Below, in pieces: positions 1 through 37,640 of a stretch of 37,640 nucleotides of DNA (positions within the stretch are counted from its first letter, which is position 1; every line of letters begins with the position of its first letter). Origin of the DNA: a virus; the UHGV virus genome UHGV-1707198. One strand, 5' to 3'. A model generated the notes under the pieces. It saw only the letters and a list, made by a program, of their open reading frames with translations. It was not told the origin of the DNA and made no database searches. The position numbers were made by a program, and so were the translations under genes.

Positions 1-97
1 TCTGGCAGCCTGAGTTCACAGATAAAACACTCTCCAGGAAACCCGGGGCGGTTCAGTTCTTGGGTTAGGTACAACTGATAAAGCTGCTCAGAAGGCG

Positions 98-1996
98 TTG
101 GCGCAATATATGCGAAACCAGATGGATTCTGCGACTTATCAGCGTACTTTGCCTGACGGCACTCCGATGATGGACTTCGAAGGTAAGCCGATTATTGGGC
201 CTAAACAACTCAAGACGCAGCTTAATTTGCAGAAAGCATCCAGCGCCAGCTCTCTGGAGAAAATGAGCGATGAAGAGCGTGCCGCAGCCATTGCTGCACT
301 AACTAAAGCTCGTGAACAGGATGCAGCAGCTGCCGAGAAAGCAGCCCAACGATCAGCTAACGCCTCGCAGCGTGCGGCCAAGAAGGAACAGGCAGCGCAA
401 CAGAAACTGGCAGCCGGATACCAGAAGGCTCTGGACAAAGCCGATCAGCTTATGGGGCAAATGGGTGAAAGCTCTAAGGCTACGGTATCGTTTGATCAGT
501 CTCTTCGCGATACAACGAAATCGCTGACAGATTTGGCTAATGCGGTTCCTAACGAGTTCATCACTCAAGAGATGATCGACAAGGCGAAAAAACGTCTTGA
601 AGACCTCAAAAATGCGACACCTGAATATCGCGAGATGTTTAATCGCCGCAATGTTGAGCAGATGATCTCCACTTGGGCACCGGAGGCGGATTCCATTATT
701 AGTGCTGGCTATACGCCGTCTCGCGAAGAGAAAGTTGCTGATTTCGAAGACACCTACAACCGCAATCTCAAAGCGTTGATAGAACTTCGTGATAAGGCGT
801 CTGATCCTAAAGTTGTGGCGCTTTATACAAAGAAAATCAATCAACTGATTGCTGCTGGCAATACCGCGCTTATTAAAGAGACGGGGACTGCGACGCAGAA
901 GTTGGCACTGGAATACGAAAACTTGGCAGAGCAGATCGAAAGCACCTGGACTGATTTGTTTAGTGGCTTAACTGATGTCCTGACTGATTTCGTTATTAAC
1001 GGGAAGATGAGCTTCTCCAGCCTATCTCAGTCCATTTTGAAAGATATCACCAATATGGTCGTGAAGTCGCAAATCACGCTGCCTCTAATGAACATGTTGG
1101 GGATGGGAACCACCGCAGCTGGTAGTTCACAGAGTGGTAATTTGCTGACCGGGGTTGCTTCCGCCGTTGCCAATCAAGGGGTACGAATGGGCAACACTGT
1201 TAACGGCGACAAGTCGGTAGGAGAAGCCACGAAGGAGACGTCCAGTTCGGTAACTGGATTGGGGCAAACAACACAGCAGACCACCAGCGCAATTGGCACT
1301 GCAACAAATGCGATTGGTAGCTGGGTATCAGGGCTATTTGATAGCACTGAAGCCAAAGATGCCGAGACAAAAGCCGTGAAGGACTCCATCTTCTCGATGC
1401 AGAACCTCAGCTCTGTTACCGGCGCGCTGTCTGCCGCGTTTGCAATGCTTGGAGCTAATGCTTCCGGCTCTGGTAATAAGTGGTTGAGTTTTGGAGCAAC
1501 GGTTGCATCTGGTCTTGTTTCAGCTTGGGCTGGCGGTGGTTTCGACAGCGTGACATCAAGCTCTGCTAAAACCGCAACCAGCAGTGTGGCTGACGGAACT
1601 AAAGGCATTCCTGCAATCCCGAAGTTTGCAAATGGAGGAATATTCGGAAAAGACGGCGTGATCCCGCTCCGGGCATACCAGAAAGGCGGTATTGCTAACT
1701 CGCCTCAATTAGCGTTGTTTGGGGAAGGTTCTATGAATGAGGCGTATGTTCCATTGCCTGATGGCCGAACAATCCCTGTAACGCTCAGTACCGATGGTAT
1801 GAGTGGAGGCGGAAATGTTCTTTCTCCTGTATCAATTGAGATCAACGTCCATAGTGACGGTAGCACGACAGAATCCGGCGATACAGAAAGCATATGGAAC
1901 AATGCCGCTCAACGGATGAAAGCAATCGCGCTTGAGACTATCGCTCAAGAGAAACGCCCTGGCGGATCACTCAACCCAAACACTCAACGTAACTAA
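98..1996 (+). CDS. putative tail tape measure protein
   Basis: Sits immediately upstream of M-L-K-I-J homologues, the lambda position of gene H. Ala/Gln/Lys-rich helical N-terminal half, Gly/Ser/Thr-rich C-terminal half. In-frame stops at 11-13 and 23-25 mean the ORF begins inside the window (TTG at 98 or ATG at 110); 632 aa is short for a tape measure, so the call is tentative. Confidence 0.5.
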   Translation: MAQYMRNQMDSATYQRTLPDGTPMMDFEGKPIIGPKQLKTQLNLQKASSASSLEKMSDEERAAAIAALTKAREQDAAAAEKAAQRSANASQRAAKKEQAAQQKLAAGYQKALDKADQLMGQMGESSKATVSFDQSLRDTTKSLTDLANAVPNEFITQEMIDKAKKRLEDLKNATPEYREMFNRRNVEQMISTWAPEADSIISAGYTPSREEKVADFEDTYNRNLKALIELRDKASDPKVVALYTKKINQLIAAGNTALIKETGTATQKLALEYENLAEQIESTWTDLFSGLTDVLTDFVINGKMSFSSLSQSILKDITNMVVKSQITLPLMNMLGMGTTAAGSSQSGNLLTGVASAVANQGVRMGNTVNGDKSVGEATKETSSSVTGLGQTTQQTTSAIGTATNAIGSWVSGLFDSTEAKDAETKAVKDSIFSMQNLSSVTGALSAAFAMLGANASGSGNKWLSFGATVASGLVSAWAGGGFDSVTSSSAKTATSSVADGTKGIPAIPKFANGGIFGKDGVIPLRAYQKGGIANSPQLALFGEGSMNEAYVPLPDGRTIPVTLSTDGMSGGGNVLSPVSIEINVHSDGSTTESGDTESIWNNAAQRMKAIALETIAQEKRPGGSLNPNTQRN

Positions 1997-2038
1997 CTAT
2001 CGACTGCCCCGACCGGGGCAGTCTCACAAGGATGTGAG

Positions 2039-2374
2039 ATGGAAAGACAAACGTTTAATTGGTATCCAGATTACGAATCTGAAAAGAGCGTAAAACCGAA
2101 TGTAACGGTACTTAATTTTGGTGATGACTACGAGCAGCGACAGGCTCAAGGTCTTAATCGTATTAAAGAAGAATGGTCGTTAACCTTTACCAGATCATAC
2201 AACGAAATTAATGCAATCGATGACTTCCTGACTGAGCGATCAGGTGTTGAATCGTTCTATTGGGTTAATCCAAGAGGCAAGCAGATTGTAGTTGTATGTG
2301 ACAGTCATACGGTCAAGCGATATCAGGGGTACTGTGTCTTAACTGCTACATTCAGACAAGTATTTGAGGCTTAA
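2039..2374 (+). CDS. minor tail protein, lambda gpM-like
   Basis: 111 aa, same size and position as lambda M; motif FGDDYEQR...GLN matches the gpM pattern as I recall it; AAGGA ribosome-binding site 6 nt upstream of the ATG. Confidence 0.7.
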   Translation: MERQTFNWYPDYESEKSVKPNVTVLNFGDDYEQRQAQGLNRIKEEWSLTFTRSYNEINAIDDFLTERSGVESFYWVNPRGKQIVVVCDSHTVKRYQGYCVLTATFRQVFEA

Positions 2375-2381
2375 GTATCTG

Positions 2382-2406
2382 GATAAGTAAGTACTAATTT
2401 ACTATC
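2382..2406 (+). promoter_or_regulatory. recurrent intergenic motif, copy upstream of the L-like gene
   Basis: GATAAGTAAGTACTAATTTACTATC, read directly. Confidence 0.4.
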
Positions 2407-2423
2407 ATTGTGGCGCTGACAGG

Positions 2424-3155
2424 ATGTTAGCGCCTACTTATTTCAAGGATGAAACAATGGGAATTAAAGCTGATATTCAGAGCTTATCTCCCTCTGCACT
2501 CATTGAGTTGTTCGTACTGGATATGTCGAACACAACTTCAGGGGGGAAGCTATTCTTCCACGCCGGAACAAACGAACTGATGCAACCGGTCGTCTGGCAA
2601 GGAGTGACATACGAGCCGTGGCCAATCAAAGCATCAGGCTTTGACAAAACTGGCCAGGGAACGTTGCCACGTCCAAAAATTCAGGTATCGAACTTTGCCG
2701 GAACCGTCTCTGCGGAAGTTCAGGCGAACGACGATCTTGTTGGCTGCCGCATTATTCGCAAGATGACGCTGGCTCGCTTCCTCGATGCCGTTAATTTTAA
2801 AGACGGCAACCCAACAGCAGATCCAAACCAACATTTCCCGGATGAAATGTGGTTTATCGAACAGAAAACTCTCGAAACTCATCAGGTTGTCGAGTTTGAA
2901 TTGTCCAGTGTGTTCGATTTGATGGGGGTGCAACTGCCGTATCGTCAGATCATTAAAAACACCTGCCCGTGGAAATACCGAGGGCCAGAATGCGGCTATA
3001 CCGGTCCATATTTCGACAAAAATAACCAGCAGACGTCTATGTCTGGTGCGGATTACTGCACAAAACGTTATGACGCCTGTAATGCGCGTCGGAATTATTT
3101 TGCCGACGGTGTGATCCATTTTGGCGGATTTATTGGAGCTACGCGGTATGGGTAA
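2424..3155 (+). CDS. minor tail protein, lambda gpL-like
   Basis: 243 aa; segment VVWQGVTYEPWPIKASGFDKTGQGTLPRPKIQVSNF and the C-terminal Cys-containing motif (CPWKYRGPECGY) parallel lambda L as recalled. Alternative ATG at 2457 has the better ribosome-binding site. Confidence 0.8.
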   Translation: MLAPTYFKDETMGIKADIQSLSPSALIELFVLDMSNTTSGGKLFFHAGTNELMQPVVWQGVTYEPWPIKASGFDKTGQGTLPRPKIQVSNFAGTVSAEVQANDDLVGCRIIRKMTLARFLDAVNFKDGNPTADPNQHFPDEMWFIEQKTLETHQVVEFELSSVFDLMGVQLPYRQIIKNTCPWKYRGPECGYTGPYFDKNNQQTSMSGADYCTKRYDACNARRNYFADGVIHFGGFIGATRYG

Positions 3156-3945
3156 TAAAGCAATCCCTGAGCTTGGCTCTGACGTTATGCAGCAAATCTA
3201 TCTCTGCGCCATAAATCGCTACCCTAATGAAGCGTGTGGCTTTCTGGTTAGAACTAATGGCGACAAATATCGCTTTATGGAAGCGCGGAATGTTTCGGAG
3301 AACCCGCAGAACACTTTTGTAATGCACGTTGACGACATTATGGCGGCAGAGGATGCGGGTGATGTTATCGCAATCTGGCATTCACATACTGATGAATCAG
3401 CAGAAGCATCTTATGCCGATCGTGCAGGCTGCGAAGCGACGGAAGTTCCGTGGATGATTCTGGCTATTCGCAAGAATGTTGAGGGAGATGCCCCTTTCCA
3501 TTTTAGCGAGATGAATGTGATCACACCTGATGGTTTCGAAATGCCATACCTGGGCAGACCGTATGTATTTGGCGTATTTGATTGCTGGATGTTGTGTCGG
3601 GACTATTTGAAGCGTGAGTTTAACGTCGAACTAAACCCGAACGCACACCTGCATATTCCATCGTGGTACACCGGCGATAACGACATTCTCGATCAGAACT
3701 ACCGAAACGAAGGATTGGTACGGCTTGCGCCCGGAACAGAACCTCAACGTGGGGACGTCTTCTTTATCCAATACGGAAAAATGCCTGACCACTGTGCGGT
3801 TTATATCGGCGATGGAATGATTCTTCATCACCAGATCGACCGCCTTAGTTGTCGTGCTTATTACGGCGGGATGTATCAGAAACATACGACGCATCACTTG
3901 CGTCACAGAGACTTGCTCAAGGGAGATGAGACGTGTCTGAGTTAG
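3148..3945 (+). CDS. tail assembly protein, lambda gpK-like (JAMM/MPN plus NlpC/P60-type domains)
   Basis: Start overlaps the L stop (ATGGGTAATAA). Contains an HSHTD motif consistent with a JAMM metal site and a Cys-containing C-terminal hydrolase-like region; position matches lambda K. Confidence 0.7.
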   Translation: MGNKAIPELGSDVMQQIYLCAINRYPNEACGFLVRTNGDKYRFMEARNVSENPQNTFVMHVDDIMAAEDAGDVIAIWHSHTDESAEASYADRAGCEATEVPWMILAIRKNVEGDAPFHFSEMNVITPDGFEMPYLGRPYVFGVFDCWMLCRDYLKREFNVELNPNAHLHIPSWYTGDNDILDQNYRNEGLVRLAPGTEPQRGDVFFIQYGKMPDHCAVYIGDGMILHHQIDRLSCRAYYGGMYQKHTTHHLRHRDLLKGDETCLS

Positions 3946-4523
3946 TTCATGTGCAGCTTGGCGGCCCTATGGCCAAACATTTTGGCCGCCACTGGCATCT
4001 AAAGGTGCGTAATACAAAACAGGCTCTGGATTTAATTGAGGCCAACAAGCCTGGGTTTAAAGCATGGATGAAGCGCAATATCAAAACCTATGACAGATAC
4101 CACATCCAGATCACCAATAAACAGGGCCACAAGTGGTCTGTGGACGAGAGTGAATATCAGATGATGGGGCAGTCTGACAATATTGCAAAAATCCGCATTA
4201 CCCCTGTTCCGCGAGGAAGTGGTGGATCTGCTTTTGGATGGTTTCAGACGGTTGTTGGAGCAGTATTAATGGTTGCCTCGATATGGGTGCCCGCTCTTGC
4301 GCCTCTCGGTTTGTCACTGATGATGGGCGGTATAGCGCAAATCATATCTCCGCAAGCCACTAACGAAAGTGTGAGGCAGGCGGATAACTCGAACTCTTAT
4401 TACTTTGATGGACCTCAAAACACAACAAACCAGGGGAACCCTGTACAGCTTATCTATGGCGAGGAAATTTTAGTTGGCTCACAGGTCGTGAGTTCTTCTA
4501 TCACCATCGACCAGCTTATGTAA
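3933..4523 (+). CDS. tail assembly protein, lambda gpI-like
   Basis: 196 aa, GTG start overlapping the K stop; hydrophobic Gly-rich C-terminal half; called by position between K and J. Confidence 0.55.
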   Translation: MSELVHVQLGGPMAKHFGRHWHLKVRNTKQALDLIEANKPGFKAWMKRNIKTYDRYHIQITNKQGHKWSVDESEYQMMGQSDNIAKIRITPVPRGSGGSAFGWFQTVVGAVLMVASIWVPALAPLGLSLMMGGIAQIISPQATNESVRQADNSNSYYFDGPQNTTNQGNPVQLIYGEEILVGSQVVSSSITIDQLM

Positions 4524-4540
4524 TCAAGGATTTTTTGGAC

Positions 4541-7500
4541 ATGGAACAGTTCAAGAAGAAAAAATTACCGCTTCTTATTGCCGGTGCTGGTGGCAAGAAA
4601 AGTAAAAGCTCCAGCCGTACCCCGGTTGAAGCTGATGATACTGTCAATTCTCGTGCTATGGCAGCCATCCTCGACCTTCTTGGCGAGGGGGTTATCGGTG
4701 GCCTGGTAAATGGCGCAAAGTCGATCTTCATCGACGATTTACCGATCTTGAATGAAGATGGCTCTTCCAACTTCAGCGGTATTACATGGGATTTTCGTGA
4801 CGGCTCACAAGATCAGACGCCAATGGCTGGTTTTGATTTTGTCGAAACGCCTAAGTCCGTAAATATTCAGCTTAAAAAAACACACGACGTTACGGTTTCA
4901 ATCGATAACGATGAAGCTGATCGCGTTCGTGTCATCATGAAATTCCCCTCTTTACGTAGCGTTGATAAAAGCTCTGGCGATACAAATGGCACTACGGTGA
5001 AGTACAAATTCCAGATCGCCAACGCAGACGCAACATTTTCTGATGTAGTGGCAGAAGGTGAGAAAAGCGTTGATATCACGCTAACGGCAAAGAAAACCGG
5101 CGTGTATTACCGTAGCTATGAGCTGAAACTGCCTAAGCCTGGTCGTGCATACAAGGTTAGGGTGATTCGTCTTACAGATGATAATAGTAGCCAGTACCTC
5201 TACAACGACACATGGGTTGATTCCATCGGTGAGATTGTCGACACGCCAATGAACTACCCTAACTCTGCTCTTGTTGGCTTGAAGGTCAATTCAGAGCAGT
5301 TTGGTAGCACAATGCCTTCCCGTTCGTATTTGGTGCGCGGTATCAAAATCCGAGTACCGTCAAACTACAACGAATACACCAATACTTATGTCGGCGTATG
5401 GGACGGTACTTTTAAGCTGTTGTCTTCTTCAAACCCTGCGTGGATTCTCTACGATTTGCTTACCAATACTCGGTATGGTCTTGGGCAATTTGTGTCGGAA
5501 TCCATGATTGACCTCGGCCAGCTCTACCAGATTGGTCGATATTGTGACGAAGAGGTCGATGATGGCTTTGGGGGTAAAGAGAAACGCTTTGCAATCAATA
5601 CGCAGATCACCAGTCGACAAGACGCATACCGATTAATTCAGGATATTGCCGGTGCATTCCGCGGCATGGTGTTTTGGGCTGGTGGCATGGTTAACATCAT
5701 GCAGGATAGCCCATCAGATCCGGTAATGATGTTTACCAACTCCAACGTCAAAGATGGACTGTTTACCTATAAAGGTTCTGCGCGTAAAGATCGCCCATCC
5801 GTTGCGCTCGTAACCTACAACAACAAGGAGGACGGTTATAAGCAAAACATCGAGTACGTTGAAGATCAGGACGCAATGCGCCGTTATGGTGAGCGTAAAA
5901 CAGAAGTCGTAGCATTTGGATGTACAAGCCGAGGCCAGGCTCACCGAGTTGGTTTGTGGCTTTTGTATACCGCCAGAATGGAGTCGGATGTAATTACATT
6001 TACTGCCGGCTTAGACGCCTCATTTCTGATGCCCGGTGAAACCGTTCTGATTCAGAACAAATATCGTGCAGGTAAACGTAACTCCGGTCGAATTGTGGAG
6101 TTTACCAAAAACAGCATCACTCTCGATGCGCCTGTGTCGTTAGCTAAAAGCGGCAGCTTTATTCGGATATTGAATCAGGAAGGCAAAATCGTTGAACGCG
6201 ATGTTCTTGAAACTGGCGAAAACATAACAAAGGTTACGTTTTCAAAAGCCCTGTCGTCAGCGGAAACGCCTGTTTTGAACGGTGTCTGGACAATTACAGA
6301 ACCAGATCTCGAACCTATGCGCGTTCGCATCGTTAACATCGCGCAGGGGGAAACGCCGGGTAGCTTTGACATCACCGCTGTTGAGAACAATCCGTCTAAA
6401 TATGAGGCAATCGACAATGGTGCAACGCTGATCCCGCAGAATACGACGGTATTGGACCCAACTTACTCCAAGCCATCTAATCTGCAAATCACTGAAGGGA
6501 CTTATCTCTCAAGCCCGGGCAACCTGTCAGTAAAACTGACTGCAACATGGGAAGGAAAATCTCCAGAGTATTGGATCAGTTGGCGACGTTCTGATGAAAA
6601 CAATGTATCGAACTGGCAATCGGCGCGTGTAACCGAAGAGCAATACGAAATCGTTAATGTCGCGGAGAATGGACGCTACGACTTCCAACTGTATGCGGTT
6701 TCATTCAACGGTAAAAAAACAGAGATTATCAGTACCGTTTATCAGGTGTTGGGCACAATGACACCGCCGGATGCCCCAACGTCATTAACGGCCGTTGGAG
6801 ACTATCGTAATGTGATACTGAATTGGGTTAATCCAGATTCGGTAGACCTTGATCACATTAATGTTTACGCATCCCAGACCAACAATCTGGATACGGCGAA
6901 ACTGATCGCAGAGTCTGCAAGCACCACCTTTACACATGCTGGTCTTGGGGATAGCGAAACGTGGTATTACTGGGTTCGAGCATCGAACAAGCGAGGTATG
7001 TTAAGCCCTCCGAACTCAAACTTGGGTACAGAGGCGACAACTCGCGATGTACTGTCGTTCCTGGCTGGCAAAATTACATCTTCCGAGCTTGGTCAGGCTC
7101 TGCTTGAGGACATCAACAGCAAAGCCTCTCAAGAAGCAGTTGACGAGTTAAATGAGCATATCAACCAGAGCGTCGAATCTTTGGAGGGGTCGGTAAACGA
7201 CGTTAAGGAAGATATAGCTGAATTAGATAAGCAGTTCAGCGATAACCTCGCGGGTTTTGAAATAAAATTCAACGAGCGTAGCGATGCTTTGGAGAACGCA
7301 CAAACCGAGCTTAAAGGTGAGGTTTCGGCAACGATCGACAAGGTCAATGAAGCGTTTGAAAAAATTGATGCTACTGATGCTGCAATTGTTGAAATCGAAA
7401 ACACCGTATCTGAACACGATAAAGCTCTCGCTAATACAGTCGAGGCAATAAAGGCTGCAAGAGATGAAGCGGCGGCTCTTATTGCTAAGGAAAGCGAGGC

Positions 7501-9265
7501 TCGTGTTGAAGGCGATGCTGCAAACGCTAAACAACTGGAAGTGTTGCAGTCAACGGTAGAGGAAAGCTCCGCTGCCGTTGAAGAAATGAAAAAGACGGTT
7601 GCAGAGGTCGATCGTGCCAGTGCAGAACTGACTACGAACATTGAGGCGTTAGCCAAAACAAATATTGACCTGGCTCTTCGTCAAGATGAAGACCAGCACA
7701 AGCAGATGGTCAATAACGCGAAGATCGCAACAACACAGAAAACCTTTGCTGATGATATGTCTGCAATGGCCACGAAGGTTGAGGAAATTCGCGTAGAAAT
7801 TGGCGAAGACATTAAGGCCAGTATTCTGGAAGAGTCCACCGCTCGTGCCGATGGCGATGAAGCGTTGGCAAAGCGTGTCACTCAGCTGCAATCTAAGTTT
7901 GAAGGAGATATCAGCGCGGCGATTAGTACAGAGCAGGAGGCTCGCACATCTGCCGATGAAGCTCTGACGACACAGATCACTCAGCTTGAGTCGAAAGTAA
8001 GCAACGATATCGTCGCAGCTATTAAGGAAGAGCAAGAAGCCCGAGCAACGGAAGATTCGGCTCTGGCAAGCCAGATCACCCAACTTCAGGCAAAGGTTGA
8101 TGATGATATTTCTGCTGCAATACGTAGTGAGCAGGAGGCCCGAGCAAGCGGGGACTCTGCGTTAGCCAAACAAATAAACCAGCTTCAGTCAAAGGTTGAC
8201 GGTGATATATCCGCTGCCATCACTCAGGAGCAGGAGGCCAGAGCAAGTGCTGACCAGGCGCTCTCACGAGAAATTAACAGCCTGCGAGCACAAACCGGAA
8301 CTGATATTGCCGCAGCGGTTGCTGTAGAGACAAAGGCAAGGACTGATGCCGATAGTGCATTGTCCACTCAGATTTCGTCTCTTACAGCAAAAGCTAATGA
8401 TCTCGAGGCATCTCTTGCCAGAGAAACAACGGCTCGTGCTGATGGTGATACCGCTTTAACAAAAGAGGTTTCAAGTTTAAAAGCACAGACAGCGAAAGAT
8501 ATTAGTGCGGCCGTTGCAGTTGAAACGCAGGCTCGAACTGATGCTGACTCGGCGTTGTCGTCTCAGATCACCAAGCTGACCTCTCAATACAAAGAGGATA
8601 TTAAAGCGGCTGTAGCAACCGAAACGAAAACGCGTACAGAGCAAGATGCTGCATTGGCGACTCAAATCACAAACTTAGAGTCTCAAACGGCAGCCAACAT
8701 TTCCGCGGCGGTAACAACTGAAACGACAGCGAGAACGCAGGCAGATAATGCTCTGAGTGGGCGAATCGATACTCTGAAAGCAGAGGTGGATGGAAATACC
8801 GCGACAATTCAACAGCAGGCAACAGCTATTGCTGATACCAACAAAAAAGTGTCAACCGCGTGGACGTTGAAAATGGAAACTTCAACGAGCGGAGGGCAGA
8901 AGTATGTTGCTGGTATTGCGCTTGGTATCGACACCACTGGCCTTTCTCAGTTTTTGGTGCAGGCTGACAGGTTTGGTTTGGTCAACTCTGTTAACGGGAA
9001 GATCACCACGCCATTTGTTATCGAAAACAGTATCGCCTATATGAATGGTGCGTATATCAAGGATGGCACAATCACCAATGCAAAAGTAGGCGATCTGCAA
9101 TCTACCAATTTTGTTAGCGGTAGATCTGGATGGCGGTTCGGCAAAAATGGAACGCTTGAGATCAACGGTAATAGCGGGGGTAATGGGCGACTGGTCATAA
9201 ATGGTCAGCGGATTGACGTTTATGACGATAACAACGTCCTACGAGTAAGAATTGGCCTTCTGTAA
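4541..9265 (+). CDS. host specificity / central tail fibre protein, lambda gpJ-like, with extended C-terminal repeat shaft
   Basis: About 1574 aa from the ATG at 4541 (ORF track begins at TTG 4535); AAGGA ribosome-binding site upstream; large N-terminal region typical of J-family tip proteins; follows the I homologue. C-terminal third is tandem repeats. Confidence 0.85.
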   Translation: MEQFKKKKLPLLIAGAGGKKSKSSSRTPVEADDTVNSRAMAAILDLLGEGVIGGLVNGAKSIFIDDLPILNEDGSSNFSGITWDFRDGSQDQTPMAGFDFVETPKSVNIQLKKTHDVTVSIDNDEADRVRVIMKFPSLRSVDKSSGDTNGTTVKYKFQIANADATFSDVVAEGEKSVDITLTAKKTGVYYRSYELKLPKPGRAYKVRVIRLTDDNSSQYLYNDTWVDSIGEIVDTPMNYPNSALVGLKVNSEQFGSTMPSRSYLVRGIKIRVPSNYNEYTNTYVGVWDGTFKLLSSSNPAWILYDLLTNTRYGLGQFVSESMIDLGQLYQIGRYCDEEVDDGFGGKEKRFAINTQITSRQDAYRLIQDIAGAFRGMVFWAGGMVNIMQDSPSDPVMMFTNSNVKDGLFTYKGSARKDRPSVALVTYNNKEDGYKQNIEYVEDQDAMRRYGERKTEVVAFGCTSRGQAHRVGLWLLYTARMESDVITFTAGLDASFLMPGETVLIQNKYRAGKRNSGRIVEFTKNSITLDAPVSLAKSGSFIRILNQEGKIVERDVLETGENITKVTFSKALSSAETPVLNGVWTITEPDLEPMRVRIVNIAQGETPGSFDITAVENNPSKYEAIDNGATLIPQNTTVLDPTYSKPSNLQITEGTYLSSPGNLSVKLTATWEGKSPEYWISWRRSDENNVSNWQSARVTEEQYEIVNVAENGRYDFQLYAVSFNGKKTEIISTVYQVLGTMTPPDAPTSLTAVGDYRNVILNWVNPDSVDLDHINVYASQTNNLDTAKLIAESASTTFTHAGLGDSETWYYWVRASNKRGMLSPPNSNLGTEATTRDVLSFLAGKITSSELGQALLEDINSKASQEAVDELNEHINQSVESLEGSVNDVKEDIAELDKQFSDNLAGFEIKFNERSDALENAQTELKGEVSATIDKVNEAFEKIDATDAAIVEIENTVSEHDKALANTVEAIKAARDEAAALIAKESEARVEGDAANAKQLEVLQSTVEESSAAVEEMKKTVAEVDRASAELTTNIEALAKTNIDLALRQDEDQHKQMVNNAKIATTQKTFADDMSAMATKVEEIRVEIGEDIKASILEESTARADGDEALAKRVTQLQSKFEGDISAAISTEQEARTSADEALTTQITQLESKVSNDIVAAIKEEQEARATEDSALASQITQLQAKVDDDISAAIRSEQEARASGDSALAKQINQLQSKVDGDISAAITQEQEARASADQALSREINSLRAQTGTDIAAAVAVETKARTDADSALSTQISSLTAKANDLEASLARETTARADGDTALTKEVSSLKAQTAKDISAAVAVETQARTDADSALSSQITKLTSQYKEDIKAAVATETKTRTEQDAALATQITNLESQTAANISAAVTTETTARTQADNALSGRIDTLKAEVDGNTATIQQQATAIADTNKKVSTAWTLKMETSTSGGQKYVAGIALGIDTTGLSQFLVQADRFGLVNSVNGKITTPFVIENSIAYMNGAYIKDGTITNAKVGDLQSTNFVSGRSGWRFGKNGTLEINGNSGGNGRLVINGQRIDVYDDNNVLRVRIGLL
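7823..8800 (+). repeat. about ten tandem 99-bp (33-aa) repeats inside the J-like gene
   Basis: Repeating protein unit of the form ISAAIxxEQEARAxxDxALxxQITQLQSKVxxD, read directly from the translation; heptad-like, suggesting a coiled-coil shaft. Confidence 0.75.
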
Positions 9266-9293
9266 TGTAGAAAAAAATATTTATATCGGTAAA

Positions 9294-9315
9294 AATAAGT
9301 AGGTACATACTTAAT
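9294..9315 (+). promoter_or_regulatory. recurrent motif, copy upstream of the tail fibre gene
   Basis: AATAAGTA-ggtaca-TACTTAAT, near-perfect dyad. Confidence 0.45.
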
Positions 9316-9357
9316 GGTGGGCAAGGATAGCCCACCAAATCAAGGAGCATATTCAAC

Positions 9358-12300
9358 ATGTGGTACAGGGAAGGTACTATCACATTTACACAGGGCAGCA
9401 ATACTCTGGTTGGGGCAGGGACAGCCTGGAACGTAACAGCTAATGGTGTGTTGCCGGGGATGATCGTCATTGGCCCCGACAATAAGCTGTATGAGATCAA
9501 GCGCGTAACCAGTGATACGAACATTGTTCTCTCAGAACCCTATACCGGCGAAACTCAGTCTGAAGTTCCGTGCCGAATCATTACGACCTATGAAGGCGAC
9601 TTAACACAGTTTAGCGCGCGCTTTACAGCACTAATGTCGCGTATGTCGGCTGATTCCAAGTCCATGCGCAGTTGGTTGACTGCTCTGGATGAGGTGACAA
9701 TCGAGCGTGAAGACGGTACAGAAGTGACCGTTAAGCCGCTAATGCAGATCGTCAACGAGCACAACGAAAACGTTGAGTGGTATAAAAATAACACTGACGC
9801 GATTGATGCTGCTGGCGACAAAGCTCGTGAGGCGGCGGCCAGTGCTGCCGCAGCAGCAGAAAGCGCCAATACCGCTGGAGAAAAAGCCTCTCAAGCGTCT
9901 CAAAGTGCATCCGCTGCAGAGTCCTCAAAAAGCGCGGCGGCCACCAGTGCCGGTGCCGCGAAAACGTCTGAAACGAATGCTGCAGCGTCACAAAAATCTG
10001 CAGCCACTTCTGCATCCACCGCGACCACGAAGGCGTCAGAAGCTGCCACCTCAGCCCGGGATGCGGCGGCCTCAAAAGAGGCAGCGAAATCATCAGAAAC
10101 GAGCGCAGCCTCGAGCGCCAGTAATGCCGCTTCCTCGGCAACGGCGGCAGGAAATTCCGCGAAGGCGGCAAAAACGTCCGAGACGAACGCCAGGTCTTCT
10201 GAAACGGCAGCGGGACAGAGCGCCTCGGCTGCGGCAGGCTCAAAAACAGCGGCTGCGTCGTCTGCCAGTGCCGCGTCAACAAGTGCCGGGCAGGCCTCAG
10301 CCAGTGCCACCGCCGCCGGAAAATCGGCAGAAAGTGCCGCATCATCTGCTTCAACAGCCACAACGAAGGCTGGCGAAGCCACTGAACAGGCCAGCGCAGC
10401 AGCGAGGTCTGCTTCCGCAGCGAAGACATCCGAAACGAACGCGAAAGCGTCGGAAACCCGTGCAGAATCCTCAAAAACGGCAGCCGCATCGTCCGCCAGT
10501 TCGGCAGCGTCATCGGCATCATCTGCGTCTGCTTCAAAAGATGAGGCGACCAGACAGGCGTCAGCAGCGAAGGGCAGCGCCACGACGGCATCCACGAAAG
10601 CAACAGAGGCGGCAGGCAGTGCGACGGCAGCATCTCAGAGCAAAACTGCTGCTGAATCCGCTGCGACCCGTGCGGAAGCTGCTGCTGATCGTGCTGAAGA
10701 GATTGCCGGTGCAGTTGCGATGGAAGACGCAAGCCTTACAACTAAAGGTGTTGTGAAACTTAGCAGTGCTGTCGACAGCACCAGTGAATCGCTGGCCGCA
10801 ACGCCAAAAGCAGTTAAAGTAGTCAATGACAATGCGAACAGCAGGGTGCCATCTAACCGAAAAATTAACGGGAAAGCACTGACTGCGGATATCACATTAA
10901 CGCCGAAAGATATTGGTACTTTAAATTCAATAACGATGTCTTTCTCTGGCGGGGCCGGGTGGTTCAAACTGGCTACTGTTACAATGCCACAAGCGAGTTC
11001 CATCGTTTACATCGCATTGATTGGTGGCGCTGGTTACAACGTCGGCTCCCCACATCAGGCAGGCATTTCAGAACTGGTTCTACGAGCAGGCAATGGAAAC
11101 CCCAAAGGGATTACAGGTGCTTTGTGGAAGCGTACAGCTGTCGGATTAACGAATTTCGCCTGGATCAACACATCCGGCGATACATATGATATTTACGTTG
11201 AAATTGGCAATTATGCGACGAGTGTAAATATCCATTGGGATTGTACTGCAAATGCGTCAGTTTCTGTTTATACATCGCCAACATATTCAGCGAGTAAGCC
11301 TTCCAGCGTTACCGATGGTGTTGTTTATACGATGTATAGCACACATCAGAAACCGACGCCGTTAGATATTGGAGCACTGCCAACAACCGGAGGAACAGTT
11401 TCAGGTCCGTTGTCTGTTACTGGTGGGATCACCGGAACATTAAATGGTAATGCAAGTACAGCAACGAAATTGCAGACGGCAAGATCTATCGGTGGAGTTG
11501 GTTTCGACGGTTCTGCAAATATCAACCTTCCAGGTGTAAACACTACGGGTAATCAGAACACCACTGGTAATGCTGCAACTGCTACAAAACTTCAGACTGC
11601 AAGAAAAATATCCGGTGTTCCATTTGATGGTTCTACTGATATCACTTTAACCGCTGCGCATGTTGCCGCTTTCGCAAGAAGGGCAACAGGGTCATATGCG
11701 GATGCTGATGGTGGCGTGCCGTGGAATGCTGAATCTGGTGCTTACAATGTAACTAGAACAGGCGACAGTTATATTCTTGCCAACTTTTATACCGGTGTAG
11801 GTAGTTGCCGTACGCTTCAAATTAAAGCTCACTATAAAAATGGTGGTCTGTTCTACCGTTCCTCAAGAGATGGCTATGGTTTTGAAAGTGGTTGGGAGCA
11901 GGTTTACACGACTGGATTTATGCCTCAGCCGGCTGATATAAACGCACCAACCGCTGCCGCTGGATGGTTAAATAGTGGTAACGGAACGGCATTTACGACT
12001 GCTCAATTTATAACTTGGCTAAACAATCAGGGGGCATTTACAAACAAACATTGGATCGCACGGTGCTCATGGACTTACGCCAACAATAATTATATAGACG
12101 ACACTGGTTGCGGTAGGATCGATCTATCTGGTTCCGTGATTGAGGTGTTTAGTAATAAGGCAACAAGCCACTACACTATTCGTGTTACAACGACAACAAC
12201 ATCAGGTCATGGTGGTGTTAATAATGCGGAATTTATTTATGTGTACAATGGGAGTGATTATGCGCCAGGCTGGCGTCGTTCTTATAACACTAGAAACAAA

Positions 12301-13656
12301 CCAACAGCTTCTGATGTAGGAGCATTACCGCTTTCAGGTGGCACATTATCTGGAGGGTTGACGTCTTCTGGTGAGATCGTTTCAAAATATGCAAATGGTT
12401 TCCGCATTGCTTACGGTAACTACGGGTTCTTTATCCGTAATGACGGCGGCAGCACATATTTCATGCTAACAGCATCAGGAGATACGTTAGGTTCATGGAA
12501 CAGTTTGCGACCGATTATAATTAATAATAGCAGCGGTGTTGTGTCTATTGGTAATGGACTAAATGTTACTGGTGGCGTAAATGGTAGCTTGAATGGCAAT
12601 GCTTCAACAGCTACGAAGTTGCAAACAGCGAGAAACATCAATGGTGTTAAGTTTGATGGTTCAGGTGATATCAATATTAATACATTGGTTTCTCGTGGTC
12701 GAGTTACGGCTTTAAGCGGTTCTACTCAAGGTACTGCTGGCATTCAAATGTACGAGGCGTACAACAATAGCTACCCGACCACGTATGGCAACGTATTGCA
12801 CATGAAAGGTGCGAGTGCTGCTGGTGAGGGCGAGTTGCTTATTGGCTGGAGTGGTACGAGCGGTGCACATGCGCCGGTTTTCATTCGCTCCAGAAGAGAT
12901 ACCACTGATGCGGCATGGTCAGCGTGGGCGCAGGTATATACCGCTAAGGATTCAATCCCTGGTGTGAATACAACCGGTAATCAGAATACTACTGGTAATG
13001 CCGCAACAGCCACAAAATTGCAGACAGCAAGGAAAATTGCTGGTGTGGCGTTTGATGGCTCTGCCGATATTACTTTGACTGCGGCTAACCTTAATGCTTA
13101 TACGAAAACAGAGGTAACAAACCTTCTAAGTTCCTATGCAAGCAGATCATCACTGACAGGCTATAGTGGCAACCTGGATATTATTGCTGAAACACTGGTT
13201 GTCAAATCAGGCGGTAGTGGAGGGTTTGCTATATGGGATATTGGCACAACTACTAGCGGTGCCAATATGTACATTGATCCAAACCCAGGTATCAATACAG
13301 TTTGGCGTTCAACATCTTCAAGGCGCTATAAAAAGGATATTGAAACATTACAAGATCGATATGCTGATGAACTTTTGTCATTAAGACCTGTTTGGTATCG
13401 TTCAATTTGTCGAGGTGACCGAAAGGATTGGGGGTATTACGGCCTTATTGCTGAAGAGGTTGGTGAGATTGCCCCGCAATATGTCCATTGGCGTGAACCA
13501 ACAAATAATGATTCTCCAGGAGATATTTCCTCAAATGGTATGGTCGCTGAAGGAGTGATGTATGAGCGTTTGGTTGTACCACTCATTCATCATATTCAGC
13601 AATTGACCAAAAGGGTTGAGGAGCTTGAAACGAAGTTAAATTCACCTAAAGAATAA
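9358..13656 (+). CDS. side tail fibre protein with C-terminal S74-type intramolecular chaperone domain
   Basis: 1432 aa; GGAG ribosome-binding site. Ala/Ser/Thr-rich degenerate repeats (KTSETNA, SASAA) at residues about 160-460, like lambdoid Stf-type fibres as I recall them. Repeated GNASTATKLQTARxIxGVxFDGSxDI fibre motifs. C-terminus (DIETLQDRY...GLIAEEVGEIAPQYVHW) resembles the self-cleaving chaperone of T5 pb1 and endosialidase-type fibres. Confidence 0.8.
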   Translation: MWYREGTITFTQGSNTLVGAGTAWNVTANGVLPGMIVIGPDNKLYEIKRVTSDTNIVLSEPYTGETQSEVPCRIITTYEGDLTQFSARFTALMSRMSADSKSMRSWLTALDEVTIEREDGTEVTVKPLMQIVNEHNENVEWYKNNTDAIDAAGDKAREAAASAAAAAESANTAGEKASQASQSASAAESSKSAAATSAGAAKTSETNAAASQKSAATSASTATTKASEAATSARDAAASKEAAKSSETSAASSASNAASSATAAGNSAKAAKTSETNARSSETAAGQSASAAAGSKTAAASSASAASTSAGQASASATAAGKSAESAASSASTATTKAGEATEQASAAARSASAAKTSETNAKASETRAESSKTAAASSASSAASSASSASASKDEATRQASAAKGSATTASTKATEAAGSATAASQSKTAAESAATRAEAAADRAEEIAGAVAMEDASLTTKGVVKLSSAVDSTSESLAATPKAVKVVNDNANSRVPSNRKINGKALTADITLTPKDIGTLNSITMSFSGGAGWFKLATVTMPQASSIVYIALIGGAGYNVGSPHQAGISELVLRAGNGNPKGITGALWKRTAVGLTNFAWINTSGDTYDIYVEIGNYATSVNIHWDCTANASVSVYTSPTYSASKPSSVTDGVVYTMYSTHQKPTPLDIGALPTTGGTVSGPLSVTGGITGTLNGNASTATKLQTARSIGGVGFDGSANINLPGVNTTGNQNTTGNAATATKLQTARKISGVPFDGSTDITLTAAHVAAFARRATGSYADADGGVPWNAESGAYNVTRTGDSYILANFYTGVGSCRTLQIKAHYKNGGLFYRSSRDGYGFESGWEQVYTTGFMPQPADINAPTAAAGWLNSGNGTAFTTAQFITWLNNQGAFTNKHWIARCSWTYANNNYIDDTGCGRIDLSGSVIEVFSNKATSHYTIRVTTTTTSGHGGVNNAEFIYVYNGSDYAPGWRRSYNTRNKPTASDVGALPLSGGTLSGGLTSSGEIVSKYANGFRIAYGNYGFFIRNDGGSTYFMLTASGDTLGSWNSLRPIIINNSSGVVSIGNGLNVTGGVNGSLNGNASTATKLQTARNINGVKFDGSGDININTLVSRGRVTALSGSTQGTAGIQMYEAYNNSYPTTYGNVLHMKGASAAGEGELLIGWSGTSGAHAPVFIRSRRDTTDAAWSAWAQVYTAKDSIPGVNTTGNQNTTGNAATATKLQTARKIAGVAFDGSADITLTAANLNAYTKTEVTNLLSSYASRSSLTGYSGNLDIIAETLVVKSGGSGGFAIWDIGTTTSGANMYIDPNPGINTVWRSTSSRRYKKDIETLQDRYADELLSLRPVWYRSICRGDRKDWGYYGLIAEEVGEIAPQYVHWREPTNNDSPGDISSNGMVAEGVMYERLVVPLIHHIQQLTKRVEELETKLNSPKE
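11532..11660 (+). repeat. intragenic direct repeat copy A (fibre motif block)
   Basis: About 130 bp at roughly 80% identity to 12961..13090; both encode GVNTTGNQNTTGNAATATKLQTARKI(S/A)GV(P/A)FDGS. Confidence 0.7.
12961..13090 (+). repeat. intragenic direct repeat copy B (fibre motif block)
   Basis: Partner of 11532..11660; a third, shorter related copy lies at about 12590..12690. Confidence 0.7.
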
Positions 13657-13671
13657 ACAACTTCAATCGGG

Positions 13672-13697
13672 GCTGGAACTAAACCAGCCCCTGCTTA
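13672..13697 (+). terminator. putative rho-independent terminator after the tail fibre gene
   Basis: GGGGCTGG-aactaaa-CCAGCCCC hairpin followed by a T/A-rich run. Confidence 0.45.
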
Positions 13698-13716
13698 AAA
13701 GTATAAGGATATATTT

Positions 13717-13971
13717 ATGAGCTATGGTGCACAGGTTTGGTCGCCATCAAGACAGGAGATGGTCGATGCGTTGGCCCCTGTTTATTACCTCGATTATTTT
13801 ACTCCCTCTGGTTCAGGAAGTAGAACATATGAGGTTGAGGCGGGATTGGGAATCGACTATTACATAATGGACGTAACCAATGGAAAATACACAAGTCTTA
13901 CGGTTTCTGGAAATACCATTTCGTGGTCTGGAGCTAGTGGTAATTTAAACATATTGGTTTTTCAAAAATAA
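13717..13971 (+). CDS. hypothetical protein
   Basis: 84-aa ORF; its stop overlaps the next start (TAATG), implying translational coupling. Confidence 0.35.
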   Translation: MSYGAQVWSPSRQEMVDALAPVYYLDYFTPSGSGSRTYEVEAGLGIDYYIMDVTNGKYTSLTVSGNTISWSGASGNLNILVFQK

Positions 13972-14579
13972 TGTACGGAAGCAAGATATATCGATCTGAC
14001 GGGAAGGTCTGGATGTCTCCTTCTTTGTCTCCTATCGTTTTTCAGAGAAAGCAGGTTGTTTCTTTGTCCGGCGGGACAGAGTTTAACACCCAAATATCTC
14101 CAGATCGTTCACCGATGATTTTTGTTGCCTATTCGAAAGCTGTTTCATTAATAGCCAACAGAATAGTGCGTAACAACCAGGTGATTTACAGTTTCGGAGG
14201 TCAGGGTAGCGACTCTAGTGCCACGATATACGTATTTTCGAAAGGTATAGCCAAAAAAGAAACTTGGGGCATGAGTTTTTTCAATGCGCGAGGAGAGGAG
14301 ATCTATAATACGGCAAATATCCCACTTTCATTTACCTTTCTTAATAATACGGAGTGGAACAGTTCTGGAGGGCATGTTTTTGATTACCCGCCAGCGATAA
14401 TCCCAACATATGCAAATGTGTTCGCGGTTCCAGTACCGGGCGGGGCCATGACAATGGTTTATGGATATGCGGCATATGGAAATACTGTTAGCTCTATATT
14501 CGTAAACCAACTTAATGGCGGCCATAGTTTTAGTGTAAATGGCAGAGTACCGGTAATAAATAGAAATCTGTATAACTGA
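13971..14579 (+). CDS. hypothetical protein
   Basis: 202-aa ORF coupled to the upstream small ORF; lower GC than the tail genes; no motif recognised. Confidence 0.4.
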   Translation: MYGSKIYRSDGKVWMSPSLSPIVFQRKQVVSLSGGTEFNTQISPDRSPMIFVAYSKAVSLIANRIVRNNQVIYSFGGQGSDSSATIYVFSKGIAKKETWGMSFFNARGEEIYNTANIPLSFTFLNNTEWNSSGGHVFDYPPAIIPTYANVFAVPVPGGAMTMVYGYAAYGNTVSSIFVNQLNGGHSFSVNGRVPVINRNLYN

Positions 14580-14589
14580 TGAGTAAACG

Positions 14590-14820
14590 ATGAAAAGATT
14601 ATTTCTAACAATAGCTGTTGTTCTCTCTCTTACTGGCTGCCAGAAATTGCCGACACCTATATGTTATGGTGAGGCTATCATTGGTGGACAGGAGACAGTC
14701 ATACCCATATATGCTGTTAAAAAAGTGAACGACTATACCTTATACAAAGCGGGTAGCATCTATAACTGGCGATGGGTTGGAGTAGGTGCTTTCTCATCAG
14801 TCCGTTGCAATGCTGAATGA
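14590..14820 (+). CDS. small lipoprotein (signal peptide plus lipobox LTGC)
   Basis: N-terminus MKRLFLTIAVVLSLTGC has a basic n-region, hydrophobic core and a lipobox cysteine; 76 aa. Confidence 0.55.
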   Translation: MKRLFLTIAVVLSLTGCQKLPTPICYGEAIIGGQETVIPIYAVKKVNDYTLYKAGSIYNWRWVGVGAFSSVRCNAE

Positions 14821-14839
14821 TAGGTAAGCACACACCTAC
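14818..14839 (+). promoter_or_regulatory. recurrent motif, copy upstream of the holin-like gene
   Basis: TGATAGGTAAGCACACACCTAC; shares TGATAGGTAAGCACA with the copy at 26935. Confidence 0.4.
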
Positions 14840-14889
14840 AACAAAAGGGTGAAATGTGATATAAATCCGCCATCCCGATTTGACTTTTC

Positions 14890-15225
14890 ATGGAGGAAAA
14901 TATGTCGAACGAGATGGCGGGCGTTACAACAGAGCAAGTTGAGCGTATTGCCGCGATCGTTGCTCGGGAGGTTGTTGGTAAATTAGGTAAAGAGCTACGT
15001 GAAGAAATTGGCCAAGAGGTCAATGATCAGCTGAAAACCTACTTTGGTGATATGACCCCGGCGCAACATAGTATTCAACACTCCAATCTGGACAAACTCC
15101 TTAACCGGTTAGATTCCATCTCCAGTGGGTTCTTTGGCGGCATTGTTTCTAAAATAACGTCGTTCATTATTACTGCACTGCTTTTGGGGTTAGCCGCGTA
15201 TGGCGTAAAAAATGGACTGCAATAA
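14890..15225 (+). CDS. putative holin-like membrane protein (single C-terminal transmembrane helix)
   Basis: 111 aa with a C-terminal hydrophobic helix (ITSFIITALLLGLAAYGV); called holin only by position directly upstream of the putative endolysin and spanins. Topology is atypical for a holin. Confidence 0.3.
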   Translation: MEENMSNEMAGVTTEQVERIAAIVAREVVGKLGKELREEIGQEVNDQLKTYFGDMTPAQHSIQHSNLDKLLNRLDSISSGFFGGIVSKITSFIITALLLGLAAYGVKNGLQ

Positions 15226-15238
15226 CAGGAGATCAAGG

Positions 15239-15931
15239 ATGAAGACTCCGAGAGGCATTCGTAATAATAACCCCGGTAATCTTGATAAAGGATCACCGTG
15301 GCAAGGTCTGGTTGCGAATCCAGACGAACCGCGCTTTTGCACGTTTAAAGACCCTGTTTGGGGGATTCGTGCGCTGGCGGTGACTCTAATTACCTACCAC
15401 GACAAACGTCGCGCAAAAGACGGCTCAAGTATCGATACCATTCGTGAAGTTATTGAACGTTGGGCACCGCCGAATGAAAACAACACTGACGCCTACATTA
15501 ATGAGGTGTCTAAAGCCGTTGGTGTAACCGCAGACATGATCATCGATCTGCATGATTACGACATCCTTCGACCTTTGGTTGAGGCAATCATTCGCCATGA
15601 GAATGGGCGAGGTCCGCTAAAAACGCTGAACACCTGGTATGCGGCAGAAGTTATTGAGGAAGGTCTGCGTCGAGCTGGCGTCGTTAAGCCGGTGAAAACC
15701 GTGAAGGCTGTTCCTGTAACTAAAGAAACCGCAGGCGCAACTGTTACAGCAGGTATTGGTCTGGCACAGCTGGCCGATGTTATGCCACAGGTTTCCGCTG
15801 CTATGGATAAAGCACAAGGTCATATCTCTAGCGGGGATACAGTACGCATCATCTTCGGTATTGCCACTATTGTTGTGGCAGGATTCATTGCCTGGTCGCA
15901 GGTAAGAAAACACCAGAAAGGGATGGTCTAA
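15239..15931 (+). CDS. putative endolysin / cell-wall hydrolase with C-terminal membrane anchor
   Basis: AGGAG ribosome-binding site before the ATG at 15239. Sits between the holin-like gene and the spanins. GIRNNNPGN motif near the N-terminus, which I associate with a phage cell-wall hydrolase family but cannot verify here; C-terminal hydrophobic helix IIFGIATIVVAGFIAW. Confidence 0.4.
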   Translation: MKTPRGIRNNNPGNLDKGSPWQGLVANPDEPRFCTFKDPVWGIRALAVTLITYHDKRRAKDGSSIDTIREVIERWAPPNENNTDAYINEVSKAVGVTADMIIDLHDYDILRPLVEAIIRHENGRGPLKTLNTWYAAEVIEEGLRRAGVVKPVKTVKAVPVTKETAGATVTAGIGLAQLADVMPQVSAAMDKAQGHISSGDTVRIIFGIATIVVAGFIAWSQVRKHQKGMV

Positions 15932-15932
15932 T

Positions 15933-16184
15933 ATGCTAGGCAGCCTGATGACAAAGCTAAAAGTTGCTTTGATTACGCTGGCTGCCGTTCTTTTCGTTCT
16001 GGTCGGCGCTTACACGATGGGCGGGAATGCGGCGCGACGAGCAATGGAAGAGAAGGCAAAACAGGAAGACAGAAAACGACTTCAAAGCACAGTGGATGTC
16101 AAAAATGAAACGGTTAATGAAGTGCGACAAAAAGATGCCTCTGGTGTTCATCGCGAGCTGTTTGATAAATGGGTGCGTGATTAA
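15933..16184 (+). CDS. putative i-spanin (Rz-like)
   Basis: 83 aa; N-terminal transmembrane helix then a charged helical region; starts 1 nt after the endolysin stop. Confidence 0.5.
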   Translation: MLGSLMTKLKVALITLAAVLFVLVGAYTMGGNAARRAMEEKAKQEDRKRLQSTVDVKNETVNEVRQKDASGVHRELFDKWVRD

Positions 16185-16341
16185 GACGCAGGCTCCAGGC
16201 GTGCTATTCTGCGATGCTGCAAATCCTATCTATGTGAGTAGAGAGGATTTTATGACTGAGGAAACGGAGCGACAGTTGCTTATCCACAATACGATAGGTG
16301 AAAGGCTGTGTGAGTGGGGGGCACCTGAACTGAGTCGATGA
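16105..16341 (+). CDS. putative o-spanin lipoprotein (Rz1-like), overlapping the i-spanin in another frame
   Basis: Alternative-frame ORF overlapping the 3' end of the i-spanin gene and extending past it; signal peptide with lipobox FIASC or LINGC; start codon chosen by eye. Confidence 0.45.
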   Translation: MKRLMKCDKKMPLVFIASCLINGCVIKTQAPGVLFCDAANPIYVSREDFMTEETERQLLIHNTIGERLCEWGAPELSR

Positions 16342-16550
16342 TTGATCTCAGTTTACCTTTTATCCTAAAGATGGCATCTTCACTCATATACACGCCTGTT
16401 CACTCAAGCTCATGTTGAATCATTTAGTAATTTGATGTAGATTTATTAGGCATCCACGTAAGTGGGCACATACAGGCTACGCATTCTCGTAGCCTTCAAC
16501 CCCGAGAGGGGTGCCGCAATGACACTTGTGTTAACGGCTAAGGTGGATAT

Positions 16551-16970
16551 ATGCTAAATTATCATGACAATACGCGTTCTATGCAGACGATCCGCACCAA
16601 TACTGCGGTTATCGACAGCTTTCCTATGCGTATTCACAACAGTGAAGACGCAGTAGAAGTGCGACGTATGTTGTGCCGTGAATCAGCTAACCGCCAGCAC
16701 TTCATCGTCACTTTTAAGAGCGATGTGGCGCGTGCCGAAAAGGTCTCTAATTCTACGTCACTGGTTAAACCGTTGGCCGAGGTTGTCGCTAACGGTAAAC
16801 GAACCTCTTTTGTTTTAGATGTTGCTGAACAATATCCTGACTTGAAGTGTTTAGATCGTGATATTTCTTCACGAATCAAACAAGTTGTAGAGTCTTTTAT
16901 GAAGAAATTCTGTAAAATCGATGATATGGAACCATCAACGGCACAGAATACTTCATGGCACCATCTCTAA
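16551..16970 (+). CDS. hypothetical protein
   Basis: 139-aa ORF with AAGGTGGA ribosome-binding site; overlaps the next gene by 16 nt. Confidence 0.4.
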   Translation: MLNYHDNTRSMQTIRTNTAVIDSFPMRIHNSEDAVEVRRMLCRESANRQHFIVTFKSDVARAEKVSNSTSLVKPLAEVVANGKRTSFVLDVAEQYPDLKCLDRDISSRIKQVVESFMKKFCKIDDMEPSTAQNTSWHHL

Positions 16971-17728
16971 TTGGTCAGGCGAACAGATTAATCCCTGAAA
17001 TAGAAGACTACAGCAAGGTCTTGTCTGAAATGCCGAGAGCGACGAGAATTATCGCTCTCGGTGAGTTCTATTTTATCTCCCGAGGTTTCGATCTAATTCG
17101 ATTTACCGAATACGAGCTTGTTGATTCGGCCTATGAACGCTGTATTGTTGGCGAGTGTCTTGAGTCATGTGATCCTGATTACCAAGAGCAGGAAGTTAAG
17201 CGACTCAAACGTGCTGGTTACACACCTCTTGAGATAGGAGCAGAAATTGAATCCTACAAGTTGCATGTGGGGCAGCCAGTCCAAACAGTCTTCCGCGTGG
17301 CCTACTGCGAGTTTCCAATCAAGGATAAATCTGGAGTAAAAGTCAGCGCCAAGCAGATTAGAGGGGTTTTTACTCATGCTGATTATATGGGATTAGGCAT
17401 CGCAAGTTTTGCTTACCTTTATCTCGTAGATAAGTATCAGTACTTGGTTTGCGATACGTTACAGACGATAAAAGGCGCAACTCTTTGGGCTGTGAGTATG
17501 CGCAAACATGGACTGGTCGAAATTTACGATACGAAGAACGAAAATTTTATAGAGGAATTGGGTGAGGATGCCTGTGGCGTAAGTGGTTTTATTCCGTGGG
17601 ATATCGGTAAGTCTGACGGAGGCCAGATGCGAAGACGTGAAGAGTGGGGGACTAATAAAATCAATCTCACCCCAGGTGCTTGTACTCATATAGTGAACAT
17701 TCTGAGTAAACGATCTATGAATCAATAA
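16955..17728 (+). CDS. hypothetical protein, possibly acetyltransferase-like
   Basis: 257 aa; the HADYMGLGIASFAY segment loosely resembles a GNAT acetyl-CoA-binding motif; weak. Confidence 0.35.
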   Translation: MAPSLIGQANRLIPEIEDYSKVLSEMPRATRIIALGEFYFISRGFDLIRFTEYELVDSAYERCIVGECLESCDPDYQEQEVKRLKRAGYTPLEIGAEIESYKLHVGQPVQTVFRVAYCEFPIKDKSGVKVSAKQIRGVFTHADYMGLGIASFAYLYLVDKYQYLVCDTLQTIKGATLWAVSMRKHGLVEIYDTKNENFIEELGEDACGVSGFIPWDIGKSDGGQMRRREEWGTNKINLTPGACTHIVNILSKRSMNQ

Positions 17729-17755
17729 ACCCGCTACGGCGGGTTTGTTGTTATT
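17727..17755 (+). terminator. rho-independent terminator
   Basis: AAACCCGC-tacg-GCGGGTTT hairpin followed by GTTGTTATT. Confidence 0.55.
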
Positions 17756-17760
17756 AAGCC

Positions 17761-17780
17761 CACCTATGTACCTATCATTA
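17761..17780 (-). promoter_or_regulatory. recurrent motif, inverted orientation
   Basis: Reverse complement reads TAATGATAGGTACATAGGTG; lies just after the terminator at 17727..17755. Confidence 0.3.
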
Positions 17781-17876
17781 AACCTTTACACCGCAGCCGT
17801 AGGCATTTAGGCTATATCACATATAAGAAAACAAGTTGTTTCAGACGATAATTATATACGCAAAGGGAACTCTCCA

Positions 17877-18545
17877 ATGACCAAGATCTTTGTGGTTGGC
17901 GGCACAAAGGGCGGGCCTGGCAAATCCACCGTTGCCCAGCAAATTGCCGTTTGCCTGAAAGTCAAAAAGAAGAAGAAGGTTTATATCACTGATATAGATA
18001 TTCAGCGCACGACAACAAGCTGGTGTGAAGACCGTCGACAGAACGAAGACCTTGAGCTGATTCCTTTTGCATACGTTCAGGATGACATCATTAAGCACCT
18101 AAAATCGCTTCAGGGTAGAGCTGAGTTTGTAGTGGTAGATGCTGGTGGCTTTGACTCCGAAATTCAGCGACAAGCGATGCTGATGGCCGACGTTATCATT
18201 ATCCCGCTTCGTCCTAAGCGTCGTGATTTGAAATCTCTGCGTGACATTGATCCTATTATCGACAATGTTCGTAATGTAAACGATAAAGTGAAGGTCCGCG
18301 CGGTCATGAACCAGTGCCCGGCTTTGCCATCACAAGTGTCTCGCATTCTGGCGGCTAAAGAGATTGTTGAGACGTTTGGCATCGAGTCTGCGCCAGTCAA
18401 TCTATATAACCGCAACGTCTATGATGATGCGGAAGAGTCTGGTCGTTCTATCTTTGAAATGACCGGTAGCGAGCGCGACAAAAAGGCGGAAGCCGAGTTT
18501 GAAGAATTTGTAGATTATCTGTTGAGTCTGGAGGAAGAAGAATAA
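17877..18545 (+). CDS. ParA/ParF-type partition ATPase
   Basis: 222 aa; N-terminal deviant Walker A (VVGGTKGGPGKST); small size typical of type Ib partition ATPases; AAAGGGA ribosome-binding site. Confidence 0.7.
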   Translation: MTKIFVVGGTKGGPGKSTVAQQIAVCLKVKKKKKVYITDIDIQRTTTSWCEDRRQNEDLELIPFAYVQDDIIKHLKSLQGRAEFVVVDAGGFDSEIQRQAMLMADVIIIPLRPKRRDLKSLRDIDPIIDNVRNVNDKVKVRAVMNQCPALPSQVSRILAAKEIVETFGIESAPVNLYNRNVYDDAEESGRSIFEMTGSERDKKAEAEFEEFVDYLLSLEEEE

Positions 18546-18904
18546 TGTCCATGAAAATGGGTGACCTAGCAAAGCGCAAAGAGCCTGATGCACCGGCTAA
18601 GAACACAACTCCTTTGCGCCAACCAGTCAGACCACAGGGACGCCCGACTCGTGGCAAAGAGAAAATTAAAAGCCGCACAATGTCACTGGAAGACGAATAC
18701 TTCGAACTGCTGGAGATGATGAAGTTCATCCCTCGCTTCGAGAAGTTCACTCGTTCTGACGTGATTCGAGCAGCCATTTTCCATCTGGCAGAGAAGTCAC
18801 CGCAGGAAATCGAGGACATCGTGAAGCTTAACGAGGCGATCACAGCTGCCGACGTTACGATGCGTACCGATGAAATTAAACGAGAGTTGATGAAGAAAGG
18901 TTGA
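18545..18904 (+). CDS. putative partition DNA-binding protein (ParG/ParB-like)
   Basis: 119 aa, start overlaps the ParA stop (TAATG); basic N-terminus; function inferred from operon position. Confidence 0.4.
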   Translation: MSMKMGDLAKRKEPDAPAKNTTPLRQPVRPQGRPTRGKEKIKSRTMSLEDEYFELLEMMKFIPRFEKFTRSDVIRAAIFHLAEKSPQEIEDIVKLNEAITAADVTMRTDEIKRELMKKG

Positions 18905-18908
18905 TTAT

Positions 18909-18937
18909 ATTGGGCGTTTGTTACGCCCAATATATGA
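18909..18937. promoter_or_regulatory. perfect 12-bp-arm palindrome (terminator or operator)
   Basis: TATATTGGGCGT-ttgtt-ACGCCCAATATA, read directly; lies between the partition operon and the KAP NTPase gene. Confidence 0.4.
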
Positions 18938-18955
18938 ATTAAAGGATTGATACTA

Positions 18956-20650
18956 ATGGAATCGATAGAATCATTTCTAAAAAATTTTCTAGTTTCAGAT
19001 CATCGGGTTGCCGTCATAAAAGGAGATTGGGGCGTTGGTAAAACTCATTATTGGAATAGTTTTTATACTAAGCATTCTGAAGGATTAGATTTTAATGCAT
19101 ATTCGTATGTTTCTTTGTTTGGGGTTAACTCTATTGGTGATATTAAAAAAACTCTTTATCATTGTGCCACACCAATTAATGAAAAGAAATATAAAGAACT
19201 AATTTTATCTGAAACGGATCGAACTATGATTCGTTATAGAAATGGGTTTTGGGGATGGTTGAAATACAACTCCTTGTCAAAATTTTTAATACATTTCGGA
19301 AAGATCGATTTTTTTGGGTTCAAAACAGATAACCTGCTGTCATCTCTTGAGTATAAATTTGTTAATAATTATTTGGTTTGTATTGATGATGTTGAAAGAA
19401 AAGGTAATTCGCTAGAAGTTAAAGAAATTATGGGGGTAATTGATGAATTAGCAAGAAGAAAAGGTTGCAAAGTTGTTCTAATTTTAAATGAAGATAATTT
19501 ACATGATGAAACTGCAAAAAAACAGTTTTTAGAGTACAGAGAAAAAGTAATTGATGTCGAAATAAAATACGATCCTACGCCTGAGAAGAACTTACGTAAA
19601 GTTTTTTATGAAACTGATTCTGATTTTCTTTTGTTAAAAGTCTTAGCAAATGACTTAGGCATTAAAAATATCCGTATATTAAATAAAATAAAAACATCTC
19701 TGGTTAATCTTAGGAATGAGCTAAGCTTGGCAGAGGATAAGGTTAGAGAAAGCTTTATCAATAGATTGGTTCTGTTTTCAGTGGTTTACTATTCTGGTGT
19801 TCCAGGTGTTGATTATGCCTTGTTTAAAGAATCAATTAAAAACATACATGTATTTGATTACATGTTAGATGATAAAAAGGATGATTCTGTATATTCATTT
19901 ATTAATAGTCTTGATGTTATTTATGAACGAGCGGAAATTGCTTTCGATGATGACATAGATTTTTATCTCAAGAATGGTTATCTTTCTACTGAAAGCAATA
20001 TTCGAGGTATAATAGAAGAAAAAAATAAACAATATAAAGAACACAAGGCTTTATGTGATGTTAACAATGTTTGGGATATTTTTAGTGACTCATTCAAGGA
20101 CAATGAATCTGAGTTTATTTCTAAGATAAAATGTGTAATTAACGACAATCTTTCACACATACCTGTTGCTCACTTCATAGGCTTGATTGATATCTTAAAT
20201 AGATTGGAGATTGATTGTGATAGTTATATAGAGGCATATGCAGATGCCTTTGTTAGCCAAGATGATGCTTATACTGCTTTTCGGAATTTGTATGTAGAGA
20301 TATTTGGTAACGAAAAGTTAGGTCTGCTAATTCAAAAAAAATTGATGGATAAGAAGCCTGAAGAGACTAATTTAGAGAATGTTTTATACAAAATAATTGA
20401 AGGCAAATTTAATCATAGTGACATAGCATATCTTAACAGTTTCTCTGAAGATGATTATTTAAAGTGGATATTATCCCGCAATCAGGATGCTTTGGATTTA
20501 GTGAGAAAGGGGTTGCTCAGATTCAAAAGTATGCAAGAACTAACAGAAGAACAGCAAAAAATCACGAATAAAGCAATAGGTGCATTAACGAAACTGGCCT
20601 CTAGATCAAGTCTTAACAAACTACGTGTGAGCAGATTGCTTAATAATTAA
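18956..20650 (+). CDS. KAP-family-like P-loop NTPase
   Basis: About 565 aa from the ATG at 18956 (AAGGA ribosome-binding site 9 nt upstream). Walker A GDWGVGKT fits the G-x-W-G-x-GKT KAP signature; Walker B-like LVCIDDVER about 110 residues later. Strongly AT-rich and Lys/Asn/Ile-rich, unlike neighbouring genes. Confidence 0.55.
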   Translation: MESIESFLKNFLVSDHRVAVIKGDWGVGKTHYWNSFYTKHSEGLDFNAYSYVSLFGVNSIGDIKKTLYHCATPINEKKYKELILSETDRTMIRYRNGFWGWLKYNSLSKFLIHFGKIDFFGFKTDNLLSSLEYKFVNNYLVCIDDVERKGNSLEVKEIMGVIDELARRKGCKVVLILNEDNLHDETAKKQFLEYREKVIDVEIKYDPTPEKNLRKVFYETDSDFLLLKVLANDLGIKNIRILNKIKTSLVNLRNELSLAEDKVRESFINRLVLFSVVYYSGVPGVDYALFKESIKNIHVFDYMLDDKKDDSVYSFINSLDVIYERAEIAFDDDIDFYLKNGYLSTESNIRGIIEEKNKQYKEHKALCDVNNVWDIFSDSFKDNESEFISKIKCVINDNLSHIPVAHFIGLIDILNRLEIDCDSYIEAYADAFVSQDDAYTAFRNLYVEIFGNEKLGLLIQKKLMDKKPEETNLENVLYKIIEGKFNHSDIAYLNSFSEDDYLKWILSRNQDALDLVRKGLLRFKSMQELTEEQQKITNKAIGALTKLASRSSLNKLRVSRLLNN

Positions 20651-20680
20651 GTATTCATGACCTGTTTCTGTATATATAAA

Positions 20681-20700
20681 TAATAAGTAACTTATTAAAT
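20681..20700 (+). promoter_or_regulatory. recurrent motif, distal copy upstream of gene 20831
   Basis: TAATAAGTAACTTATTAAAT, a partial dyad. Confidence 0.35.
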
Positions 20701-20797
20701 ATACGGAAGCAGGTCTTTCAAAAGATACCCACCAGAACAACTCCCTTCCGTTTCCACTTCCAAAAACTGCCACCAATCGCTATCATCAGCTCATTGC

Positions 20798-20819
20798 GAT
20801 AAGTAAGTAACTACCTACC
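20798..20819 (+). promoter_or_regulatory. recurrent motif, proximal copy upstream of gene 20831
   Basis: GATAAGTA-agtaac-TACCTACC. Confidence 0.4.
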
Positions 20820-20830
20820 AGGTGAGCCAC

Positions 20831-21571
20831 ATGAGCCAAATCTTTTTCGACACCATCGACAACGACCAGTACGACTTCATGACAGAGTGGAATACCGCTG
20901 TTATGGATAAGTGGGTTGCTGAAAACATTGGTTTGTCGCGCTGCAAAGACGAGGCTGAACTCTTCGATACGAAGTGGTTTGATTACCGCGACATGCATCC
21001 TCTTATGGCCACCTGTCTGTTTACGGAGGCATACAAACGTCAGTACTCAAATATCATGCTGACGCACGGTCGTGAACACTTTGAAACAGCTCCGTTCACC
21101 ACCGGGTTAAAACGCCTGCCTTATCAGGAGTTGTCGACTGCCAATAAAACGTCTCTATGGAAAGCACGCCAGTTTGCTGACCGCTATTGCTGCTCATACG
21201 ACTACTTTATCTCCACCGTTCTTTCCGCAGCTGCACGACGGCTGTGGGACAAGCTGCCGCGCCCACAGCATTTATGGCAGCCAGAACTGATTGAGATATT
21301 TGAAGAGAAATTAGCCAGACGCGCAACAACCCGTCTGGATGACTCTCTTGTTAGCTTTAAGCATATGGGAGACATGCAGTTCAACCCGATTCAGGAAAGC
21401 TATTTTGAGTGGATTCTGGAGCGTTTGCGCACCATCCCTCGCAGCAAGCGCATACGCGCAATTTTCTCCGCTATCTGGCTAATGGAAATCGTTCCAGAGC
21501 GCCTTATTTCCGCCCACTTTCCAGAAGAACTGGAAGAAGCACGGCGGTTTATTGATCCCCTATCTAATTAA
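20831..21571 (+). CDS. hypothetical protein (possible replication accessory factor)
   Basis: ATG at 20831 with AGGTGA ribosome-binding site; precedes the helicase gene; no motif recognised. Confidence 0.4.
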   Translation: MSQIFFDTIDNDQYDFMTEWNTAVMDKWVAENIGLSRCKDEAELFDTKWFDYRDMHPLMATCLFTEAYKRQYSNIMLTHGREHFETAPFTTGLKRLPYQELSTANKTSLWKARQFADRYCCSYDYFISTVLSAAARRLWDKLPRPQHLWQPELIEIFEEKLARRATTRLDDSLVSFKHMGDMQFNPIQESYFEWILERLRTIPRSKRIRAIFSAIWLMEIVPERLISAHFPEELEEARRFIDPLSN

Positions 21572-21614
21572 CTAATACTAGAAAACAATTTGTTTAAAAA
21601 ACAAAGGAAAGCAC

Positions 21615-22955
21615 ATGACCGAACTTTGCCATACAGGACGCGGGCTGTCCGAAGAGTTTGATGAAGATTTCCAGAACAGACTGACGGCATATTTTTGTCG
21701 TGATCACGAGTTTCTTACTCGTGCGGGAGATCTGGTTGTGCCTAGCCAATTTGCCAATGCGGCCAATGCCATATTGGTTAATATGGTTTCGGGCTATTAC
21801 CGTATGTACAAGAGCGCGCCCTCTTCATCTGCAATTCTGGATATGCTTAAGCGTGCGAAACGCGATAAGACTATCCGTGAGGAACTATTCGCCGATGTTG
21901 TTGCTGCGTTTAAGCGCATTCTTGCAGAAAAATTGTCCGATACCTCGTACATGGTTGACCAGGTATCAACCTTCGCAAAAAGTGTAGCGTTTGATGATGC
22001 TCTGATTAAGGCTGCTGAACTGAAAGAGAAAGGCGACTTTCAGGGGGCGATGGCAATCATGGCCAAGGTTCAGCAGATTGGATCGAACGAAGCGACCGGA
22101 ATCTATGACTACTACACCTCCGCAAGTGAGCGATTGAAAGCGCGTGAATATGAGGCTTCAGAGGAGTATGTACCAAACAGTATTACAAGTGGACTCCCTC
22201 TTCTCGATAGGTTGCTGTACCAAAAAGGCTGGGCAAAGCGCGAAATGGTGCTCTTCATGGGGTTCGCTAAATCCGGTAAATCGACCGCAATGGGTGAGTT
22301 TTCCATAAACGCAACACTTGCTGGCTACAATGTTCTGTATCTCTCGCTGGAGGTTCACACCACCATTTTATCCGACCGTTTTGATGCAAGATTGTCGGAG
22401 ACAGAAATGTCCAAGCTGGTGGAACGGCGCGATGAGGTTCATCGTAAGTTGGCAGAGTTGGGAGCCACAAAGGGGATTGGTAGTTTGTGGGTGGTTGAGC
22501 GTCCGTCAGGAAGTATGTCACCGGCAGATCTGGACCGTATGCTTAACAGCATGAAAGCCAACGGCATGGTACCTGACATGGTTGTTGTCGACTACGCAGA
22601 TTTGATGCGTGCCAGTTATGACCTTCGTGATGATCGCGCCAACATTCGTAGTATCTACACCGATTTACGTGCTCTTTATGACAAGCATAACGTTGCTGGG
22701 ATCACGGCATCGCAGACAAACCGTGAAGGTGGCGCGTCAGAAGTTGCCACAATGATGCACGCTGCCGACAACATCGAAAAAGTACGTATTGCTGACCTGG
22801 TAATAACGATCAACAAAACCGAAGAAGAAGAAGCGAAAGGAGAGGCTCGTCTCTACTTTGCTGGTTCACGTAACCAGCAGGGAGGGATCAGCATTCGCGT
22901 TAAACAAAACCTCGAACAAATGCGCTTCATTGAGCGAATCTTAGACGTTACCTAA
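21615..22955 (+). CDS. DnaB-like replicative helicase
   Basis: 446 aa; Walker A GFAKSGKST in the C-terminal half and Walker B-like VVVDYADLM, the arrangement of DnaB/RepA-type helicase cores. Confidence 0.55.
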   Translation: MTELCHTGRGLSEEFDEDFQNRLTAYFCRDHEFLTRAGDLVVPSQFANAANAILVNMVSGYYRMYKSAPSSSAILDMLKRAKRDKTIREELFADVVAAFKRILAEKLSDTSYMVDQVSTFAKSVAFDDALIKAAELKEKGDFQGAMAIMAKVQQIGSNEATGIYDYYTSASERLKAREYEASEEYVPNSITSGLPLLDRLLYQKGWAKREMVLFMGFAKSGKSTAMGEFSINATLAGYNVLYLSLEVHTTILSDRFDARLSETEMSKLVERRDEVHRKLAELGATKGIGSLWVVERPSGSMSPADLDRMLNSMKANGMVPDMVVVDYADLMRASYDLRDDRANIRSIYTDLRALYDKHNVAGITASQTNREGGASEVATMMHAADNIEKVRIADLVITINKTEEEEAKGEARLYFAGSRNQQGGISIRVKQNLEQMRFIERILDVT

Positions 22956-22964
22956 AAAATAAGC

Positions 22965-22981
22965 GTGGAGAACACCTCCAC
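22965..22981 (+). terminator. perfect hairpin after the helicase gene
   Basis: GTGGAG-aacac-CTCCAC, extendable to AGCGTGGAG...CTCCACGCT. Confidence 0.35.
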
Positions 22982-23036
22982 GCTTGATTCATTGGTGAAA
23001 CAACTTTTCTTTTGCCAAACCACAAAAGAAAAACAC

Positions 23037-24218
23037 ATGAGCCTTTATGTTATATCAACATTTAGGTTGGTCACAATATTGCCTGTTAAAAGTGGAATTA
23101 TCGTGAGCGAGCTGAAAGAGCTAATTACCGAATTAGATTTTGAACAATGGTTGGATACTGAAGGTATCGTTTATCGACGTGGAGGCGTGAGTACTCGCGG
23201 TCGTGAAGTGAATATCAAGGAGTGTCCGGTATGCGGCAGCTCCAACTGGAAGGTATATTTCAATCTGACCAGTGGCGTCGGCAAATGCTTCGCTGGTGAT
23301 CATCCCGAAGAGATTCAGTTCAATAAGCTGGTCTTCCTCAAGCACTACAGCGGTAAATCACGACGACAGTTCGAGGAATATGTGCAGAACGCTCTTCTTT
23401 CCCAGGGGTGGGCACCAAAGAAAGAAGAGCTAGTGCTTGCAAGCACAGTCGAGTTAGAGGGGCCAGTTGCACTCCCTCGTCATTACGAGCTTCCTATAGA
23501 TGGCCGTCTTCCAGACTATCTGGTTGAACGAAACATATCACCTGAAATGGCAAAGTATTTTGACCTACGATACTGCGTCGAAGGCAAGCACGCTTATGTA
23601 GATCCGTATACAGATCAGGTAAAAGGGCAGATATTCGATATGCGAATACTGATACCGGTTTACGATCTGGATGGGGTAATGAAGACATTTCAGGGACGAG
23701 ACATTACCGGTACAGCAGAACGCCGCTACCTCTTTCCTATGCAGCTTCCAGCTTCAGGTAAGTTTCTCTACAACGGCCATAATGCAGTCGGCAAACAGAC
23801 TGTAGTTGTCTGTGAGGGGGCGTTCGATGTTATGGGGGTTAAACGAGCTATTTTTGACGAAGAAACATTACGTGATTACGTGGAACCAATAGGAACGTTC
23901 GGGATGCATCTATCTGGTAACACCACTCAGGATGCAGAAGATCAGTTAGGCGCGTTCCTGACGCTCAAGGCGCGTGGGTTACGTAATGTGATCATGATGT
24001 GGGATAGTGAAAAGCAAGCTATACGCAACACTATGGCCGCAGCCAGGCGACTGAGCAGTATTGGTCTTAATGTGAAAATTGCATGTTTGGGCGAGGAAGG
24101 ACTCGACCCCGGCGATGCGACCCCGGGGCAGATTATCAAAGCCTACTATTGCGCAAAACCTTACTCACGACAGCTTGAACTCTTAAGCAAGGTGAAAGGC
24201 ATTGCAGCACTAGTTTGA
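23037..24218 (+). CDS. DnaG-like DNA primase
   Basis: Cys/His zinc-finger-like motif CPVCGSSNW...CFAGDH and a TOPRIM-like VVVCEGAFD segment. Start uncertain: the ORF track begins at GTG 22965 inside a hairpin, so ATG 23037 or GTG 23103 is more plausible. Confidence 0.55.
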   Translation: MSLYVISTFRLVTILPVKSGIIVSELKELITELDFEQWLDTEGIVYRRGGVSTRGREVNIKECPVCGSSNWKVYFNLTSGVGKCFAGDHPEEIQFNKLVFLKHYSGKSRRQFEEYVQNALLSQGWAPKKEELVLASTVELEGPVALPRHYELPIDGRLPDYLVERNISPEMAKYFDLRYCVEGKHAYVDPYTDQVKGQIFDMRILIPVYDLDGVMKTFQGRDITGTAERRYLFPMQLPASGKFLYNGHNAVGKQTVVVCEGAFDVMGVKRAIFDEETLRDYVEPIGTFGMHLSGNTTQDAEDQLGAFLTLKARGLRNVIMMWDSEKQAIRNTMAAARRLSSIGLNVKIACLGEEGLDPGDATPGQIIKAYYCAKPYSRQLELLSKVKGIAALV

Positions 24219-25355
24219 ACCAGTATTAGTCACATACACATTGACCGAAAATGATTTAACTTCTGTATTGAAGTTGTCAGTCATTACCGCGAGGTAGGCA
24301 TTCTTGGTATCTCTGAATTGCTTCAGGATGATTTGAACGTTATCGGTGCAAACAAACGAGGTAGCCAGATTGCCTCCTTTCTCTGAAAAATCCTTCAGGA
24401 AGGTGCAGTCAACTTTGCCATCATTAGCGGTGAAGGTAGCATCATCACCCTGCCAGGTAAATGTAGCGTTAACGCCCTTATCAATGGATTTAGCAATAAG
24501 TCGCTGGGTGGCGGATTTTGTTTTGGCTTTGGAAGCCGGCGCTCGATATTTGCCGCTTTCTTTCAGTTCTGCAATGTAATCGCAGCCTCTTTTTTCTCCT
24601 TTATCGCAAGCAGTCTGATAAAGGTCGGCTGCTTTTTTATAGTCCTTTTTTACACCTTCCCCATTCTCATACATAATGCCAAGATTGGTTATGGCGTCGG
24701 CGTTTCCAAGTTCCGCTGCCTTTTTATACCACTTAACTGCTTCTGCATCATTGCGTTTAACGCCTAACCCATCATCGTATAGTATTCCTAATCCTATCAT
24801 AGCTTCTGAACTGCCTTGGTCTGCCGCCTTTTTGTAATAAGTAAAAGCCTTTTTATAATTCTTTTTAACGCCTTTACCATATTGGTAATACGCCCCAAGA
24901 ACTGAAGTTGCTTTAACATACCCGGCATCAGAGGCTAGTTTGAAGTATTTAATGGCGAGTGCATGATCTACTTTACCAAGCATCCCCTTTTGATAAATAG
25001 CACCAAGATTGTTGTAGGCTCTACCTTCACGAGCATCCCCCGCAAGTTTGTAGTACTCAACAGCTTTATTTAGGTCTTTATCTACACCCTCGCCAAATGT
25101 GTACATAACTCCAAGTGCATAATATGCTACTTTATCTCCCTTTTCTGCAGCTAGATCAATCCACTTCTTGGCCTCAACTACATCCTTATCAAAACCATTG
25201 ACACCATCAAAATAATTTGTACCTAACTCACTTTGTGCTGCGGTATCCCCTGCGGTAGCGGCTTCTATCAGCGTTTGTTTATTGTCTGCGTTAACGAATC
25301 CAGAGTTAAAAAGCAAAGTTAATGCCAGCAACGATGAAGATTTTATGTATTTCAT
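24210..25355 (-). CDS. secreted Sel1-like repeat (TPR-like) protein
   Basis: Start taken at MKYIKSS (plus-strand CAT at 25353..25355), giving a Sec-type signal peptide. At least six repeats of the form A..WYKKAAEQG...A...LG.MY..G.GV.KD, characteristic of Sel1-like repeats. Confidence 0.6.
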   Translation of the reverse strand: MKYIKSSSLLALTLLFNSGFVNADNKQTLIEAATAGDTAAQSELGTNYFDGVNGFDKDVVEAKKWIDLAAEKGDKVAYYALGVMYTFGEGVDKDLNKAVEYYKLAGDAREGRAYNNLGAIYQKGMLGKVDHALAIKYFKLASDAGYVKATSVLGAYYQYGKGVKKNYKKAFTYYKKAADQGSSEAMIGLGILYDDGLGVKRNDAEAVKWYKKAAELGNADAITNLGIMYENGEGVKKDYKKAADLYQTACDKGEKRGCDYIAELKESGKYRAPASKAKTKSATQRLIAKSIDKGVNATFTWQGDDATFTANDGKVDCTFLKDFSEKGGNLATSFVCTDNVQIILKQFRDTKNAYLAVMTDNFNTEVKSFSVNVYVTNTGSN

Positions 25356-25587
25356 GTTTTTTTTCTGTTGATATAGGATGAACAGTTTAGACGCGGCAAG
25401 CGTCAAGTGTGCGAAAAAGGGTACTTAAATTTAGTTAATATGTCAGCTTTGTTGATTTAGTTTATGGTCGGTAAAGTTACTGGGAAACTAATAACCATAA
25501 GAAATAGTACGCCATTTAATTATTGTGGCACTGCTCGTGTTTTGATTAACTAATACCTGCGATAAATATAAATAAAGGGAAGCCAAC

Positions 25588-26001
25588 ATGAGCAAAAATA
25601 AGCTGATTTTAACAGGAGCTTTATTGTCTTTGTTTGCTTTAGTGGGGTGTAAGCCTACAGACGAGAAGGCTATTGCTCTGGGCCAACAAGCAATTGCGGA
25701 TGATATGAAAGATCCCACGTCGGTGATGTTTAGGAAAGATAAGTTTGTCAGGACTGATCATGACGATGGGAGTGTGACAGGCTTTGTGTGCGGAGAATTG
25801 AACGCCAAAAATGGCTTTGGTGCATACGTGGGCTATCACTCATATGTTGTTGAACTCGAAATGAAGCCAAAGGGCATGTTTTCGAAAGGGGTGGTATACA
25901 AAATCCTATCGAAGTCGTTGGCACCTAATGATCCTCATGACTTACAGCGTTATAAGCAGGTCTACAGAAAGATGTGCAACAGCGAGGCTGTAGCTCATTA
26001 A
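25588..26001 (+). CDS. lipoprotein
   Basis: 137 aa; signal peptide with lipobox LVGC; AAAGGGA ribosome-binding site. Confidence 0.5.
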   Translation: MSKNKLILTGALLSLFALVGCKPTDEKAIALGQQAIADDMKDPTSVMFRKDKFVRTDHDDGSVTGFVCGELNAKNGFGAYVGYHSYVVELEMKPKGMFSKGVVYKILSKSLAPNDPHDLQRYKQVYRKMCNSEAVAH

Positions 26002-26008
26002 TGGTGAA

Positions 26009-26040
26009 TGCCGGGCAGACTATAAGCCCGGCATCTTCGT
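26009..26040 (+). terminator. rho-independent terminator
   Basis: TGCCGGGC-agactataa-GCCCGGCA followed by TCTTCGT. Confidence 0.45.
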
Positions 26041-26064
26041 ATAGGGAACTATTGCGCCTAAAAT

Positions 26065-26085
26065 GATAAGTAGATACATACTTAG
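26065..26085 (+). promoter_or_regulatory. recurrent motif, copy upstream of gene 26127
   Basis: GATAAGTA-gataca-TACTTAG. Confidence 0.45.
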
Positions 26086-26126
26086 TTTTTTGTAAGAATA
26101 CTTTCATCTGTTAGCTAGGAGTTGGT

Positions 26127-26903
26127 ATGAAAGACGAAATTCAGAAATTGGCCTGTGACATCATTGATAAAACAGGTTTAGAAATCAGCGAGGGCAGTCG
26201 ACTAGACATCATTGGAAAGGCCGTCAATACAGCAATGAATCATATCGCTGCTCGTATGGACGAGATCCCGCTACCAGGGTTGCCTTATCTGAAAGTTGAG
26301 TTACACGTATGGGGCGAACCTTCTTGTGCACGGCGTTCTGCATTAGTTGTTTTTATTAGCAAAGAAAACCCGCTCAGTCTTAAAGTGCAGGTTGGAGCAT
26401 GGCTTGATGGCAGAGTGATCTACACAAATACCGTTTTTTGTCTTTCAAACGACGAAACTATTGAAGCGGCCATTCAAGAAGCAGTTCTAGCAATGCGCAG
26501 CAGCGGTTTGATGAAGAATAACTACGAAGAGTACTTGCGTTCGATAAGTGGTGAAAAGACATTATCTCTGAAAGCAGATTTCGTTACCCCGAAAAATCTG
26601 TTGGAAGTTTTGATTAATAAAGGGGCTAATAGTGCCGTAAATGTAATCAGAGAGAGTGAATACGCGTCTCTTTGGGATATGTGCAAAAGCCAGTTGGATC
26701 TTGTGCATATCGTTGTTGATGCGGGGAAGGCTTGTGATGGCGTAATGGCGGAATTTGCTGGGAAGATGGTCAGGATTGCTAACGAATTACCGATGATTAA
26801 GCAAGAGGCTAAATCATACGCCACCAATCATGTCACAGAGCTTCTTGCCCCTTATCGCTTAGAAAGCGATCAGCGCAAGATGATTAGCTGGGGAAGTTGG
26901 TAA
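26127..26903 (+). CDS. hypothetical protein
   Basis: 258-aa ORF with AGGAG ribosome-binding site; no motif recognised. Confidence 0.45.
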   Translation: MKDEIQKLACDIIDKTGLEISEGSRLDIIGKAVNTAMNHIAARMDEIPLPGLPYLKVELHVWGEPSCARRSALVVFISKENPLSLKVQVGAWLDGRVIYTNTVFCLSNDETIEAAIQEAVLAMRSSGLMKNNYEEYLRSISGEKTLSLKADFVTPKNLLEVLINKGANSAVNVIRESEYASLWDMCKSQLDLVHIVVDAGKACDGVMAEFAGKMVRIANELPMIKQEAKSYATNHVTELLAPYRLESDQRKMISWGSW

Positions 26904-26934
26904 GCTCTCTGTGTGTCGTTTTTTACGCAAGTAA

Positions 26935-26949
26935 TGATAGGTAAGCACA
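26935..26949 (+). promoter_or_regulatory. recurrent motif, copy upstream of gene 26971
   Basis: TGATAGGTAAGCACA. Confidence 0.4.
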
Positions 26950-26970
26950 AGATTATTTCTGGCGGTAATT

Positions 26971-27441
26971 GTGAAAGCTGATTTGTCAAAAATCCCTTCT
27001 ATTTCAGGAAATAACAGTTATTCACTTCGTTGTGAGGAAGTAAAGATAAACGGTGAGTCGGCATATTGCAGCTATTCCGTTTGCCAGCACACCATTCTTG
27101 CCTTCAAAGAAAACCGTCTTCCTCGAACTTCTTTCCAGTCGTGCGCAACCGCTATTAAAGCAGGCAAATGCAAGGCGTTAAAAATGATGGTTGAAGAGAT
27201 TCGTAAAGGAGAATCTCTGTATTTTGAAGATATGACCGCACTCATTAAGGAGGTTGAAGAACGGAATAAACAAGCCAGAACTATAAAACGAAAACGTGAC
27301 GGTGTAACGATTAATAGCATGGTTAAGAAGAGCGCCACATCACAAACAGCGATCACTGACGTGTATGCGGCGTTGCTTGAAGAAACAACAAAAGAAACAC
27401 ATGAGCAAATCGATCAACATATGGAGGCAAAACAACAATGA
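26971..27441 (+). CDS. hypothetical Cys-containing protein
   Basis: 156 aa, GTG start; several Cys in the N-terminal 75 residues (C-x12-C-x4-C ... C-x7-C); stop overlaps the ligase start. Confidence 0.4.
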   Translation: MKADLSKIPSISGNNSYSLRCEEVKINGESAYCSYSVCQHTILAFKENRLPRTSFQSCATAIKAGKCKALKMMVEEIRKGESLYFEDMTALIKEVEERNKQARTIKRKRDGVTINSMVKKSATSQTAITDVYAALLEETTKETHEQIDQHMEAKQQ

Positions 27442-28760
27442 AAAAGTTGATCGCACTTAAGCATAAGCTGGACGAAATGAAAGCTATGGGAACCAATGCA
27501 AAAAAAGAGGCATTGGCCAACATGGATGACTTTGAACAAAGCATGGTTTCATTGATGCTCAACCCTTTCATCCGTTTTGGGGTAAAGAAATACAAAGTGG
27601 CAGAGCCGCTTAGTGAGTCCGTCCCAAGTGACGAAAAAGCCATTGATATACTGAATAAGCTGGCCTCTCGCGAGCTAACGGGGAACGCAGCAATAGCAGC
27701 TGTTGAGTCTATCGTGGCGTCAATGTGCGCCGATGGGCAGGACGTGTTCCGTCGTTTCCTCTTAAAAGACCCGAAAGCAGGTGTTGGGATTAGCCTATGC
27801 AACAAGGTTTTTGAAAATCCCATTCCGAAATTCGAGGTGCAGCTGGCGTCACCGTATAAAGAAAAAGGCGACAAATACCCCTTCAAGCCAAATCCTAAAG
27901 CAAAATGGCCGATGATTGGCAGTCTTAAGCTCGATGGTTTGCGAGTAATTTGCGAGGTTATTGTTGACGAGGAAGAGGTTAACTTCCTTTCTCGTACTGG
28001 TAATCCAATCACGTCTCTCGATCACCTAAAGCCAGCAATGCTCGAATTAGGCAAACTTTCAGGCCACAAACACATCTTCTTCGATGGTGAAGGAACAGCC
28101 GGTTCATTTAACCAGTCCGTATCTGCATTGCGCAAAAAGAACGTGCAGGCAATTGGCGCTATTTATCATGTTTTCGACTTCTTCCTACCGGAATGGCGGG
28201 CACAGGCTAAATCCAAAGAGTATGCAAAGACAGGTATGAAGCTGAAAGAGCGCCTGGCTATGCTGGTGGCGTTGTTTAAAAACGATCGCAGTGAAGGCTA
28301 CGCACAAGACATTCACCTGCATCCGTTCTATATCATCCATAGCCACGAAGATTTCATCGAACGCTTCATGAAACGCCTGGACGATAACGAAGAAGGGGAG
28401 ATGGGCAAAAATCCGAACTCTGTTTACGAGTTTAAACGTACCCGCAGCTGGTGGAAGTTAAAAGACGAAGATTCAGAAGATGGTGAAATTATCGACTTTG
28501 AGCCGGGCGACCCGGACTCTGGTTTTGCCAACACGCTTGGAAAAATTGTTATTCGCCTTGAAAACGGTGTGATTGTTCGTGCGAGCGGCATTAAGCATAA
28601 ATATCTGGACGAGATCTGGAACAACAAAGAGAAGTACCGTGGTCGTATTGTCGAGGTTCATTGTCACGAGAAAACGCCGGATGGCAGCTTACGCCACCCA
28701 CGACTGAAATGGCCGCGTTGCTTACGCGATACAGAAGATCGAATCGGAGATAAAGAATGA
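27438..28760 (+). CDS. ATP-dependent DNA ligase
   Basis: 440 aa; KLDGLR matches nucleotidyltransferase motif I (KxDG); FFDGEGTAG and the C-terminal EVHCHEKTPDGSLRHPRLKW region are consistent with motifs III and VI. Confidence 0.65.
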   Translation: MKKLIALKHKLDEMKAMGTNAKKEALANMDDFEQSMVSLMLNPFIRFGVKKYKVAEPLSESVPSDEKAIDILNKLASRELTGNAAIAAVESIVASMCADGQDVFRRFLLKDPKAGVGISLCNKVFENPIPKFEVQLASPYKEKGDKYPFKPNPKAKWPMIGSLKLDGLRVICEVIVDEEEVNFLSRTGNPITSLDHLKPAMLELGKLSGHKHIFFDGEGTAGSFNQSVSALRKKNVQAIGAIYHVFDFFLPEWRAQAKSKEYAKTGMKLKERLAMLVALFKNDRSEGYAQDIHLHPFYIIHSHEDFIERFMKRLDDNEEGEMGKNPNSVYEFKRTRSWWKLKDEDSEDGEIIDFEPGDPDSGFANTLGKIVIRLENGVIVRASGIKHKYLDEIWNNKEKYRGRIVEVHCHEKTPDGSLRHPRLKWPRCLRDTEDRIGDKE

Positions 28761-28936
28761 TGCTCGGCTGGATGATTGCATTTTTAGCAGTTGGTTTTTT
28801 CATCGGTATTGTGGTGATGTCCAGTTGCATTAATGACTACATTAAAAACGGTGTTATAGAAAGACGAGGTCGCATTTATCGCATTGTAGAAATAACCAAC
28901 ACCGTGAAGGAGATTAAGGATGATCGTATTAAGTAA
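28757..28936 (+). CDS. small membrane protein (59 aa, below the ORF-track cutoff)
   Basis: Found by manual translation: MMLGWMIAFLAVGFFIGIVVMSSCINDYIKNGVIERRGRIYRIVEITNTVKEIKDDRIK. ATG overlaps the ligase stop; one predicted transmembrane helix. Confidence 0.35.
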   Translation: MMLGWMIAFLAVGFFIGIVVMSSCINDYIKNGVIERRGRIYRIVEITNTVKEIKDDRIK

Positions 28937-29135
28937 ACGGGAGAAGGAAACGCTTCATGAAATCAGTAAGTGGCCGGAGTTCCCTGAGTACTGGAAGCCT
29001 AAAACGCGAGCTAAGTTAGAGCGGTTAGGGTTGGTTGCAAACGTTTCTGAAACGAAGTGTTCGGCCAACTACCAGTTAACTGATAAAGGGAAAGTATTGC
29101 TACAGCAATTAGTAGAATCAGGAGTGTTAAAATGA
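28920..29135 (+). CDS. hypothetical protein
   Basis: 71-aa soluble ORF with AAGGAG ribosome-binding site; translationally coupled to its neighbours. Confidence 0.35.
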   Translation: MIVLSKREKETLHEISKWPEFPEYWKPKTRAKLERLGLVANVSETKCSANYQLTDKGKVLLQQLVESGVLK

Positions 29136-29285
29136 TTCCATACATCTCATTAGCTTTTATGGGTGGCTTCCTAATCGGCTTCGGCATCTGTCGTGATTTA
29201 ATTAAGCAGGAACTTAAAACCAAAACACTGTGCATCGGAAAGCGTGTGTATCGGGTAGTTCATGAAACAAAGGTTAGAAAATGAG
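29133..29285 (+). CDS. small membrane protein (50 aa), paralogue of 28757..28936
   Basis: Manual translation MIPYISLAFMGGFLIGFGICRDLIKQELKTKTLCIGKRVYRVVHETKVRK; shares the hydrophobic helix and the R-x-Y-R-[IV]-V-x-E-T motif with the 59-aa ORF. Confidence 0.35.
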
Positions 29286-29571
29286 CAATTTAACTTCTTG
29301 GGACTGGTGGTTGGCCACCTATTTCTTAGCGGCCGGAGTCGCATTCGCCTTTTACGTAGGTCAGTTAGTCGTAAAACTGTTGCTGATTAAATTTGCTAGT
29401 CATAAACGTATCGATGATGGTCTGTGGCGTCTTGGCACCCTGGTGGAAACTCGCTACGGGCAACTTAAGGAGAACGAAACCATTACTATCCAGGCGAAAC
29501 GATTCACTGCCACCATCACAAGAACACCTAGTCGTAGAGTGGCCTTGATCAAAAAAGTCACAACCGAATAA
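29281..29571 (+). CDS. small membrane protein
   Basis: 96 aa; ATG overlaps the upstream stop (ATGA); N-terminal transmembrane helix WWLATYFLAAGVAFAFYVG. Confidence 0.4.
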   Translation: MSNLTSWDWWLATYFLAAGVAFAFYVGQLVVKLLLIKFASHKRIDDGLWRLGTLVETRYGQLKENETITIQAKRFTATITRTPSRRVALIKKVTTE

Positions 29572-29580
29572 AAATACAAT

Positions 29581-29602
29581 GATAAGTATTTACTTACTTA
29601 TC
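29581..29602 (+). promoter_or_regulatory. recurrent motif, dyad copy at the head of the non-coding leader before the tRNAs
   Basis: GATAAGTA-tttact-TACTTATC; the 8-bp arms are exact reverse complements. Confidence 0.5.
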
Positions 29603-30349
29603 TTTTGTGTATAAGATGACTTTGTTTTCGTTGAGACGCGACTGTTTGAACTTAAATACAAGTGCAAACGAAGAAGTCTATCTGGCAGTAGCCTAATAAG
29701 CCAAACACCAGCGAGGTCAGTTTCCAGCCTCGTTACCGAAATGGGACACACTGAGCGAGTGTGATTGCAGAACGCAGGAGGGAACATGAATGTTCCCTCC
29801 GATGAAGTAACAGAATGGGCGGTTGGTATATTTTCAACTCCATATGACTCCCGGATTCTTAGCCACTGACCGCCCATCCTGTTACGTCATTTTGTTCAAT
29901 TATGTCGTTTATACTGGGTTAAAAAGCGGCGACGTAGCCCGGCTGGTATGGTTAGCCAGCACACAACGTTGAGGCCATTACATTTTTATCAATTCTAAGG
30001 TTCTATTCACAGAGATACCGGCGAGCGTTGATATGTAACATGTTGGGCAAACATTCAATCGGAGTAGTGGCCTCAACGTTGTGAAGACGGGATTGTTGTG
30101 TAGGTTTAACCACTGTTGCCATTGGTGCCTGTTTTCACAACAAATGATTCCATACATCACATTGTATAAATTACAAAGTAGGTGCTGTCCTCAGAAACAT
30201 CATCTACTTAAAGATTTTGCCTTCTACTATTGAGCGAAGTCGAAAGCGTCTGGCACTAACGAAAAGTGCAAGTAGCGGTGCGTTTCCTGGCAGAAACTAA
30301 ACCGTCGCGATTGGCACTGTTGAGTAATAAATACTGGCAGTGCTGAATT

Positions 30350-30424
30350 GATGGTGTAGCTCAGCGGTAGAGCAGTTGGCTGTTAACCAACTGGTCGGTG
30401 GTTCGAATCCACCCACCATCGCCA
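30350..30424 (+). tRNA. tRNA-Asn (anticodon GTT)
   Basis: Cloverleaf folded by hand: acceptor GATGGTG/CACCATC, D-arm GCTC/GAGC, anticodon stem GTTGG/CCAAC with loop CTGTTAA, T-arm GGTGG-TTCGAAT-CCACC, encoded CCA. Confidence 0.85.
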
Positions 30425-30429
30425 ATTTA

Positions 30430-30516
30430 GGGGAGTTAGTCCGTAGAGGTAGCGGTGTAGACTGTAAATCTACTGTCATGGCGACTCGGGTGGTTCGACT
30501 CCATCACTCCCCACCA
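30430..30516 (+). tRNA. tRNA-Tyr (anticodon GTA), long variable arm
   Basis: Acceptor GGGGAGT/ACTCCCC, anticodon stem GTAGA/TCTAC with loop CTGTAAA, long variable arm, encoded CCA. Confidence 0.8.
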
Positions 30517-30520
30517 AATT

Positions 30521-30596
30521 GCCGGTTTAGCTCAGTTGGTAGAGCAGTCGTTTTGTAAGCGAATGGCCAGCGGTTCAAGTCCGTTAACCGGCACCA
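30521..30596 (+). tRNA. tRNA-Thr (anticodon TGT), probable
   Basis: Acceptor GCCGGTT/AACCGGC, D-arm GCTC/GAGC, T-arm AGCGG-TTCAAGT-CCGTT, anticodon loop TTTGTAA; the anticodon stem has one G-A mismatch and one G-U pair, so identity is less certain. Confidence 0.65.
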
Positions 30597-30604
30597 ACAC
30601 AACA

Positions 30605-30680
30605 GGTAAGAGCATTGGGCGAATCGGCGATACTGACCCACAAGGCCGTAAATCGATAGAGTCAGACCAGTGCTCTTACC
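30605..30680 (+). ncRNA. 76-nt hairpin element in the tRNA spacer (not a canonical tRNA)
   Basis: 10-bp terminal stem GGTAAGAGCA/TGCTCTTACC enclosing 56 nt; a hand-fold as a tRNA fails (no D-arm or T-arm pairing). Related stems occur at 30681..30739 and 30811..30912. Confidence 0.3.
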
Positions 30681-30916
30681 GTTGTGAGGAAGTGCAGCTC
30701 TTTGAAGCAACCAGAAGATAAGCATCTGGCTTCACAACACAACGATAATATCATTACGGTTAATCGTCGTTCATGTGCACAATGACTGGTCGAAAGGTAG
30801 TGATCTTACCATTGTGATGAATGCACAGGCTGATGTGCCGCAACTACAGTAGTGCGCGCTTTGCGGGGCTTGCTACAACCCTGTGTCGGAGTTCAGCACC
30901 GACCATCACAATAGCT

Positions 30917-31003
30917 GGAGAGTAGGGAGCATGGTGCTCAAGCGGTCTTGAAAACCGTCCCATTGTGCAAACGATGATGGTTCGATTCCATTACTCTCCG
31001 CCA
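30917..31003 (+). tRNA. tRNA-Ser (anticodon TGA), long variable arm
   Basis: Acceptor GGAGAGT/ACTCTCC, anticodon stem-loop GCGGT-CTTGAAA-ACCGT closely resembling E. coli tRNA-Ser(UGA) as recalled, T-loop TTCGATT, encoded CCA. Confidence 0.75.
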
Positions 31004-31157
31004 GACACAGCGTTGAGCGGTTTGGCCTTTTAATCAACTCGATTAAGACTCCGCTAACATAAACCAGACCGCTCAACGCTGTGATAGATAATTACGGCAG
31101 ACGTTCTTAACCATAGCTTGCTAACATCCTAGCAACACTTTTTTCAGCGCAAAATTC

Positions 31158-31180
31158 AAAGGGGCTTCGGCCCCTTTTTT
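31158..31180. terminator. bidirectional rho-independent terminator
   Basis: AAAGGGGC-ttcg-GCCCCTTTTTT, with A-run and T-run on either side; sits between the tRNA cluster and the convergent minus-strand gene. Confidence 0.55.
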
Positions 31181-31195
31181 GTTGAACAGTGCAAT

Positions 31196-32458
31196 TTACT
31201 TTACATAGTCGCCCAGTTTTAATATTTCGCGCTTATATTCTTTAACCATGCTACTGGATTCAGTATAAATTCGATTTAAAAGATTATCGCTATCTTTATT
31301 CTCATTTATCTTAATGAGTGATAATTTAAATTCATAGTCATCAAATGCCACAATCAAATGGTGGCCTGGGATTATATCTTCGTCACTCTTGAAGTATATA
31401 TCTTCAAGTATGTAATCTAGTTGATTAGATTTTCTTTTCTCGATGTAATCTTCAGCCATAGCTATTACATCATTCCTGTCATTTAACCTGTTTTTTTCGG
31501 AAGGCACATCTTCGTAATGTTGCACGATTGAACAACCAATAAGGCGTGGGATGTAAACGTCAAAATGAGTAACTCTATCATTCGCGGTTTTAAGTAGTTC
31601 CTCAAAGTAGTTTCTTACATGTAAAGGCAACTTCTCAAAGTAATCATTAATTATAGGAGAACAAGGAGTTTTATAATTCATAAGAACCGACGGTACGAGC
31701 TTTGGGTCTCGAAACATCCAGTCCCTTTTAACGTCCGATGGAACATAATAACTTTTAATGATATTATCAAAATAATTTATCATTCGAGATTTGAATATTT
31801 TGTTGAATCTAAGGTTTATGAATGCATCCAGATAAGGCATATCTGAATAAGCATCATCAAAAAATATTTCATCATTGAAAAAATCATATTTATTTAATAA
31901 ACAACACAGTTTTCCCGAATTAATATGTTCACAATAATCGATCTTTAATCCAAAGATAGCAATGATCAACTTCATCTGAGGTGGGATTTTGAAAATTAAT
32001 TGTGACACATACGCTCTTTTTTCCTTTAGACATTCCCCATCAATATAAAATGAACTATCCACATACTCAAAAATATTAATAATATGCTTCACATACTGTA
32101 TTACCTCATGCTGTTTTACCAATGGGTAATATAGTCTATGTAACTCATCGCTGTTTAAATTAATTTTGCGTTTATCGATAATTTGTTTTGCAAGAAGACA
32201 TAGCTCATCATGTTGATTTAATAAGGAATCAAACCATTGTTTAAATGCACTCTTTCGCATTTCGAACAATGATTCTGTTGTTAATTGAAGGGCTGAAAAA
32301 GCTGCTTTTGCACTTTTTCTCGCTTCGTAGGCATTCCATGCTGTTGCTATAAAAGCAAATGCTGTAGCCAATGTTCCAACAATTTGACCATTTAAAACAA
32401 CCCAATCCCAAAAAATCACGGTGAGCAGTAGTATAATAATGAAAATTAAAAAAGGCAT
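31196..32458 (-). CDS. AT-rich membrane-anchored protein of unknown function
   Basis: 420 aa; N-terminal two hydrophobic helices (FLIFIIILLLTVIFWDWVV and VGTLATAFAFIATAW), then a large Asn/Lys/Tyr/Phe-rich domain. Opposite strand to nearly everything else; very low GC. Confidence 0.5.
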   Translation of the reverse strand: MPFLIFIIILLLTVIFWDWVVLNGQIVGTLATAFAFIATAWNAYEARKSAKAAFSALQLTTESLFEMRKSAFKQWFDSLLNQHDELCLLAKQIIDKRKINLNSDELHRLYYPLVKQHEVIQYVKHIINIFEYVDSSFYIDGECLKEKRAYVSQLIFKIPPQMKLIIAIFGLKIDYCEHINSGKLCCLLNKYDFFNDEIFFDDAYSDMPYLDAFINLRFNKIFKSRMINYFDNIIKSYYVPSDVKRDWMFRDPKLVPSVLMNYKTPCSPIINDYFEKLPLHVRNYFEELLKTANDRVTHFDVYIPRLIGCSIVQHYEDVPSEKNRLNDRNDVIAMAEDYIEKRKSNQLDYILEDIYFKSDEDIIPGHHLIVAFDDYEFKLSLIKINENKDSDNLLNRIYTESSSMVKEYKREILKLGDYVK

Positions 32459-32567
32459 GTATGTATTTCACTCTACTAACTATAAAATATTAGGGTAATG
32501 TTAACCAAACAATGCCTTAATTAATAGATTGATCGAGGCTTTAATAACTTTATAATGCAGACTGCAA

Positions 32568-32589
32568 AGATAAGTATGCACATACCTAT
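32568..32589 (+). promoter_or_regulatory. recurrent motif, copy upstream of the glutaredoxin-like gene
   Basis: GATAAGTA-tgcaca-TACCTATC, one mismatch from a perfect dyad. Confidence 0.45.
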
Positions 32590-32632
32590 CTTCTTTGTGA
32601 GTAAAGTTGCATATCAATTCTATGAGGTAACA

Positions 32633-32878
32633 ATGACGATCACTATCTACGGACGAGATAACTGCTCATACTGCAAACGTGCGGTCGAGCTAGCGAAGCA
32701 ACTAAAGGGACATGGCTACGGTGATTATGAGTACATCGACATCACCACTGCCGGTATCGACAAGGAAAAACTAAGTGAAATTGTTGGTAAACCGGTAGAG
32801 ACTATCCCCCAGGTGCTGATCGAAGGCCAGCCGATTGGCGGATACACAGAACTGGCTGCATACGTCAGCACCCTCTGA
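32633..32878 (+). CDS. glutaredoxin-like protein (NrdH/Grx-type)
   Basis: About 81 aa from the ATG at 32633 (GAGGT ribosome-binding site); ITIYGRDNCSYCKRA contains a CxxC active-site motif after a beta-strand, and the C-terminal TIPQVLIEGQPIGGY is typical of the glutaredoxin fold. Confidence 0.6.
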   Translation: MTITIYGRDNCSYCKRAVELAKQLKGHGYGDYEYIDITTAGIDKEKLSEIVGKPVETIPQVLIEGQPIGGYTELAAYVSTL

Positions 32879-33088
32879 TTTTAACGGCTCACAGGAGCCG
32901 TTTTTATTCCCACCAAACTCACTCCCATTTCCCTTAAAATTCAAAAAACAACGTCAAAATGATTCCATACCTACTATGTATGGAATCATTGCTGAAAATG
33001 AGTTACTTTTACTCTTGATCCTATAAGAATCTATGCCTAATATACTGTTTACTTATACAGTGCATCGGCGTAACTCGGTGATTGTCAT

Positions 33089-34192
33089 ATGAAAAATAGC
33101 TTTGACAGAGCACGCGCTGCGGAGAACACCTCAAAAGAGGCGATAGAGTATCTCGAAAGAGCATCTCAAATGCAGGCCGTTATGATCTCCCAGGTCAGCA
33201 ATGACATGAGATTCTCGGACGCATTCATGTTATTCACTCGCTTATCTCTGCTGATAACCAGACGTCGGCCAGAGATCGCTGTTCATTGTATTTTGATACA
33301 TGTTTTGCCGCACATTGCCGATGTAAAAGTAAGTGACATTAATAGGTTCATGGTGAACCAACTGGTCAACCCACTAATACTGGATGGCAAAATTGTTATG
33401 GGCCGCCGCGTTTTCTCTCTGATGAAGCAGTTCCTTAGCTGGTGCGCCTTCCAGGGGATGATAGACGTGTCACCGTTAAACGATATGTCACTTAACAAAG
33501 TTGCCGGTGGCGCAAAGCCCACACCTCGCGAGCGGAAGCTGACCGACGCAGAGGTATGGGTGTTCTGGAATATATGGGACTACTTCAATGTGTGTGCTGG
33601 TACAAAATGGGCGGCCAGGCTATGTCTTGTATCCGCAAGACGACCTGACGAAGTACTGCGGGCTAAAAAAAGTGAGTTCAATCTTAAGCGTGGGGTTTGG
33701 AATCAAGGCAAGAGGAACAAATCTGCCCGTGAGCATTCTCTGCCTTTAAGCTCATTAATGCGCACTTGTATTGAAGAGTTGTTCGAATATGGTAAAGACA
33801 GCCAGTGGCTCGTGCCTTCGAATAAAAAAATCGGGAAAGACCTTCCTATGTCTAAAGTGGCAATAGCCCAGGCATTACGTCGTATTCTGGAACGACCAGA
33901 ACTGATGGAGCTTGAGCCATTTACACCCCGAGATTTGCGCCGTACTGCGCGTAGTTACTTCCCAGCATTAGGCATAAGCCAGGAGGTATCACGTAAAATC
34001 ATGAACCACAGTCTTGAGGGGATAGATCGGGTCTACGACCGGCACGATTATATGGACGAGATGCGAGACGCCTTAGAAAGTTTCTCGACGTACATCGCAT
34101 CAATCGTAGAGCAACCGGATTTAGACGAAATTGACCACAAATTTAAGGGAGATCGTCTATCAACAGAGCTTATTCGTGTAAATTTTTCATAG
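33089..34192 (+). CDS. tyrosine recombinase / integrase (P4-like catalytic domain)
   Basis: C-terminal motifs RDLRRTARSY ... IMNHS ... RVYDRHDYMDEMR match the R-H-R-Y catalytic signature and the Y-x-R-x-D-Y-x-[DE]-E-R tail of P4-type integrases. N-terminal region is atypical and the ribosome-binding site is weak. Confidence 0.65.
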   Translation: MKNSFDRARAAENTSKEAIEYLERASQMQAVMISQVSNDMRFSDAFMLFTRLSLLITRRRPEIAVHCILIHVLPHIADVKVSDINRFMVNQLVNPLILDGKIVMGRRVFSLMKQFLSWCAFQGMIDVSPLNDMSLNKVAGGAKPTPRERKLTDAEVWVFWNIWDYFNVCAGTKWAARLCLVSARRPDEVLRAKKSEFNLKRGVWNQGKRNKSAREHSLPLSSLMRTCIEELFEYGKDSQWLVPSNKKIGKDLPMSKVAIAQALRRILERPELMELEPFTPRDLRRTARSYFPALGISQEVSRKIMNHSLEGIDRVYDRHDYMDEMRDALESFSTYIASIVEQPDLDEIDHKFKGDRLSTELIRVNFS

Positions 34193-34573
34193 AGACTTTA
34201 TGGCCTCAACAACCTTTTGTGATGCGCCTTTCTCTTTACCGAATCGCTCGTTATATGCAGCAAGAACCTGTTTTTCGTCCTCGTTAAGAGGAGCAGTGCC
34301 TTCTTTGTATAAAAATGCTGCGAGTTCGGGTTGGCGTTCTTCCAGCACCATCATCATAAGACGACTTGGCTCAATGCCCAGTGCCAGCGCCAGCGGACGA
34401 ACCTTATCGATAGGCAAAGGAATTTTGCCGCTTTTAATTAAAGAAAGGTTGTTGGCGTTTTTATACCCAATTGTTTTGGCTATCTGGGCCTGGCTCATAG
34501 GTGAGGATTCAATCAACCCTGCGATAAAAGCAGCGTAGCGACTTTCTATAAATTCAATCTTGTTATCAGACAT
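34187..34573 (-). CDS. HTH-type transcriptional regulator (XRE-like)
   Basis: 128 aa; helix-turn-helix-like segment SQAQIAKTIGYKNANNLSLIKSG; AAAGG ribosome-binding site on the minus strand; convergent with the integrase gene and divergent from the downstream + strand genes. Confidence 0.55.
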   Translation of the reverse strand: MSDNKIEFIESRYAAFIAGLIESSPMSQAQIAKTIGYKNANNLSLIKSGKIPLPIDKVRPLALALGIEPSRLMMMVLEERQPELAAFLYKEGTAPLNEDEKQVLAAYNERFGKEKGASQKVVEAIKSL

Positions 34574-34824
34574 GGTTACAACCTTTGCGCGTTCAATTCT
34601 CTCTGGTAAGTGCTTACCGATATTACATCAAAGGTTAGGGTTGTAAAGCTATTATCATTTTTTTCGATAGGCACTTAAAAGACCGGTTAAAGGCCATTGC
34701 ACGGAGAAAAATTAGCCCAAAACAGGTAAGAAAATCAACTTGCATATGATATGAATGTATTCAGTATTGATACAAATTTTAGTAGTATTCCTTACCATAG
34801 TATAAGTTAGAATGGATTGATTGA

Positions 34825-35037
34825 ATGAACACCACTATTTCCAGCCTAATCGCTCTTGAGATCGGACACGTACAGAAATTAGCTGATGAGTGTGTAGCTG
34901 ACATCCTCACCGATCTACCGAATGAGCAGATTCAGGTTGGTGTGAATGACACAACTGGCTTTATATTCGAACTTAACAACAAACGCTTCACGCTTCTCAA
35001 TACCGGCTCCTGGTCTTTAGCCGTCAGAATCTGTTAA
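34825..35037 (+). CDS. hypothetical protein
   Basis: 70-aa ORF followed by a CTGCGCGAA...TTCGCGCAG hairpin at about 35050..35085. Confidence 0.3.
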   Translation: MNTTISSLIALEIGHVQKLADECVADILTDLPNEQIQVGVNDTTGFIFELNNKRFTLLNTGSWSLAVRIC

Positions 35038-35135
35038 CCCCTCTTCTCCCTGCGCGAATGGCTTAGTTCCCTGTTCGCGCAGTGCTACATTAAACACACT
35101 AGTAAATAATTTGTTTTCATAACAAAGGATTAGCC

Positions 35136-37244
35136 ATGTCTAAAAAACGTTCCATCAAAGAGGTTCAGGACTTCCGTGACAGTGTAAAACGAGTAGTCGC
35201 TCTCCTTTCAGGTAAAAACATCCCTGTTGCAGAACGAGGGGACGACGCTTATGTACGCTATAACGATGATGGAGAGCCAATTCTCGTAAACATCCCATCA
35301 ATCCCGGATAACGCAACACCGGCATTGATGAATGCTGTGCGCGGATTTCTCGATCATGAGGTTGCTCACATTTTGTTTACCGATATTCGTGTGTCCAACA
35401 AAATGAGAGAAAAAGGACGCGTTCCTTCCTGGTCGCTATGGAATGCCTTAGAAGACGTGTTCATCGAGCGAAAAATGGGTCAGGTCTTTAACGGAACAAG
35501 ACGTAATCTGATGGCAACTCAGCGCCTTATAATCGAAAAAGTCTTTAAACCAAAGGCTTCAGAGGCTATTGCTTATTGTGGCAAAGATCAGCGCGCGCTT
35601 TTTCTAAACTTCTTTCTCTGTCCGGTTGTAAGAGCCTGGGATGGCCAAGCACCGTTCGTAGATTTCATGGATGAATATTGGCCTGTCATTGAGAAACCAA
35701 TTTCATTATTAAAAGAACATGGTATCGATGTGGCCGTGCGTAACATGTCTTGCACCGAGGATTGTGTAAAGGTGGCTGCGACCATAGCTAAGATCCTCAA
35801 AGACACTGAAAGTGAAAGCAAAGGTAAGGAGTCAGCTCCGGGAAAAACTTCCGATCCTTCAGACGCTGACCAGACGGATGCCTCTGGAGAAAACAATGAA
35901 GACAACGAAGATCATGAGACACCCTCAGCGTTAGATAATCACAAATCTATCAAATCAGAATCACACAGTAAGCACAAACATGATAATAACGACAGTGATG
36001 ATTCAGATAATTCTGAATCATCAGAAACAATATTCGATGATACAGAAAATGATAAAGTGGTATCAGATTCTGGTGCTTCTGATAACGCGGCGTCAGAATC
36101 ATTTACCACTGACCACGAAAAAAGAAAATCGACAGAAGACGGCTCTTCAGACATTCCAACTCCGTCAAAAATGAGTCTGGAAGAGGCTTTAGAGGAGTTG
36201 GATAGCATGGAAGATGAAGTCGGAGGCATGACAGAAGATGCGCTATCCGAAACGATTAAAAGCGAGTTAACAGAAAGCTCGAAAAGCGAATACAGGCCAT
36301 ACAATCGCTCATACGACTTCATCGGCTCGATTGATCAGGCAGAAGCCCATATCAAACGGCTTATTAAAACATTCTCCGATATTGATTTAGGTGGATATCC
36401 AATCAGCCGTTATCGCATCGTTCCTGAAGGCAACCAACTCTTCGACAAATATATTGAAAAGCACCTTTCGTCAGGTGTTTCGTCGACGCTGGCAAAAGAC
36501 CTGGAACGTGCAATAGCAAGCAGAAACAGAGTTCAGTTTATACCTGGCCAGCGTCGGGGGCGCATTCATGGTTCAAGTATCTACAGATTAACAATGAATG
36601 ATGATCGCGTGTTTCGTAAAAAAGAAGAATCTAAAGCCGTTAACGCCTGTGTTCAACAAGTGATTGATTTATCGGGTTCAATGAGTGGCGAAACGATAAA
36701 ACTAGCTCTTGCAAGTGCATATACCATCGCCGATGCACTTGATCGAATAAATGTTCCCAACATTATCACCGGCTTCACTACATTTGGCAGTCATATGGCA
36801 GCAGGAGAACTTAAGGCTATCAAATATGAGTTCTCTCGCTTTGAATCTTTAATGCTACCTATCATCAAAAATTGGAATGAAAAAGCAAATTCTCGCGAAG
36901 TTCGCTCACGTATGGGGTGCGTAGGCTACACATTCCCACTTCTTAATAACGTGGATGGTGAAAGCATAGCCAGCCTTGCATCGTTATTTTCCGGTCGCTT
37001 GGAGGACAGGAAGATCATGCTTGTTCTGAGCGATGGCGCGCCGTGGGCTGTTGGGAGAGGTTTTGACGCTCATTTGCGTTCGGTTGCGAAGCAAATTGAA
37101 ACGCAGACTGACATTGATTTGATGGCAATTGGCATCATGACTGACGCACCGGAGAGATTTTACTCAAATCATGCCCTGGTAACGAGCGTTGATAGTCTTG
37201 GTTCATCTGTAGTTACTGAACTATCTCGTATCATTTTGAAGTGA
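35136..37244 (+). CDS. vWA-domain protein, CobT-like
   Basis: 702 aa; C-terminal region has a MIDAS-like DLSGSMSG motif (DxSxS) of von Willebrand factor A domains; long acidic Ser/Asp/Glu-rich low-complexity stretch at residues about 225-350; N-terminal HEVAH (HExxH). This architecture matches CobT-type proteins as I recall them. Confidence 0.5.
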   Translation: MSKKRSIKEVQDFRDSVKRVVALLSGKNIPVAERGDDAYVRYNDDGEPILVNIPSIPDNATPALMNAVRGFLDHEVAHILFTDIRVSNKMREKGRVPSWSLWNALEDVFIERKMGQVFNGTRRNLMATQRLIIEKVFKPKASEAIAYCGKDQRALFLNFFLCPVVRAWDGQAPFVDFMDEYWPVIEKPISLLKEHGIDVAVRNMSCTEDCVKVAATIAKILKDTESESKGKESAPGKTSDPSDADQTDASGENNEDNEDHETPSALDNHKSIKSESHSKHKHDNNDSDDSDNSESSETIFDDTENDKVVSDSGASDNAASESFTTDHEKRKSTEDGSSDIPTPSKMSLEEALEELDSMEDEVGGMTEDALSETIKSELTESSKSEYRPYNRSYDFIGSIDQAEAHIKRLIKTFSDIDLGGYPISRYRIVPEGNQLFDKYIEKHLSSGVSSTLAKDLERAIASRNRVQFIPGQRRGRIHGSSIYRLTMNDDRVFRKKEESKAVNACVQQVIDLSGSMSGETIKLALASAYTIADALDRINVPNIITGFTTFGSHMAAGELKAIKYEFSRFESLMLPIIKNWNEKANSREVRSRMGCVGYTFPLLNNVDGESIASLASLFSGRLEDRKIMLVLSDGAPWAVGRGFDAHLRSVAKQIETQTDIDLMAIGIMTDAPERFYSNHALVTSVDSLGSSVVTELSRIILK

Positions 37245-37260
37245 ATAAAACAGCCTTAAT

Positions 37261-37282
37261 GATAAGTAACCACTTACGATAG
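37261..37282 (+). promoter_or_regulatory. recurrent motif, copy upstream of gene 37340
   Basis: GATAAGTAACCACTTACGATAG. Confidence 0.4.
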
Positions 37283-37339
37283 TTAATGGTATATTTATAT
37301 AAGAAGTTGAACGCTCATTAGAGAACAAAGGAAAAACGC

Positions 37340-37555
37340 ATGACGACTACTGCACTGCAAAATGAAAAAAATCCTTCTGATTACCTTGTTTGCAAGTGGT
37401 GCGGCAAATCATTTCACTATTTTAAGTCCCATGTAGCCAATGGTAATTGCGAGGGCATTCCTGAGTCAGTAAAAGATGCCGATCCTGACACCGTACTGAA
37501 AATGTACACAACGCAGTTTCCAGATGAACCAACGCTATCGAAAAAGGCACTTTGA
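37340..37555 (+). CDS. hypothetical protein (possible small zinc-binding protein)
   Basis: 71 aa with CxxC ... H ... NC spacing (CKWCGKSFHYFKSHVANGNC). Confidence 0.3.
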   Translation: MTTTALQNEKNPSDYLVCKWCGKSFHYFKSHVANGNCEGIPESVKDADPDTVLKMYTTQFPDEPTLSKKAL

Positions 37556-37606
37556 ACCGCCCCGGAAATCCTGGAGACTAAACTCCCTGAGAAAGAGGTA
37601 AACAGG

Positions 37607-37640
37607 ATGACTAAAAATACTCGTTTTTCCCCCGAAGTCC
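37607..37640 (+). CDS. 5' end of a further gene (truncated by the window edge)
   Basis: ATG at 37607 preceded by GAGAAAGAGG ribosome-binding site; only 11 codons visible. Confidence 0.25.
   Translation, partial: MTKNTRFSPEV

Follow-up and report, generated by a model that had tools for sequence, protein, structure and literature searches.

Among the described systems closest to the locus analysed here are the lambdoid morons, such as lom and bor of lambda and gp15 of HK97, which are single genes present or absent among close relatives and which encode envelope proteins dispensable for replication. Lambda Bor and Iss are associated with serum resistance, and the superinfection-exclusion moron gp15 lies between the tail chaperone and tape-measure genes of HK97. 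Cor (phi80, N15, HK022), Llp (T5) and Ltp (TP-J34) are small phage lipoproteins, and the target of Ltp from the Streptococcus phage TP-J34 is the tape measure protein. [quoted passage not shown] Clinical and animal Enterobacteriaceae commonly harbour SSU5-like phage-plasmids, whose cargo changes host fitness. In Klebsiella Sel1E, a Sel1-repeat region is joined to a C-terminal extension whose structure is unknown, and the protein shields E. coli against VgrG4 (PMC7108748).

The DNA analysed here, a stretch of 37,640 nucleotides (the window), derives from an E. coli SSU5-like phage-plasmid and not from an integrated prophage. Compared with Escherichia phages Cyrano and CMS-2020a the window aligns at 96% identity in two pieces, and the region missing from both phages carries a Sel1-repeat gene and a lipoprotein gene. 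This region matched 190 plasmid records (full length in 55), all of them ~110-kb non-mobilizable plasmids, and it occurs in 62 of 5426 complete E. coli genomes, plasmid-borne every time. Both genes are located between the primase gene and the next gene of the replication module, an interval that spans only 75 bp in phage Cyrano, p009_B and many E. coli plasmids. The insert has a G+C content of 0.36-0.41 against 0.46-0.49 in its flanks, and no flanking direct or inverted repeats or att-like sites were found around it. At its stop codon (24210-24212) the Sel1 gene overlaps the end of the convergent primase gene by 9 bp, as it also does in Citrobacter and Enterobacter plasmids.

The content of this site varies among related elements. 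Besides the empty state, it holds just the Sel1 gene in plasmids of Citrobacter and Enterobacter and in pRM13322, both genes with a Sel1 allele of six or seven repeats (the window has both genes), the lipoprotein gene alone in one phage-plasmid (L010), or an unrelated open reading frame in Salmonella SSU5 (SSU5_041) and pHCM2. The latter product has neither a signal peptide nor a family match, and the hot spot is therefore not confined to exported proteins. Since each gene is found alone at the site in other phage-plasmids, the Sel1 and lipoprotein genes are independent modules and not a functional pair, which corrects an earlier sequence-only reading that had described a divergent pair. The assignment, in that reading, of the genes as morons that stand outside phage replication did hold: the block is present in some elements and precisely absent from close functional relatives, as expected of a moron in the Hendrix/Juhala sense, it has a lower G+C content, and temperate phages unrelated to these elements also carry either gene by itself at classical moron sites. 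The tail-fibre alleles differ among the plasmids carrying the two genes, and the presence of the genes does not track with the fibre allele, given the strong mosaicism of the fibre in these carriers. We regard it as moderately probable that the locus comprises two independent, horizontally mobile single-gene morons in a variable hot spot whose products act on the envelope of the carrier. The features of the locus are listed in Table 1.

Table 1. Features of the Sel1-repeat gene, the lipoprotein gene and their insertion site, in window positions.
Feature	Position	Strand	Basis
Hot-spot insert, ~1.85 kb of DNA absent from empty-site relatives	24219..26062	.	Junction alignment against Cyrano and p009_B
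CDS, 381-aa Sel1-repeat protein	24210..25355	-	ORF list; Pfam; phrog_8741; PGAP
Predicted Sec (SPase I) signal peptide MKYIKSSSLLALTLLFNSGFVNA, codons 1-23	25287..25355	-	Hydropathy and motif analysis; conserved in orthologues
Sel1-like repeat solenoid, residues 24-266	24558..25286	-	AlphaFold2; PDB matches
Orphan C-terminal domain, residues 283-381, ~100 aa	24213..24509	-	Conservation in homologues; dN/dS
Promoter-like element upstream of the Sel1 gene (CTGACA, 17 nt, TACCCT)	25419..25447	-	Conserved block in ortholog alignment
CDS, 137-aa lipoprotein	25588..26001	+	ORF list; phrog_2320; homologues
Predicted lipoprotein signal peptide, codons 1-21	25588..25650	+	Motif analysis; family consensus L-x-G-C
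G+C-rich 8-bp hairpin, weak non-canonical terminator candidate	26009..26033	+	Folding energy

The full minus-strand open reading frame covers 24210..25406, and its supported start is the ATG at 25355; a longer start at the TTG at 25406 was rejected because the ATG is used by orthologues and by the PGAP annotation, which places a 381-aa CDS with identical bounds in the 99.8% identical plasmid pGD31-F25. Analysis with the Pfam Sel1 model PF08238 gave 178.2 bits over six matched stretches (cut-off 30.7, E=1.1e-53), placing the tandem ~36-aa helix-turn-helix repeats, six or seven in number, above the Pfam gathering threshold for Sel1-like repeats (SLR); phrog_8741 matched the protein over its full length (E=3.8e-211). 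The N-terminus, MKYIKSSSLLALTLLFNSGFVNA followed by DNK, can be divided into a basic n-region (MKYIK), a hydrophobic core (SSSLLALTLLFNSGF) and a V-x-A cleavage motif (VNA/D) of the A-x-A type, as judged by hydropathy and motif analysis; by hydropathy, no further hydrophobic segment is present in the mature protein. The open reading frame list, this repeat search and the signal motifs thus bear out a minus-strand gene for a Sel1-repeat protein with a signal peptide, as read from the sequence beforehand, and export signals were recognised on both products, in agreement with their presumed export. The AlphaFold2 model consists of 14 helices with pLDDT >90 over residues 24-270, a predicted alpha/alpha solenoid that ends with a CDKGxxxGC cysteine pair (C250, C258). 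In the PDB the protein matched 36 Sel1-repeat chains, the best being 6ok3 (E=8e-90). Like EsiB, 6ok3, HcpC, PA5087 and Sel1E, it is built of Sel1 repeats, carries an export signal and has a terminal cysteine pair in its last repeat; it differs from known Sel1 proteins in being phage-borne and in having an extra ~100-aa C-terminal domain, predicted to be beta-rich.

This C-terminal domain contains two invariant cysteines (C317 and C336) and was modelled poorly by AlphaFold2 (pLDDT ~50); profile searches with it against the PDB and Pfam gave no significant match. It is confined to Enterobacterales; only five loci were found among 185,579 species genomes, and a word-indexed homologue search returned only four relatives. 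NCBIfam gave only sub-threshold, repeat-level matches to MerG, MotX, AlgK and ExoR, and the PADLOC defence models matched neither of the two proteins credibly, a 22-bit PtuA match within a repeat being considered spurious.

The number of repeats differs among Sel1 alleles (five, six or seven). Homologues are 66-100% identical in the C-terminal domain versus 49-60% in the repeats, and dS is 0.14-0.18 in the C-terminal domain (dN/dS 0.03-0.07) and 1.5-2.4 in the repeats between E. coli alleles. The high repeat dS against the low C-terminal dS indicates cassette exchange, in which central repeat cassettes are swapped between alleles on a conserved C-terminal domain. Over many alleles both genes show a dN/dS of 0.04-0.22 (0.04-0.06 for the lipoprotein) and are under purifying selection. 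Full-length conservation of the Sel1 protein spans genera, with Citrobacter and Enterobacter orthologues at 56% protein identity. Beyond the phage-plasmids, the gene is found at lambdoid prophage ends after the tail-fibre genes, as chromosomal islets and, on a contig assembled from reads, next to P2-like tail genes.

The divergent plus-strand gene encodes the 137-aa lipoprotein that had been recognised from the sequence, preceded by an AAGGGA ribosome-binding site ~7 nt upstream. Its N-terminus, MSKNKLILTGALLSLFALVG followed by CKPT, carries a canonical lipobox (LVG/C, residues 18-21) at the end of the signal peptide, in agreement with the [LVI][ASTVI][GAS]C pattern, and lipidation is predicted. 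According to the established '+2 rule' for lipoprotein sorting in E. coli, the lysine that follows the lipidated cysteine, in place of an aspartate, would direct the protein to the outer membrane. The protein matched phrog_2320 (E=1.9e-39), and its AlphaFold2 model reached a pLDDT of 88. A fold search with this model gave cystatin, NTF2 and VirB8-like similarity (Z <=7.2, identity <=13%), a likeness at the fold level only: the cystatin QxVxG motif is absent, so that the QxVxG hairpin and inhibitory wedge of a protease inhibitor were not recovered, and the conserved motifs KDPxS and NAKNxFGxYxG lie in loops other than those of cystatin. A BFVD fold search yielded only weak matches to uncharacterised proteins, and a PDB sequence search found nothing.

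A word-indexed homologue search returned only four relatives of the lipoprotein. The family as a whole, to which phrog_2320 and its relatives belong, comprises 1346 representative homologues or clusters (the clusters, taken at 50% identity, number more than 1300); D42, G69, N75, Y80 and G82 are invariant in the family, and C68 and C130 nearly so. No Pfam family model was found in 50 members, and two family members matched the Pfam LPAM_1 model. Among the 80 best viral loci, homologues lie directly upstream of the tape-measure gene in 41, within or beside the M/L/K/I/J tail-tip cluster in 13 and next to ogr at the ends of P2-like prophages in 12, all of which are classical moron sites. Homologues occupy the chaperone/tape-measure site of HK97 gp15, one of them with its own terminator, and resemble Cor, Llp and Ltp in their linkage to tail, receptor-binding or tape-measure genes and as small lipoproteins predicted to face the periplasm; the window copy, in contrast, belongs to the replication module, with the tail genes far away. 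This linkage of the family to tail and injection genes points more to phage exclusion than to a role in an animal host. The two proteins show no sequence relationship to Bor, Lom or gp15, and the cystatin/NTF2-like fold predicted for the lipoprotein sets it apart from Cor, Llp and Ltp. No homology to annotated exclusion families was found in Pfam, NCBIfam or PADLOC, and the PHROG matches were all of unknown function. When the lipoprotein was compared by tblastn with 50,697 phage records, 14 matches were obtained, none of which we take to be a carrier of cor, llp or gp15, so that an exclusion role is drawn purely from analogy of location and compartment; the absence of homology to Cor and Llp is here an indirect result, drawn from these profile and tblastn searches.

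The two genes are separated by a spacer of 232 bp in which a consensus scan called no sigma-70 promoter. In the upstream regions of the Sel1 orthologues, those of Citrobacter and Enterobacter included, the CTGACA-17-TACCCT element is the single block that all have conserved. It may act as the promoter of the Sel1 gene; it falls below the consensus-scan threshold. A TGGCAC in the spacer that resembles a sigma-54 element was discarded, since it lacks a GC at the -12 spacing and p22AR0322A does not conserve it. The lipoprotein gene had also been credited with a terminator of its own. A hairpin does follow the gene (dG -17.9 kcal/mol, z=-2.5) and is kept in p22AR0322A; the sequence 3' of it, AUCUUCGUAU, contains no U-tract, however, and the terminator scan made no call. 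The locus thus differs from the lambdoid morons in its non-canonical promoter and terminator as well as in its position in a phage-plasmid replication module.

Our leading guess is that the two genes provide envelope-level protection of the carrier cell, for example by superinfection exclusion. In the lysogen, each gene would be expressed from its own promoter, and both products would have their site of action in the periplasm or on the periplasm-facing side of the outer membrane. Most likely, the lipoprotein would prevent infection by incoming phages when they engage the receptor or inject their genome, in which it would resemble Cor, Llp, Ltp and the gp15 moron of HK97. For the Sel1 protein, the likeliest role would be that of a periplasmic binding scaffold: its variable repeats would bind an envelope-acting protein that arrives from a phage or a competitor, and its conserved, disulphide-containing C-terminal domain would dock to a constant component of the cell. 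We infer that neither gene is needed for replication of the phage-plasmid or for virion production. A bolder version, which we find possible and rather doubtful, holds that the lipoprotein family is a new superinfection-exclusion class of Gram-negative temperate phages whose members target, within the periplasm, the injection machinery of tape measure or tail tip, that the Sel1 protein with its orphan C-terminal domain is a cassette-swapping periplasmic decoy or immunity protein, and that the SSU5-type primase hot spot is a dedicated landing pad for envelope-defence genes. Exclusion of this kind would explain why most copies of the lipoprotein gene lie beside the tape-measure gene. We found no published work on the Sel1 and lipoprotein genes of SSU5-type elements or on a phage Sel1 exclusion protein.

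Other explanations assign the two proteins to other targets. They could be lysogenic-conversion factors directed at an animal host, with the Sel1 protein acting like EsiB, Hcp, LpnE or EnhC and the lipoprotein like lambda Bor/Iss. EsiB (4bwr, E=9.3e-65) is indeed the second-best solved relative of the Sel1 protein, HcpC (1ouv) also matches, and carrier plasmids come from blood, urine and diarrhoea isolates. The likeness, however, is limited to generic repeats, as EsiB and the Hcp proteins are without the conserved C-terminal domain, and carriers were also isolated from soil, wastewater, chicken, pig, cattle and gull. The Sel1 family extends to Pantoea, Leclercia and Pseudenterobacter, and the lipoprotein family, linked to tail genes, to phages of Pseudomonas, Acinetobacter and Paracoccus. 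The host-interaction role suggested by the sequence-only reading thus found no specific support, and we consider it unlikely. We would give slightly less credence to the Sel1 protein being an orphan immunity protein that shields its host from the periplasm-acting toxin of a competitor, a role that would suit a predicted periplasmic Sel1-repeat protein and the exchange of repeat cassettes expected in an arms race. Its similarity to PA5087 (5jkp, E=1.6e-12) and PA5086 (5jjo, E=9.3e-11) is far weaker than that to other Sel1 proteins, and no vgrG, PLD or other T6SS effector gene adjoins the Sel1 gene in the window or in ten other contexts, so that, unlike PA5086-PA5088 and Sel1E, it has no cognate effector gene beside it. 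One chromosomal orthologue does lie among orphan cdiA-CT toxin modules. Against this reading, the immunity proteins of CdiA-CT toxins are normally small and cytoplasmic. The Sel1 protein also shares its layout with Klebsiella Sel1E, as compared by the published description of the latter (PMC7108748).

The lipoprotein could instead serve the lytic cycle of the phage, by shielding progeny virions from receptor-bearing debris or through a link to lysis or peptidoglycan. In agreement with such a late function, homologues lie within same-strand tail gene clusters, as in late tail operons, in at least 54 of the 80 best viral loci, and some family members carry SPOR or SH3 peptidoglycan-binding domains. 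Against it, closely related phages and plasmids are viable without the gene, and the window copy sits in the replication module. A copy in a tail operon upstream of the tape-measure gene (L042) has a canonical terminator after it, as self-contained morons typically do, and the P2-like prophage copies next to ogr stand at the prophage end beside the integrase gene or host genes. A lytic role thus seems very unlikely to us. The least credible explanation, which we hold to be scarcely tenable, is that the two open reading frames are decaying or non-functional remnants: truncated and IS-disrupted copies do exist, such as an IS-adjacent 156-aa fragment of the Sel1 gene in E. kobei, but the low dN/dS over many alleles, the full-length conservation across genera and the confident lipoprotein model all argue otherwise.

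By this analysis the Sel1 and lipoprotein genes are ordinary phage morons whose function we infer. Should they provide no envelope protection, they are still ordinary accessory genes, for which the annotations "tetratricopeptide repeat protein" and "hypothetical protein" already exist. The analysis delimits a hot spot for cargo, with five or more alternatives for its content, one of them a member of a widespread, uncharacterised family of phage lipoproteins tied to tail and injection genes. If exclusion by the lipoprotein is true, it would represent a new exclusion mechanism, and envelope protection by these genes would influence host range in phage therapy and competition among gut Enterobacteriaceae.

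The window derives from an SSU5-like phage-plasmid of Escherichia coli. DNA on both sides of the region holding the Sel1-repeat and lipoprotein genes is ~96% identical to Escherichia phages Cyrano and CMS-2020a and 80% identical to Salmonella phage SSU5, and its gene neighbours are a lambda-like tail module, ParA-like and KAP-type NTPases, a DnaB-like helicase, the primase, two conserved hypothetical genes and an ATP-dependent ligase. The region matched 190 plasmid records, 55 of them over its full length, the closest being pGD31-F25 (99.8% identical). Carriers are almost all non-mobilizable E. coli plasmids of ~110 kb, such as pECOH89, and of 5426 complete E. coli genomes 62 have the region, in every case plasmid-borne, with no chromosomal copy. 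The 567-aa product of one neighbouring gene (PGAP label 'P-loop NTPase fold protein') weakly matches the KAP family of P-loop NTPases, with a whole-protein score of 24.9 bits above the 20-bit cut-off and no single stretch passing; G+C falls to ~30% in the 3' part of this gene, possibly a further cargo or defence gene gained by the element. Between plasmids that are alike elsewhere, the tail-fibre gene is highly mosaic, its C-terminal 1.86 kb being at least 80% covered in only 20 of 265 matching records, and a test for linkage of the Sel1 and lipoprotein genes to the fibre allele was negative or uninformative.

Coordinates of the features described, in the window and in compared loci
Sequence	Position	Strand	Feature
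Window	9358-13656		Tail-fibre gene
Window	18947-20650		Gene with weak KAP-family match
Window	24210-25355	-	Sel1-repeat gene
Window	24219-26062		Insert (~1.85 kb)
Window	25588-26001	+	Lipoprotein gene
Window	26009-26033		G+C-rich hairpin
Window	26067-26084		Perfect inverted repeat
Window	26127	+	Next gene
Window	30350-31001	+	tRNA cluster: Asn-GTT, Tyr-GTA, Thr-TGT, Ser-TGA (four by ARAGORN, three by Rfam)
L002 (SSU5)	3023-3988	-	Unrelated ORF SSU5_041, 321 aa
L005 (S. Typhi pHCM2)	4921-5973	-	Unrelated ORF, 350 aa
L025 (prophage contig)	3236-3793		Second inserted gene
L034 (prophage contig)	3226-3798		Second inserted gene
L090 (Pseudenterobacter timonensis chromosome)	4211-11894		Sel1 orthologue and neighbours

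Both open reading frames were recovered where the sequence-only reading had placed them. Its description of a divergent pair was not borne out as a unit: each gene occurs alone at this site in other SSU5-like elements, and the two are therefore separate modules that share a landing site by chance. In phage Cyrano and many E. coli plasmids (e.g. p009_B) 75 bp separate the primase gene from the next conserved gene; the insert is absent from these elements, and no repeats were found flanking it. G+C is 0.36-0.41 over the two genes versus 0.46-0.49 in the flanks. The Sel1 gene stands alone in Citrobacter and Enterobacter plasmids as a 417-aa, seven-repeat orthologue that converges on the primase gene and overlaps its stop end by 9 bp, as in the window, and in E. 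coli pRM13322 as a 345-aa, five-repeat allele. Plasmid p22AR0322A carries a seven-repeat allele together with the lipoprotein gene, and the SSU5-like contig L010 has a 60%-identical lipoprotein gene alone. SSU5 and pHCM2 fill the same hot spot with an unrelated ORF oriented as the Sel1 gene, which lacks a signal peptide and has no family match in Pfam, NCBIfam or PADLOC.

In the Escherichia fergusonii plasmid NZ_CP056969.1 an IS1-family transposase is annotated inside the locus, suggesting occasional inactivation. Just 5' of the next plus-strand gene, a perfect inverted repeat (TAAGTA-gataca-TACTTA) followed by TGTAAGAATA looks like the operator and promoter of the downstream replication-module genes; the repeat is kept in all SSU5-like elements compared, including Citrobacter and empty-site plasmids.

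The preferred start of the Sel1 gene, which orthologues and PGAP also use, is the ATG at 25355, for a protein of 381 aa. As had been proposed, the product has a typical predicted Sec signal peptide (MKYIKSSSLLALTLLFNSGFVNA, cleaved before D) and six Pfam Sel1 stretches (E=1.1e-53). Residues 24-270 form 14 helices in the AlphaFold2 model (pLDDT >90), and the protein is strongly similar at the repeat level to the solved Sel1-repeat proteins 6ok3, EsiB (4bwr) and HcpC (1ouv). The repeats are followed by a CDKGxxxGC motif, a short linker and a C-terminal domain of ~100 aa, predicted beta-rich and with two invariant cysteines, which gave no Pfam or PDB match, profile searches included, and no usable AlphaFold2 model. 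This domain is 66-100% identical to its homologues versus 49-60% for the repeats. Among E. coli alleles its dS is 0.14-0.18 (dN/dS 0.03-0.07), far below that of the repeats (dS 1.5-2.4, dN/dS ~0.13), which means that the repeat cassettes are old and divergent and were joined by recombination to a C-terminal domain and flanks of recent common origin. The sole block kept in all upstream regions, CTGACA-17-TA(a/c)CCT, ~65-90 nt 5' of the start, is the putative promoter.

Full-length orthologues, with repeats and C-terminal domain, are confined to Enterobacterales, and a profile of that domain found only five loci in 185,579 species genomes (Escherichia whittamii, Pantoea, two in Leclercia, Pseudenterobacter). 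Orthologues lie at a lambdoid prophage end directly after tail-fibre genes, in a small islet flanked by yciB and tonB, on a Pantoea chromosome and in a cluster of orphan cdiA-CT modules; a 156-aa fragment occurs in E. kobei, where an IS element adjoins it and prophage tail genes are nearby, and beside P2-like tail genes in a read-assembled contig. The cdiA-CT cluster is on the P. timonensis chromosome and surrounds the orthologue with orphan toxin fragments from the CdiA C terminus (Fil_haemagg_2, PT-VENN), small ORFs that may encode immunity proteins, transposase genes and a gene for a NERD protein.

The pairing of a conserved domain, putatively for docking, with repeat cassettes that can be exchanged suggests that the Sel1 protein binds some variable incoming protein in the periplasm. 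A serious rival is that it acts as an orphan immunity protein against interbacterial toxins, as Klebsiella Sel1E, of similar layout, neutralises the T6SS effector VgrG4 (PMC7108748); however, none of the Sel1 orthologues lay beside an effector gene in the contexts examined. A virulence role in animal hosts is favoured only by a similarity to EsiB and Hcp that is generic to the repeats, and is hard to square with the ecological range of the carriers.

The divergent gene encodes 137 aa with the expected lipobox (LVG/C), followed by Lys. In E. coli the residue after the lipidated cysteine directs lipoprotein sorting, and Lys at +2 thus predicts an outer-membrane lipoprotein. The terminator ascribed to this gene was recovered in part, as a hairpin (dG -17.9 kcal/mol) lacking a U-tract. 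An exhaustive HMMER search found relatives in 1346 representative clusters (E <=0.001), mostly lipoproteins of 105-140 aa, which have in common the motifs KDPxSxxFR and G-x-VCGxxNAKNxFGxYxG and a C-terminal cysteine. Of 50 members tested, none matched a Pfam domain model, two matching the lipid-attachment signature LPAM_1 only, and a few longer members carry extra SPOR or SH3 peptidoglycan-binding domains. The AlphaFold2 model is confident (pLDDT 88) and comprises a helix, a four-stranded antiparallel sheet and a C-terminal helix; its fold search in BFVD returned uncharacterised phage proteins only. dN/dS is 0.04-0.06.

The family has members in at least 426 viral contigs. Of the best 80, 41 have the homologue directly upstream of the tape-measure gene, after the tail chaperone genes and in the same orientation; 13 have it in or next to the M/L/K/I/J tail-tip cluster, and 12 next to ogr in P2-like prophages, beside the integrase gene in phage SEN5 and beside host genes in L012. 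Four are of the present phage-plasmid type. In L042 a canonical terminator stands 3' of the homologue, right ahead of the tape-measure gene, which is the mark of a moron that has entered a late operon. Several siphophage-like prophage contigs (L025, L034) have a second inserted gene between the chaperone genes and the homologue, matching phrog_129 (annotated transcriptional regulator), so the chaperone/tape-measure gap can hold stacked morons.

The label of exported moron proteins was right: both genes encode products with export signals and are under purifying selection, the element can do without them, and each moves on its own among temperate phages. They would be expressed in the lysogen, with products acting in the cell envelope. 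Blocking of phage entry (superinfection exclusion) is our best guess for the lipoprotein, given that homologues recur next to tape-measure and tail-tip genes, that its location is predicted to be periplasmic and that peptidoglycan-binding fusions occur now and then; the analogy is with Cor, Llp, Ltp and the HK97 gp15 moron. The last of these occupies the same chaperone/tape-measure site; an indirect comparison, by PHROG and phage-record searches, found no sequence homology to any of the four. The most useful lead is this large, unnamed lipoprotein family beside tape-measure genes.

Follow-up and report, generated by a model that had tools for sequence, protein, structure and literature searches.

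A conserved, co-translated cluster of four small genes, three of them encoding predicted membrane proteins, at the end of the ligase operon of SSU5-like phage-plasmids

Gene layout downstream of the DNA ligase

Here, we analyzed a stretch of virus DNA of 37,640 nt (UHGV-1707198; hereafter the window), which is an SSU5-like phage-plasmid with 99% identity to Escherichia phage Cyrano. At the 3' end of its ligase operon, within a helicase–primase–ligase module, lie four small open reading frames on the plus strand, orfA to orfD, whose products are referred to as A to D. Their upstream operon partner (27438–28760, plus strand) encodes an ATP-dependent DNA ligase, as judged from a match to the Pfam domain DNA_ligase_A_M (E = 6.6e-13), and the same gene is annotated as DNA ligase in the records of both Cyrano and SSU5.

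The first-pass annotation had placed four overlapping reading frames directly 3' of the ligase stop codon, and all of them were found at the positions and sizes it gave. These are orfA (28757–28936, 59 aa), orfB (28920–29135, 71 aa), orfC (29132–29284, 50 aa), and orfD (29281–29571, 96 aa). The ligase stop codon, TGA at 28758–28760, overlaps the start of orfA. Overlaps of 4 nt (ATGA) join the ligase to orfA, orfB to orfC, and orfC to orfD, while orfA and orfB overlap by 17 nt. A Shine–Dalgarno-like purine run lies 7–11 nt 5' of every start in the cluster, and the translational coupling proposed for the four genes is supported.

The start of orfA is probably the second ATG, at 28760, which gives a product of 58 aa, because the first ATG is replaced by CTG in SSU5, Yersinia pestis pMT, and Enterobacter. 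The Shine–Dalgarno and start context of orfA constitutes one copy of a direct repeat (GGAGATAAAGAATGAT, 28746–28761, plus strand), and that of orfB constitutes the second copy (GGAGATTAAGGATGAT, 28909–28924, plus strand). A deletion between the two copies removes exactly orfA, and in an E. coli variant without orfA the junction falls within the first copy.

Conservation and distribution of the cluster

The gene order ligase-A-B-C-D is retained in 80 of 104 related loci, and the four reading frames remain intact in relatives at 60–80% protein identity; they evolve faster than the ligase (protein identity of 59–80% for the small genes against 84–95% for the ligase). Differences between relatives favor third codon positions, and dN/dS ranges from 0.08 to 0.43 over the cluster (0.10–0.19 for orfA, 0.14–0.43 for orfC, and 0.08–0.12 for orfD where dS is unsaturated), both of which indicate purifying selection on all four reading frames. 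The conservation in related genomes that the first-pass annotation had listed as a check is confirmed, with the cluster kept and its frames open. These results show that A to D are real, selected, syntenic, and coupled genes.

The cluster matches 759 plasmids in PLSDB, including Yersinia pestis pMT and plasmids of Salmonella, Klebsiella, and Enterobacter. Among these records orfC is the most widely kept of the four genes (670 records), and orfA is found in 478. In all examined relatives that have an intact ligase and first peptide gene, distant ones included, the start of the peptide gene overlaps the ligase stop. Several natural variants lack one or more of the genes. For example, one locus reads ligase-A-C-D without B (L025), two read ligase-peptide-D, again without B and with the single peptide gene immediately 5' of orfD (L017 and L024), and E. 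coli elements read ligase-B-C-D without A (L004), while Klebsiella variants that lack ligase, A, and B still carry C and D. The gene orfD always lies directly 3' of the last peptide gene, and a single peptide together with D makes up the core that is conserved.

The four families are all orphans, confined to the SSU5-type phage lineage. When 5.8 billion proteins were searched by a word index, only 148 proteins were returned, and scanning 1.84 billion representatives exhaustively with HMMER yielded only 26 clusters; B and D are no less lineage-restricted. The inspected contigs with homologs were all SSU5-like and about 100–112 kb long, except one metagenome fragment of 669 bp (L022). Each protein matches a PHROG family end to end (A, phrog_4381; B, phrog_4054; C, phrog_6302; D, phrog_4507; E-values from 1e-37 to 1e-59), so the families are already cataloged, all under the label “unknown function”. 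No characterized homolog of A to D was matched in Pfam, NCBIfam, PHROGs, or PADLOC, the defense models of the last giving solely weak Csa3/CARF winged-helix matches to B, and our literature search found no mention of these four genes.

Predicted products of the four genes

The paralogy of A and C, which had been proposed from a shared helix and tail, is borne out by alignment. BLASTP aligned the two peptides at 31% identity over 45 aa (E = 6e-5), and comparison of the family profiles with hhalign gave a gapless alignment across positions 1–46 (79% probability, E = 1.6e-5). In a shuffle test of 100,000 trials, in which the compositions of helix and tail were preserved separately, the observed score was attained by 4 shuffles for the full length and by 17 for the tail only, and the family-level z was 5.4. 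Sequences intermediate between A and C were found in distant relatives, in one of which the two peptide copies match each other at E = 4e-7. With a significant similarity that extends beyond helix composition and with bridging intermediates, the sequences show A and C to be true paralogs of one peptide family. By the same comparisons, PHROGs 4381 and 6302, which are unlinked in that database, are paralogous, and this link is new.

Both peptides end in a basic tail, ...RRGRIYRIVEIT... in A and ...IGKRVYRVVHETKVRK in C, the latter with a net charge of +7. The shared tail described earlier was R-x-Y-R-[IV]-V-x-E-T; a shared basic tail is indeed present, and the motif is really R-x-Y-R-[IV]-V-x-x-T, given the tail sequences RIYRIVEIT (A) and RVYRVVHET (C). 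Across the A and C families G12, R38, Y40, R41, and T46 are invariant, and G16 and K29 are invariant or nearly so. Four of these residues, R38, Y40, R41, and T46, lie in the predicted cytoplasmic tail and are kept in both paralogs.

Hydrophobicity and the positive-inside rule were used to predict how A, C, and D sit in the membrane. All 16 family members considered have an N-terminal hydrophobic segment with nearly no lysine or arginine ahead of it and a tail with a net charge of +1 to +7. The prediction for A, C, and D is thus a single pass through the inner membrane, with the N-terminus out and the basic C-terminal tail in the cytoplasm, and the earlier description of A and C as single-helix membrane peptides agrees with this topology. 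The part predicted to lie outside measures just about 1–8 residues, although it reaches 17 in some members of the D family. We also considered A as a lipoprotein or secreted peptide, on account of its V-M-S-S-C stretch, and rejected this, as the cysteine is serine or arginine in Klebsiella oxytoca, Cronobacter, and P0097 and there is no basic n-region.

The N-terminal membrane helix of D carries the motif G19xxxA23xxxG27, and the three named residues are invariant among close relatives. A cytoplasmic helix and a beta-hairpin are predicted after the membrane helix; in a low-confidence model (pLDDT 62), D consists of a helix at residues 6–59 and strands at 67–71 and 76–80. It aligns with D-like proteins of distant relatives. 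A possible third paralog of A and C was seen in D, where K-R-F-T-A-T-I-T-R-T resembles G-K-R-V-Y-R-V-V-H-E-T by eye; this was rejected as unproven, since BLASTP gave no alignment and hhalign gave probabilities of 0.3–7.5%. Many records name D a “C-type natriuretic protein”, a name without support.

Protein B had been described as soluble, in keeping with which it has no hydrophobic segment, and it is predicted to be a small cytoplasmic protein with a minimal winged helix. Its AlphaFold2 model (pLDDT 79.8) has the order helix-helix-strand-strand-helix, with helices at residues 6–17 and 27–35, a strand pair at 39–41 and 51–53, and a C-terminal helix at 55–67; the model agrees with a winged-helix fold of three helices and a beta-hairpin wing. 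The best Foldseek matches in the PDB were the winged-helix domains of MarR, SlyA, and PadR, and also CouR (TM 0.70–0.75, probability about 1.0). The modeled fold superposes on the DNA-binding domains of MarR/PadR/HxlR-type regulators, with which B also has the wing motif Y-x-L-T-x-K-G in common. In contrast to these regulators, B has just 71 aa and lacks their dimerization helices, and its sequence matches, to HTH_45/EarA, Csa3, and HxlR, stay below threshold. It passes no curated family cut-off (HTH_45, 13.7 bits against 25.5; EarA, 13.7 against 22). Most of the small phage winged helices similar to B are uncharacterized, and the ligands of some are host proteins, not DNA.

Expression in the lysogen and possible roles

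In LF82 carrying Cyrano as a lysogen, the ligase and orfB to orfD are at 5–8 normalized counts, which is the floor level and is shared by the capsid and terminase genes, while KacT, HicAB, and RelE on the same element reach 90–600 normalized counts (PMC9928086, S1 table). These published data show that the cluster is silent in lysogeny, and A to D probably belong to the repressed, lytic-cycle program. The first-pass annotation had likened the cluster to superinfection-exclusion, holin/antiholin, or toxin/antitoxin modules. Its structural reading of the products is correct, and these functional analogies are for the most part contradicted. Of these, exclusion by the resident prophage, of the HK97 gp15 or P22 SieA type, is disfavored because the genes are silent in lysogeny; the part of that analogy which may still apply is a role during lytic growth like that of T4 Imm and Sp.

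The reading that we tentatively put forward, as possible rather than probable, is that the cluster encodes an inner-membrane complex of the lytic phase that acts at the cytoplasmic face and possibly anchors replication. One or two peptides together with D would pack through small-xxx-small helix motifs (GxxxG in A and C, GxxxAxxxG in D) and so build a hetero-oligomeric platform in the membrane. On the cytoplasmic side, the conserved basic hairpins, [KR]-R-[VI]-Y-R-[VI]-V-x-x-T, would tether a partner to the membrane, most likely phage DNA undergoing replication or recombination, or the enzymes that act on it, and B might be an optional accessory that binds DNA or protein. In favor of anchoring, the cluster sits after helicase, primase, and ligase genes and is coupled to the last of these, and its membrane proteins are predicted to combine a membrane anchor with a cytoplasmic domain. 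The purifying selection, the silence in the lysogen, the invariant or nearly invariant small residues of the helices, the tail residues kept in both paralogs, the core of one peptide and D, and the winged helix of B also count toward this reading.

A precedent is known in phage phi29, where the early small membrane proteins p1 and p16.7 organize phage replication; their proposed task is to bring DNA that is being replicated, or proteins of replication, to the membrane (PMC4974454). Like A to D, they are small proteins encoded with replication genes, and they combine a membrane anchor with a cytoplasmic part; in phi29 they are made early. The analogy is purely functional, as A to D show no detected similarity to p1 or p16.7 in sequence or fold, nor homology to any other characterized protein, and phi29 differs in its protein-primed replication and Gram-positive host. 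A further difference lies in the DNA-binding domain of p16.7, which is defined and dimeric; A and C possess just a basic tail of roughly 30 residues. A link to ligase or DNA is not obligatory, because C and D persist without ligase and B is dispensable in several lineages, and the synteny with ligase may be mere vertical inheritance within one lineage. Fast evolution and variable presence are no less typical of genes for host interaction or exclusion.

In a different explanation, which we consider rather doubtful, the genes would encode host-takeover effectors. The peptides and D would dock by helix packing on a protein of the host inner membrane, perhaps a transporter, a divisome component, or an FtsH-like protease, and inhibit or redirect it during lytic growth. 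Small proteins with comparable activities exist, for example SP01 gp56, which acts on cell division, and the small bacterial regulators AcrZ, MgtS, and SgrT. Quick evolution and variable presence, as in accessory host-interaction genes, the small-xxx-small motifs of the helices, and probable membership in the lytic program all fit such a role. So do the counter-defense and accessory genes that relatives carry just downstream (Tad2-like, Acb2/Tad1, Lar, and NinH), and the fold of B, which also resembles small phage binders of host factors such as the T7 gp5.5-type H-NS binders (TM 0.65–0.69). However, there is no homology to known effectors and no target that could be proposed, conservation is strongest at residues of the cytoplasmic tail and not in the helix alone, and the constant position after the ligase would be left unexplained.

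Superinfection exclusion in the lytic phase, in which early small inner-membrane proteins block DNA entry of further phages, appears fairly unlikely. Exclusion is, as far as is known, the most often documented role of small phage inner-membrane proteins, and T4 Imm and Sp are small proteins of this membrane that are made early in lytic growth, non-essential, and variable. A, C, and D are likewise small predicted inner-membrane proteins, probably expressed along with the early or middle genes, and an arms race would fit the divergence of the duplicated copies and the losses in particular lineages. However, known exclusion proteins act mostly on the periplasmic side, Sp among them, while A, C, and D are predicted to have nearly nothing outside the membrane and to hold their conserved motif in the cytoplasm. 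Imm has two helices, and neither it, Sp, nor any other known exclusion protein shows homology to A to D.

The replication-anchoring and exclusion readings can be stated together in a bolder form, which we regard as unlikely. A, C, and D would then be an undescribed hetero-oligomeric inner-membrane platform of duplicated mini-proteins, specific to the large SSU5/pMT1/pHCM2 phage-plasmid lineage, which in the lytic cycle either tethers the replication or recombination machinery, with B as DNA adaptor, or serves as a new kind of exclusion system that works from the cytoplasmic face.

Control of lysis timing, with A, C, and D tuning membrane permeabilization in the manner of a holin/antiholin or pinholin set, is very improbable. 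These proteins do resemble holins in being single-pass with charged C-termini, which is a non-specific likeness, and in their glycine-zipper-like motifs, and the helix of D weakly matches a PHROGs holin family; this only holin match (E = 0.019) spans just 27 hydrophobic residues. Against the holin/antiholin analogy, a complete putative lysis cassette (holin–endolysin–Rz/Rz1; endolysin phrog_873, Rz phrog_1026, holin from the Cyrano annotation) is present at 14890–16184, 12.5 kb upstream, so that A to D are not beside the endolysin, and the gene to which the cluster is coupled encodes a replication enzyme and is not a late gene.

A toxin–antitoxin or plasmid-addiction module, with the peptides as toxins neutralized by B or an antisense RNA, is scarcely credible. 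Several systems of this kind are carried by the element, itself a plasmid, and A and C share with Hok/Gef type I toxins a location on plasmids, a length of about 50 aa, and an N-terminal transmembrane helix, a superficial likeness. Addiction modules need expression in the lysogen, where the cluster is silent and KacT, HicAB, and RelE are not. There is no obligate pair, because the peptides persist without B (L025, L017, and L024) and B persists without A (L004). Unlike Hok/Gef toxins, A and C have the opposite predicted topology, with the tail in the cytoplasm, and are coupled in translation to an enzyme gene, where Hok/Gef toxins are controlled by antisense RNA; neither matches Hok_Gef or another toxin family in Pfam, NCBIfam, or PADLOC. 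A crude consensus promoter scan of both strands over 25400–31200 found no promoter-like site in the cluster and a single match outside it (27308–27280, minus strand).

SSU5-like phage-plasmids are common in clinical Enterobacterales and their lytic program is hardly known. Conserved, co-translated mini membrane proteins that end a replication operon offer a tractable entry point, with small genes and natural deletion variants, although without a phenotype A to D are one among many orphan phage gene clusters. The gains for annotation are modest: orfA is absent from many annotations, that of Cyrano included, the product name of orfD is misleading, and two PHROGs are newly linked.

Directly 3' of the cluster we observed a conserved RNA that is more striking than the cluster. 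No tRNA-like domain was detected in it, either by ARAGORN with its thresholds relaxed or by looking for a T-loop motif. The RNA bears an SsrA-like tag frame (ANEEVYLAVA), and a palindrome, ATAAGTATTTACTTAC, lies at 29582–29597.

Four small genes behind the DNA ligase

The ATP-dependent DNA ligase gene (27438-28760, +) is directly followed by four small same-strand ORFs, orfA (28757-28936), orfB (28920-29135), orfC (29132-29284), and orfD (29281-29571), with the coordinates proposed in the first-pass annotation. ATGA overlaps join the ligase to A, B to C, and C to D, while A and B overlap by 17 nt; a purine-rich ribosome-binding site precedes each of the four starts. In SSU5, Yersinia pestis pMT, and Enterobacter, CTG replaces the first ATG of A, which makes the second ATG (28760) its likely start. 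The four frames remain open in relatives at only 59-80% protein identity, compared with 84-95% for the adjoining ligase in the same relatives; their substitutions favour third codon positions, with dN/dS values of 0.08-0.43. On these sequence grounds, A-D are genuine protein-coding genes. OrfA is unannotated in the Cyrano record, and many plasmid records lack annotation of at least one of the small genes.

Window positions 27400-30000 share 99% identity with Escherichia phage Cyrano (phage-plasmid pLF82) and 79% with Salmonella phage SSU5. The 951 bases around the cluster matched 759 PLSDB plasmids, hosted by Klebsiella, Escherichia, Enterobacter, Salmonella, Yersinia pestis (pMT), Citrobacter, and Cronobacter. 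Following the Cyrano annotation, the gene order is tail genes, lysis cassette, toxin-antitoxin and partition genes, helicase, primase, two unknown genes, ligase, the small genes, tRNAs, integrase, and repressor.

The proposed paralogy of A and C held up (BLASTP E 6e-5). Their family profiles aligned without gaps over residues 1-46 (hhalign, 79% probability, E 1.6e-5), and the family-level z was 5.4. When helix and tail were shuffled separately, which excludes a signal from hydrophobic composition, the observed full-length score was reached in 4 of 100,000 shuffles and the tail score in 17 of 100,000. M1, G12, R38, Y40, R41, and T46 are invariant in both families, and G16 and K29 are nearly so. 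Exhaustive HMMER scanning of 1.84 billion representatives yielded only 26 clusters, several of them A/C intermediates, e.g., MMIPYI...RRRVYRVVEIT (P0195) and ...KTGVVAIGRRVYRVVHST (P0191). The two peptide copies of a distant relative, L019, match each other at E 4e-7. The similarity of D to A or C was not significant.

In all A, C, and D family members examined, a single strongly hydrophobic segment lies at the very N-terminus; virtually no K/R precedes it (in D, acidic residues do), and the C-terminal part that follows is positive, with a net charge of +1 to +7. From this charge distribution, the positive-inside rule predicts that A, C, and D are N-out/C-in, with very little outside the membrane. 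GxxxG is present in A and C, and G19, A23, and G27 are invariant in D; both are classical helix-packing motifs. The model of D is of low confidence (pLDDT 62) and shows a single long helix and then a hairpin. B has no hydrophobic segment, and its AlphaFold2 model (pLDDT 79.8) can be superposed on the winged-helix domains of MarR, SlyA, CouR, and PadR (TM 0.70-0.75), as well as on many small uncharacterised phage winged helices; its sequence matches (HTH_45, EarA, Csa3, and the HxlR-type PA1607) were all sub-threshold. PHROGs places A-D in four families of unknown function, and no match above threshold was obtained in Pfam, NCBIfam, or PADLOC. The name 'C-type natriuretic protein', widely used in GenBank/RefSeq for homologues of orfD (window 29281-29571; e.g., 4861-5166 of the related locus L002), found support in no family search and looks like a propagated mis-annotation.

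Architecture of the cluster in relatives

The order ligase-A-B-C-D was found in 80 of 104 loci; one lineage counted among these has an A with just 39% identity to that of the window. Among the variants, L025 has ligase-A-C-D without B, L017 and L024 have the ligase, a single peptide, and D, and a Klebsiella sub-lineage (K. pneumoniae plasmids L006 and L015) has kept C and D after deletion of A, B, and most of the ligase. About 80 Escherichia elements lack A, as inferred from PLSDB counts (139 Escherichia records for A and 220 for B) and not from a per-record tally. In L004, the sole A-less Escherichia locus examined, A was lost by deletion between two 16-nt direct repeats, GGAGAT[A/T]AAG[A/G]ATGAT, which are the start contexts of A and B. 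At a coverage of at least 80%, PLSDB holds 478 records for A, 636 for B, 670 for C, and 641 for D. These architectures and counts make one peptide followed by D the conserved core, with B and the second peptide optional.

Kp1604 p2 (NZ_OK644452), a plasmid of the deleted Klebsiella type, was reported to yield membrane vesicles and no phage particles upon mitomycin C treatment (PMC8969562), which would fit a need for the deleted block in lytic growth but proves nothing on these genes.

In Yersinia pestis pMT (L005, NZ_CP045159, 1-2386), IS100 (istB) lies directly upstream of a ligase remnant that covers residues 93-440 only and is unannotated as a gene; A, B, C, and D are all intact. A few kb downstream of the cluster, distant relatives carry counter-defence or accessory genes (L017 7962-8636; L019 9594-10381; L023/L024 9168-10144), namely Tad2-like, Acb2/Tad1 hairpin, Lar restriction alleviation, NinH, and Phage_gp49_66.

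Expression in the lysogen and possible roles

In LB-grown LF82 carrying Cyrano, the normalised RNA-seq counts (PMC9928086, supplementary table) were 5.9 for the ligase, 6.4 for B, 5.0 for C, and 7.6 for D, near the floor of 5 at which terminase and capsid genes lie. On the same element, KacT reached 344 and its antitoxin 592, HicA 294, HicB 141, RelE 89, and the repressor 96. In the table's other four sample types, the increase in B-D was somewhat larger than that of the ligase, but their counts stayed low (PMC9928086). The near-floor counts therefore place the cluster in the repressed lytic programme.

At low confidence, the preferred reading is a hetero-oligomeric inner-membrane platform of the peptide(s) and D, with basic hairpins in the cytoplasm that would keep a cytoplasmic partner at the membrane. 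Because the position after the ligase is invariant and a winged-helix protein is present, the most economical partner would be the phage DNA during replication, or its enzymes, by analogy with phi29 p1 and p16.7 (PMC4974454). However, C and D are retained where the ligase is lost, some lineages do without B, and the quick evolution and patchy presence resemble those of host-interaction genes, so two other readings remain close rivals. A role in host takeover, which the fast evolution and patchy presence would fit, is somewhat doubtful. Exclusion of other phages during lytic growth, as by T4 Imm and Sp, is rather unlikely, and the conserved residues lie on the predicted cytoplasmic face; it is the surviving part of the earlier superinfection-exclusion analogy, whose prophage-expressed form is disfavoured because the cluster is silent in lysogeny. 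The toxin-antitoxin analogy fares worse, since expression in the plasmid state and an obligate partner would be expected, whereas the ligase and B-D are near the floor with KacT, HicAB, and RelE well above it, and no partner is obligate (B is absent in L025, L017, and L024, and A in L004). A holin/antiholin role is unlikely given the window's own lysis cassette (14890-16184; putative holin, endolysin, and Rz) and the coupling of the cluster to a replication enzyme.

Existing catalogues already list the A-D families as unknowns. New here are the paralogy of A with C, the core of one peptide plus D, the topology prediction, the evidence against a toxin-antitoxin or holin role, and two corrections to annotation. 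The cluster is an ordinary but well-defined orphan module.

The region downstream of orfD

The stretch directly 3' of orfD is more conserved than the four genes. Directly after the orfD stop lies a conserved palindrome, ATAAGTATTTACTTAC (29582-29597), overlapping the -35 region of a promoter-like TATAAG (29610-29615) that was identified by eye and uncalled by the promoter scan. Two variants (2383-2398 and 37262-37277) are also intergenic, just after other stop codons, giving three matches in the window against 0.15 expected; the core TAAGTRTTTACTTA occurs in 87 of 104 loci, and the palindrome is present in L025, where B is absent. We regard it as a candidate operator.

A structured and conserved RNA of ~280 nt (~29618-29895) follows, folding far better than shuffled controls (z -4.87), with compensatory changes at 17 predicted pairs and a long hairpin and T run at its 3' end. 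It contains a start-less frame, GCA AAC GAA GAA GTC TAT CTG GCA GTA GCC TAA TAA (29664-29699; tag 29664-29693, stops 29694-29699), encoding ANEEVYLAVA, a close likeness of the SsrA tag ANDENYALAA. Of the 104 loci, 91 have the frame, which comes in eight variants, each retaining AN...L[AM][AV]A; in SSU5, a stop codon sits in frame six codons before it, and no start codon intervenes (alignment read by eye). Rfam gave only sub-threshold tmRNA matches over the tag, a search for a tRNA-like domain found none, RefSeq has no annotation of the region in 236 E. coli genomes (almost all on plasmids), and we found no literature on the RNA. It may be a phage-plasmid tmRNA-like RNA or a mimic of the tmRNA mRNA-like domain, and merits separate investigation. 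A 95-aa ORF on the opposite strand (29590-29877, -) is very likely spurious.

For the rest of the 'intergenic' stretch up to tRNA-Asn (29896-30349), folding is also much better than for shuffled sequences (z -5.07), and this part contains a perfect 16-nt long-range inverted repeat (29962-29977 with 30068-30083). Further along, the 'moron' CYRAN_40, for which high expression in the lysogen was reported (PMC9928086), is a minus-strand ORF (30504-30725, -) overlapping the tRNA-Thr and tRNA-Ser genes, and its read count may simply represent tRNA transcripts.

Follow-up and report, generated by a model that had tools for sequence, protein, structure and literature searches.

The window analysed here, the whole 37,640-nt stretch of the viral genome UHGV-1707198, contains a 1.6-kb island free of protein-coding genes, in which a structured leader without a conserved ORF is followed by four tRNA genes and a series of hairpins (Table 1). 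As the first-pass annotation had stated, no plus-strand ORF of at least 60 aa lies within 29572-30349, where the longest frame has 49-50 aa. The four tRNAs that it had proposed (Asn, Tyr, Thr and Ser) are real: ARAGORN called 4/4, and Rfam confirmed three of them at 42-76 bits. All four adopt the cloverleaf with an anticodon and an acceptor end, and all four encode the CCA. The best Rfam match of tRNA-Ser is the tRNA-Sec model, with a score of 44.8 bits that lies under the 47-bit cut-off of that family. In relatives, the spacing between tRNA-Thr and tRNA-Ser ranges from 8 to ~490 nt. We predict from the sequence that this island of an SSU5-like phage-plasmid is probably transcribed as a single unit of stable RNAs. 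This unit would run from a promoter with a dyad operator through a structured leader of ~700 nt, tRNA-Asn, tRNA-Tyr, tRNA-Thr, hairpin cassettes, tRNA-Ser and a further hairpin to a terminator.

Table 1. Features of the island, with positions in the window.
Feature	Position	Strand	Remarks
Putative promoter overlapped by a candidate dyad operator	29581..29615	+	-10 TATAAG at 29610-29615
Invariant 5' box GUUUUCGUUG	29624..29633	+	~8 nt past the -10
tmRNA-like resume codon GCA and 10-codon tag ANEEVYLAVA, then UAA UAA	29664..29699	+	
Helix-5-like stem CUGG/CCAG around the stop codons	29682..29711	+	
First pseudoknot	29712..29746	+	Hairpin 29712-16/29728-32; loop UUCCA (29722-26) with UGGGA (29742-46)
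Second pseudoknot	29747..29775	+	Stem 29747-51/29759-63; loop GCG (29755-57) with CGC (29773-75)
10-bp hairpin	29777..29800	+	z = -5.0; arms co-change in relatives
Long irregular stem-loop	29801..29891	+	z = -5.0
Hairpin GCUGG/CCAGC	29942..29960	+	End of the ~330-nt core common to all SSU5-like relatives
Long hairpin, arms CACAACGUUGAGGCCA.../...UGGCCUCAACGUUGUG	29962..30083	+	z = -6.1
Leader remainder, conserved	30084..30349	+	Alignment of SSU5-like relatives
tRNA-Asn (GTT)	30350..30424	+	ARAGORN; Rfam 75.5 bits
tRNA-Tyr (GTA)	30430..30516	+	ARAGORN; Rfam 41.6 bits; missing in some relatives
tRNA-Thr (TGT)	30521..30596	+	ARAGORN; Rfam 66.8 bits
Hairpin cassette, arms CACAACAGGUAAGAGCAUU/AGUGCUCUUACCGUUGUG	30598..30686	+	z = -6.1
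Mosaic spacer	30687..30916	+	Matches the annotated plp/upl region of P1 in part, at 95-97% identity
tRNA-Ser (TGA), class II	30917..31003	+	ARAGORN
20-bp hairpin ACACAGCGUUGAGCGGU.../...ACCGCUCAACGCUGUG	31006..31083	+	z = -9.6
Intrinsic terminator closing the operon	31158..31185	+	Called at 31158-31177

The dyad reported at 29581 is present as GATAAGTA-N6-TACTTATC (29581-29602). Its motif, TAAGTA-NN-TACTTA, occurs 17 times in the whole window at up to two mismatches, compared to 1.4 expected occurrences, and this recurrence suggests that the dyad serves as an operator. The -10 hexamer TATAAG was missed by the consensus scan, because the rule needs a T at position 6 and the hexamer ends in G; relatives carry other spellings of a -10-like hexamer in this position (TATAAA, TATGAT and TATAGT). 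All transcription start sites given here are predictions from consensus promoters. The arrangement follows the logic of an operon, in which the tRNA content varies among the relatives, the leader is retained and a terminator follows at 31158. The long hairpins would separate the RNAs, as putative processing or stabilising elements.

The leader element (29624-29775) opens with the box GUUUUCG, which is followed ~30 nt later by an A-rich stretch and then by the tag. The GCA at 29664 is preceded by UUAAAUACAAGU, and the positions -6 to -4 read A-U/C-A, like A84-U85-A86 of E. coli. The coding stretch, GCA AAC GAA GAA GUC UAU CUG GCA GUA GCC UAA UAA, gives ANEEVYLAVA and two stops and closely resembles the tag of E. 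coli tmRNA, ANDENYALAA with its two stops. Similarity to E. coli ssrA spans the tag region, beginning at the A-rich stretch and reaching through the double stop, and ARAGORN reports a 'resume consensus' and a tag for the element. Of 125 pattern matches, 124 keep the frame A-N-[DE]-x-x-[YF]-L-A-V-A with an immediate stop; over 120 viral contigs share the frame, length and stop, with substitutions that are synonymous (GAA/GAG, GAT/GAC, TAT/TAC, TTT/TTC and AAT/AAC) or conservative. The stop varies among TAA, TAG and TGA, yet it is always a stop. Third codon positions have 16 extra states, compared to seven at first and eight at second positions, and a tag-independent search recovered ANDAQFLAVA with four synonymous changes. 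Judged by these substitutions, the tag is under codon-level selection, although its conservation could be partly structural (CUGG, GCAAACGA).

Two features of tmRNA are found together at this site: a short frame, ending in stops, that is under selection at the peptide level, and a resume codon behind an A-rich stretch without a start codon. An in-frame stop lies 6-15 codons upstream of the GCA in 23 of 34 modules, and 22 of those 23 have no ATG, GTG or TTG between this stop and the GCA; conventional translation of the tag was therefore rejected. The +2 frame (xUG CAA ACG ...) was rejected by haplotype inspection, since its products differ radically between lineages. We infer that the tag would be read on ribosomes in the manner of a tmRNA template, which is resumed rather than initiated, and if so, the RNA would act in or on host trans-translation.

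Structural analysis of the element revealed a stem and two pseudoknots at and behind the tag. The helix-5-like stem pairs in 43 of 43 sequences of the alignments A2 and A3 without any variation, so that covariation speaks neither for nor against it. The first pseudoknot is 100% paired in A2 and A3, with three compensatory stem pairs in A2; its loop-to-downstream helix varies in A2 (GC:15/AU:12 and AU:20/GC:7) and is compensatory in A3 too. Stem 1 of the second pseudoknot is 100% paired with compensatory pairs in both alignments, and stem 2 shifts in register and sequence by lineage with its complementarity kept (CCC/GGG, GCCCAC/GUGGGC, CCCUGA/UCAGGG and GCG/CGC). In total, 95.4% of the cells in A2 and 99.7% in A3 are paired, compared to 35-44% and 32-45%, respectively, with the partners slid, and none of 500 shuffles reached these levels. 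As in tmRNA, H-type pseudoknots lie next to the tag, here two downstream ones with compensatory changes. A candidate upstream pseudoknot had no covariation and is missing in the Felix-like and SSU5-like forms, and a possible long-range helix of UUAUGUCGUUUA (29900-29911) with the tag start showed no compensation in L015 and L050.

The remaining leader bears out much of the first-pass annotation, which had proposed a non-coding island with a structured leader and a tRNA cluster, but not its 28-codon ORF. In 16 SSU5-like relatives, which are 55-74% identical, 99.7% of the pairs in the model form, and 10 pairs show compensatory changes. The proposed palindrome exists as a 10-bp hairpin. The 28-codon ORF with an AGGAGG ribosome-binding site, whose ATG the palindrome was said to straddle and whose end had been placed at 29872, in fact ends at 29869, and relatives lack its ATG or run into a stop after 9-13 codons. 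In step with its pairing partner, the 'AGGAGG' becomes AGGUAGG, AGGAUAGG or AGGGACG in relatives, and it is therefore one strand of the hairpin. The GGGCGGT/ACCGCCC hairpin is the core of the longer stem 29801-29891, whose 24 pairs are 99.5% paired in the 16 relatives, with five compensatory. For the 29942-29960 hairpin one relative is compensatory (GCUGA/UCAGC), and L098 and L015 turn into coding sequence right after it. What had been described as a 14-bp inverted repeat is really a stem of ~20 bp (29962-30083, -47.8 kcal/mol), which carries the compensatory change GAGGCC/GGCCUC to GAGACC/GGUCUC in relatives and is precisely missing in L105. The leader remainder holds an invariant motif, AAUGAUUCCAUACAUC, at 30143-30158. 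Between tRNA-Thr and tRNA-Ser, the '76-nt hairpin' corresponds to the cassette 30598-30686, whereas the rest of the supposed stem-loops (30687-30916) folds no better than shuffles (z 0 to -0.7). The arms CACAACAGGUAAGAGCAUU/AGUGCUCUUACCGUUGUG also flank the tag module in HK620, KpV2811, pIS4-A and P1. The idea that remnants of tRNA-like genes lie here is weak for the window itself, since T-arm-like inserts occur only in the homologous hairpins of P1 and other phages.

By definition, a tmRNA unites a tRNA half with an mRNA half in a single molecule. No tRNA-like domain (acceptor stem with G3-U70, T-arm and 3' CCA) was found in the element. ARAGORN found no tmRNA in the window, also at a lowered threshold (-ps); at -ps80 it gave only a spurious minus-strand permuted call (DVSEDSTYFVIYTM*) without the ANEEVYLAVA tag. 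Among 181 loci, ARAGORN found no tmRNA in 179; the remainder are the E. coli ssrA control and one phage 'permuted' call, a chimera assembled from neighbouring genuine tRNAs. The whole genome of KpV2811 (46 kb), which carries the module, contains no tRNA, tmRNA or T-arm-bearing gene by ARAGORN and Rfam. A hidden acceptor stem was sought by eye between the box or upstream sequence and the regions past the pseudoknots and the 29942-29960 hairpin, with no consistent pairing. Moreover, each lineage has its own sequence 5' of the box, in the form of a promoter, terminator or hairpin arm. In the Rfam search of the window, tmRNA_permuted (22.2 bits, threshold 47) and beta_tmRNA (17.3 bits, threshold 84) cover the tag stretch, both far below the gathering threshold. 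Sub-threshold matches to tmRNA families occur in five independent lineages, with 11-29 bits in other lineages. We thus regard the first ~150 nt of the leader as probably a tmRNA-derived RNA that kept the mRNA-like half and has no tRNA-like domain. To our knowledge, no route is known by which a template lacking such a domain would enter a stalled ribosome.

The 5' box provides a candidate contact with the host. Its GUUUUC is invariant in 34 diverse modules, and the box lies 0-7 nt from the predicted start sites of KpV2811 and wV8. It complements nt 97-104 of the host tmRNA (ACGAAAAC, tag codons 3-5); the match is 10-12 nt in other lineages, and overall 8-12 nt to tmRNA nt 96-108 (tag codons 3-6). 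The target site does not differ between E. coli, Salmonella and Klebsiella, and it occurs in 85 of the 120 gamma-proteobacterial ssrA genes sampled; the host tag sequence differs in Yersinia (GACUCGCAAUAC) and Pasteurellaceae (GACGAACAAUAC). A Salmonella tag of ANDETYALAA, if right, would weaken the antisense idea, but it is wrong for the two sequences checked, which both have ANDENYALAA with an identical target. Among random 20-nt windows, 5% contain 8 nt that are complementary to tmRNA at some position and 0.24% contain 10 nt, the tmRNA target of the box having been picked after the fact. Whole-length RNAduplex runs of six modules against E. coli tmRNA gave energies no better than those of shuffles. 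The 5'-terminal box GUUUUCG(U) may dock on the tag-coding stretch of the host tmRNA. Such docking would hide the host tag, link the phage template to the host tRNA-like domain or do both, although translation of the host tag could by itself open a 10-bp duplex.

The module is spread across unrelated enterobacterial phages. It lies in the ban operon leader of P1, where the tag is ANDDLMMVAA, in the late pR' leader of HK620, within the tRNA arrays of Felix O1-like phages, behind a TTGACA-17-TAGATT promoter of their own in T1-like phages, and in SSU5-like phages. The records of P1, HK620 and the Felix O1-like and T1-like phages leave it unannotated. In addition, plasmids with the element are found in 246 of 5426 complete E. 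coli genomes. The resume signal, the 10-codon tag and the two pseudoknots (29624-29775), as well as the spread among unrelated phages, had been overlooked in the first-pass annotation.

Altogether, the explanation that we favour, and consider moderately probable, is a stable-RNA operon whose leader is derived from tmRNA without a tRNA-like domain and would act in or on trans-translation. A bolder version, of which we are doubtful, makes the RNA a parasite of host ribosome rescue, whose 5' seed would mask the host tag and tether the phage template to the alanine-charged tRNA-like domain, as a hijacked two-piece tmRNA; rescued proteins would then get a phage-specified tag with a LAVA end, not a ClpXP degron. 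An RNA that acts only as an antisense inhibitor or decoy seems unlikely. Here the box would block or destabilise host tmRNA and the body would titrate SmpB, S1 or RNase R, with the tag untranslated. An invariant box at the predicted 5' end that is complementary to an invariant host site fits such a role, as does the missing tRNA-like domain, and a passage of PMC4131195, citing Mao et al. 2009, provides a precedent in an RNA with only the tRNA-like domain that is reported to inhibit tmRNA by titrating SmpB. However, it leaves unexplained the kept 10-codon frame, the varying yet constant stops and the synonymous or conservative substitutions. There is also evidence against a leader that serves as a processing or stability scaffold for the tRNA precursor, with the tag-like stretch as a decaying relic of a captured ssrA fragment: frame, length and stop are kept in lineages only 55-75% identical, and no stem is as conserved as the 5' box. 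The module usually adjoins tRNAs, the long stems look like nuclease processing sites and the hairpin cassettes come and go, as a scaffold would have it, but KpV2811 and HK620 carry the module without any tRNA, and we judge this explanation quite unlikely.

It is very unlikely, in our view, that the tmRNA is complete and its tRNA-like piece was missed, whether that piece comes from another phage locus, as the partner in a two-piece or permuted tmRNA, or is a non-tmRNA host RNA. Two-piece tmRNAs occur in nature, a T-arm-like GGGUUCGAAUCCC is found in some homologous hairpin cassettes (P1, L010 and L024), and L106 has GGGUUCGACUCCC..GCUCCAC downstream of the module; against this stand the KpV2811 genome with its module and no candidate gene in 46 kb, the lone ARAGORN 'permuted' call that is built from neighbouring tRNAs, and the different 5' flank in each lineage. 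Small proteins, encoded by the 28-codon ORF (29786-29869) or a 95-aa minus-strand ORF (29590-29877), are hardly credible as the function of the leader. Both ORFs exist in the window, and related records annotate the latter as 'C-type natriuretic protein' or 'hypothetical protein'. Neither frame is conserved, however: region lengths in relatives differ by non-multiples of three, the substitutions track base pairing rather than codons, and neither ORF has a Pfam or PHROG match, so the 28-codon ORF and the minus-strand ORFs were rejected as genes.

Compared to bacterial tmRNA (SsrA, RF00023), the phage element shares the A-rich resume signal with an A at -4, the GCA resume codon and the lack of a start codon, a tag of ~10 residues with an A-N-D/E start and a small hydrophobic end, tandem stops in a hairpin, and H-type pseudoknots after the tag. 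It differs in having no acceptor stem, T-arm or CCA end, and therefore would not be charged with alanine. It is also shorter (~150 nt, compared to ~360 nt in SsrA), with only two downstream pseudoknots; its tag ends in LAVA (VAA in P1) instead of ALAA, and its 5' box is antisense to the host tag. The two-piece tmRNAs of alpha-proteobacteria, cyanobacteria and some beta-proteobacteria likewise carry the template on a separate RNA, to which base pairing alone holds the acceptor piece, and are a precedent for a template supplied in trans. Their coding piece, however, keeps the 5' acceptor strand and one gene yields both pieces, whereas the phage element has no acceptor strand and its sole candidate pairing is with the tag region of host tmRNA.

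Among phages, tmRNAs are known in the mycobacteriophage Bxz1 group and Bacillus phage G, and DS6A has an RNA with only the tRNA-like domain (PMC4131195). They resemble the present case in that all or part of a tmRNA adjoins tRNA genes in a phage genome, but they are complete or consist of the tRNA-like half only, whereas the present element is the mRNA-like half only; it is absent from that survey, which names only mycobacteriophages and Bacillus phage G. Our literature search, with the P1 genome paper outside its scope, found no prior description of a tmRNA-like phage RNA without a tRNA-like domain. The closest counterpart is the P1 ban operon leader (C1-controlled Pban, 'dicF-like region', trnA, trnT, plp/upl, trnI, ban), which is homologous in the module, the tRNAs and the hairpin cassettes. 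The P1 leader and the island share the module, tRNA-Asn, tRNA-Thr and hairpin cassettes, downstream of a promoter that is under repressor control in P1 and putatively so in the window. No P1 annotation marks the module; the cassettes are entered there as the minus-strand genes plp and upl, and protein genes come next in the operon. The tRNA cluster of T4 also includes small stable RNAs, C and D, of unknown function, which are co-transcribed and co-processed with the tRNAs; they are similar as stable RNAs beside phage tRNAs, but have no known tag template.

An mRNA-half-only relative of tmRNA that is under codon-level selection raises the question of how its template reaches a stalled ribosome without a tRNA-like domain. 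Experiments could address this directly, since classical model phages (P1, HK620 and Felix O1 relatives) carry the element. Were the RNA to re-programme or block trans-translation, it would represent a new type of phage counter-measure against host translation quality control. Old observations indicate that some phages depend on ssrA, and the element might bear on this dependence. The analysis also argues against the annotations of a 'C-type natriuretic protein' ORF and of P1 plp/upl, and it defines a new RNA family that is unreported by ARAGORN and Rfam 15.

Permissive Rfam scans of the window gave weak matches to tmRNA families at 29566-29747. The leader of the stable-RNA island reads UUAAAUACAAGU GCA AAC GAA GAA GUC UAU CUG GCA GUA GCC UAA UAA, encoding ANEEVYLAVA and two stops, compared to AAAAAAUAGUC GCA AAC GAC GAA AAC UAC GCU UUA GCA GCU UAA UAA (ANDENYALAA and two stops) in E. 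coli tmRNA. BLAST revealed that the ~100-nt tag segment alone is common to very different phages: Felix O1-like myoviruses, T1-like siphoviruses of Klebsiella and Aeromonas, and P22-like HK620. The module lies within a tRNA array in wV8, between qut and the late terminator in HK620, and behind its own predicted promoter in KpV2811 and pIS4-A. In P1, where the ban operon is under C1 control, it sits in that operon's leader, 5' of trnA and trnT, and its tag is ANDDLMMVAA. The tag-bearing RNA is a widespread, unannotated, tmRNA-derived RNA that lacks the tRNA-like domain. We found no account of such an RNA in the searchable literature, a scope that leaves out the P1 genome paper; in a 2014 census of tmRNA genes, the phage entries are mycobacteriophages and Bacillus phage G only (PMC4131195). 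Directly 5' of the P1 module lie the annotated 'dicF-like region' and, resembling a terminator, the hairpin GCCCAUCUUCGGGUGGGCGUUUUUU (P1 locus L002 1894-1995), so that the module there would come from a read-through or processed transcript. In the phage tRNA island of another locus (L091), Rfam detected the sRNA STnc100 (1118-1331, minus strand; 48.7 bits, threshold 47) ~1 kb 3' of a tag module.

The tag frame is under selection. A pattern fixing only GCAAACGA and CTGGCNGTAGC matched at least 120 viral contigs; among the matches listed, 124 of 125 read A-N-[DE]-[EDNT]-x-[YF]-L-A-V-A followed immediately by TAA, TAG or TGA, an outcome set by ten free bases and the next codon, and synonymous variants were numerous. 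A second scan with the downstream motif only, and no tag sequence, added four modules with tags differing at sites fixed in the first pattern: ANDAQFLAVA, which carries four synonymous changes (AAT, GTG, GCG, TTT), ANEEMYLAAA, AKDDQFLAVA and ANSDQYLAVA. The tag has 10 codons in every module, and its third codon positions vary twice as much as the first or second. Of 34 representative modules, 22 have a stop in frame 6-12 codons upstream and lack any intervening ATG, GTG or TTG, so ordinary initiation cannot enter the frame. The +2 frame was discarded as a candidate, its products differing radically among lineages.

The stop codons of the tag lie within a CUGG/CCAG stem, whose invariance makes covariation uninformative, and two H-type pseudoknots come next. 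Across 27 modules from non-SSU5 phages, the first hairpin, the loop-to-downstream helix and the stem of the second pseudoknot are each 100% paired, with compensatory changes in the pseudoknot helix including GC:15/AU:12 and AU:20/GC:7; the SSU5-like set agrees with this pairing. The loop helix of the second pseudoknot differs in register and sequence by lineage and keeps its complementarity. Some lineages also allow an upstream pseudoknot to be drawn, for which covariation was nil.

In the window, ARAGORN gave no genuine tmRNA with either its default or its lowered thresholds, and its sole phage call among 181 loci was a 'permuted' gene, rejected as stitched together from adjoining real tRNAs; the resume consensus and the tag were nonetheless picked up in that call. 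KpV2811 has the module, and its complete genome (46 kb) is free of tRNA and tmRNA genes and of any other tRNA-like gene. What precedes the module is unlike in each lineage: a hairpin arm, a terminator or a promoter. In KpV2811 and wV8, consensus promoters (TTGACA-17-TAGATT and TTGACA-17-TATAGT, respectively) put the predicted start 0-7 nt 5' of GUUUUCG. On these tests, the element falls outside the tmRNA family, though half its anatomy is tmRNA-like. Directly after the wV8 module lies an odd, unannotated tRNA-like gene (L004 1702-1780; 31.7 bits against Rfam tRNA) with acceptor CGGGGCG/CGCCUCG plus ACCA, anticodon loop CUUCUAA and no normal D-arm. At another locus (L106), GGGUUCGACUCCC..ACGGCUCCAC, ~250 nt 3' of the module, is similar to GGGUUCAACUCCCGCCAGCUCCACCA, which makes up the T-arm and 3' acceptor strand in E. 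coli tmRNA; the L106 sequence may be what is left of a tRNA-like domain, or else an ssrA-type attachment site.

Conservation across the whole module is highest in GUUUUC, which has no universal partner inside the module RNA. This 5' box is the reverse complement of tmRNA nt 97-104, ACGAAAAC, corresponding to host tag codons 3-5; at the sequence level, the module's 5' end is antisense to the host's own tag. The complement spans 10 nt in the L010 type, KpV2811 and wV8, 9 nt in P1 and 12 nt in locus L179, extending in different directions in different lineages. The comparison was made after the fact, and an 8-nt complement somewhere in tmRNA occurs in 5% of random 20-nt windows, a 10-nt one in 0.24%. 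E. coli, two Salmonella and Klebsiella pneumoniae share an identical target, which 85 of the 120 gamma-proteobacterial ssrA genes sampled also contain (Enterobacter, Citrobacter and Aeromonas included). Within this sample the target is missing from Yersinia and Pasteurellaceae; it was never found in phage tags. As a mechanism for the tag-bearing RNA, the 5' box of the phage RNA might dock on host tmRNA, a hypothesis that we consider less likely than not.

The island belongs to an SSU5/pHCM2-like phage-plasmid and shares 96-98% identity with Escherichia phages CMS-2020a and Cyrano; its 778-nt leader is carried by 246 of 5426 complete E. coli genomes, in every case on plasmids of ~100-115 kb. 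To its 5' side lie a DNA ligase gene and a set of small, conserved phage genes, of which the final one (29281-29571) matches phrog_4507, and a convergent gene ends downstream at 31196. All features listed in the first-pass annotation are present in the window, and ARAGORN, one of the checks it had proposed, placed tRNA-Asn, tRNA-Tyr, tRNA-Thr and tRNA-Ser where it had them. Rfam confirmed three; the class II tRNA-Ser scored slightly under the cut-off of the related tRNA-Sec model. The dyad GATAAGTA-N6-TACTTATC at 29581-29602 overlaps the -35 region of a predicted promoter, with TATAAA, TATGAT or TATAGT as the -10 hexamer at the same position in relatives. Its motif occurs 17 times in the window versus 1.4 expected (up to two mismatches). 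As with P1 and its C1 operators, the motif appears to be the operator through which a single repressor would control several promoters. Sites of TAAGTA-N6-TACTTA include 2384, 9296, 20800, 26067, 29583 and 37263. Altogether, the island is a stable-RNA operon, whose ordinary parts are the four tRNAs, the terminator and a repressor-type operator.

Promoter, hairpins and terminator of the island
Feature	Position	Remark
Predicted promoter -10	29610-29615	TATAAG
Hairpin	29777-29800	beats dinucleotide shuffles
Hairpin	29801-29891	beats dinucleotide shuffles
Hairpin	29962-30083	beats dinucleotide shuffles
Hairpin	30598-30686	beats dinucleotide shuffles; Thr-Ser spacer
Hairpin	31006-31083	beats dinucleotide shuffles
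Intrinsic terminator	31158-31177	closes island unit

The leader is a conserved, structured, non-coding RNA. The ~690 nt between promoter and tRNA-Asn are kept in 41 related viral contigs, which carry no tRNA, Asn, Asn+Ser, Asn+Thr+Ser or all four, with a Thr-Ser spacing of 8 to ~490 nt. The proposed stems are borne out by covariation: 99.7% of 781 modelled pair cells are standard pairs across 16 relatives (55-74% identity), and 10 modelled pairs changed on both sides, values reached by none of 500 shuffles, with slid controls at 32-45%. The predicted hairpins are real, and five hairpins of the island are far more stable than dinucleotide shuffles (z -5 to -9.6); of the stem-loops assigned to the Thr-Ser spacer one hairpin stands, while the rest of the spacer is no more stable than shuffles. 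The suggested 28-codon ORF with an AGGAGG site fails in relatives, which lack the ATG or stop after 9-13 codons; both arms of the hairpin holding 'AGGAGG' and the ATG change together there. A 95-aa minus-strand ORF (elsewhere 'C-type natriuretic protein') was rejected as a gene, its frame not being kept in relatives, and gave no protein-family match. Two invariant leader motifs, UUAUGUCGUUUA (29900-29911) and AAUGAUUCCAUACAUC (30143-30158), appear unpaired; in many relatives the first of them complements the tag start AAACGAC(A), with an uncompensated change in two.

Hairpin cassettes flank the module on both sides and separate the tRNAs in SSU5-like phages, P1, HK620 and T1-like phages. Two arm types recur around variable interiors, CACAAC-AGGUAAGAGCAUU...AGUGCUCUUuCC-GUUGUG and CACAACGUUGAG...CUCAACGUUGUG, and some homologues hold a T-arm-like GGGUUCGAAUCCC. 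One relative (L105) precisely lacks the 120-nt hairpin of window 29962-30083, with CACG-CAACGUUGUGG remaining. These hairpins behave like insertable and deletable cassettes, and we infer that they are putative processing or stability elements exchanged as units. Parts of the Thr-Ser spacer (30669-30910) are 95-97% identical to P1 cassettes, over which plp ('putative lipoprotein') and upl are annotated antisense on the minus strand (L002 2575-3144; NC_005856 69472-70041). Both frames are broken in the window, so plp and upl are probably not genes. A 73-aa ORF (30504-30725, minus strand) matches phrog_34205 at residues 44-68 only, antisense to tRNA-Thr; phrog_34205 probably groups spurious ORFs predicted opposite tRNA genes.

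Follow-up and report, generated by a model that had tools for sequence, protein, structure and literature searches.

Background

The window analysed here is the whole of a 37,640-nt stretch of the virus genome UHGV-1707198, an SSU5-like phage-plasmid of E. coli. Between its tRNAs and grxA lies a minus-strand ORF of 420 aa, and the question raised by this locus is what kind of protein it encodes and why it is carried there. The product is identical (100%) to WP_021512311.1, which is annotated 'hypothetical protein' and is located on the 108-kb non-mobilizable plasmid NZ_CP117002.1, where the gene order is the same as in the window (tRNAs, 420-aa ORF, grxA, integrase, regulator, CobT). The nearest phage records are the Escherichia phages Cyrano and CMS-2020a. 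The original prediction had read the ORF as a moron or defence gene, perhaps an abortive-infection effector that works on the membrane, and the reading as a defence gene gains support from slot variation, Abi homology and deviant GC content. We consider it probable, though well short of certain, that the ORF encodes a single-gene anti-phage protein of the AbiC/AbiP superfamily, predicted to be anchored in the inner membrane, acting by abortive infection or exclusion, and that it is one of several interchangeable cargos at a defence hotspot of SSU5-like elements. Window protein, window allele and window clade are used below for the product of the 420-aa ORF, its allele and its clade.

Gene structure and predicted topology

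The coding sequence, for an AbiC/P-like membrane-anchored protein, occupies 31196..32458 on the minus strand, exactly as described at first, with an ATG start and its stop codon at 31196-31198. The start was considered fixed because the N-terminal M-P-x-L of the protein is retained in 27 homologues. When the count was confined to independently supported ORFs of 100 aa or longer, the minus-strand genes of the window were 24210-25406 (Sel1 repeats), the 420-aa ORF and 34187-34573 (HTH regulator), which is consistent with the earlier count of three. GC content of the ORF was 0.320 (GC3 0.292), compared to 0.468 in the adjacent integrase and 0.448 in the whole window, so that the AT-rich contrast first noted was reproduced, at 32% against a window average of 45%. 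Abundant residues of the protein are L, I, K, D, F, Y and N.

Hydropathy segments at residues ~2-21 and ~26-44 agree with the two N-terminal transmembrane (TM) helices proposed earlier. TM helix 1 (32396..32455, minus strand) is very hydrophobic, with a Kyte-Doolittle 19-residue score of up to 2.83, and is helical in the AlphaFold2 (AF2) model; TM helix 2 (32327..32383, minus strand) is Gly/Ala/Thr-rich and scores 1.73. The two are connected by a 4-residue loop, LNGQ, and TM2 is followed by a K/R-rich segment with 6 K/R within residues 45-75. A third hydrophobic segment was not found with the same 19-residue window (maximum 1.32). Since the protein has two hydrophobic helices and none elsewhere, a membrane hairpin with ~375 cytoplasmic residues is predicted; this cytoplasmic part has a small net excess of acidic residues (52 K+R vs 57 D+E).

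Three further regions were delimited. The juxtamembrane or stalk helix (residues 45-97; 32168..32326, minus strand), placed by AF2 and conservation, is continuous with TM2 in the model and carries the motifs EARxSAKAA and FKQWFxxLLxQH. A putAbiC-like helical core (residues ~118-197; 31868..32107, minus strand) was defined by PF16872, hhalign and PADLOC matches in relatives, and its family-invariant residues are Y122, L188, F193 and F194. The variable C-terminal domain (residues 211-420; 31199..31828, minus strand) was set apart by low identity, dN/dS and differences between alleles. The AF2 model, built from alignment A1 (28 full-length family members), had a mean pLDDT of 84.8 and a pTM of 0.73. 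It is helical throughout residues 2-97, comprising the TM hairpin and one unbroken helix over residues 24-97, and continues into the helical core; the C-terminal domain was modelled as helices with a few short strands, at pLDDT mostly >85. Fold searches gave no mechanistic clue.

Relationship to the putAbiC superfamily

Direct searches placed the window protein in a small family. PHROG 18168, whose function is unassigned, matched with E = 4.5e-215, and phmmer recovered 41 clusters among 1.84 billion representatives, including links to P0026 and P0027 (E = 3e-17 and 1e-16). A Pfam scan returned no match, with PF16872 absent even at E < 1 and its gathering threshold of 22 bits not reached; PADLOC AbiC/AbiP models did not match either, a PDB sequence search yielded nothing significant and tblastn against the phage collection had no match. 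That the protein itself stays below detection by PF16872 and by the PADLOC AbiC/AbiP models weighs against an anti-phage reading.

Its relatives behaved differently when the members of A1 were each scanned separately. PF16872 ('putAbiC, putative phage abortive infection protein') matched 13 of the 28; eight relatives scored 31.9-45.1 bits (cut-off 22), one exactly 22.0 and three 18-19.5, with P0026 and P0027 at 37.5 and 45.1 bits. The matching segment maps to the core of the window protein (residues ~118-197). The PADLOC AbiC model matched P0031, P0036 and P0044 over stalk and core (1e-6 to 9e-6; best 1.3e-6), and the AbiP model matched three relatives on the core segment (1.1e-4). A profile search from the Pfam-positive branch retrieved 67 Enterobacterales proteins of ~430 aa, almost all with PF16872, many of which are named 'putative phage abortive infection protein' by NCBI.

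For a direct comparison of the two groups, alignment A3 was made of 13 window-clade members (11 scanned without PF16872, P0048 with none precomputed and one matching in the whole-alignment scan), and A4 of 23 independent PF16872-positive proteins. With hhalign, A3 and A4 were aligned at a probability of 100% (E = 4.5e-44, 340 columns), over a stretch that takes in the TM hairpin, the stalk, the core and some of the C-terminal domain. On this ground the window protein was assigned to the putAbiC superfamily as a divergent member despite missing the Pfam threshold, which would make it a so far unrecognised and very divergent relation of lactococcal AbiC and AbiP. The large domain in which the original prediction could place no motif is thereby given a superfamily, and homology to a housekeeping or structural phage protein was not found.

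Other assignments were tried and rejected. Septu PtuB (PADLOC PDLC00340) matched residues 30-128 with E = 9e-4 and 16.9 bits, and was regarded as compositional noise because the window protein is the only one of the 28 members to match, and does so on the TM2/stalk helix; a PtuA partner was absent. Abi_C (PF14355, with the Rx4-6H HEPN motif) had no match in the 28 members. A literature lead from 'AbiC' to SadR and Taranis was discarded, since its subject is Abi_C (PF14355), an unrelated HEPN domain present in AbiJ and SadR that resembles AbiC in name only. The literature search yielded no papers mentioning putAbiC, and no experimental test of the window protein or of any Gram-negative putAbiC protein was found.

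Sequence conservation and selection

Across A1, residues 31-60 were best conserved (65% mean identity) and residues 211-420 least (~25%). The invariant positions of the window clade cluster in TM2 (T32, A35, F36, T39, W41, A43) and in the juxtamembrane helix (A46, S49, A53, A56, T60, S63, L64, E66, K69, F72, W75).

The canonical Enterobacterales clade is marked by a different set. In the joint alignment it has ~17 invariant polar core positions (G-H, S, R, Y-H, S, R-S, N-D, N, Y, Y-Q, E-H), arranged as …GH…SPYMRxLYH…SSLVRSLIxND…N…Y..YQ…FFEHA. When compared column by column, this constellation is missing from the window clade, which has K/Q, I, N/K, I, N/S, E/S, variable, N/F, P, Q/D, F, S, L, variable, N/E and D/N at the canonical polar columns. 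Only a hydrophobic scaffold is common to both clades (F72, L79/L80, Y122, L188, F193/F194). As nearly all of the invariant polar residues are missing, the window clade may differ from the canonical clade in its biochemistry.

Selection was estimated from the window allele and an E. albertii allele with 86.7% identity. For the whole protein dN/dS was 0.34, compared to 0.024 for the neighbouring integrase, and the ORF was therefore taken to be genuinely coding and under selection; the alternatives of a pseudogene or a chance ORF were rejected on dN/dS together with family-wide conservation. By region, dN/dS was 0.09 for residues 1-100 (TM and stalk), 0.37 for residues 101-210 and 0.39 for residues 211-420. 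The L022 allele differs from the window allele at 34 sites, all within residues 211-420, which suggests recombinational exchange of a C-terminal module. The C-terminal half is variable and, judging from these alleles, apparently exchanged between them.

Comparison with characterised Abi proteins

The closest likeness is to the ~430-aa putAbiC proteins of Enterobacterales, such as P0073 (Enterobacter cloacae complex) and P0026 (Pectobacterium polaris). These have the same length and the same architecture of TM hairpin, stalk, core and variable C-terminal domain, and a member of their clade is likewise solitary cargo on a mobile element, but they share only ~20-30% identity with the window protein.

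AbiC of Lactococcus lactis, encoded on plasmid pTN20, is the protein behind the PF16872 putAbiC name. It comes from a Gram-positive host and is shorter (~344 aa; PADLOC profile of 306 positions), so it would lack most of the ~210-residue variable C-terminal domain. L. lactis AbiP, a membrane-anchored single-gene Abi protein with the AbiC core domain, is much smaller again (profile of 223 positions) and binds nucleic acids. The window protein has the N-terminal anchor of this group, in two helices, and its single-gene organisation, while a possible likeness of its core to AbiC/P is suggested by the PADLOC models that match its relatives. A tblastn search with P0036 (E up to 10) gave no Lactococcus match.

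Like the window protein, AbiC is a single-gene system; it has two TM helices near its N-terminus and a helical domain outside the membrane (PMC13064643). In AbiP the TM helices are reduced to one, and the extramembrane domains of both are superimposable, hence the 'AbiC/P' group (PMC13064643). AbiC lowers production of the major capsid protein, a phenotype known for AbiC alone, whereas AbiP binds RNA in preference to ssDNA, requires its TM domain and disturbs the switch from early to late transcription, its trigger being the phage major tail protein (PMC13064643). An AbiC-like lactococcal protein with 38% identity to AbiC was tested and gave no resistance (PMC11381338).

The window protein could be imagined to work as AbiP does, its triggered cytoplasmic domain binding RNA or ssDNA at the membrane and disturbing temporal transcription or replication of the phage, with the hairpin as a mere anchor. 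The match of PADLOC AbiP to the core segment of three relatives points in this direction, as does the dependence of AbiP on both TM and binding domains and its triggering by the major tail protein (PMC13064643). The slight acidity of the cytoplasmic part argues otherwise, the conserved Arg, His, Asn and Asp of the canonical clade are missing from the window clade, and conservation is strongest in TM2 and the juxtamembrane segment, beyond the needs of a passive anchor. We regard this mode of action as unlikely.

The exchangeable cassette and its regulatory sites

Cassette edges were determined with blastn, the window being compared to nine related loci that carry other cargos. Homology ended at 31178-31183, directly past a terminator hairpin, and resumed at 32621-32644, at the true start of grxA (32633), whatever cargo intervened. 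Because the breaks are sharp at both edges, an exchangeable unit of ~1.44 kb was delimited (31182..32620), made up of the ORF and ~160 bp upstream, which in related elements is replaced by other cargos or by nothing. Its sole ORF is the 420-aa gene, a single-gene system, and no antitoxin-like partner was found inside it.

The hairpin at 31158..31177, GC-rich and followed by a T-run, terminates the tRNA cluster on the plus strand, lies 19 nt past the stop of the 420-aa ORF and bounds the slot on its left side. Loci without the 420-aa gene retain it as well, and it was thus assigned to the conserved backbone, outside the cassette. It had been proposed as a bidirectional terminator; its reading as a plus-strand terminator was confirmed, while the minus-strand part was only partly supported, its tail GAATTTTG being weaker and below the scan threshold.

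The upstream region that travels with the gene, according to the blastn edges, covers 32459..32620 (minus strand). A weak candidate promoter of sigma-70 type lies within it on the minus strand (TGGTTA at 32507-32502, 17 nt spacer, TATAGT at 32484-32479), with 8/12 matches to a relaxed consensus; a strong minus-strand promoter for the 420-aa gene was not found in the promoter scans. At the right end of the cassette lies a plus-strand promoter-like site (32529-32556; TTGATC, 16 nt spacer, TATAAT), and beyond it comes a 20-bp palindrome, ATAAGTATGCACATACCTAT (32570-32589); both precede the ATG of grxA at 32633. From their sequence and position, site and palindrome together (32529..32589) probably restart or regulate grxA-integrase transcription.

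Slot contents and distribution

Slot contents were recorded in 34 E. coli-type loci with an integrase at least 96% identical, taken from IMG/VR contigs and phage Cyrano, and the counts that follow are not from independent samples. A family member was present in 14 of the 34, as the window allele (6), a 54%-identity allele (WP_049076801.1) together with a 184-aa gene (5), a P0012-like allele (2) or a P0014-like allele (1). Other loci contained an unrelated 302-aa ORF (5), a 298-aa ORF (1), AbiGi (PADLOC 5.3e-47) with a 403-aa partner (2), a pair of 193 and 270 aa with an HNH-like PDC-M68A match (3; 8e-25), a 637-aa SASA-esterase protein (2) or a block of plus-strand genes (2); the remaining 5/34 were 'empty', with only a 116-aa plus-strand gene. 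The 302-aa cargo was considered as a hidden relative of the window protein and rejected (hhalign probability 0.9%). A P0007-like allele occupies the same slot in the L041 element, whose integrase is ~80% identical, and across related elements at least five divergent family alleles were found there.

Of 5,426 complete E. coli genomes, 252 had the integrase and 40 had DNA of the window allele, and all copies were plasmid-borne. Family members are encoded by 134 PLSDB plasmids, most of them non-mobilizable, in Escherichia, Klebsiella, Enterobacter, Salmonella, Pantoea and Citrobacter hosts. All listed family members at an SSU5-type slot bear the annotation 'hypothetical protein'. Phage-plasmids of the SSU5 type occur commonly in E. 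coli, Shigella, Klebsiella and Salmonella, and AbiC was not among the systems reported by a DefenseFinder survey of the SSU5 group. The window clade is always located at the SSU5 slot; a member of the canonical clade is solitary cargo inside an ICE.

The accessory hotspot postulated at the outset was thus located precisely, as presence, absence and allelic variation fall at exactly this slot: Cyrano and other elements are without the gene, and others have AbiG, the HNH-like candidate or divergent alleles instead. Invariant presence with conserved GC, which would have told against the defence reading, was not seen, the allele being carried by 40/252 of the integrase-positive complete genomes and its GC being deviant. 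A holin or lysis role was rejected, given that the gene is accessory, distant from any lysis module and provided with a 375-residue cytoplasmic domain.

Superinfection exclusion was weighed at this point. Under it, an inner-membrane protein of the lysogen would keep related phages or phage-plasmids from bringing in their genome or from becoming established early on, and the host would survive. The gene is prophage-encoded, membrane-anchored, single, variable among otherwise near-identical elements and allelically diverse, all of them features typical of Sie-type genes. The protein is nevertheless predicted to be almost wholly cytoplasmic, with a periplasmic loop of 4 residues, for which reason sensing of an intracellular phage product suits it better than a block of injection. 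Homologous Abi proteins act after DNA entry, and relatives also ride on ICEs. A small probability was assigned to exclusion of this kind.

The cargo might also have no part in defence, and be a lysogenic-conversion membrane protein serving host fitness, envelope or stress, or a plasmid-stabilising addiction or toxin-like module. Other slots of these elements do carry non-defence cargo, for example fimbrial usher genes or a SASA esterase, and the canonical polar motif is missing. Against such a role stand the superfamily homology to Abi proteins, the known defence systems that occupy the same slot, a cassette that is without an antitoxin-like partner and a variable, module-exchanging C-terminal domain, which is typical of genes in host-parasite conflict. 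It was judged quite improbable.

Proposed mechanism

An anti-phage role was preferred as the best explanation on account of the homology, the AbiC-like architecture, the single-gene cassette and the company kept at the slot, and further because of the deviant GC, the accessory distribution and the conflict-type evolution of the C-terminal domain. According to this anti-phage reading, transcription of the gene would start in the upstream region that it brings along and run against the direction of the phage backbone, during maintenance of the plasmid-prophage. The TM hairpin would fix the protein in the inner membrane with its ~375 residues in the cytoplasm. The fast-evolving, exchangeable residues 211-420 may recognise a product of the infecting phage and so act as sensor and determinant of specificity. 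The signal would then run via the core (118-197) and the long stalk helix to the small-residue-rich TM2/juxtamembrane segment. This segment may be the effector, most likely oligomerising and compromising the membrane or membrane-dependent processes, so that infection stops. We infer the division into sensor and effector from the conservation pattern, in which a variable C-terminal domain is set against a near-invariant TM2 and stalk.

Lambda RexB, which is prophage-encoded and located in the inner membrane, is similar in its proposed working and not by homology; no similarity of sequence or fold to the window protein was detected. RexB has four TM helices, needs RexA and, as proposed, aborts infection by way of the membrane. 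Where RexB needs a partner, sensor and effector are here proposed to reside in one polypeptide.

Several observations count against the anti-phage reading. AbiP acts through nucleic-acid binding and not through any known membrane damage, the canonical polar residues are missing, and the AbiC-like lactococcal protein gave no resistance (PMC11381338). Neither a strong minus-strand promoter nor a hint of mechanism from fold searches was obtained.

A more detailed scenario is put forward tentatively and with considerable doubt. The window clade might be a re-tooled subtype that has shed the canonical polar site, possibly one for binding a ligand or nucleic acid, and holds TM2 and the juxtamembrane segment near-invariant, forming a self-contained sensor and membrane effector whose specificity comes from the exchangeable C-terminal module. 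The slot would be of a plug-in type, with each minus-strand cargo bringing a unit of promoter and 20-bp palindrome (ATARGT-N8-ACYTAT) that reconnects grxA-integrase to a phage-plasmid regulator with sites scattered over the genome.

Significance

Neither the putAbiC superfamily nor the notion of an Abi protein anchored in the membrane is new. What is new is a large unannotated Enterobacterial clade that was missed in these scans by the Pfam putAbiC and PADLOC AbiC/AbiP models, the loss of the canonical polar constellation in that clade, and its position at an exchange slot with sharp limits in SSU5-like phage-plasmids. If host defence is its true function, a sizeable share of SSU5-like elements would carry an unrecognised anti-phage gene (14/34 loci; 134 PLSDB plasmids), with a bearing on phage therapy and on competition between mobile elements, and the poorly understood AbiC/P group would gain Gram-negative members that can be studied in a tractable host. 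The series of alleles found in nature, in which TM and stalk are conserved and the C-terminal domain is swapped, is a ready experiment on the division between specificity and effector. For further candidate defence genes, the sharply bounded slot that separates grxA from the tRNA terminator offers a practical hunting ground, for example the unannotated 302-aa and 298-aa cargos.

Alternative cargos of the exchange site

Related elements were compared at the exchange site between the terminator hairpin of the tRNA cluster and grxA, where the window carries its 420-aa putAbiC-superfamily protein. An alternative minus-strand cargo of 302 aa was present in locus L019 (5462–6370), with the same ORF also found in L015, L021, L040 and L072, and a 298-aa minus-strand ORF occupied the same site in L034 (5472–6368). 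The 302-aa protein is soluble and encoded at low GC, and no match to it was found in Pfam or PADLOC. A relationship to the putAbiC family was ruled out by profile comparison (hhalign probability 0.9%). Within the protein, LLRHTIVHNSGR forms an Rx4H motif that recalls HEPN RNases, and its gene is a candidate for a role in defence.

In two further loci, L008 (3016–5120, minus strand) and L013, the site was occupied by an AbiG-type two-gene system, consisting of a 288-aa AbiGi (Pfam 4.8e-25, PADLOC 5.3e-47) and a 403-aa partner. The elements carrying this system are near-identical otherwise, and have an extra 329-aa minus-strand ORF without assigned function between grxA and the integrase.

grxA and the dispersed palindrome

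The mechanically called glutaredoxin ORF (32555–32878, 107 aa) is over-extended: according to both RefSeq and the edge of homology, GrxA starts at 32633 and has 81 aa (32633–32878; Pfam Glutaredoxin 3.7e-10). L037 and L038 lack grxA; their interval between tRNA-Ser and the integrase holds a plus-strand gene (L037:4879–6792) for a 637-aa protein with DUF1737, SASA sialate O-acetylesterase and DUF6645 domains, possibly an enzyme that modifies a receptor or is associated with the tail.

grxA lies downstream of one of four intergenic copies of a 20-bp palindrome, ATARGT-N8-ACYTAT, found in the window at 14820–14839, 20799–20818, 29582–29601 and 32570–32589, each upstream of a plus-strand gene. Seven strand-matches were observed where 0.20 were expected, a count equalled in none of 100 shuffles. 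The copy at 32570 is 13 nt downstream of a site resembling a strong promoter (TTGATC and TATAAT, separated by 16 nt). Among the related loci, a copy was found between cargo and grxA with alleles of the family of the 420-aa protein, with the 302-aa and 298-aa ORFs and with AbiG, as well as in two of the three HNH loci; none was found at the grxA-proximal position of the 'empty' loci, which carry only a 116-aa plus-strand gene. The palindrome looks like a dispersed operator of a regulator encoded by the phage-plasmid itself.

Other regions of the window

A second low-GC island (18947–20650, plus strand, GC ~0.30) carries the gene for a KAP-family P-loop NTPase of 567 aa (Pfam 1.4e-5). The protein matches PDC-S49, a candidate defence family in PADLOC (1.3e-21), and its gene is probably further defence cargo. 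The corresponding part of the near-identical plasmid NZ_CP117002.1 is filled differently, with a DUF1778/GNAT toxin-antitoxin pair.

Content also differs in the tRNA cluster (30350–31003), which reads Asn-Tyr-Thr, then Ser in the window and Asn-Thr-Ser, without Tyr, in Escherichia phage Cyrano and NZ_CP117002.1. When the window was aligned to the related loci with blastn, homology was interrupted within the cluster at 30426–30489 and 30620–30900.

Besides the 420-aa ORF, the other large minus-strand gene of the window (24210–25406) encodes a 398-aa protein with five Sel1 repeats (Pfam Sel1 1.5e-53) and a weak PtuA-like P-loop match close to its N-terminus (PADLOC 1.5e-5).
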